From a virus (Duplodnaviria > Caudoviricetes): DNA of 29,740 nt. A program made the translations under genes and the position numbers. The stretch lies in IMG/VR virus record IMGVR_UViG_3300008116_000433, positions 1 to 29,740 of that record. One strand, 5' to 3'. Of this stretch, positions 1-29,740 are shown in pieces. Positions within the stretch are counted from its first letter, which is position 1; each line of letters opens with the position of its first letter. The notes under the pieces were generated by a model, which ran no database searches, was not told the origin of the DNA, and was given only the letters and a program-made list of their open reading frames with translations.

Positions 1-219
1 TCTTTCAGCCTCCACTGCCTTCCTCGTATGCACACAAGCAGGACGATCACATTCAGGATGACAGCTGTGCAGGCCATCCCATTTCAAACGCTCGCGCTCG
101 GCTGCTGCGACTAGCTTGGCAAATGCTTCCAGATGCGTCACCGCAGATTCGTGCCACGGTTTGCCGCTGTCATCGCCCCACACTTCCCGCGCCATGCGGA
201 TGATGTCTTCTTTTGTCAT
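1..219 (-). CDS. Phage hypothetical protein (partial, runs off left end)
   Basis: Not in ORF track. ATG at 219 with GGAG upstream; MTKEDIIRMAREV...LEAFAKLVAAAERE, a common small phage protein pattern; open to position 1. Confidence 0.7.
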   Translation of the reverse strand, partial: MTKEDIIRMAREVWGDDSGKPWHESAVTHLEAFAKLVAAAERERLKWDGLHSCHPECDRPACVHTRKAVEAER

Positions 220-227
220 GTGCGCTC

Positions 228-503
228 CTAGTTGAACTGTTCTCGTGGCGGTGCATCTGCCATGTTCATTTCCGTGAAGCAGTCCAACGCCATCTGCAAC
301 TTGCTGGCCGACTCCATCTCCGACAGGTTGATTGTCCGAATCTTTACAACCGGAAACCCTTCTTTCGCAATGATGACTACCGCCTGCACATCAGACTCTT
401 TTTCGTAGCACTCAGACAGCGCTTCAATGACTTCTTTGAAGTGTTCTTGTGCTTCTTCAGACATCGAGGCTACACGATCGAAAAATGCTTTGTCATTGCC
501 CAT
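228..503 (-). CDS. Hypothetical protein
   Basis: 91-aa ORF tightly packed in the minus-strand operon; GGAGG upstream. Confidence 0.7.
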   Translation of the reverse strand: MGNDKAFFDRVASMSEEAQEHFKEVIEALSECYEKESDVQAVVIIAKEGFPVVKIRTINLSEMESASKLQMALDCFTEMNMADAPPREQFN

Positions 504-766
504 CTGAGTTCCTCCAAGTTGTCTTCACGAGCGACGAAAGTGAATCCTCCGGCGGCGTTGATCTTGTCCAATTCCCTTTCCTGTAGTGCTGTAAGTTGTC
601 CCTTTCCCGCTTTGCATTCAACAGCTCCGAATAGACCTGCATGGCACAGAATAATGTCAGGTATACCAGCCCTACCGTAACCATTAGCAGGAGGAAAAAA
701 GTAATAAATTTCCATTGCATCAAGCAGTCTCCTTACTTTTTGTTTGACTTTGGCCTCGGGTGTCAT
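470..766 (-). CDS. VRR-NUC domain nuclease
   Basis: MTPEAKVK...GIPDII...AVECKAGKGQLTALQ is the PD-(D/E)xK VRR-NUC pattern; AAGGAG upstream of ATG 766. Confidence 0.88.
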   Translation of the reverse strand: MTPEAKVKQKVRRLLDAMEIYYFFPPANGYGRAGIPDIILCHAGLFGAVECKAGKGQLTALQERELDKINAAGGFTFVAREDNLEELRWAMTKHFSIV

Positions 767-905
767 TGAATTCGCTCCTTGCGTATGGGCTGATACTTCG
801 TCTCTCAAGGCAAGACACGCAAATCCAGCGGTTAACCGTTCCTCTCCTTTGTACCTGCCCGCCCTCTAACGGGCGAGTCATCTGACAACCGGTACAAAAT
901 TTCAT
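720..905 (-). CDS. Small zinc-ribbon protein
   Basis: MKFCTGC...WICVSC (two CxxC); GGAGAAGCG-ATG at 905, coupled to the upstream stop. Confidence 0.65.
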   Translation of the reverse strand: MKFCTGCQMTRPLEGGQVQRRGTVNRWICVSCLERRSISPYARSEFNDTRGQSQTKSKETA

Positions 906-1015
906 CGCTTCTCCATTAGTGTTTTGTATGTGATCCAACCAGACACCGCAACCGTTATGCCAGCGCCGATCAGCACGCCAGCCAACACCAAGAACAGCAT
1001 TGCAAGATCAATCAT
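902..1015 (-). CDS. Small single-TM membrane protein (37 aa)
   Basis: Not in ORF track: MIDLAMLFLVLAGVLIGAGITVAVSGWITYKTLMEKR; fills the gap exactly, with overlapping start/stop. Confidence 0.6.
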   Translation of the reverse strand: MIDLAMLFLVLAGVLIGAGITVAVSGWITYKTLMEKR

Positions 1016-1217
1016 TCTTCTTCCCCTTGAAGATGTCTATGAGCTCGGCATATGCTGCCTTGCTTTGCTCGTGGGTTTTGGCAAGCACAACGTCACGCGC
1101 CGCTTCGTACACCTCAGCCATCTGCCGTAACAGCTTGGCGGCTTCGATGTCATCCTCGTTTCGTGGCATGTGCAGAAGCTGGTCAGCCAGCTGATGCGCT
1201 CTATACTTGACGCTCAT
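1008..1217 (-). CDS. Hypothetical protein
   Basis: 69-aa helical ORF coupled to its neighbours. Confidence 0.65.
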   Translation of the reverse strand: MSVKYRAHQLADQLLHMPRNEDDIEAAKLLRQMAEVYEAARDVVLAKTHEQSKAAYAELIDIFKGKKND

Positions 1218-1443
1218 TGTCGATCCCCCTCGCTTTCATCATCGCGTCTGCCATCTCATACGCCCACTTTGCGCATAACACTATGTCAAGGTAATCCCCT
1301 GTCGGGCACGAAGCGATGTTGCCTTGCATCGCCTTTGCCGCAAAGTAATCGCGCAAGTCCATGCCTTCGTGGTCACAACCTACCCAATTTCCTTCGTGGT
1401 TCCATCCAGTTCCTGTGGGAAATGCTTTTGTTTGATTTACCAT
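1201..1443 (-). CDS. Conserved phage hypothetical protein (GMxLRDYFAAKAMQ family)
   Basis: AFP...GMDLRDYFAAKAMQG...AYEMADAMMKAR motif, widespread in phages. Confidence 0.8.
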   Translation of the reverse strand: MVNQTKAFPTGTGWNHEGNWVGCDHEGMDLRDYFAAKAMQGNIASCPTGDYLDIVLCAKWAYEMADAMMKARGIDNERQV

Positions 1444-1607
1444 CTGGCTTCTCCATGTGTTTCCGGCGCAGGTGCCGCCGGTTTTTCTTGTTTGACTTCG
1501 GGCTTGATCACCATCTTCCAGCCCTTCTGTAGGAATTTGACGGCGTTGTCTCGGTACTCGAACTTCCGAAAGAGTTTGCCGTCTTCGTCATAGACCCAGT
1601 ACCTCAT
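1437..1607 (-). CDS. Hypothetical protein (56 aa)
   Basis: Not in ORF track: MRYWVYDEDGKLFRKFEY...; ATGA overlap with the upstream gene; fills the gap. Confidence 0.65.
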   Translation of the reverse strand: MRYWVYDEDGKLFRKFEYRDNAVKFLQKGWKMVIKPEVKQEKPAAPAPETHGEARW

Positions 1608-1903
1608 TGGAGTTCTTTCAGTTCTTTTGTGCGCTGTAAGCTCACAGCGGACTGATCTTCCAACACGGCACGAACACCTTCAATGTAGTGTGCTATAGCG
1701 GCTTCTGCATCTTCGAACCTTTGGTTCTCCACGTCTCTTGCCACTACCGCAGCCATAACAAATACCACCGCGCCTGATTGTGTAGCAGGGTGTTCTCCGT
1801 TAATTACCGCAGCCAGTTTGGACGATAGATCAAGTGCCCGTTTAAAAATGTTATCGACTTCTGTTTTTTGTTCTTCAGTCAAGTCCATAAAATCGTTCAT
1901 CAA
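1604..1903 (-). CDS. Hypothetical protein
   Basis: 99-aa ORF, GGAG SD, ATGA coupling at both ends. Confidence 0.65.
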   Translation of the reverse strand: MMNDFMDLTEEQKTEVDNIFKRALDLSSKLAAVINGEHPATQSGAVVFVMAAVVARDVENQRFEDAEAAIAHYIEGVRAVLEDQSAVSLQRTKELKELQ

Positions 1904-2496
1904 ACTTCTCCAATCATCAGTTTAATTTTCTTGTACAGCGCCATGACTTGCGGGAAGGAAAGGCTGGCAAGCATGGCATCGGGGTCAAACGTGGTTGCTG
2001 CGGGCGCGACAGGGGAAGAAGATGTTGATAGTGAAGTGACTTTGAGAGAAGCCAGCCCTGCCTCGACCGCCTTCTTCGCTTCACGCGCAATCTTCTTCGA
2101 CTCTTGTTTACGTTGTTGCACTTTCTTCTTGTACGCTTTACCAATAGGCGCGTAAGGTTTATGCGACACGTACTTCCTGTCGGACGTACGCTCGATCAGT
2201 TCTGCATTAAGCATCTGCGTGAGCAGGGAAGACACCGACGAAACGCTGAACCCTTCCTCCTGCACGTGTTTCACGATGTCCGAAAATGCACACCGTGGAT
2301 TACTGAATATGAACGTATGTATGGTACGCGTCAAGTTCTTTTTCGGCTCAGATTCAGGGGTAGCAATAACGCCGTTCTCGACCGCACCACGCTCAGTTTC
2401 CCACTGGTTGATGGCGCTTTTTAGCTCCTCGTTTTTCATTTGCTCCTCCTTAGATTTACTTAATGCTTCTTCTATTGCTGTGCGCATGTCAGGCAT
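1900..2496 (-). CDS. Winged-helix DNA-binding protein (putative)
   Basis: IHTFIFSNP...SVSSLLTQMLNAELIERTSDRKY resembles a wHTH. Start at 2496 (GAGG); second in-frame start at 2439 with a strong RBS. Confidence 0.65.
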   Translation of the reverse strand: MPDMRTAIEEALSKSKEEQMKNEELKSAINQWETERGAVENGVIATPESEPKKNLTRTIHTFIFSNPRCAFSDIVKHVQEEGFSVSSVSSLLTQMLNAELIERTSDRKYVSHKPYAPIGKAYKKKVQQRKQESKKIAREAKKAVEAGLASLKVTSLSTSSSPVAPAATTFDPDAMLASLSFPQVMALYKKIKLMIGEV

Positions 2497-2498
2497 GA

Positions 2499-2756
2499 TC
2501 AACCTCTCGACAAAATAAAAACGTACAGACTAAAACCCAAAGCAAACAGCACGATTGTCGGCAGCACACGCATGATGCGCGGCAGCAGCGGCTCTCTGAA
2601 TGGGGCATCAGACGGGCGTAGCAGCGCGTGCTGCAACAACAGCTCGTCATCCTCTGGCATAGGTCGAGGCGGCTCATAGTACAAACCGATCTTCACCTTA
2701 CCAGTATCGTAGGGCGTGACTTTCCTGCCCAATGATTCCGTTTCTGGTTTTTCCAT
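2499..2756 (-). CDS. Hypothetical protein with C-terminal TM helix
   Basis: PYDTGKVKIGLYYEPP motif plus hydrophobic C-terminus; GGAGG SD; promoter directly upstream. Confidence 0.7.
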   Translation of the reverse strand: MEKPETESLGRKVTPYDTGKVKIGLYYEPPRPMPEDDELLLQHALLRPSDAPFREPLLPRIMRVLPTIVLFALGFSLYVFILSRG

Positions 2757-2775
2757 TTAGGCACCTCCAATTTGA

Positions 2776-2816
2776 ACACTAATTGACTACTAAATCTTTG
2801 TCAAGCGATTGACAAA
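2776..2816 (-). promoter_or_regulatory. sigma70-like promoter with palindrome over the -35
   Basis: Minus strand TTGACA (2804-2799), N17, TAGTGT (2781-2776); palindrome TTTGTCAA-GCGA-TTGACAAA at 2797-2816. Confidence 0.6.
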
Positions 2817-2822
2817 AAGTAA

Positions 2823-2918
2823 TCACATCAGGTCGTAATACAGCAACACATACATCGCTGCCAGCAGGGCAGCGCAGACCACACCGATCCATTCGTACAC
2901 GTCCCAGTCCTCCTTCAT
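2823..2918 (-). CDS. Small single-TM peptide (31 aa)
   Basis: Not in ORF track: MKEDWDVYEWIGVVCAALLAAMYVLLYYDLM; GGAG SD; ATGA coupling. Confidence 0.5.
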   Translation of the reverse strand: MKEDWDVYEWIGVVCAALLAAMYVLLYYDLM

Positions 2919-3127
2919 TTGTCATCTCCCAACGTGGGGGTAATGCGTGGGGGCGTAGCCTTATCGCCTTCCGTAAGGCTGTACCCAACCCATATCGCCC
3001 ACACACCAAGCGTCAGCACCAGCGTGGCGAACCGCGCATCAGGAGACCAGTTGAAAAAGTTGGGCTCAAGTCTGATGAACGTGGTGCACGCGTAAGCAAA
3101 CGCAAAAGCTTTAATCGCTTTTATCAT
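2915..3127 (-). CDS. Small two-TM membrane protein
   Basis: Two hydrophobic segments around FIRLEPNFFNWSPDARF; GAGGA SD before ATG 3127. Confidence 0.6.
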   Translation of the reverse strand: MIKAIKAFAFAYACTTFIRLEPNFFNWSPDARFATLVLTLGVWAIWVGYSLTEGDKATPPRITPTLGDDK

Positions 3128-3329
3128 TTTCATCCTCTTCTTCAATGCGGCGTTTCTCTTCTCGCCTGCGCATCTCTGATGCGTGCCATAACACCAGAGT
3201 GAAGTACATGCCTGCGAGAACCAAAAGGAACTGATTGCTTATTGCACAGTTCCTATCCCAACCAAGCACCGCCAATGCAGCAGACACGACGGTGTTGGCT
3301 ACGAGTATGTAAGGGTTGTTTTGTTTCAT
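3111..3329 (-). CDS. Small two-TM membrane protein
   Basis: Two hydrophobic stretches and a charged tail; ATGA coupling. Confidence 0.55.
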   Translation of the reverse strand: MKQNNPYILVANTVVSAALAVLGWDRNCAISNQFLLVLAGMYFTLVLWHASEMRRREEKRRIEEEDENDKSD

Positions 3330-3535
3330 TGCTCTGTCGGGGGTTTTGAATCATAAATAATATCGATGTCCCGGCACAGCCTGTCCTTGAGTGCCTCTCG
3401 ATCGATCCCAATGGTACGACATGCTCCGATCAGTGCATAGGACATAGCTACAACACTCTCCTTGATTGGCGCATCCAACGATTGCAAGTGGGCAACAATC
3501 GATTCGGCCAACGCACGCACATCATCCTTGTTCAT
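3326..3535 (-). CDS. Hypothetical protein
   Basis: 69 aa; AAGGAGATGCAAAATG leader. Confidence 0.7.
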   Translation of the reverse strand: MNKDDVRALAESIVAHLQSLDAPIKESVVAMSYALIGACRTIGIDREALKDRLCRDIDIIYDSKPPTEQ

Positions 3536-3810
3536 TTTGCATCTCCTTTCATTCTTTTCATAAGGCCAAGTGATTCCCTTGCTGCAACAGCTTGGTCATG
3601 GGACGTGCGGATTATCCCCGACAGGACGCCTAATGTAGCATCAAGCGGCACTGCCGTCGGTGCGCCCGCCAGCATGAACCCCAAGAACCGCGCAAGCGAC
3701 AACATTACCACGCGCTCGTCGTGTCCCTCTGTGAAGCCGATCCTGAACAGCTCCTCCAGTATGGGATCACACTGAGCGTCGATTGCTCTTTTATCAAACT
3801 CATCCATCAT
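3532..3810 (-). CDS. Hypothetical protein
   Basis: 92 aa; AAGGAG SD; coupled to its neighbours. Confidence 0.65.
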   Translation of the reverse strand: MMDEFDKRAIDAQCDPILEELFRIGFTEGHDERVVMLSLARFLGFMLAGAPTAVPLDATLGVLSGIIRTSHDQAVAARESLGLMKRMKGDAK

Positions 3811-4253
3811 TTTCTCCTTCCGTATCGGTTTGAATGTTTACCTTTGGTTACACCCCACTGGTAGCTACGCTTCTCTGCACGAATGTTCCCAAGCACAAGT
3901 TTATTCATGCGCTGCAAAGCAAGCCTGTCCCTGTTTTCTTTTGTTGTTTCTTCGATCTTAGGTTTGACCTCCTTTCTTCTTACACACTCAATGTTCTTCA
4001 TCCAATCAAGCGTCTTGATGTCGTCAGCTCTGGTCGTATCCCACAGCCTGTTAGCCAACGGTTTCATGTAGTCGCCCACCATTTCCTGCACACGCTTACC
4101 CATATACAAATACTCAGGTATGCGCTTCAGTACGTTCTTGTCTCTGATCATGTTGATGTCGTATACCTTCAGCCAGTAATTAAGCTGCCCCACCAATACG
4201 TCAGAACGAAAAGCTTTGATAAGCATGGCGTCGTAAATGCGTTGCTTGTCCAC
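3807..4253 (-). CDS. Hypothetical protein
   Basis: Likely GTG start at 4253 after AAGGAGAAGCACT; the track's extension to 4307 crosses a palindrome and is probably non-coding. Confidence 0.7.
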   Translation of the reverse strand: MDKQRIYDAMLIKAFRSDVLVGQLNYWLKVYDINMIRDKNVLKRIPEYLYMGKRVQEMVGDYMKPLANRLWDTTRADDIKTLDWMKNIECVRRKEVKPKIEETTKENRDRLALQRMNKLVLGNIRAEKRSYQWGVTKGKHSNRYGRRK

Positions 4254-4273
4254 AGTGCTTCTCCTTAAATGGT

Positions 4274-4293
4274 TGGGGGTATCGCTACCCCCA
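4274..4293. repeat. GGGGTA-N4-TACCCC palindrome, copy 1
   Basis: TGGGGGTA TCGC TACCCCCA; intergenic. Confidence 0.85.
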
Positions 4294-4299
4294 TCGGGT

Positions 4300-5502
4300 T
4301 TATGCAACGTGCATCAGGTCGAACAGGTCGAGCAAGCAGAACTCTGCATCAGTCTCGTCCATGTCGTCGATGCACTGCAAGAAGTCATCGATGTCACGCT
4401 CCTTGATCAGCTTGGCGTTCATGTGCTTCAGCGCCAGCTCAGGATCGTCAGGGTACGCCAGCTCGGCTATACGTTTCAACAGCGGCTTGTCATAGCCATA
4501 CTTGAAGTCGATCAGGTCGTCGTACATCTCCTCGCGCCAGCGCTCGTAGTTACCTTTGGCAAACGTGCGCGCTGGCTGGGTCTCGTACATGGTGTAGCCG
4601 CGGCGGTCGTAGGCGTAATCTTCTTCCCACCACGCAGAGTCATACGCGCTGTACGAACTCTTGCTTGCGCCTTTGCTGCTGCCACGCCAGTTGTACATAC
4701 CCCAGCGATCGGTCGGGTCAGGCTGTGTCGGGTCACGGCTGACCGGCAGGTTGTCCCAGTCCACAAGCAGCACCGCAGTGGACAGTTGCTGGAAGTGCAC
4801 AAGGTTGAGCGACTCTTGCTGGCTGTGCTCGTGGTCGTAACCGACGCTGATGTTGGTGCACTCGGGGATGATGTTAACGAACTCGGCAGTGTCAGTGTAT
4901 ATGCCAGTGTCGTCGTTCAACATCATCAGGTGCTCGCAACCTTCCATCAGTGCGTCAGCAAGCGCAGTGCCGAACTCGTTGGAGCAGCAGCGACCGTATG
5001 CCTGATGCGTGATCACTGAGTCGATACCCCTACGGTCGAAGGCAATAGCGCGGTCGAACTGGCGCAGCAAGTCAGGCATACGCTCAGCCAGATACGTCGC
5101 ACCGATGCCGCCCTTCTCCTCGCCTTGAGTGAAGATGTAATACCCCGGCACACCGGCGTGGATCATGTGCATGAGCATCGCTACACCAGCGCCGTCATCT
5201 GCACCGAGCACGTCGCCCTTGGCATGCCATGTGGTTTTGGTTTTGCGTATCTTGTTCTTGCCCTCGGTGCGGTGCACAGTGTCAACGTGTGCAACGAACA
5301 GAGTCTTGTGCTTGTCGTCGGTACGCAGATCGACGTGCAGGTTGTTAACGTCATCGCAGAACGCAGTGGCCTTGAGATGATCAGGTAGTGTGTCGATCAG
5401 CCACAGCGTGAAGTCAACGACGGCCATCGTGTTGTGTGGGCGCTTGCGTGAGAGTGCGTTGTGCAAGACGTGCATAAGCATTGAGTGTTCGCGTGTAGCC
5501 AT
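4300..5502 (-). CDS. M20/M28-clan zinc metallopeptidase
   Basis: Metal and catalytic motifs FVAHVDTVH, LGADDGAG, FTQGEEKGGIG, AFDRRG, NISVGYDHEHS; extra Tyr/Asp-rich C-terminus. Confidence 0.85.
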   Translation of the reverse strand: MATREHSMLMHVLHNALSRKRPHNTMAVVDFTLWLIDTLPDHLKATAFCDDVNNLHVDLRTDDKHKTLFVAHVDTVHRTEGKNKIRKTKTTWHAKGDVLGADDGAGVAMLMHMIHAGVPGYYIFTQGEEKGGIGATYLAERMPDLLRQFDRAIAFDRRGIDSVITHQAYGRCCSNEFGTALADALMEGCEHLMMLNDDTGIYTDTAEFVNIIPECTNISVGYDHEHSQQESLNLVHFQQLSTAVLLVDWDNLPVSRDPTQPDPTDRWGMYNWRGSSKGASKSSYSAYDSAWWEEDYAYDRRGYTMYETQPARTFAKGNYERWREEMYDDLIDFKYGYDKPLLKRIAELAYPDDPELALKHMNAKLIKERDIDDFLQCIDDMDETDAEFCLLDLFDLMHVA

Positions 5503-5504
5503 GA

Positions 5505-7025
5505 TTAAGCTCCTTCGATTGTTAGGGTTGCGTCAGTAGTGATGTCTGCTTCGTACTGGTCGATGTGGTCAGGGTGTATGTTGACGCTGCGTCTGTCGTC
5601 GATCACGCACATGACCACGGGGTCAACGTCATAGCTGTACCACTGGTTGGTGTGGTCACACTCCCAGCACCCCTCGTTGGCGATAGCATACTCGTCGTTG
5701 TCTACGCACAGCACAACGTCATCGTCGTCAGTGCTGTACCAGTAACCGTCGATGTTGATCGCATAGTCAAGCTCCTCGTACTCGCCATTCTCAAGCTCGA
5801 CAATGTTGTTGTCGGACAGGTACTCGTCATGGTAATAGCTGCCGCGTACCTCAACCATGTCCTCGCTGTGGACGTAGTACTCGTAGCCACGTCGACCGTA
5901 CGCATAATAGTAATGGTCGTCGATGCAAGACTCACACACCGATTCGCCGTTGCCGTCGTACGTTGACACGAGCGAGTCCTCGTCAACCCGGCTGTCACAG
6001 TCAGGACATGTGCAATAGTTGTGGCCTTGCTCGCTTGCCCGACCGTCGGTGTTGTCGCATAGCCACTCGCCATCACGCACGATCTTGAGCGCACCGTCAA
6101 CGATGTCGACATACCGATTGTTACCGTCGATGAATGGTGCAAGCACACCCTCGTCGCCCCAGCGTGTCTTGACGGGGTAATACCGCAGCTTGGTACCGTA
6201 CGGGTAGCCGTCAAGTTTGGCGTAGCCTTGCTGCTCAAGCCAGTGATGCAACGCCTCGTCAGCGTAGGAATAGTCGGGACCTCGTTTGTATGTACGAACG
6301 AAGAACCGCTTGTCGTTCTGCTCGCACACCAGAGCGCGACCGTCTACGCTGCTGCCGTTCAGCCGCACCGCCAGACCCCAGCCAAGCGCTGGGGAATACA
6401 CTTCGTATGGGTGTCGGTCGATGCCGTCAGTGCAGCGAATGTAATCGTCGCCATCATTCCAGACCATGCACGATGTCGGACCCCGATGCAGCAGGTCAAG
6501 CATCTCGCGCATGTCACGGCTGATCTTGAACTCATGCGGTGCAGCGTAGCGCGCAGTCAAGTCGCGTACCACATGGTCAGGCAGCAGCGGGAAGTGTCGA
6601 TGCAGATACTTGCCGACGGTCGTGATCAGTTGCTTGTCAGCCAGACCGTCACGATTGTCACGAGTGTAAGCAATGCGTGTCGGGTCTGTCTCTGCGATGT
6701 GCGGCAGCTCAAGCACAAGTCGATGCCAGTCAGCAGGCGGTGCGATAAGCACAGCAGCTTTGACCGCAGGATGAAACTCGAACTTGCGATACTGGTCGTA
6801 GTACCAACGACGCGACACCATGTCGTTGTAGTCACGCTTGGAAAGTATGGTGTGACCAGTCAACCAGTTTGTGCGTGGGTCTCTGATGCGTGTGTACTCT
6901 GTGCCGTGGATGTTGTAGATGTTATTGCCCCAGCTACCCACACGAGCCAAGACTTCAGAAAGCGACATCATCCACGACCAACGCTCTTGGCCGTCGTAAT
7001 CGAATGGGGTTGTGTATGTACCCAT
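5505..7025 (-). CDS. 506-aa protein with SCM-motif domain and Cys/Tyr/Asp-rich C-terminal repeats
   Basis: GPTSCMVW...GRALVC...FVRTY core; C-terminal CPDC...VCESC zinc ribbon and acidic aromatic repeats; AAGGAGAAGCAAAATG leader. Confidence 0.75.
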   Translation of the reverse strand: MGTYTTPFDYDGQERWSWMMSLSEVLARVGSWGNNIYNIHGTEYTRIRDPRTNWLTGHTILSKRDYNDMVSRRWYYDQYRKFEFHPAVKAAVLIAPPADWHRLVLELPHIAETDPTRIAYTRDNRDGLADKQLITTVGKYLHRHFPLLPDHVVRDLTARYAAPHEFKISRDMREMLDLLHRGPTSCMVWNDGDDYIRCTDGIDRHPYEVYSPALGWGLAVRLNGSSVDGRALVCEQNDKRFFVRTYKRGPDYSYADEALHHWLEQQGYAKLDGYPYGTKLRYYPVKTRWGDEGVLAPFIDGNNRYVDIVDGALKIVRDGEWLCDNTDGRASEQGHNYCTCPDCDSRVDEDSLVSTYDGNGESVCESCIDDHYYYAYGRRGYEYYVHSEDMVEVRGSYYHDEYLSDNNIVELENGEYEELDYAINIDGYWYSTDDDDVVLCVDNDEYAIANEGCWECDHTNQWYSYDVDPVVMCVIDDRRSVNIHPDHIDQYEADITTDATLTIEGA

Positions 7026-7065
7026 TTTGCTTCTCCTTATGTAGTTGTGTTAGCCGTACTTGCGG

Positions 7066-7087
7066 TTGGGGGTACGGCTACCCCGAA
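7066..7087. repeat. GGGGTA-N4-TACCCC palindrome, copy 2
   Basis: TTG GGGGTA CGGC TACCCC GAA; intergenic. Confidence 0.85.
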
Positions 7088-7101
7088 TCGTTACTCGTTA
7101 A

Positions 7102-7290
7102 TCACTCCTTGAAATAAGACACGCTGAGAACTTCACGATAGAAAATGCGAGCGTTCCTAGTGTGAATGTCCTCATCTGGAAAGGCGAGTCGTGCGTACTT
7201 CTCGGCGCACTCCTCTGTCTCGAACAGGTTATGCCAGCCTCCGTATGTTTCGTAGTCTGGATCGCCTTGCACATACCACACATGTTTCAT
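7102..7290 (-). CDS. Hypothetical protein
   Basis: 62 aa; GAGGAGG SD; ATGA coupling. Confidence 0.7.
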   Translation of the reverse strand: MKHVWYVQGDPDYETYGGWHNLFETEECAEKYARLAFPDEDIHTRNARIFYREVLSVSYFKE

Positions 7291-7550
7291 TTGTTTTCCT
7301 CCTCGATAAAGTTCTCAAACAAATCGCCGAACGCAGAGAACAGTTTGCGTCGGTTAACCATGTCAGCGTGATAAAACGCTTTGGCTATACACGCTGCGAA
7401 ACTACCGCCTTGTGTTTCCATGCGATGCGCTGCTGCATACACTGCGCCCTCGCTGTACTTCTCGCACAGTCCCTCGAATGTAGGTTGTGCGTTAAGGTGT
7501 GAAATGTGGAGCTTTAGTTGCTCGACAATACGATCTGCATCAGTAGGCAT
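7287..7550 (-). CDS. Hypothetical protein
   Basis: 87 aa with the METQGGSFAACIAKAFYHAD...NRRKL..AF pattern seen in small phage proteins; AAGGAGAAGCAACATG leader. Confidence 0.75.
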   Translation of the reverse strand: MPTDADRIVEQLKLHISHLNAQPTFEGLCEKYSEGAVYAAAHRMETQGGSFAACIAKAFYHADMVNRRKLFSAFGDLFENFIEEENK

Positions 7551-7722
7551 GTTGCTTCTCCTTGTGTTGGTTGATTTTGTTTGCTACATACATCACATAA
7601 AGCGTTGTGAATATTGGGTAATCCTCACGCAGCAGGTAGTAAGTCCCCAGCTTGCCGTAAAGATTCAAGTCATCTCTTACTCGTTGCACTAGCCAATAGC
7701 GGCCAACGTATCCTGTTTTCAT
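7540..7722 (-). CDS. Hypothetical protein
   Basis: 60 aa; GGAGAAAGCAAATG leader. Confidence 0.6.
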   Translation of the reverse strand: MKTGYVGRYWLVQRVRDDLNLYGKLGTYYLLREDYPIFTTLYVMYVANKINQHKEKQHAY

Positions 7723-8105
7723 TTGCTTTCTCCGTTGTTGGTTACTAGCTCGTTTATCTCAACCTCATCGCCCAGCTTGGACGCCACGAAACAACGCATT
7801 GCTGCGATCAATGGTGTGTTTGCGGTTTGGATTGCGCTTGTATCGCCGCGTTGAGAATTCCATTCACCATCGACCCCAACCCAAACAGCTATGCACTCGC
7901 GCTCAATGATCGGACCGCCTTGCGCCCAGTCATATGCGTAGTTGAACGTGACCTCGTTGTACTCACACGGCACGGTGCTACTAGGCACACGCAGCTTGGC
8001 CTGCCCATTCCATGTGTACAAGATGCCTCGGGCGTCCACTCCATCAGCCAGTGCTACGGCGTAATTGAGCTGATGCCCTTCCAGTTCAGCGGTTTTGACT
8101 TTCAT
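7719..8105 (-). CDS. NinX/DUF2591-like phage protein
   Basis: MKVKTAELEG..LNYAVA...DWAQGGPIIERECI...TPLIAAMRCFVASKLGDEVEI; start 8105 after AAGGAGAAGCAA. Confidence 0.8.
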   Translation of the reverse strand: MKVKTAELEGHQLNYAVALADGVDARGILYTWNGQAKLRVPSSTVPCEYNEVTFNYAYDWAQGGPIIERECIAVWVGVDGEWNSQRGDTSAIQTANTPLIAAMRCFVASKLGDEVEINELVTNNGESK

Positions 8106-8313
8106 TTGCTTCTCCTTCACTCAATGATAAATACACCCTGTCAAGCAGTTGCTCGAATATGTACAGCGCGTCTTCCCTGTGCATGCCGTCAGCATAAAAA
8201 CCCGTCGCTGCGGTTTGCAGTAGCACGACAATGCCTTCTTCGGGATTCAACCCCGACGACATCAGGCGTACCATGATGTCCTCAGATACTTGCGTTGCAA
8301 TACTTTTACTCAT
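8086..8313 (-). CDS. Hypothetical protein
   Basis: 75 aa; GGGAG SD. Confidence 0.65.
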   Translation of the reverse strand: MSKSIATQVSEDIMVRLMSSGLNPEEGIVVLLQTAATGFYADGMHREDALYIFEQLLDRVYLSLSEGEANESQNR

Positions 8314-8432
8314 TTAAAAGTCTCCCTGATTAGTTCCCACAGACATACCAAAGCGCCTGCTGCTATTACCCACATAAACAAACCCGTAGGTATCAGCACA
8401 AATATCAGTAGTACCCATTCAGCGATTGTCAT
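8310..8432 (-). CDS. Small membrane protein (40 aa)
   Basis: Not in ORF track: MTIAEWVLLIFVLIPTGLFMWVIAAGALVCLWELIRETFK; AAGGAGAGAGCAAATG leader; ATGA coupling downstream. Confidence 0.65.
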   Translation of the reverse strand: MTIAEWVLLIFVLIPTGLFMWVIAAGALVCLWELIRETFK

Positions 8433-8646
8433 TTGCTCTCTCCTTCACTGCTTCGATGGCCTGCCCGATGACGTCCCAATTAACGCCGATGTGTGCGTCG
8501 AATGTCCGAGCGATCAGGTGCATGACTTCCAGTGCCTCGTCATCTGTCAGTTCGATGTCCATCTCACCAGCTTGGCCGTGGATGTCTGACTCGTCCCAGT
8601 CATCACGCAGGATGGGTTTTCCGTTTTCAAAGATTACTTTTGGCAT
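8419..8646 (-). CDS. Hypothetical acidic protein
   Basis: W..SDI...LTDDEALEVM...DAHIGVNWDVI pattern; AAGGAGAAGCAAATG leader. Confidence 0.75.
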   Translation of the reverse strand: MPKVIFENGKPILRDDWDESDIHGQAGEMDIELTDDEALEVMHLIARTFDAHIGVNWDVIGQAIEAVKERANDNR

Positions 8647-8665
8647 TTGCTTCTCCTTTCATCGG

Positions 8666-8687
8666 TTGGGGGTACGCTTACCCCCAA
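8666..8687. repeat. GGGGTA-N4-TACCCC palindrome, copy 3
   Basis: TTGGGGGTA CGCT TACCCCCAA, overlapping the stop codon of the 8678..9400 gene. Confidence 0.85.
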
Positions 8688-9400
8688 TGCTTCAAAACCC
8701 CATGCCATGTCAGCGGCACAGGCGCGTCCTCGGGGAATTTCCCCGAATCCAGAATCTTTATTGCTCTGTTGATAAGTTCGATCTGCTCGTCGGTTTCCTC
8801 GGTCGGGTTGGCTCGGTGTTCCCTGATGGCCGCGTCGAGTGCTTTGTCGGTGCGTTTGCGCAGCGCGTTGCGCTTTTGCAGGGCAGAGGCGACGTTGATA
8901 GTGCGCTCGAAGGGCTTCTTGACCTTTGCCTTGAAATTGCGTGGTATGGCGTCAAACAAGGCCGTGATTTTGGCCTTTACGTTATCCGGCACCCAGTCTG
9001 TCCAATGCTCGCCATTGTTCGGGATGCCCTTCTCCTTTGCCAGCCTGCGGGGCGTGAGCTCGTACGCCTTCCAATACTTCTTGAGTAGGTTGCGCGCCTT
9101 GATCAGCGTGATCTGGTACTGCTCGATCGCAGCATCGCGTTCTGGCACGTTGTACGCCCTGCTGATGTAGCGTGCCATCGACTTGACGCTTTTCAATTCC
9201 GAATCCAGCGGGGCTAAGACATCGCCCCAGAGGACATCATGCTGCTGGCGTCGCATGTGATCAGCCCGTTTAGATTTTCGGTATTGCTGGACTTCCTCGA
9301 CGATCTGGGAAATTTCGATGGGGCGCTTGCCGCGTTTTTGCAGCTCTCGCACCAATGCGTTGTGCGGCATGGCCGCGTACACGTTCATGAGTTTTGGCAT
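8678..9400 (-). CDS. Hypothetical basic protein (240 aa)
   Basis: Long ORF with AAGGAGG SD; HWTDWVP and PLTWHG motifs; function not recognised. Confidence 0.75.
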   Translation of the reverse strand: MPKLMNVYAAMPHNALVRELQKRGKRPIEISQIVEEVQQYRKSKRADHMRRQQHDVLWGDVLAPLDSELKSVKSMARYISRAYNVPERDAAIEQYQITLIKARNLLKKYWKAYELTPRRLAKEKGIPNNGEHWTDWVPDNVKAKITALFDAIPRNFKAKVKKPFERTINVASALQKRNALRKRTDKALDAAIREHRANPTEETDEQIELINRAIKILDSGKFPEDAPVPLTWHGVLKHWG

Positions 9401-9424
9401 CTGCCCTCCTTTGTTTGTATGATT

Positions 9425-9446
9425 TTGGGGGTATCGCTACCCCCAA
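9425..9446. repeat. GGGGTA-N4-TACCCC palindrome, copy 4
   Basis: TTGGGGGTA TCGC TACCCCCAA. Confidence 0.85.
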
Positions 9447-9760
9447 TCGGACAAAGTGTCCGAAACTGTCCGTTGATTTTGAAGTGTTGGACACCCAATC
9501 GGACACTGAAAACCTAGTGCTGGTGCGGGTGAAACGAAAAACTGTCCTAAGTATATATGTTTTTTCAGGGAGACTAAAGCCAAAAGAAACAAAGCAAAAG
9601 TCGAGAGCCGAGAAACGCACACACATAAATATACTCTTATATATATACATGTAATTAGAAATAGATATATATATAGGACAGTTTTTGGACAACGCTAGTA
9701 TTGGCGCGGGTTTTGAGTGTCCGATTAGGTGTCCGAAACGGTAAAATCTACGGACACCCC
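9447..9760. other. Candidate replication origin: nested inverted repeats, GGACA/TGTCC iterons, AT-rich core
   Basis: 11 GGACA/TGTCC pentamers; 28-bp IR 9487-9514/9709-9736 (25/28); perfect 13-bp IR 9537-9549/9674-9686; (AT)n tracts at ~9626-9675. Confidence 0.5.
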
Positions 9761-9773
9761 CGGATACTAGATT

Positions 9774-9796
9774 TTGGGGGTATCGCGTACCCCCAA
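9774..9796. repeat. GGGGTA-N5-TACCCC palindrome, copy 5
   Basis: TTGGGGGTA TCGCG TACCCCCAA. Confidence 0.85.
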
Positions 9797-9802
9797 TGTT
9801 GC

Positions 9803-10006
9803 TCATACCCACTCGGCATCGATGACGCTGGCGTAGTATTCGTGCTCGAATCGTTTGTCGCACATCGAACGAAGCACCACGAAGCCGGTGCTGCTGGGTT
9901 TATGGGGCGGCGTGCCGCTGATCAGGATGTGGGCGTCGTCGCGGAAGTCGTGGACGATCTGGCCGAAGGTGAGTTCTTTGCCCGTGGTTTTGCTGATGAG
10001 TTTCAT
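9803..10006 (-). CDS. Hypothetical protein
   Basis: 67 aa; PPHKPSSTG...EYYASVI motif; AAAGGA SD. Confidence 0.75.
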   Translation of the reverse strand: MKLISKTTGKELTFGQIVHDFRDDAHILISGTPPHKPSSTGFVVLRSMCDKRFEHEYYASVIDAEWV

Positions 10007-10017
10007 GGTGTGTCCTT

Positions 10018-10203
10018 TCAGATACGGAAGTTGGGGTTGGTGTGCAGGTTGTACTGCTTGGCTACTTCGAAAACGTGCTGCTGTGTGCCGGTAGTGCGAG
10101 TGCTGCGGTAGATCGCCGATAGTCCACGCGCTGCGGCATCTGGGTTATCGACGAGCAGGTGCATCAGGGAGCGATCGACGAGTTTGCGTTCTTGCTTGGT
10201 CAT
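10018..10203 (-). CDS. Hypothetical protein
   Basis: 61 aa; AARGLSAIYRS motif; AAAGGA SD. Confidence 0.7.
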   Translation of the reverse strand: MTKQERKLVDRSLMHLLVDNPDAAARGLSAIYRSTRTTGTQQHVFEVAKQYNLHTNPNFRI

Positions 10204-10235
10204 GATTTTTCCTTTCGGGTTAGGTTAGACAGAGA

Positions 10236-10266
10236 ATGAAACAGCGGCCACCCCTCAGATGGCCGC
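10236..10266 (-). terminator. Possible intrinsic terminator
   Basis: Minus-strand GCGGCCAT/GTGGCCGC stem followed by TGTTTCATT (weak U tract). Confidence 0.35.
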
Positions 10267-10280
10267 GTCGAAAAAGATTC

Positions 10281-10296
10281 GGGGTACGCTTACCCC
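10281..10296. repeat. GGGGTA-N4-TACCCC palindrome, copy 6
   Basis: GATTC GGGGTA CGCT TACCCC CAAAATC. Confidence 0.85.
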
Positions 10297-10301
10297 CAAA
10301 A

Positions 10302-10727
10302 TCACTCAGCATCAAACGAGATGCCAGCCTTGACTTCCGCCAGAATCGCTGCGAGCTGCGCTTTGGATTCGACGCCGGACTCGATCAGCAAGTCCTGAAT
10401 CGCACCGACGAGCTTTGCATCGACCTTCGGCGCAGCGGCCTTCTCGTGACGCGACGATGCAGTAGCGGCCTCGTTCTTGGGGTGCATCTTGCGAAACTTC
10501 TTGAGTTGCTGATACGGCGCGGAATCCTTCTCGAATGTAGGCAAACCGGTTTGCTTGGACTCGTGCGACTCGACGCCGTAGTGCTCGGCAAGAATCGCGG
10601 CTACTGTGATGATCCACTTCTTGAGCGGCATCGATGCCGCTTGCTCTGCGACCTTGCCGTCAGCCTTCAGCATTGCATCGCTGGCCTTGATGGAATTGAC
10701 GATCAGGGTTTTGATTGATGTTGACAT
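10302..10727 (-). CDS. Hypothetical protein, first gene of the leftward arm (141 aa)
   Basis: AAAGGA SD before ATG 10727; Ala/Lys-rich. Confidence 0.75.
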   Translation of the reverse strand: MSTSIKTLIVNSIKASDAMLKADGKVAEQAASMPLKKWIITVAAILAEHYGVESHESKQTGLPTFEKDSAPYQQLKKFRKMHPKNEAATASSRHEKAAAPKVDAKLVGAIQDLLIESGVESKAQLAAILAEVKAGISFDAE

Positions 10728-10786
10728 GGTGTGTTTCCTTTCAGGGTTGATTGATAAATGAATGTGCCGTTTCGCAGCACAATTAC

Positions 10787-10795
10787 AGTATACCA
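10787..10795 (-). promoter_or_regulatory. Extended -10 promoter for the leftward arm
   Basis: Minus-strand TG-G-TATACT about 60 nt upstream of the first leftward gene; no clear -35. Confidence 0.5.
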
Positions 10796-10841
10796 AATGC
10801 CCGATTGACCCCTATTCTCTGCGGCTTTAGATGCCCGATTC

Positions 10842-10857
10842 GGGGTACGAATACCCC
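10842..10857. repeat. GGGGTA-N4-TACCCC palindrome, copy 7
   Basis: GATTC GGGGTA CGAA TACCCC CAAAATC; flanks match copy 6. Confidence 0.85.
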
Positions 10858-11101
10858 CAAAATCACCCCCTCGGCGATGCGAAATCGGCAACAGCGATCC
10901 CCACCGTACCCCCACCCCCCTAGAATTTTTGACGGGGGGTGCTCCCACACGAACACTATTCCGTAGCCATCCCCATTTCTCCGTTATCACTTAGACAATT
11001 AGTCCCACCACGGGACCCCCCTCCCGCGCAAACCCGCGACACCCCCATCATTTTGCAAAAATTCAAAATTACTCTGTCTAAACTTTGACTGTTTAGGCCA
11101 C

Positions 11102-11123
11102 AAAAAAGCCCCCGAAGGGGCTT
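11102..11123 (-). terminator. Intrinsic terminator
   Basis: Minus strand AAGCCCC-TTCG-GGGGCTT followed by T run; C(UUCG)G loop. Confidence 0.85.
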
Positions 11124-11290
11124 GATTGCGCGGTCCTGTTTCTTGGTCACGCTGACCTCAGACGGGGTAGATTAGCCGTCGATGCTTCCGCTTATGCTCG
11201 GTGTTGGAACAGGTATGGACAGGCTGCATTCCCCTGCAAGTAGTAGGCCGAAGCGCCCCTTTTACCCTTGACCTGCCCATACATCTTGGC
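11102..11290 (-). ncRNA. Candidate structured ncRNA (two multi-branch domains plus terminator)
   Basis: 12-bp stem 11213-11224/11271-11282 with two G-U pairs valid only on the minus strand; further stems 11135-11140/11208-11213, 11161-11180 and 11145-11157. Confidence 0.45.
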
Positions 11291-11297
11291 TTTTGAG

Positions 11298-11326
11298 AAA
11301 AAGACCCCCAGACCGGAGCTGGGGGT
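11298..11326 (-). terminator. Intrinsic terminator
   Basis: Minus strand ACCCCCAG-N7-CTGGGGGT-CTTTTT. Confidence 0.7.
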
Positions 11327-11398
11327 AAAAATCGTCCCACGGTGAGAAGAGACGAGAAGGAGAAGCAAATGGAAAGCGTTACCGCTTGCGCACTTGCA
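11298..11398 (-). ncRNA. Candidate trans-acting anti-RBS sRNA
   Basis: Own promoter; AAGCG-GUAA-CGCUU hairpin; unpaired seed CCAUUUGCUUCUCCUUC; hairpin 11332-11355 plus U5; second terminator. Seed is complementary to early-gene RBSs. Confidence 0.6.
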
Positions 11399-11414
11399 AA
11401 TCAGAATATACACT
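11386..11414 (+). promoter_or_regulatory. sigma70-like promoter for the packaging/structural operon
   Basis: TTGCGC (11386-11391), N17, TACACT (11409-11414), ~30 nt upstream of terS ATG 11444. Confidence 0.6.
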
Positions 11415-11433
11415 CCGCCCAACGAGGTTGCAA
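11405..11433 (-). promoter_or_regulatory. Divergent sigma70-like promoter (candidate sRNA promoter)
   Basis: Minus strand TTGCAA (11433-11428), N17, TATATT (11410-11405). Confidence 0.6.
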
Positions 11434-11443
11434 GGACCTGCGC

Positions 11444-12052
11444 ATGCTAGACCACCTGATTGACTTTACGCCCGATGTGGAACCGGATTCCACCGGTGTC
11501 CTGCCGCTTGCAAAAGCGCATCCCGCCAATGCGGTAGATGGCAAGGTCGAGACGGCCGACTGGCTAAAATCACTTGGAGCCGCGGGCGACGAGGTGTTGA
11601 CCGAAATGGGGGCCGAAGCTTCCCGCCAAGCCTTCTCCAACCTTGTCACCGGTCAAGCCCACGAACAGACCCACGCCGCACTTGCCAAAGTACAAACCCC
11701 CGCCGCCGTACAACATCTGGTCGGTATGCTCTCCGCATACGATTGGGAATTTGTCGAGCGCGCCAAAGAGATTCGTGGCTACGCCGTAGCCCAACTGCTG
11801 GAAGAAACCCGACACCCCACCGCGTCCGTGCGGCTAAAAGCCTTGGCCCTTCTGGGTAAAGTGACCGAGGTGGGATTGTTCACCGACAAGATCGAGGTCA
11901 AGAAGTCCGATCTGTCCGACGCCGAACTGGACGCCCGGATTAAAGAGAAGCTGGGCAAGATGGCCAAGATCGTCGAGATTTCTGAAGTGCAGGATGTCGA
12001 TGTCAAAGACTTGACAGGGGGTGAGGATGAACAAGCCGATCCTGAGTCCTGA
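11444..12052 (+). CDS. terS: Terminase small subunit (putative)
   Basis: Directly upstream of and overlapping TerL; RLKALALLGK...GLFTDKIEV motif. AAGGA SD before ATG 11444; alternative in-frame ATG at 11369. Confidence 0.7.
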   Translation: MLDHLIDFTPDVEPDSTGVLPLAKAHPANAVDGKVETADWLKSLGAAGDEVLTEMGAEASRQAFSNLVTGQAHEQTHAALAKVQTPAAVQHLVGMLSAYDWEFVERAKEIRGYAVAQLLEETRHPTASVRLKALALLGKVTEVGLFTDKIEVKKSDLSDAELDARIKEKLGKMAKIVEISEVQDVDVKDLTGGEDEQADPES

Positions 12053-13559
12053 CGAAATACGGGCGTTGCAGACGGTCTTGCCCAACCTCTCGCCGCAAGA
12101 AAAGGCAGAGTTGCTGGCTGACTTGGAAGAGCGATCGGCCCGAGCGTCGCTGACGATCGGTCGGGATTCTCTGCTTGGGTTTGCCACCCACGTCTACCCC
12201 GGCTTCAAGATTGGCCCCCACCACAGGAAGCTGTCCAAGATATTCGAGGACGTAATTGCCGGTAAGAAGAAACGTGTTATTATCAATATTGCACCACGTC
12301 ACGGCAAATCCGAATTTTCTTCTTACCTGTTCCCGGCGTACTTCTTGGGGCACTACCCTGACAAGAAGATCATCATGGGAACGCACACTGCGTCCTTGTC
12401 CGAAGACTTCGGTCGGCGGGTAAGGAACCTGATTGATTCCGATGAATACAGAGAACTCTTCCCGAACACGCGTATCGCTGATGATCAAAAAGCCTCCGGA
12501 AAATGGTCTACGGCCGCTGGGGGACAGTACTATGCGGCGGGTGTCGGCGGTGCTCTGGCCGGTCGCGGTGCTGATCTTTTCGTTATTGATGACCCTCACT
12601 CTGAGCAGGACGTTAAGTCAAATTCTAGACTTGCCTTCGATACTGCGTGGGCATGGTTCCAAACAGGTCCGTTGCAACGTCTCATGCCCGGAGGGGCGAT
12701 CATAGTCATTATGACTCGCTGGTCATTGCTTGACCTGACCGGTCGTTTAATAGACTACCAGACCAGAAACCCTGAGACCGAGCCGTGGGAGATCGTAGAA
12801 CTTCCGGCCATCCTGCACGAAGACACCGAAAAAGAGAAAAGCCTGTGGCCAGAGCAGTGGCCGCTGCACGCGATGAAGGCGATCAAAGCCTCGCTCGACC
12901 CCCGGTATTGGAACGCGCAGTACATGCAGCAGCCCACGTCCGAGTCTTCGGCCATCATTGCCAGAAAGAGCTGGCGCATCTGGCCACACGACGACCCGCC
13001 CACTTGTGACTACATCATCCAGAGCTGGGATACGGCGTACGAAGCCAAAACCAGCGCTGACTATTCTGCTTGCACGACGTGGGGCGTCTTCTACAATGAG
13101 GAAGAGAACGACGACCCGCAGATCATCCTGCTCGATGCGTTCAAGGACCGGATGGCCTTTCCGGAATTGAAACAGATTGCGCTGAAGCATTACAAGGATT
13201 GGCAACCCGATGCGTTCATTGTGGAGAAAAAGGCAGCAGGTGCTCCCCTCATCCAAGAGTTGCGGGTCATGGGTATCCCTGTCCAAGAGTTCTCCCCCAG
13301 CCGAGGCAACGACAAAATCGTCCGAGTCAACGCTATCGCGGACCTATTTACATCTGGTAAAGTCTGGGCACCCGACACCCGATGGGCACGAGAGGTGATT
13401 GAGGAAGTCGCGGCCTTTCCTGTTGGCGAAAATGACGACTATGTAGATACGACATCGCAGGCACTGCTGCGGTTCAGACAAGGTGGATTCATCCCGTTGG
13501 AATCCGACGAGAAAGACGGGCCAACCGTTTTTAGGCGTAAGAAACACGCCTACTATTAA
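12027..13559 (+). CDS. terL: Terminase large subunit
   Basis: Walker A IAPRHGKS, Walker B LFVIDDP, coupling motif IMTRW, RNase H-like nuclease QSWDTA...IVEKKAAG...NDDYVD. Alternative GTG at 12021. Confidence 0.95.
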   Translation: MNKPILSPDEIRALQTVLPNLSPQEKAELLADLEERSARASLTIGRDSLLGFATHVYPGFKIGPHHRKLSKIFEDVIAGKKKRVIINIAPRHGKSEFSSYLFPAYFLGHYPDKKIIMGTHTASLSEDFGRRVRNLIDSDEYRELFPNTRIADDQKASGKWSTAAGGQYYAAGVGGALAGRGADLFVIDDPHSEQDVKSNSRLAFDTAWAWFQTGPLQRLMPGGAIIVIMTRWSLLDLTGRLIDYQTRNPETEPWEIVELPAILHEDTEKEKSLWPEQWPLHAMKAIKASLDPRYWNAQYMQQPTSESSAIIARKSWRIWPHDDPPTCDYIIQSWDTAYEAKTSADYSACTTWGVFYNEEENDDPQIILLDAFKDRMAFPELKQIALKHYKDWQPDAFIVEKKAAGAPLIQELRVMGIPVQEFSPSRGNDKIVRVNAIADLFTSGKVWAPDTRWAREVIEEVAAFPVGENDDYVDTTSQALLRFRQGGFIPLESDEKDGPTVFRRKKHAYY

Positions 13560-13570
13560 AGGATCAGTTG

Positions 13571-16078
13571 ATGGCAACCAACATGGACAAGGGGCTGTAC
13601 CAAGCCCCAATGGGGCTTGAGGCACTGGCAGAAGACGAGCCGCAGGAACTTGAGATCGAGATCGTTGACCCTGAAGAAGTCAACATATCTACCGACGGTT
13701 TGGAGATAAGTCTCAGAGCAGGGGACGATACTGCCGAGTCGTTTGACTCCAATCTTGCAGAGTTCATTCCCGACTCAGTTCTGGCCAGTATTTCAGAAGA
13801 ACTCTCAGAAGCTGTAGACAACGACAAGAACTCCCGCAAAGAGTGGGAAAAGATGTACGTCGAAGGTCTGAAGCTTTTGGGGCTACAGATCGAAGAGCGA
13901 ACAGAACCGTGGAACGGTGCTTGTGGCGTCTTCCATCCGATGATCACCGAAGCAGTTGTACGCTTTCAGTCTGAGACCATCACAGAAACATTCCCAGCGC
14001 AGGGGCCTGTAAGAACCAAAATCATAGGCAAAGAGACCCCGCAGGTGCGCGAAGCAGCCGTACGTGTTGAAGACGACATGAACTACGAGCTGACAGAAAT
14101 AATGACGGAGTACCGGCCAGAACATGAGCGCATGCTGTGGTCACTCCCGGCAACCGGCTCGGCGTTCAAGAAAGTCTACTTCGACCCCAACCTCGACCGC
14201 CAAGTGTCCATGTTCATACCGGCAGAAGACGTGATCCTGCCGTACGGGACAACCGATCTGGACACCTGCCATCGCGTAACGCACGTGATGCGCAAAACCA
14301 AAAACGACATCCTGAAGCTTCAGCAAGCCGGGTTCTACCTCGACATCGATCTGCCTGATGCTGCTCCCCAGAAAGACGACATCCAACGCGCCAAGGACAA
14401 AGAGACGGGTTTCACCGATCTCAACGACGAGCGCTATGTTCTCTTGGAGTGCCATGTTGATCTGGACATCGAGGGATTCGAGGACAAGGACAAGAGCGGT
14501 GAGCCCACCGGGATTGCACTGCCTTACGTCGTCACGATGATCAAAGAGACGCGAACCATCCTGTCGATTCGCCGTAACTGGAAAGAAGATGACAAGCTGA
14601 AGTTGAAGCGTCAGCACTTTGTCCACTATGTCTACATCCCCGGCTTTGGCGCATATGGCTTCGGCCTGTTCCACCTGATCGGTGGCTTCGCCAAGAACGC
14701 CACGGCCATCATGAGGCAGTTGGTTGACGCGGGCACACTCAGCAACCTTCCCGGCGGTCTGAAGTCGCGGGGTCTCAGGATCAAAGGCGACGACACGCCG
14801 ATCGCACCGGGCGAGTTCCGGGATGTCGACGTGGCCTCGGGTAACATCAGGGACTCGATCCTGCCGCTGCCGTACAAAGAGCCTTCGCGTGTTCTGTATG
14901 AGCTGCTCGCCACCATCGTTGACGAAGGCCGTCGTTTTGCTGCGACTGCGGACATCAAGGTCTCCGACATGTCGGCGCAGGCACCGGTTGGCACCACGCT
15001 TGCCATCCTTGAGCGCCAGTTGAAAGTCATGACAGCGGTGCAGGCCCGTGTCCACAATACCTTGAAGCGCGAGTTCAAGCTCCTGAAAGAGCTGATCCGC
15101 GACTACACGGACGACACTTACGACTACGCGCCTGAGTACGGCACGAAGAAAGCCAAGCGTTCTGACTACGATCTGGTCGACCTGATCCCGGTATCTGACC
15201 CAAATGCGGCCACTATGAGCCAGCGCGTGGTTCAGTATCAGGCAGTCATTCAGATGGCGCAGATGGCTCCGGACATCTACAACCTGCCGGAACTGCATCG
15301 ATCGATGCTGAACGTCTTGGGTATCAAGAACGCCGAGAAGCTCGTGCCGTTGGAAGACGACATGAAGCCGCAAGACCCGGTGTCGGAAAACATGGCCATC
15401 ATCAAGTGCGATCCGGTCAAGGCGTTTGTCTACCAAGACCACGAGTCGCACATCAAGGTGCACATGGCCGCATCGCAAGACCCGGTTATTCAGCAACTGG
15501 TGGGACAAAGCCCGAAGGCGCAACAGATTCAAGCGGCTATGGCAGCACACATAGCAGAACACGTTGCCTACGCATACCGCCAGAAGATCGAGCAACAACT
15601 GGGTATTGCTCTACCGCCTGAAGACGACAAGCTACCGCCTGAAGTCGAGATCGGCCTGTCGCAGATGATGGCGCAAGCTGCACAACAAGTGCTGCAGGAG
15701 AACCAAGCGAAGGTCGCACAGCAACAAGCGCAGCAGGCTCAGCAAGACCCGCTGGTCCAGATGCAGATGCAAGAGCTTGAGCTGAAGAAGGGCGAGCTGG
15801 AACTGAAGAAACAGAAGATGGCTATCGACGCTGCTGCTCAAGCAGACAAGCTGAGCTTGGAGCAAGAGAAATTGGCAGGCCAGATGGAACTCGAAGGCAT
15901 GAAGGCACGTGCCCAAATCGAGGACAACAAACAGAAGTTGGAAGCCCAAGGTACCAAATTGGGTATCGAAGCCGCTCGTGCGAAAGCAGAGCAAGAGCTT
16001 CGCGTGAAGCAAGAAGCATTGAAACACATTAACACGGTGCGGCAGTCAGCCAAAAATAAGGAGAAACCTGAAAGATGA
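13571..16078 (+). CDS. Portal protein (long, with Gln-rich coiled-coil C-terminus)
   Basis: Follows TerL; GSAFKKVYFD, YGFGL, APVGTTLA motifs; P22-like long helical tail. Confidence 0.9.
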   Translation: MATNMDKGLYQAPMGLEALAEDEPQELEIEIVDPEEVNISTDGLEISLRAGDDTAESFDSNLAEFIPDSVLASISEELSEAVDNDKNSRKEWEKMYVEGLKLLGLQIEERTEPWNGACGVFHPMITEAVVRFQSETITETFPAQGPVRTKIIGKETPQVREAAVRVEDDMNYELTEIMTEYRPEHERMLWSLPATGSAFKKVYFDPNLDRQVSMFIPAEDVILPYGTTDLDTCHRVTHVMRKTKNDILKLQQAGFYLDIDLPDAAPQKDDIQRAKDKETGFTDLNDERYVLLECHVDLDIEGFEDKDKSGEPTGIALPYVVTMIKETRTILSIRRNWKEDDKLKLKRQHFVHYVYIPGFGAYGFGLFHLIGGFAKNATAIMRQLVDAGTLSNLPGGLKSRGLRIKGDDTPIAPGEFRDVDVASGNIRDSILPLPYKEPSRVLYELLATIVDEGRRFAATADIKVSDMSAQAPVGTTLAILERQLKVMTAVQARVHNTLKREFKLLKELIRDYTDDTYDYAPEYGTKKAKRSDYDLVDLIPVSDPNAATMSQRVVQYQAVIQMAQMAPDIYNLPELHRSMLNVLGIKNAEKLVPLEDDMKPQDPVSENMAIIKCDPVKAFVYQDHESHIKVHMAASQDPVIQQLVGQSPKAQQIQAAMAAHIAEHVAYAYRQKIEQQLGIALPPEDDKLPPEVEIGLSQMMAQAAQQVLQENQAKVAQQQAQQAQQDPLVQMQMQELELKKGELELKKQKMAIDAAAQADKLSLEQEKLAGQMELEGMKARAQIEDNKQKLEAQGTKLGIEAARAKAEQELRVKQEALKHINTVRQSAKNKEKPER

Positions 16079-16356
16079 TCGGCAAATTCGCAAGCGTACT
16101 GCGCGAGAAGATACGCAAAGACATGAACGACTACACGGACGACATGGCCGGTGGCGCATGCACTGACTTTTCTGAGTATCAAAAACTTTGCGGGGTGATC
16201 CAAGGTCTGGCCCTTGCAGAGCGACACCTACTAGACCTTGTAGAAAAAATAAATAAGGACGACGAAATCGATGAGCAATCTGATAATGCCACCGGGAATA
16301 ACGCTTCCGGAACCAATTCAGCAACAGGACGAGCCAAGTCCAGAAGTCCCTATTGA
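16075..16356 (+). CDS. Small conserved protein downstream of portal
   Basis: DFSEYQKLCGVIQGL motif; ATGA coupling; C-terminal tail overlaps groES. Confidence 0.75.
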   Translation: MIGKFASVLREKIRKDMNDYTDDMAGGACTDFSEYQKLCGVIQGLALAERHLLDLVEKINKDDEIDEQSDNATGNNASGTNSATGRAKSRSPY

Positions 16357-16699
16357 AGAACGGGGTCGGATGATCCCAACCGCAGTCGGTTGGAAACTCG
16401 TTTGTGTTGTGCCTGATGTGTCCGAGAAGTTTGAGAACTCGTCACTCATCAAAGCAGAAAGCGTTATGCGGGCTGAAGAGTTCACAACAGTAGTGTTGTT
16501 TGTTGTGGCTGTCGGTCCTGATGCGTACAAAGACACCGCCAAGTTCCCCACAGGGCCTTGGTGCAAACAAGGCGATTTTGTGCTGGTGCGACAGTACGCC
16601 GGTACTCGCTTGAAAATCTACGGCAAAGAGTTCCGGATCATCAATGATGATCAGGTCGAAAGCGTAGTTGATGACCCACGCGGAATTACCCGCGCTTAA
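16271..16699 (+). CDS. groES: Co-chaperonin GroES (Cpn10) family protein
   Basis: VVAVGPDAY...PWCKQGDFVLVRQYAGTRLKIYGKEFRIINDDQV matches the GroES fold. Confidence 0.9.
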   Translation: MSNLIMPPGITLPEPIQQQDEPSPEVPIEERGRMIPTAVGWKLVCVVPDVSEKFENSSLIKAESVMRAEEFTTVVLFVVAVGPDAYKDTAKFPTGPWCKQGDFVLVRQYAGTRLKIYGKEFRIINDDQVESVVDDPRGITRA

Positions 16700-16711
16700 C
16701 AAGGAGGCAGT

Positions 16712-17704
16712 ATGGATGAGTTCAAGTTTCCTGATGAACTTGGCGTAGAGGGTAACGACCCCAAAGCCGAGGACAAACAGGGCAATCTCGCCGCCGGGGA
16801 AAGTGATGTCGAAATTGAAATAATCGACGACACCCCGCCGCAAGATCGGGGGCGCAAGCCGTTGGAAAGACCGGTTGAAGACCCGACCGACGACGAGATT
16901 GAGAATTACTCGGACAAGGTGCAGGCTCGAATCAAAGAGCTGACGCATGCTCGGCATGACGAGCGCCGTCGCAAAGAAGAACTGTTGCGAGAAAAGCAAG
17001 AGCTGGAACGTCTGATGGCGTACCTGTCTGAAGAGAACAAGAAGCTCAAGCAGACAGTGAACTACGGCCAAGAGGCGTACATCACGACAGCCAAGTCGGC
17101 TGCCGAAGCTCAGGTAGAAGCTGCTCGTCGCCAGTTGCGCGACGCCCAAGAATCGTTTGACACTGATGCCATCATCGCTGCGCAAGAAGCTCTGATGGAG
17201 GCCAAGGTTAGATTCGAGCAAGTAAAAAATTATCGCGTCGCCCCTTTACAAGAAGAGGAAGACGATGTACAACAGCGGTATACACAACCCCAACCGGTCC
17301 AACAACCGGTACAGGCCGACGAGAAGACCCTGCGCTGGCAGGCAAGAAACCAGTGGTACGGCGCTCCGGGGTTCGAGGAATACACCAGCTACGCACTAGG
17401 GCTGCATCACAAACTAGTCAACGCGGGCATTGACCCACGCACAGACCAATACTTCGCTCAGATTGACGAGCGCATGCACAAGACGTTCCCCGAACTTTTC
17501 GGCGGGAACAGCGAATCCAGTACTCAGCAAGAAGCTGCCCCTACGGCCAAAAAGCCAGCTACGGTTGTTGCGCCAGCGAGTCGCTCGTCTGGAAAAAAGA
17601 CAATCCAACTTACTCAGAACCAGCTTGTTCTGGCGAAGAAGTACGGGTTGACCCCGCAGCAATACGCTGCTGAAGTGGCTAAATTGGAGGCAAGAAATGG
17701 CTGA
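16712..17704 (+). CDS. Capsid scaffolding protein (putative)
   Basis: Acidic N-terminus, long coiled coil, C-terminal AKKYGLTPQQYA helix; lies between portal and capsid. Confidence 0.75.
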   Translation: MDEFKFPDELGVEGNDPKAEDKQGNLAAGESDVEIEIIDDTPPQDRGRKPLERPVEDPTDDEIENYSDKVQARIKELTHARHDERRRKEELLREKQELERLMAYLSEENKKLKQTVNYGQEAYITTAKSAAEAQVEAARRQLRDAQESFDTDAIIAAQEALMEAKVRFEQVKNYRVAPLQEEEDDVQQRYTQPQPVQQPVQADEKTLRWQARNQWYGAPGFEEYTSYALGLHHKLVNAGIDPRTDQYFAQIDERMHKTFPELFGGNSESSTQQEAAPTAKKPATVVAPASRSSGKKTIQLTQNQLVLAKKYGLTPQQYAAEVAKLEARNG

Positions 17705-18140
17705 GACTCAAGATCGCAACCCACGTGAACTTTCTTCACGCGAAAAAAACGCAAGGTATGTGTACGTTCCACCTACCAACCTTCCTGATCCGACGCCGGA
17801 CCCAGACTTTGATTTCCGTTGGATTGCCACGCATGTGGCGAACCAAGCTGATCCGGGGAATGTGTCTAAGCGTATGAGGGAGGGCTGGTCTCCGGTAAAA
17901 GCCGAAGATCATCCGGAACTGCGACTCTTTGCAACCCCATCGGGGAATGTCGAAATTGGCGGTCTGATGCTTTGTAAGATTCCTAAGAAGGTTGTGGCTG
18001 CTCGTGCAGAGTACTACAACCAACAGTCGGAAAAGCAGATGGAGTCAGTCGACAACAATCTAATGCGCCAAAGTGATCCTCGTATGCCGATCTTTAACGA
18101 GAGGGAGTCCGAGGTGCGTTTTGGCAAAGGACGTAAATAA
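17697..18140 (+). CDS. Conserved head-module protein
   Basis: FRWI...NVSKRMREGWSPV...GGLMLCKIP pattern; lies between scaffold and capsid. Confidence 0.75.
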   Translation: MAETQDRNPRELSSREKNARYVYVPPTNLPDPTPDPDFDFRWIATHVANQADPGNVSKRMREGWSPVKAEDHPELRLFATPSGNVEIGGLMLCKIPKKVVAARAEYYNQQSEKQMESVDNNLMRQSDPRMPIFNERESEVRFGKGRK

Positions 18141-18156
18141 CCTTTTGGAGTAAAAC

Positions 18157-18738
18157 ATGGCTTATCCTACAGTAAGCGCTCCGTACGGTTTTCAACCGAT
18201 CAACCGGGTTGATGGCATGCCTTATGCTGGTGCAACGCGTTCATACGCGATTGACTCAGCGGCAGACATCTTCAACGGCGATCTGGTGATAATCGTTGCG
18301 GGTGAAGTTCTACCTTTCCCCGGCACCGCTTCGGGCTTCCCCGTAGGTGTTTTTGTTGGCTGCTCGTACACCAACTCTTCTGGTCAGACCGTTAACGGTC
18401 AGTACTACCCAGCAGGCGCGGCTAACGGCATCGCCAAAGTCGTCGTTGATGATCAGGCTGCGTACAAAGTGGCTGTCACCTCTACCGGCAACACCATCAG
18501 CTCCGCGCTGACCGCTGCTGTTATTGGTAACAACATTGCTGTTCAGCAAGGTCTTGGCGGCAGCACCACTACTGGCAATTCGAGCATGTCGGTTGATGCA
18601 GGTACTGAAGACGATACGTCGACGCTGCCAATTCGTATCATTGACGTGGTTCCTGAGACGAAGACCTCGACTGGCTATCCGGAGTTGATCGTCAAGATCA
18701 ACGTGACTCAATTCCAGAACGCCACAGGCGTGGTCTAA
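18157..18738 (+). CDS. Capsid cement/decoration protein (putative)
   Basis: Gly/Thr/Ala-rich beta protein (PYGFQP, IFNGDLV, GVFVGC) directly upstream of the major capsid gene. Confidence 0.65.
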   Translation: MAYPTVSAPYGFQPINRVDGMPYAGATRSYAIDSAADIFNGDLVIIVAGEVLPFPGTASGFPVGVFVGCSYTNSSGQTVNGQYYPAGAANGIAKVVVDDQAAYKVAVTSTGNTISSALTAAVIGNNIAVQQGLGGSTTTGNSSMSVDAGTEDDTSTLPIRIIDVVPETKTSTGYPELIVKINVTQFQNATGVV

Positions 18739-18750
18739 GGAGACTAAATC

Positions 18751-19662
18751 ATGGCAATTTCACGCGCCCAACTACTGAAAGAGCTTCTGCCCGGTCTGAA
18801 CGCTCTGTTCGGTCTGGAATATGCTCGTTACGGCGAAGAGCACAAGGAAATCTACGAGACCGAGACTTCCGAGCGTTCGTTCGAAGAAGAAACCAAGCTG
18901 TCTGGCTTCAGCGCCGCACCGGTCAAGAACGAAGGTTCCTCGATCGCGTACGACGTGGCACAAGAAGCATGGACCGCTCGCTTCAACCACGAGACAATCG
19001 CTCTGGGCTTCTCGATCACCGAAGAGGCAATCGAAGACAACCTGTATGACAGCCTCTCGGCTCGTTATACCAAGGGTCTGGCTCGCGCAATGGCTTACAC
19101 CAAGCAAGTCAAAGCTGCAGCCGTTCTGAACAACGGCTTCACTGGCGGTGCCTACGCAGGCGGCGACGGTCAAGCACTGTTCTCCCAGAACCACCCGCTG
19201 ATTTCTGGCGGCGTCAACAGCAACACCCCGTCGACCCCGGCCGACCTGAACGAGACTTCGCTTGAAAACGCAGTCATTCAGATCGCTGCTTGGACTGACG
19301 AACGTGGTCTGCTGATTGCAGCTCGTCCGAAAAAGCTGATCATCCCGCCTGCTCTGCAGTTCGTTGCGACTCGTCTGCTGGAAACCAACCTGCGTGTTGG
19401 TACCAACGACAACGATATCAACGCTCTGAAGAACAACGGTTCGATCCCCGGTGGCTACGCGATCAACCACTTCCTGACCGATCCGAACGCATGGTTCCTG
19501 ACCACCGACGTTCCTAACGGCATGAAGCACTTTATTCGTGTTGCTCTGGACACCAAAATGGACGGAGATTTCGATACTGGCAACGTTCGCTACAAAGCAC
19601 GTGAGCGTTACAGCTTCGGATTCAGCGATCCGCTCGGCATGTACGGTTCGCCCGGTGCCTAA
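18751..19662 (+). CDS. Major capsid protein (Mu gpT-like, HK97 fold)
   Basis: MAISRAQLLKELLPGLNALFGLEY...GDGQALFS..HP...PKKLIIPPAL...ARERYSFG; strongly biased codons. Confidence 0.93.
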   Translation: MAISRAQLLKELLPGLNALFGLEYARYGEEHKEIYETETSERSFEEETKLSGFSAAPVKNEGSSIAYDVAQEAWTARFNHETIALGFSITEEAIEDNLYDSLSARYTKGLARAMAYTKQVKAAAVLNNGFTGGAYAGGDGQALFSQNHPLISGGVNSNTPSTPADLNETSLENAVIQIAAWTDERGLLIAARPKKLIIPPALQFVATRLLETNLRVGTNDNDINALKNNGSIPGGYAINHFLTDPNAWFLTTDVPNGMKHFIRVALDTKMDGDFDTGNVRYKARERYSFGFSDPLGMYGSPGA

Positions 19663-19665
19663 TGA

Positions 19666-19698
19666 AAATGGGGGGTCTCGGCCCCCCATTTCTGTGTT
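19666..19698 (+). terminator. Intrinsic terminator after the capsid gene
   Basis: AAATGGGGGG/CCCCCCATTT stem followed by CTGTGTT. Confidence 0.6.
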
Positions 19699-19713
19699 AT
19701 AAAGCTTCAAATT

Positions 19714-19790
19714 CCGGGAGTACCCGGTGTGTCGAACAGGTCCCGGCCTGACTTCATGCAGATCGACATACCTAACCGCATGAGGGAAAA
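19714..19790 (+). ncRNA. Pseudoknotted structured RNA downstream of gpT-like capsid gene (possibly Mu-gpT-DE motif)
   Basis: P1 19726-19735/19763-19772; P2 19737-19741/19746-19750; pseudoknot 19752-19759/19778-19785 covering the SD of the next gene. Motif name is from recalled genomic context only. Confidence 0.6.
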
Positions 19791-19795
19791 TTCAA

Positions 19796-20290
19796 ATGGG
19801 TATTTCTACCACTCAAAGTATTTGGCGTTCGGGCGGCGGCGATCAAACTCGCACCGCGTATTGTGGCACAGGCGTTATGACTGCCGAATGGTACGTCGCT
19901 GATATTGCTACTCAAGCTGGCAACCTCAAAAACCAAGCTACTACTGCTTCCGTTACTGGTCAAAACATTATCCTGCCAGCGGGCGCGGTAATCATTGAGA
20001 TCGCAACTACTGTTGCATCTACTACCGCAGGTACGTTGGACTTCGGTTTCACCTTGTACACTTCTGGTACAGCCAGCCCTGCTGCTTTGATTAACGAGCA
20101 ACCGACTACTCGTACAACTACTACACTAGCTACAGCTACGTTGCCCGGTGCTTCGTTTGCCGTTCCTATGTCGTTGACACAAATGGTTTACCTGACTGCA
20201 CGTACTGGCGCATCCGCTGGTACAGGCCCTTGTTCAGGGTACATTGTGTACTACGTAGAAGACCCGTATGTCGGAATGCAAAACGTCTAA
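19796..20290 (+). CDS. Virion structural protein (putative)
   Basis: Thr/Ala/Gly-rich beta protein (IILPAGAVI) after the capsid gene. Confidence 0.7.
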   Translation: MGISTTQSIWRSGGGDQTRTAYCGTGVMTAEWYVADIATQAGNLKNQATTASVTGQNIILPAGAVIIEIATTVASTTAGTLDFGFTLYTSGTASPAALINEQPTTRTTTTLATATLPGASFAVPMSLTQMVYLTARTGASAGTGPCSGYIVYYVEDPYVGMQNV

Positions 20291-20305
20291 TAAGGAGGCA
20301 TCGCC

Positions 20306-20578
20306 ATGATGCAAACAGACGTAAAAGCCGCGCAGGTAACCTCTACCAATACGGCGTACGCTGATACAACCCGTGTAAAAGCGGTGACGGTTAGCTACGC
20401 CTCTGGTGGTACGGTTGTCCTGAAGGACGGCGGTTCTAGCGGTACTACGCGGTTTTCGTTTACGGCACCAGCGGCAGCAGGGTCAGAGCATATTCTGTTC
20501 CCCGGCGAAGGCATCAAGTTCAACACTGATGTACATGCCACGCTGTCTAGCGCAACCATCGTGGTGTTCTATGGCTAA
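20306..20578 (+). CDS. Small virion structural protein (putative)
   Basis: MQTDVK...RVKAV...FPGEGIKF...VFYG; AAGGAGG SD. Confidence 0.75.
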   Translation: MMQTDVKAAQVTSTNTAYADTTRVKAVTVSYASGGTVVLKDGGSSGTTRFSFTAPAAAGSEHILFPGEGIKFNTDVHATLSSATIVVFYG

Positions 20579-20825
20579 GACTCCGGCATGGCAGCGTAAA
20601 GAGGGCAAGTCCGAGAAGGGTGGCTTGAACGCCAAAGGACGCGCTTCCTATAACAAAGCCAACCCGGGGAAACCGGGTCTTAAGGCTCCTCAACCTGAAG
20701 GCGGGCCACGGAAGAAATCATTCTGTGCCCGTATGTCAGGGATGAAGAAAAAGCTGACTTCATCTAAGACAGCTAACGACCCGAATAGCCGCATTAATAA
20801 ATCTTTGAGAGCTTGGAAGTGTTAA
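20571..20825 (+). CDS. Small basic protein (DUF6321-like, recalled)
   Basis: GGLNAKGRASY...RKKSFCARM...SLRAWKC; start at ATG 20571. Confidence 0.75.
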   Translation: MAKTPAWQRKEGKSEKGGLNAKGRASYNKANPGKPGLKAPQPEGGPRKKSFCARMSGMKKKLTSSKTANDPNSRINKSLRAWKC

Positions 20826-20827
20826 AC

Positions 20828-21067
20828 ATGGTAGCTCCAGAAATTGAAACTGCGCGTGAGTTAGCTACTCATGCTAACGACATAAAACATCTGCAAGACG
20901 ATATGGATAAGCTCGTCTCCGACATGGAGTCCATAAAGCAATCCCTTCAAAATATTGACAAGAAGTTGTCACAGGCCGAAGGCGGCTGGAAGGTACTCAT
21001 GTTTATAGGCGGCGTAAGTAACATTATAACCGCGCTAGTGGTGCACTTTTTTGGGGGTAAGTCATGA
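20828..21067 (+). CDS. Coiled-coil plus C-terminal TM protein (holin/XhlA-like architecture)
   Basis: Heptad N-terminus followed by GGWKVLMFIGGVSNIITALVVHFF. Confidence 0.6.
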   Translation: MVAPEIETARELATHANDIKHLQDDMDKLVSDMESIKQSLQNIDKKLSQAEGGWKVLMFIGGVSNIITALVVHFFGGKS

Positions 21068-21522
21068 AGAAAACCAAACGGTATGCCGTTGGTGGTATGA
21101 GCGACGAAGAAGGCAAATATAAAATTTTTGCCGGTTCTCCTGCTGAAGACGATGGTATGCGTCCCGGCAGGAATCTTGCGCTGGAACCTGACGTTACCCC
21201 ACGCCCCCGTCCTCGCCCTAAAATGCCCCGCCCCCGTCTTAGAGGTGCGCAGGAATTTCCTATCAGTGTAAACACTATGGAATCTGGCGCAGATGTGATG
21301 AAGCGTGGTCAAGCTACCCGCGATGGTTCTGATTCTTCCCCGCTAGACAAATACAACCGCGACAAAGAAACTAGAGCTACGCGTGACAAGCGCAAAATGG
21401 ACTTGGCAGTTGAGCGTGTGAAAGCTGGCGTTGGGTACAAGAAAGGTGGTTCCGTGGGTTCTGCCTCCAAACGTGCTGATGGCTGCGCCCAGCGTGGTAA
21501 GACGAAAGGCAGGGTGATCTGA
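21064..21522 (+). CDS. Basic low-complexity protein with KKGG/ADGCAQRGKTKG tail
   Basis: Ends YKKGGSVGSASKRADGCAQRGKTKGRVI. Confidence 0.75.
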   Translation: MKKTKRYAVGGMSDEEGKYKIFAGSPAEDDGMRPGRNLALEPDVTPRPRPRPKMPRPRLRGAQEFPISVNTMESGADVMKRGQATRDGSDSSPLDKYNRDKETRATRDKRKMDLAVERVKAGVGYKKGGSVGSASKRADGCAQRGKTKGRVI

Positions 21523-21764
21523 TGGCCGCGCCCACTTTTGAAGAACTTAAAAAACAGTTGAGGGAAGAGAAGCCCTACGTTCCGCCCGCGCAAGGTAAGG
21601 ACAAAAAAGAAGCTGACATCTTTAGGGAAGGTATGAAGCCGCCGTCGCCTGACGAAGGGCCGACTAAACCTGTTAAAAAAGCTAAAGGTGGAGTAATTAG
21701 TTCAGCTTCCAAACGCGCAGACGGTTGCGCTCAACGCGGTAAAACTAAAGGGCGGATGGTGTAA
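21522..21764 (+). CDS. Basic small protein with AKGG/ADGCAQRGKTKG tail
   Basis: Ends KAKGGVISSASKRADGCAQRGKTKGRMV; TGATG coupling. Confidence 0.75.
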   Translation: MAAPTFEELKKQLREEKPYVPPAQGKDKKEADIFREGMKPPSPDEGPTKPVKKAKGGVISSASKRADGCAQRGKTKGRMV

Positions 21765-22099
21765 TGCCCGCCGTTAGTAAAAAGCAAGAACGGTTTATGC
21801 AGGCTGTAGCCCACAACCCTGCATTTGCTAAGAAGGCCGGTGTGCCGCAATCTGTGGGGAAAGAGTTTACTAAATCTGGAGGCGGTATGGCTGAGTCAAA
21901 AAAGATGGTTAAGGAAGAAGTTGCGTTCATGAAGAAAAAAGGCGCTCCTAAAGCCATGATCAAGCATGAAAAAGCCGAAATGAAAGGCATGAAAAAAGGT
22001 GGCGCGGTCAAGACTGCGGCTCCTAGTATTGATGGTCTAGCCAAAAAGGGTAAAACCAAAGGTAAGATCGTCAAGATGGCTTACGGCGGTAAGTGCTGA
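21764..22099 (+). CDS. Lys/Met-rich small protein
   Basis: MPAVSKKQERFMQAVAHNPAFAKKAGVPQSVGKEF...MKKGGAV...DGLAKKGKTKG. Confidence 0.75.
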   Translation: MPAVSKKQERFMQAVAHNPAFAKKAGVPQSVGKEFTKSGGGMAESKKMVKEEVAFMKKKGAPKAMIKHEKAEMKGMKKGGAVKTAAPSIDGLAKKGKTKGKIVKMAYGGKC

Positions 22100-22100
22100 T

Positions 22101-22346
22101 ATGAGGGCCTCTCGGGGAATGGGGGTTATTAATCCCAAAAAGATGCCTAAGACCACGGTAAAACGTGACGGCAACGAACCCGTTAAGCTGTACAAAAAGG
22201 GTGGTGAGGTATGGGACAGCCCCAACCCCAAGAAAAAATCCACCCCTTTAAGTCCTGCCAAAAAGGCTAAAGCAAAAGCAGCAGCCAAAGCCGCTGGTAG
22301 GCCGTATCCAAACTTAATCGACAACATGAGAATGGCGAGGAAGTGA
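22101..22346 (+). CDS. Lys-rich small protein
   Basis: SRGMGVINP...YKKGGEV...GRPYPNLIDNM. Confidence 0.7.
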   Translation: MRASRGMGVINPKKMPKTTVKRDGNEPVKLYKKGGEVWDSPNPKKKSTPLSPAKKAKAKAAAKAAGRPYPNLIDNMRMARK

Positions 22347-22522
22347 TGGCTGAAAAATGGATACAGAAGGCAATAAAGAAGCCCGGTGCGCTACGTGCTC
22401 AACTTGGCGCAAAAGAAGGACAGCCCATCCCGGCAAAGAAGCTTGCTGCCGCTGCCCAAAAACCCGGGAAAGTGGGCAAGAGAGCACGTTTAGCTCAGAC
22501 ATTGAAGAAATTGGGCAAATAA
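22346..22522 (+). CDS. Lys-rich small protein (58 aa)
   Basis: Not in ORF track: MAEKWIQKAIKKPGALRAQLG...GKRARLAQTLKKLGK; abuts both neighbours exactly. Confidence 0.75.
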   Translation: MAEKWIQKAIKKPGALRAQLGAKEGQPIPAKKLAAAAQKPGKVGKRARLAQTLKKLGK

Positions 22523-23449
22523 ATGACTACATCGGGCACAACGCAATTTGATCTTGAATTTGTCGAGATAGCAGAAGAGGCATTTGAACGCGCAGGGCGC
22601 GAGATGCGCTCTGGCTACGACCTGCGTACTGCCCGCCGTAGCATGAACTTGATGACCATCGAGTGGGTCAATCGTGGCATTAACATGTGGACGATTGAGC
22701 AAGGTACTATCAACCTTACCCCCGGCGTAAACACCTACGCGTTGCCGTACGACACGGTAGACTTGATGGAACACGTTATCCGTACTGGGGCTAACGTCGA
22801 GTCCACCCAAGCCGACTTGAACATCACGCGGATTTCAGTTTCTACTTACGCCACGATCCCAAACAAGTTGCAACAAGCCAGACCTATTCAGGTATGGGTA
22901 CAGCGGCTTTCTGGGCAGAAGTCCCCGTCTGGGACTACATTGGCGTCTACGATTAACGCTACCGTTACTACTATCCCCGTAGGTTCTGTATATAACTTGG
23001 CGTCCGCCGGGTTTGTACAGATTGACAATGAAATTATCTACTACGGGTATTTGAACACCGCTACTCAGTCACTAGAGAACTGTGTGCGGGGGCAAGCTAA
23101 TACTACGGCGGCGTCGCATACCTCCGCCGCTCCTGTGTATGTGCCGAACCCACCGACCATAACGGTCTGGCCTACGCCCGATAACTCTACCCCGTATCAG
23201 TTTGTTTACTGGCGTATGCGCCGTATTGAGGATGCCGGTAGTGGCGTACAAACTGCGGACATGAGCTTTAGGTTCTTGCCCTGTATTACCGCAGGTTTGG
23301 CGTACTACATCGCCATGAAGATACCCGAGGGCGCTGACCGGTTACAGATGCTGAAGACGGCGTACGACGAACAATTTGACTTGGCGGCTGGAGAAGATAG
23401 GGAGAAAGCCACGTCTCGGTTTGTACCTAGAATATTTAGGTCGAGATAA
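22523..23449 (+). CDS. Head-tail adaptor-like virion protein
   Basis: ARRSMNLMTIEWVNRGINMW...VWPTPD...GLAYYIA pattern with an inserted beta domain. Confidence 0.7.
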   Translation: MTTSGTTQFDLEFVEIAEEAFERAGREMRSGYDLRTARRSMNLMTIEWVNRGINMWTIEQGTINLTPGVNTYALPYDTVDLMEHVIRTGANVESTQADLNITRISVSTYATIPNKLQQARPIQVWVQRLSGQKSPSGTTLASTINATVTTIPVGSVYNLASAGFVQIDNEIIYYGYLNTATQSLENCVRGQANTTAASHTSAAPVYVPNPPTITVWPTPDNSTPYQFVYWRMRRIEDAGSGVQTADMSFRFLPCITAGLAYYIAMKIPEGADRLQMLKTAYDEQFDLAAGEDREKATSRFVPRIFRSR

Positions 23450-23856
23450 TGGGTAATAAGTACGCAGCCGGGTATAGGTCTATTGCCGAGTGCGATAGGT
23501 GTGGGTTCCGGTTTAAGCTAAAAGAACTTAGGAAGTTGGTGGTTAAAGGTAATATCATCAACGAGAAGGTTTGCAAAACTTGTTGGGACCCCGACCATCC
23601 GCAGTTAAAATTGGGTCTATACCCAGTGGACGACCCGCAAGCAGTGCGGGAGCCACGCCCAGACCACAGCTATTACTCCTCTGGGAACACCGGGCTACAG
23701 CTACCAACTGCATACGATGCAGGACCCCCGGGCGAAGGTAGTAGGGTGATTCAGTGGGGTTGGGCACCGGTAGGCGGAGCAAGTGCAAACGATGCAGGGT
23801 TAACGCCCAACTACCTGACATCGGCAGGGATAGTGGGCAATGTGACAATCACATAG
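23449..23856 (+). CDS. Zinc-finger-like conserved protein
   Basis: CDRCGF...VCKTCWDPDHPQ...PRPD. Confidence 0.75.
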   Translation: MGNKYAAGYRSIAECDRCGFRFKLKELRKLVVKGNIINEKVCKTCWDPDHPQLKLGLYPVDDPQAVREPRPDHSYYSSGNTGLQLPTAYDAGPPGEGSRVIQWGWAPVGGASANDAGLTPNYLTSAGIVGNVTIT

Positions 23857-23865
23857 GAGTAAGTT

Positions 23866-24024
23866 ATGGATAAGATGAAGCAAGTAGCTAAAGCAGAAGT
23901 TAAAGCTCATGAAAAACGTATGCACAAGATGGCTAAAGGCGGCGTGACGGGCGAGTCCATGCGCAAGTATGGCCGTAATCTGGCTCGTGCTATGAACCAA
24001 AAGTCCACTGGAAGGGGTCGATAA
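23866..24024 (+). CDS. Small basic protein (52 aa)
   Basis: Not in ORF track: MDKMKQVAKAEVKAHEKRMHKMAKGGVTGESMRKYGRNLARAMNQ...; AGGAG SD; TAATG coupling. Confidence 0.7.
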   Translation: MDKMKQVAKAEVKAHEKRMHKMAKGGVTGESMRKYGRNLARAMNQKSTGRGR

Positions 24025-24281
24025 TGGCTAAGTTTTCTAAGAAACTGATGGGTAAAGAGGTAGGTTCTGCTGAGTTTTACGCCGAACCCCACACCATGAT
24101 GCCCCCAAGCGACAAGTCTGATCCGCAAACTAAGAGTGCTAAAGAGCTTGGCCCTCGCACGGGCGTGCAGCGTGTAAGCGCAGGCGACCCCGGGCGTGAC
24201 GACGTGAAGCGGGACGGCATAAAGATGCGTGGTGCTGGCGCTGCGACTAAAGGTTTTATGTGCCGTGGCCCTATGGCGTAA
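24024..24281 (+). CDS. Small basic protein
   Basis: Ends GIKMRGAGAATKGFMCRGPMA. Confidence 0.7.
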   Translation: MAKFSKKLMGKEVGSAEFYAEPHTMMPPSDKSDPQTKSAKELGPRTGVQRVSAGDPGRDDVKRDGIKMRGAGAATKGFMCRGPMA

Positions 24282-24291
24282 GGAGTAAGCT

Positions 24292-24963
24292 GTGAACTAT
24301 GCGGCGTTGGTAGCTGATATTCAGTCTTACACACAGAACTACGAATCAACGTTCGTGGCGAGTATCCCTGTTTTTGTCCAACAGGCTGAAGAACGTATTT
24401 ACAACTCCGTACAAATCCCTGCACTACGTAAGAACGTGATGGGATTAACCTCCGCAAACAATAAGTATCTATCTTGCCCTAATGATTTTTTGGCGTCGTT
24501 TTCTTTGGCTGTAGTAGATGGCGTTGGCGCGTACACATATCTACTAAACAAAGATGTCAATTTCATGCGGGAAGCTTACCCAAACCCGAATGCGGACAAA
24601 GGGTTACCTAAGTACTACGCGCTGTTTGGCCCTACTGTAACCTCTAACGTTATCACTACGGAGTTAAGTTTTATTCTTGGGCCAACACCGGATGCTGCGT
24701 ATGCTGTAGAACTACATTATTACTATTACCCAGAATCGATTGTCACAGCAGGTACTTCATGGCTTGGAGACAACTACGACCCCGTTTTGCTGTACGGCTG
24801 TCTGGTGGAAGCGTACATCTTCATGAAGGGTGAACAGGACATGATGGCGTATTACGAGAAGAAATTCCAAGACGCTATAAGTCAGTTGAACCGTCTGGGC
24901 ACAGGTCTTGAGCGTGGGGATGCGTACCGTGATGGTCAGGCTAAGATTAAGGTGAATCCGTAA
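24292..24963 (+). CDS. Adaptor/tail tubular-like virion protein
   Basis: MNYAALVADIQSY...FVQQAEERI...G.PKYYA...LGPTPD...LLYGCLVEA; GTG start after AAGGAG. Confidence 0.7.
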   Translation: MNYAALVADIQSYTQNYESTFVASIPVFVQQAEERIYNSVQIPALRKNVMGLTSANNKYLSCPNDFLASFSLAVVDGVGAYTYLLNKDVNFMREAYPNPNADKGLPKYYALFGPTVTSNVITTELSFILGPTPDAAYAVELHYYYYPESIVTAGTSWLGDNYDPVLLYGCLVEAYIFMKGEQDMMAYYEKKFQDAISQLNRLGTGLERGDAYRDGQAKIKVNP

Positions 24964-25388
24964 TGGCGATCCAACAAGGACTGACTAACAGCTTTAAACA
25001 GGAGATGCTCCAAGCGGGGCAGAACTTGCTGACGGACACCTTAAAAATGTCTTTGTACACGGGTACAGCGACTATAGGCTCCACTACCACTGCGTATACA
25101 GCAGCGGATGAAGTATCTGGTACGGGGTATACAGCGGGGGGAGTTCAGGTTACTGGAGCTACTTTAGCCACAGATGTAAACACCGGCACGGTGTACATGA
25201 ACTTTAATAACGTGTCTTTCCCCGGGGCAAATTTTGTTGCTCGCGGGGCGTTAATATACAACGTCACCCGTAGCAATAAGTCCGTTTTAGTATTGGATTT
25301 TGGCGCGGATAAAGTTTTTACCTCGATTAATAACACCGTAACAATGCCAGCAAACACGGCAACTACGGCTTTAATTCGTTTCCCTTAA
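24963..25388 (+). CDS. Fibre/minor tail subunit (putative)
   Basis: SFKQEML...LYT...EVSGTGYTAGG...ARGALIYN...VLDFG pattern. Confidence 0.7.
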   Translation: MAIQQGLTNSFKQEMLQAGQNLLTDTLKMSLYTGTATIGSTTTAYTAADEVSGTGYTAGGVQVTGATLATDVNTGTVYMNFNNVSFPGANFVARGALIYNVTRSNKSVLVLDFGADKVFTSINNTVTMPANTATTALIRFP

Positions 25389-25397
25389 GGAGTTAGT

Positions 25398-25970
25398 ATG
25401 CCTACAGCAAAATCAACAATGGGTGAAACTGTCCAAGCTGGCGTAGGCACGACCTCGCAAGAAAAAGAACGTGGCGGTTTTGGTGGTGTTTTTACAGTCA
25501 CTTGTTTTGACAAAGATGGTAATTTTAAGTGGGAAGATACTTTCCACAATCTCGTCGTTAATGAAGGTCTGCAAGACTTAAACAACAAGTATTTTAAAGC
25601 GTCGGGTTACACCGCCGCTTGGTATCTTGGTCTGATCACCGGCCCCGGTTCTGGTACCACGTATGCGGCGGGCGACACGCTTACTACGCATGCCGGATGG
25701 ACTGAAGATACTAACTACACAGGAAACCGTAAATCGGTGACGTTTGGTACCCCGACGCTGGCTGACCCGTCCGTACTTAGCAATTCTGCGTCGCCCGCAG
25801 TGTTTAACATCAACAACACCACAATCGTAGCTGGCGCGTTTTTGTGTACTGTGGCATCTGGTTCATCAGGTGTTCTTTTCTCTGAAGGTGATTTTACTGG
25901 CGGCGATAAGAGTGTGGCCAATGGGGACACGTTGAACGTTACGTACACCTTCTCAGCCGATGCTGTTTAA
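25398..25970 (+). CDS. Fibre/minor tail subunit (putative)
   Basis: NLVVNEG...WYLGL...GAFL...GDTLNVTYTF; Thr/Gly-rich beta protein. Confidence 0.7.
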   Translation: MPTAKSTMGETVQAGVGTTSQEKERGGFGGVFTVTCFDKDGNFKWEDTFHNLVVNEGLQDLNNKYFKASGYTAAWYLGLITGPGSGTTYAAGDTLTTHAGWTEDTNYTGNRKSVTFGTPTLADPSVLSNSASPAVFNINNTTIVAGAFLCTVASGSSGVLFSEGDFTGGDKSVANGDTLNVTYTFSADAV

Positions 25971-25981
25971 CAGGAGATTTT

Positions 25982-26161
25982 ATGGCTACGATTTTTAAAA
26001 AAGGCGATGAGGTAAAACTTATTGTGACTGTACCTCAAGGTGCGGTTATGTCGTTACGTATGGACGACGATGGTAATGTCCAGTATTTAGTGGGTTGGAC
26101 TGACAACGCCGGGGTCGAACACGAGCGTTGGTTTGACGAAGCGCAGTTGGTTTCTGCCTAA
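25982..26161 (+). CDS. Small SH3-like protein (59 aa)
   Basis: Not in ORF track: MATIFKKGDEVKL...QYLVGW...ERWFDEAQLVSA; CAGGAG SD. Confidence 0.7.
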   Translation: MATIFKKGDEVKLIVTVPQGAVMSLRMDDDGNVQYLVGWTDNAGVEHERWFDEAQLVSA

Positions 26162-26178
26162 TTATGCGGGGCTGATTG

Positions 26179-27705
26179 ATGTTTGGCTTCGCGCCGTTTT
26201 CAACAGTCCCGTTCTCTACGCTCCCTGTAACCGGTACTGTATTTGCGGTTTCTATATCAGAAACGGTAAGGTTTTCTGATGCGGAGACGTGCACTCTTAA
26301 TACAAATGCCGTCGTATCAGAAATAGCCAGATTTTCTGATTTCCTTACCAGTAACGCCGACTTTGCGGTTCAAGTCGCGCAGACTGCGCAGTTTGTTGCC
26401 GACTTTACAGGGCAGACTGATTTTGTTGCTACCGTTCTTGAGGCCGCCAATTTCTCTGAACTTGTCTCCGCTGTTGGCGATCTGGCCGCAGACGTCGATG
26501 AAGACGCACAGTTTTTTGCGGTGTTTGATGATACACAAACTGCCGTTGCTTTTACTGTTGAGCAGGTAGACACAAGTGATACTGTATCGGCGGATGCCTC
26601 TTTTGCAGCCGATATTACCGAACAAATTTCCGGGTCTGACAACTTTGTAGTCTTACGTTTTGTTTTCGCCGCCCAAGACGAACACGTCCATATAAGCGAC
26701 ACATTTGTAGGTACGTCCCCATTTTCAGGTCTAATCGCAGAAACTGTGGAAGCCTACGCCTTGGCTTACGGTTCTGGCGTAGTTTTGTCCATTGTAGAAG
26801 ACCGCGTAGAGATGACTTCCACAGAAAACGCCCAGCTTACTGCGGCGGGGGAGCTACTTACCACTATAAATGTGTATGACGCGCAGAGTGTGCAGGCGGC
26901 GTTTGCTGCGTCGTACGATGAGAATGCGGCTGTACAGGATACTCAGTCCGCACAAGCAGATTTTGTCGCCGACGTAGATGAAGATGCCCAGTTCTTGGAC
27001 GTTAATGCTGCTTTTGTCCTTACGCAAGCGCAAGTTGCCGAAGCGCTGACCGCGAGCGACCAGCAAAGTGTTACGGTCGTATTTGTTCGGACGGTAACCG
27101 AATCCGTGCAGGGTTCAGACAGTTTAGTTGCTTCCTTTATAACAAACACTCAGCAAAACGAAAGTGCGTCTTTTAATGACGTTAACTCGGTGCAGGCCAA
27201 TTTTTCTGCGCAAGTACAGCAAATTGTCCAACTGTTGGCGGCCACATCTGGCGGCGCTTCGTACGTTGTTTCTGCGTTTGCTTACGCTCAGTTTAATGAT
27301 GTTGTTCTTGGTCGTTATCTGTGGGAACTTATTATTGATGACCAGACGCCGAACTGGGCGCTGATCAACGACAGCCAGCCCGGAGCGTGGACGGTTGTTG
27401 CAAGTGAAAATGCGCCTAGCTGGCTAAATGCGCAAAGTACGCAGACCCCCAACTGGGCAGTTGTTGCCAATCAGCAAACATCTAGTTGGGGAGACATAAA
27501 CAACCCACAAGCTTCAACATGGCAGTCAACAGCTAATAACCAGACGCCGGTGTGGACTGTTCCAAACAACAACCAACCAAATTCATGGAGTACACTGCCT
27601 GTAGAACAACCTTCTACATGGCAAGTTATTTCTGACACGCAAACCCCATCGTGGGATACTGACGATACATCTCAGCCACAGAGTTGGCAGACTATAGACA
27701 CTTGA
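26179..27705 (+). CDS. Repeat-rich virion protein (18x20-aa plus 12x11-aa Trp repeats)
   Basis: MFGFAPFS..PFS N-terminus; strict periodicities; no Lys. Confidence 0.75.
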   Translation: MFGFAPFSTVPFSTLPVTGTVFAVSISETVRFSDAETCTLNTNAVVSEIARFSDFLTSNADFAVQVAQTAQFVADFTGQTDFVATVLEAANFSELVSAVGDLAADVDEDAQFFAVFDDTQTAVAFTVEQVDTSDTVSADASFAADITEQISGSDNFVVLRFVFAAQDEHVHISDTFVGTSPFSGLIAETVEAYALAYGSGVVLSIVEDRVEMTSTENAQLTAAGELLTTINVYDAQSVQAAFAASYDENAAVQDTQSAQADFVADVDEDAQFLDVNAAFVLTQAQVAEALTASDQQSVTVVFVRTVTESVQGSDSLVASFITNTQQNESASFNDVNSVQANFSAQVQQIVQLLAATSGGASYVVSAFAYAQFNDVVLGRYLWELIIDDQTPNWALINDSQPGAWTVVASENAPSWLNAQSTQTPNWAVVANQQTSSWGDINNPQASTWQSTANNQTPVWTVPNNNQPNSWSTLPVEQPSTWQVISDTQTPSWDTDDTSQPQSWQTIDT

Positions 27706-27714
27706 GGTTAACGC

Positions 27715-29740
27715 ATGGCGCTCATTCTTAGGGACAGGGTTCGAGAAACTTCAACGACGTCGGGGACCGGCAGTTTTACGCTGGGCGGCGCTGTACTCGG
27801 GTTCCGTACGTTTGCGTCTGTCATGGCTGGGTTTGACACGACTTTTTACACCATCACTAACCCCGGTACGAATGAGTGGGAGGTCGGGGTTGGCACGTAC
27901 ATTCCGGCTAACGTGCTTTCTCGAACGCAAGTGTATGCGTCGTCTAATGGCGGGTCGTTGGTCAGCTTTAGTGCGGGGACCAAAGATGTATTTATGACTT
28001 ATGCGGCTGCGCAAGCGGTGACACTTGCATACCTTGCTAGTTTTAGTACCGGTATTGTTAGGATCACAAACGGATTAGGTATAAGCACTCTTGACCCTGC
28101 ATCAGGTATGTTGGCGTGGAACACATCAACAGACAATTTTCTCAGTAGAAGTATTGCTGCTGGGGACGGCATTACTGTTGGTAACGGAAATGGTGTTTCA
28201 GGCAATCCTACCGTTGTCAATACAGGTATCCGCGCTTTAAATCAGCGATCCAACACAGCCAATATTAGTCTGTGGTGGCACCGTACGTATTGGTACACGT
28301 ACGGAGAGTTTTGGGGAGATTCGCCTTGGCTGAACAACACTAACCAAGGCACGTTTTTCTTTAAACAGCTTGGCGGGGGCTTTAACAATACCGACGTCCC
28401 GGATTTGTTTTACTGGGACAAAGACGAGCAGAACAGCGATGGCTCTAATTACGGTATTGGGTATCCTCGTTCTTCTACTGACAGAAACAATTTTCTTCGT
28501 CGTTATTACTGGCAGAACGGTCGGTGGTATCAGCGCGAAATGATTTACATGGGTGAGGCGAACTGGGTTAACAACCCTCGCGCAACTCGCGCCATGTCTG
28601 AGCTTGTGCTCGGGGCTAACTGGTTAGAAGGAGACGACACGCCTGATAAGGGCTACACGTACGCGTATTTGATCCCGTTTCAAGGAAACGCGTCTCAGGT
28701 CCCTACTGGCACCACTGTTACCGGTAACTTTCTTATTAGCGGCACAACTGCTGCGCCGACAATTTTGTCCCAAGCGGTTACTACAACTTCAGAAGTCCGT
28801 ATTCACGTTAACGGACGGCGTTATGTTTTCACTGCGTGGACCGCAGACGGAGCCGTAAGCATTCGACAAACTGGTGGCGGATATGGCGAGTATTTCAACA
28901 CCGTAACGTTTGGCGCTAATACTACGTTCTATTACAACTACTGGTGCGAAGGCGATATTATTGCTCGCACTTTTGTAAAAGTGTTCTTTAGTAGCACGGC
29001 GACTGCTAACTGGTCCTACGCTGCGCAGTCAGGAGACAAAGGCGACACTATTTGGCGAGCCTACATTCAGAACACAAACAGAGGAAACTACAACGGCGGT
29101 TTTTGGCGCGATGTTGATGGGTTCGTATTTACGTCTGCGCGTGTTGAAAGGTTGTGGTCCAGTAAGGCACTGGCTTTGCCGCTGACAACTAATGCGGTGG
29201 CACGTCCGTTTACTATTCAGTGTCGGTTCCGTGTCGACAACATAACAACACTCAACCAAAACGTGTTCTGGATTGCCAACACTGCGGCGGCTGCCAACGG
29301 AATCAAAGTTATGGTGAACGAGGGGTCGGTAGACCGCCGTTTGTCAATCACGCTGGCCACTACGGTGCCTGCGGCTATTATTACCTCCCTGAAGTGCTGG
29401 CAATTTAACGGCAACGGGGAATGGATCATTGTTACTTTTGTGTGGAATCCTCTTGATACCGCATTCCCCGGCCGTCTCTATGTCAATGGGGCCATGATGT
29501 TCAAGACCGCTTCGCAGCCTTTCAGTGCGTCTACGGCATGGTTCAATATAGGAGCAACTGCTGACGGCACTGCCAACGGTTTCGAAGGGCGGGTTGATTA
29601 CTTGCAAGCTGTGCCGGAGTGCTGGGGCGCATACCTTCCACAAGGCACAGCGCTGATTGACGTCGATGCCGGTGATACCGGTTGGGTTAACGCGGGCAAC
29701 AATGGCGGTCAAGACGTTCCGTTTTCTTGCCGAAATAACT
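27715..29740 (+). CDS. Tail fibre / receptor-binding protein with LamG-like domain (partial)
   Basis: Not in ORF track; translated by hand, 675 codons with no stop to the window end. N-terminus MALILRDRVRETSTTSGTGSFTL...WEVGVGTY...FSAGTKDVF; LamG-like FTIQCRF...WIIVTFVW...LYVNG...FEGRVD. Confidence 0.85.
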   Translation, partial: MALILRDRVRETSTTSGTGSFTLGGAVLGFRTFASVMAGFDTTFYTITNPGTNEWEVGVGTYIPANVLSRTQVYASSNGGSLVSFSAGTKDVFMTYAAAQAVTLAYLASFSTGIVRITNGLGISTLDPASGMLAWNTSTDNFLSRSIAAGDGITVGNGNGVSGNPTVVNTGIRALNQRSNTANISLWWHRTYWYTYGEFWGDSPWLNNTNQGTFFFKQLGGGFNNTDVPDLFYWDKDEQNSDGSNYGIGYPRSSTDRNNFLRRYYWQNGRWYQREMIYMGEANWVNNPRATRAMSELVLGANWLEGDDTPDKGYTYAYLIPFQGNASQVPTGTTVTGNFLISGTTAAPTILSQAVTTTSEVRIHVNGRRYVFTAWTADGAVSIRQTGGGYGEYFNTVTFGANTTFYYNYWCEGDIIARTFVKVFFSSTATANWSYAAQSGDKGDTIWRAYIQNTNRGNYNGGFWRDVDGFVFTSARVERLWSSKALALPLTTNAVARPFTIQCRFRVDNITTLNQNVFWIANTAAAANGIKVMVNEGSVDRRLSITLATTVPAAIITSLKCWQFNGNGEWIIVTFVWNPLDTAFPGRLYVNGAMMFKTASQPFSASTAWFNIGATADGTANGFEGRVDYLQAVPECWGAYLPQGTALIDVDAGDTGWVNAGNNGGQDVPFSCRNN

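Follow-up and report, generated by a model that had tools for sequence, protein, structure and literature searches.

The stretch of DNA analysed here (the window) is 29,740 nt of the IMG/VR record IMGVR_UViG_3300008116_000433 and consists of a leftward arm, in which most genes are small, and a rightward arm carrying terL, portal, GroES and capsid genes, with a candidate RNA element at the point where the two arms diverge (Table 1). The TerL of the window has approximately 51 % identity to those of the Pelagibacter phages HTVC027P and HTVC023P and of phage DSL-LC04. In a complete relative of 62 kb with terminal repeats (G001), the leftward arm runs on into genes for DNA polymerase A, an SNF2 helicase, an exonuclease and a primase; judged by gene content, including that of the G001 arm, the leftward arm of the window appears to be early and non-structural. 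The first gene of the rightward arm encodes a 202-aa protein whose alignment begins at Met 11444 in 14 of 14 homologues. This protein had no PHROG or Pfam profile match, and a fold search gave nothing at E≤0.001, with the PaP3 small terminase appearing only at E 2.6 (model pLDDT 53.6). Its designation as terS is a presumption from position, which its place before terL fits. No cultured isolate was found with the protein. There were three matches in GTDB: the element was present on a 1.7-kb contig of a Limnohabitans metagenome-assembled genome (MAG) and on an 84-kb contig of a Chitinophagales MAG, binning of this kind not being proof of a host, and was absent from the third match, in Smithella.

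Table 1. Features predicted at the divergence point and along the two arms of the window
Feature	Coordinates	Strand	Basis or value
Predicted gene for a small RNA of ~101 nt, comprising stem P1, an unpaired pyrimidine linker, hairpin P2 and terminator P3 with its U tract	11298..11398	-	Folding and conservation
-35 hexamer TTGCAA of the predicted RNA promoter	11428..11433	-	TTG-type hexamer with a 17-nt spacer predominates in 121 loci
-10 hexamer TATATT, predicted start near 11398	11405..11410	-	17 nt from the -35
P1 stem: 5' GCAAGUG with CAUUUGC (11371-11365; the half of the seed complementary to spacer and AUG), topped by GUAA hairpin AAGCG-GUAA-CGCUU (11387-11374)	11365..11397	-	Folds
Predicted toehold: unpaired linker UUCUCCUUC, the complement of GAAGGAGAA (Shine-Dalgarno and two A)	11356..11364	-	P(unpaired) 1.0
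P2 hairpin, followed in the window by U5 (11331-11327)	11332..11355	-	Structure kept in nearly all relatives, sequence variable
Predicted intrinsic terminator P3 and U tract (hairpin 11326-11304), one-directional	11298..11326	-	5/7 pairs with compensatory changes
Putative divergent promoter of the gene before terL: TTGCGC 11386-11391, 17 nt, TACACT 11409-11414	11386..11414	+	Sequence
Presumed small terminase gene, 202 aa, helical, conserved, directly 5' of terL	11444..12052	+	Start ATG 11444, not 11369
Predicted target, start 8646, 15 nt perfect complement	8644..8658	-	Complementarity
Predicted target, start 8105, 16 nt perfect complement, best predicted target	8103..8118	-	Net cofold -20.8 kcal/mol
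Predicted target, start 7025 (506-aa gene), 13 nt perfect	7023..7038	-	Complementarity
Predicted target, start 7550, 12 nt perfect	7548..7563	-	Complementarity
Predicted target, start 4253 (GTG), 11 nt perfect	4251..4266	-	Complementarity
Predicted target, start 2439 (weak transcription-regulator PHROG match), 8 nt perfect, 15 consecutive pairs including one G·U	2437..2451	-	Complementarity
Remainder of the left arm after the initial ~2 kb, with additional predicted targets at starts 9400, 8432, 7722, 7290, 3810, 3535, 1900, 1443, 905	228..9400	-	-17 to -24 kcal/mol
The three genes that open the left arm (starts 10727, 10203, 10006), which escape pairing	9803..10727	-	-5.8 to -7.3 kcal/mol

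The 101-nt minus strand of the element folded at -41.1 kcal/mol (z -5.4), a value equalled by 0 of 200 shuffles, compared with -30.8 kcal/mol (z -2.5) for the plus strand. A preliminary description made from the sequence had placed here a minus-strand promoter (TTGCAA-N17-TATATT, start near 11398), a GNRA hairpin at 11387-11374, a second hairpin with five U residues and a second terminator, and all of these were recovered without change of coordinates. The same description took the whole seed (11373-11356) to be unpaired. This was borne out for the linker, whose core positions were paired in only 2–9 of 115 folds, but not for CAUUUGC, which pairs with the 5' GCAAGUG in a conserved stem. Two RNAs of ~72 and ~100 nt had also been proposed; the expected length is ~100 nt because the second terminator marks the end that is conserved, and the five U residues after P2 that would end the shorter form are present only in some related loci. 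Immediately after the terminator of the RNA, the minus strand of 11096-11297 contains a second structured, terminator-ended non-coding stretch, possibly a read-through product or a second RNA, about 105 nt of which is common to the related loci L002, L003, L006 and L007, with an insertion of ~54 nt in L001.

Promoter-like sites were not above chance across the window (10 compared with 9.4±2.9 expected), and therefore the evidence for the promoter of the RNA is its conservation and not its match to the consensus. Among 121 related loci the -10 box, which itself served as the extraction anchor, was TACACT in 63, TATACT in 45, TATAGT in nine and TATATT in four. The putative plus-strand promoter of the gene before terL has a -10 box that overlaps that of the RNA and a -35 box that falls within P1; its -10 box was TACACT in 56, TACATT in 35 and TATACT in 20 of the 121 loci, and the -10 region common to both promoters is often palindromic. 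The link to a packaging promoter that had been suggested for the RNA is thus upheld in the form of a bidirectional promoter region common to the RNA and the gene in front of terL.

Three protein scans (with the 11444 protein and two relatives) identified 198 viral loci; from 199 sequences, of which 10 were too short and 56 were duplicates, 133 distinct upstream regions were obtained. The element was extracted automatically in 121 of these regions (length 72–130 nt, median 91), and the remaining 12 showed the same parts with a longer leader. The minus strand folded better than the plus strand in 111 of 115 loci. For P1, 89 % of cells were paired over eight pairs in 41 sequences, with 0 of 500 shuffles matching the value for the whole structure, in a count that leans toward P1 because the structure had been named beforehand from single folds. 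Five of the eight pairs varied on one side only, chiefly in the 5' strand (A/G and C/U switches, with G·U pairs), while the 3' strand stayed UUGCU; as the 5' strand switches against a fixed 3' strand, the 3' strand carries constraint beyond the stem. RNAalifold applied to a MAFFT alignment recovered the terminator alone, since P1 and P2 vary in length. A covariance model built from the 41 sequences gave one strong match in each of 10 long records. When it was applied to 80 loci from a search for more distant relatives, 74 had a match at E≤1 and 47 at E≤0.01, and every match lay on the minus strand immediately in front of the gene. The model gave nothing at E≤1 in the 18–25-kb terL regions, as distinct from the whole genomes, of HTVC023P, DSL-LC04 and MinM2. 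Rfam, in which no family for the element exists, gave no gathering-level match for it or in 20 related loci. The family as a whole is large and uncultured, with ~1100 sequence stretches estimated from one scan, and is related through TerL to HTVC023P-type phages. Conservation and strand-specific folding make it very highly probable that the element is a conserved non-coding RNA gene whose predicted product is a real RNA.

Several variants were noted among the relatives. A UUGGCC-NNN-GGCCAA sub-hairpin occurs in P1 of loci L067, L079, L081, L107, L146 and L165, which are some members of several separate clades, and is missing in close kin. Two loci (L199:9828-9908 and L289:9414-9492) contain a distant variant in which two anti-Shine-Dalgarno stretches (UUUCUCCUUU and UUCUCCUCCUU) replace hairpin P2. 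Phage DSL-LC04 has a repeated CATAC-GGAGAAA start tag before genes following its annotated small terminase (L241:7380, 7611, 8200 and 9104).

The window contains three exact copies of the 15-mer AAGGAGAAGCAAATG. One lies within the element, on the plus strand at 11357-11371; the other two are minus-strand copies at the starts 8646 and 8105. The 15–16 bp of perfect pairing claimed earlier for these two starts was found in full, and of the further starts described as near-perfect, 7025, 7550, 4253 and 2439 have the pairing listed in Table 1, whereas the term was generous for 7722 and 3535, with perfect complements of 9 and 7 nt (8 nt at start 8432). Net cofold energies were -14.4 kcal/mol for start 8646 and -12.2 kcal/mol for 7025, compared with -1.2 kcal/mol for 11444 and -4.3 kcal/mol for 10727. 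As a control for chance, antisense matches of at least 11 nt were counted between 101-nt segments and the 21 called left-arm start regions, from which the gene caller had missed 8646 and 8432; the element matched four of the 21, and 0 of 1179 other window segments matched more than one.

The proposal that an early regulon is matched by the seed fits most of the leftward arm but not its first few genes, which escape the predicted pairing. Across 11 genomes, 12 of 38 genes in the first ~2 kb of the arm reached -12 kcal/mol, compared with 142 of 231 genes further along. The paired starts of G001 included those of the helicase (-19.3 kcal/mol) and the polymerase (-17.0 kcal/mol) but not those of the primase and exonuclease.

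Other features of the leftward arm and its intergenic DNA were also observed. The complementarity between the element and gene 8105 (8088-8118 against 11356-11386) spans 31 nt at 81 % and continues into the start of the coding sequence, which may reflect extended pairing or the trace of an inverted duplication. A GGGGTA-N-TACCCC palindrome, operator- or ESAS-like, is present in six copies in left-arm intergenic DNA (7068, 8668, 9427, 9776, 10280 and 10841), one of them right before the 8646 target, and the exact pattern was found in 25 of 265 loci. Nested long inverted repeats surround an AT-rich core at 9455-9768 in an arrangement resembling a replication origin. A stretch of intergenic DNA at 10860-11060, situated between the element and the early promoter region and rich in runs of C and G, may be a packaging or genome-end site.

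The distribution of ribosome-binding-site (RBS) sequences was strongly biased between the arms. Among unique start regions, GGAGAA was present in 488 of 993 in the left arm and 66 of 450 in the right arm, and AG[CT]AAATG in 103 of 993 and 2 of 450, respectively, these counts being drawn from related, non-independent phages with gene calls made for this analysis. In the 10 long records and the window, 55 of 324 minus-arm starts bearing a Shine-Dalgarno sequence reached -18 kcal/mol or lower, compared with 0 of 203 plus-arm starts. Pairing with the seed was significantly stronger for minus-arm starts in 10 of 11 genomes (P<0.05), the exception being G005, which has a degenerate seed (P=0.085); locus L199 is uninformative in the arm comparison, its upstream DNA not being early arm. 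A generic anti-Shine-Dalgarno sequence also paired somewhat better with minus-arm sites in most records, indicating that Shine-Dalgarno strength contributes to the arm bias. Shuffling of the spacer letters weakened early-arm pairing from -13.99 to -11.79 kcal/mol, whereas late-arm values were -10.02 kcal/mol observed and -10.17 kcal/mol shuffled. These data make it highly probable that the predicted RNA pairs with early starts.

Co-variation of seed and RBS across relatives, named in the preliminary description as a check, was present between lineages and loose within the near family. In a comparison of eight seed classes, the class's own seed paired above average in eight of eight and best in four of eight (permutation P=0.0002), compared with none of five classes in a late-arm control (P=0.69). 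This test retained 8 of 23 tag classes, each with at least 12 start regions, and dropped 15, among them one mis-anchored on P2; the permutation leaves some kinship, and several classes consist of just one clade or one locus. For the GGAGAATCA seed class, matching starts numbered 6 of 19, compared with 3 of 403 in the main class, and for the GGAGAAAGC seed class 33 of 101 starts matched, compared with 1 of 101 for the short tag. However, within the main class mismatched GGAGAAAC sites (51 of 403) outnumbered exact GGAGAAGC sites (29). In the near family, all 16 long-seed loci had majority-long sites, while short-seed loci were split between long (21), short (21) and ties (4), and a tree test of short against long seeds contained three independent well-supported pairs and was not significant. 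A test of G·U tolerance on the targets gave 27 of 32 against 14 of 37 with a strict pattern but lost significance when the pattern was relaxed (P=0.12). The seed is nearly constant over most of the family and changes outright in distant lineages. Support from co-variation for the proposed pairing of seed and RBS is therefore good but not clean.

Two properties expected of a trans-acting RBS-occluding small RNA (sRNA) fit the element on the grounds of sequence and conservation, namely its own promoter and intrinsic terminator without a reading frame, and an accessible conserved seed complementary to RBSs located elsewhere. Pairing of an sRNA from the Shine-Dalgarno sequence through the AUG excludes the 30S subunit and represses translation. 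The preferred reading, which is reasonably probable, is that the element is the gene for a predicted trans-acting sRNA of ~100 nt that blocks the RBSs of most leftward genes and spares the rightward structural genes; that the pairing represses its targets is, taken separately, a likely prediction. The free UUCUCCU linker would dock on AGGAGAA of a target mRNA, which would then displace the 5' strand of P1 and extend the pairing over GCAAAUG. The Shine-Dalgarno sequence, spacer and start codon would then be covered and the 30S subunit excluded. Because the -10 boxes of the RNA and of the packaging-arm promoter overlap, the RNA would be expected to rise late: fired from the -10 palindrome, it could accumulate as late transcription proceeds and templates multiply, and bring the synthesis of early proteins down, possibly as assembly begins. 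The chances that the RNA is a late switch are about even, its approximate timing being deduced from the shared promoter.

The timing is where the strongest alternative departs from this reading. The same RNA, with the same targets, might be produced as soon as infection begins, or in a carrier state, and serve as a rheostat or as a c4/CI-like immunity factor, acting also against superinfecting relatives. The promoter of the RNA is near the sigma-70 consensus, and near-consensus in all loci, so that host polymerase could fire it early; the first genes of the arm are spared, as expected if they run while the RNA is present, and the nearly constant seed would give cross-immunity. This alternative is nevertheless unlikely, given that the overlapping -10 boxes tie the RNA to the packaging arm, that late-arm sites avoid the seed (which matters only if the RNA and late mRNAs coexist) and that no integrase match was found among 30 scanned early-arm proteins of G001, a part of the genes of that record.

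A second alternative is that the main reader of the common RBS tag is a protein, for example a nuclease resembling RegB or a regulator of translation, or that the tag does no more than tune translation; the RNA would then have another job or use the tag only secondarily. RegB of phage T4 cuts early Shine-Dalgarno sites with the consensus GGAGRAYARAA (PMC3014915), which is similar in flavour to the tag found here. Imperfect matches between seed and tag are common, and the RBS tags of cluster K and EF phages, discussed below, are kept in Hurricane, KiSi and AnnaSerena, where no antisense copy is present. However, a decoy for a protein would bear the sense motif rather than its complement, seed and tag co-vary at the level of lineages in the early arm only, and the pairing depends on the order of the spacer letters, all of which leaves a protein reader improbable.

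It is very unlikely that the element specifies a general anti-Shine-Dalgarno RNA that shuts off host translation, with the matches to early phage genes arising as a by-product. The free linker does complement the common Shine-Dalgarno sequence, and the best Rfam scores of the element were those for the Betaproteobacteria toxic small RNA (RF02278; 24.3 bits against a threshold of 50, the gathering level thus not being reached) and anti-hemB (RF02837; 22.8 bits against 49.5), in a match spanning the 3' half only. An anti-Shine-Dalgarno action of the Betaproteobacteria toxic small RNA was reportedly described by Kimelman in 2012. In 20 contigs of a Limnohabitans MAG, used as a stand-in for the host, only 2 of 110 Shine-Dalgarno-bearing starts reached -18 kcal/mol or lower, however, and only 10 of 96 GGAG sites in the Limnohabitans sample continue with AA. 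It is just as improbable that pairing activates or stabilizes the targets or that the RNA is a guide or scaffold for a phage protein; the stable three-stem scaffold, in which P1 is freely extendable (sub-hairpins are inserted in several lineages), could bind a protein, but the predicted pairing spans the Shine-Dalgarno sequence to the AUG, an arrangement established to exclude the 30S subunit. Least credible of all is the alternative raised in the preliminary description, that the motif is a plus-strand RBS for a longer terS starting at ATG 11369, or else serves a leader peptide or is a DNA operator without any RNA, because although the frame from this ATG is open into the gene in the window, it is open in only 2 of 121 loci, the window and one locus identical to it in this region (no ATG in 55, ATG out of frame in 50, in frame with a stop in 14), the conserved start is Met 11444, the motif does lie upstream of the plus-strand promoter, as had been noted, and the stems depend on G·U pairing, which is possible in the minus-strand sequence only.

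A possible parallel to the proposed sRNA exists in cluster K mycobacteriophages. Their non-structural genes carry a 13-bp RBS tag (start-associated sequences, SAS), with one reversed copy in K1 phages, and the 2011 report gives the function as unknown (PMC3203893). According to a 2024 report, late transcription appears to begin between Adephagia genes 92 and 93, and the role of SAS is still stated to be unknown (PMC11373665). The reversed copy was found to lie in a predicted 10-nt hairpin loop between these two genes (L265:28560-28780, corresponding to Adephagia 58559-58779; also L264:29871), in a region that occurs in 182 phage records. Among 12 phages the loop was perfect in four, matched at 8 of 10 positions in four and was absent in four. 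Co-variation of loop and SAS was looked for in cluster K and not found, the SAS being unchanged in seven of seven right arms, and the cluster EF phage AnnaSerena had no reversed copy. The two systems are alike in having an over-conserved RBS tag limited to non-structural genes and a complementary copy exposed in the RNA; they differ in that the sequence and phage are unrelated and that the reversed SAS appears to lie in a late leader rather than in a separately terminated RNA. The reversed loop of K1 phages is a candidate antisense partner of SAS. As the cluster K tag persists where the loop is lost, such tags can outlast an antisense partner or have another reader.

Temporal control in phages has mostly been described in terms of polymerases, sigma and anti-sigma factors, antiterminators and nucleases such as RegB, and a single RNA acting on 10–20 of a phage's own genes would add a regulon-wide RNA layer. 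A more general model, put forward tentatively and with somewhat less than even confidence, is an RNA-only early-to-late switch in which a late promoter emits a toehold RNA against a regulon with a private, co-evolving RBS address, reached independently by unrelated phages that include the cluster K mycobacteriophages. If the prediction is true, the element offers an explanation, open to testing, of why RBS tags such as SAS are over-conserved, and it represents a compact programmable repressor scaffold. In the full-text literature searched, outside which most subscription papers fell, no account was found of the element or of a phage sRNA directed against its own early regulon; 38 uncharacterized phage sRNAs are tabulated in PMC12197685, and the contents of that table may bear on novelty.

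Among known systems, repression by pairing over an RBS has been described for the sRNAs B11 (PMC10470900) and c4 (PMC12197685). The c4 antisense RNA of phages P1 and P7 is, like the predicted RNA, phage-encoded, structured and trans-acting, and pairs near the RBS of a phage mRNA to block translation; it acts on one operon (ant) in temperate-phage immunity, whereas the element has sites at 10–20 genes across an arm (PMC12197685). The Rfam C4 model was not among the 13 Rfam matches of the element at E≤10, nor was it matched in the 20 related loci. RF02278 and RF02837 share with the element a CU-rich single strand before the terminator, but are chromosomal and are given as of unknown function in their host (PMC4603805). 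B11/6C (PMC10470900) and cuckoo (PMC4615179) are sRNAs with an exposed anti-Shine-Dalgarno stretch, and B11 represses many genes through RBS pairing; they differ in being host-encoded, with seeds in hairpin loops and short pairing limited to the Shine-Dalgarno sequence. In the element, by comparison, a linker toehold is predicted to be followed by a sequestered extension over the spacer and AUG, and the putative targets are the phage's own genes, which vary with the seed. Assignment as a cuckoo RNA was rejected, as this requires two to four hairpins each with the loop motif CCUCCUCCC, whereas the seed of the element is a linker present once, UUCUCCU. The T4 RegB endoribonuclease is a functional analogue in that it inactivates early mRNAs through an extended Shine-Dalgarno tag and spares late mRNAs, but it is a protein nuclease with S1 as a cofactor and not an RNA (PMC3014915). 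The element is a member of none of these groups, and resembles c4, B11 and cuckoo in its predicted working and RegB in its predicted outcome.
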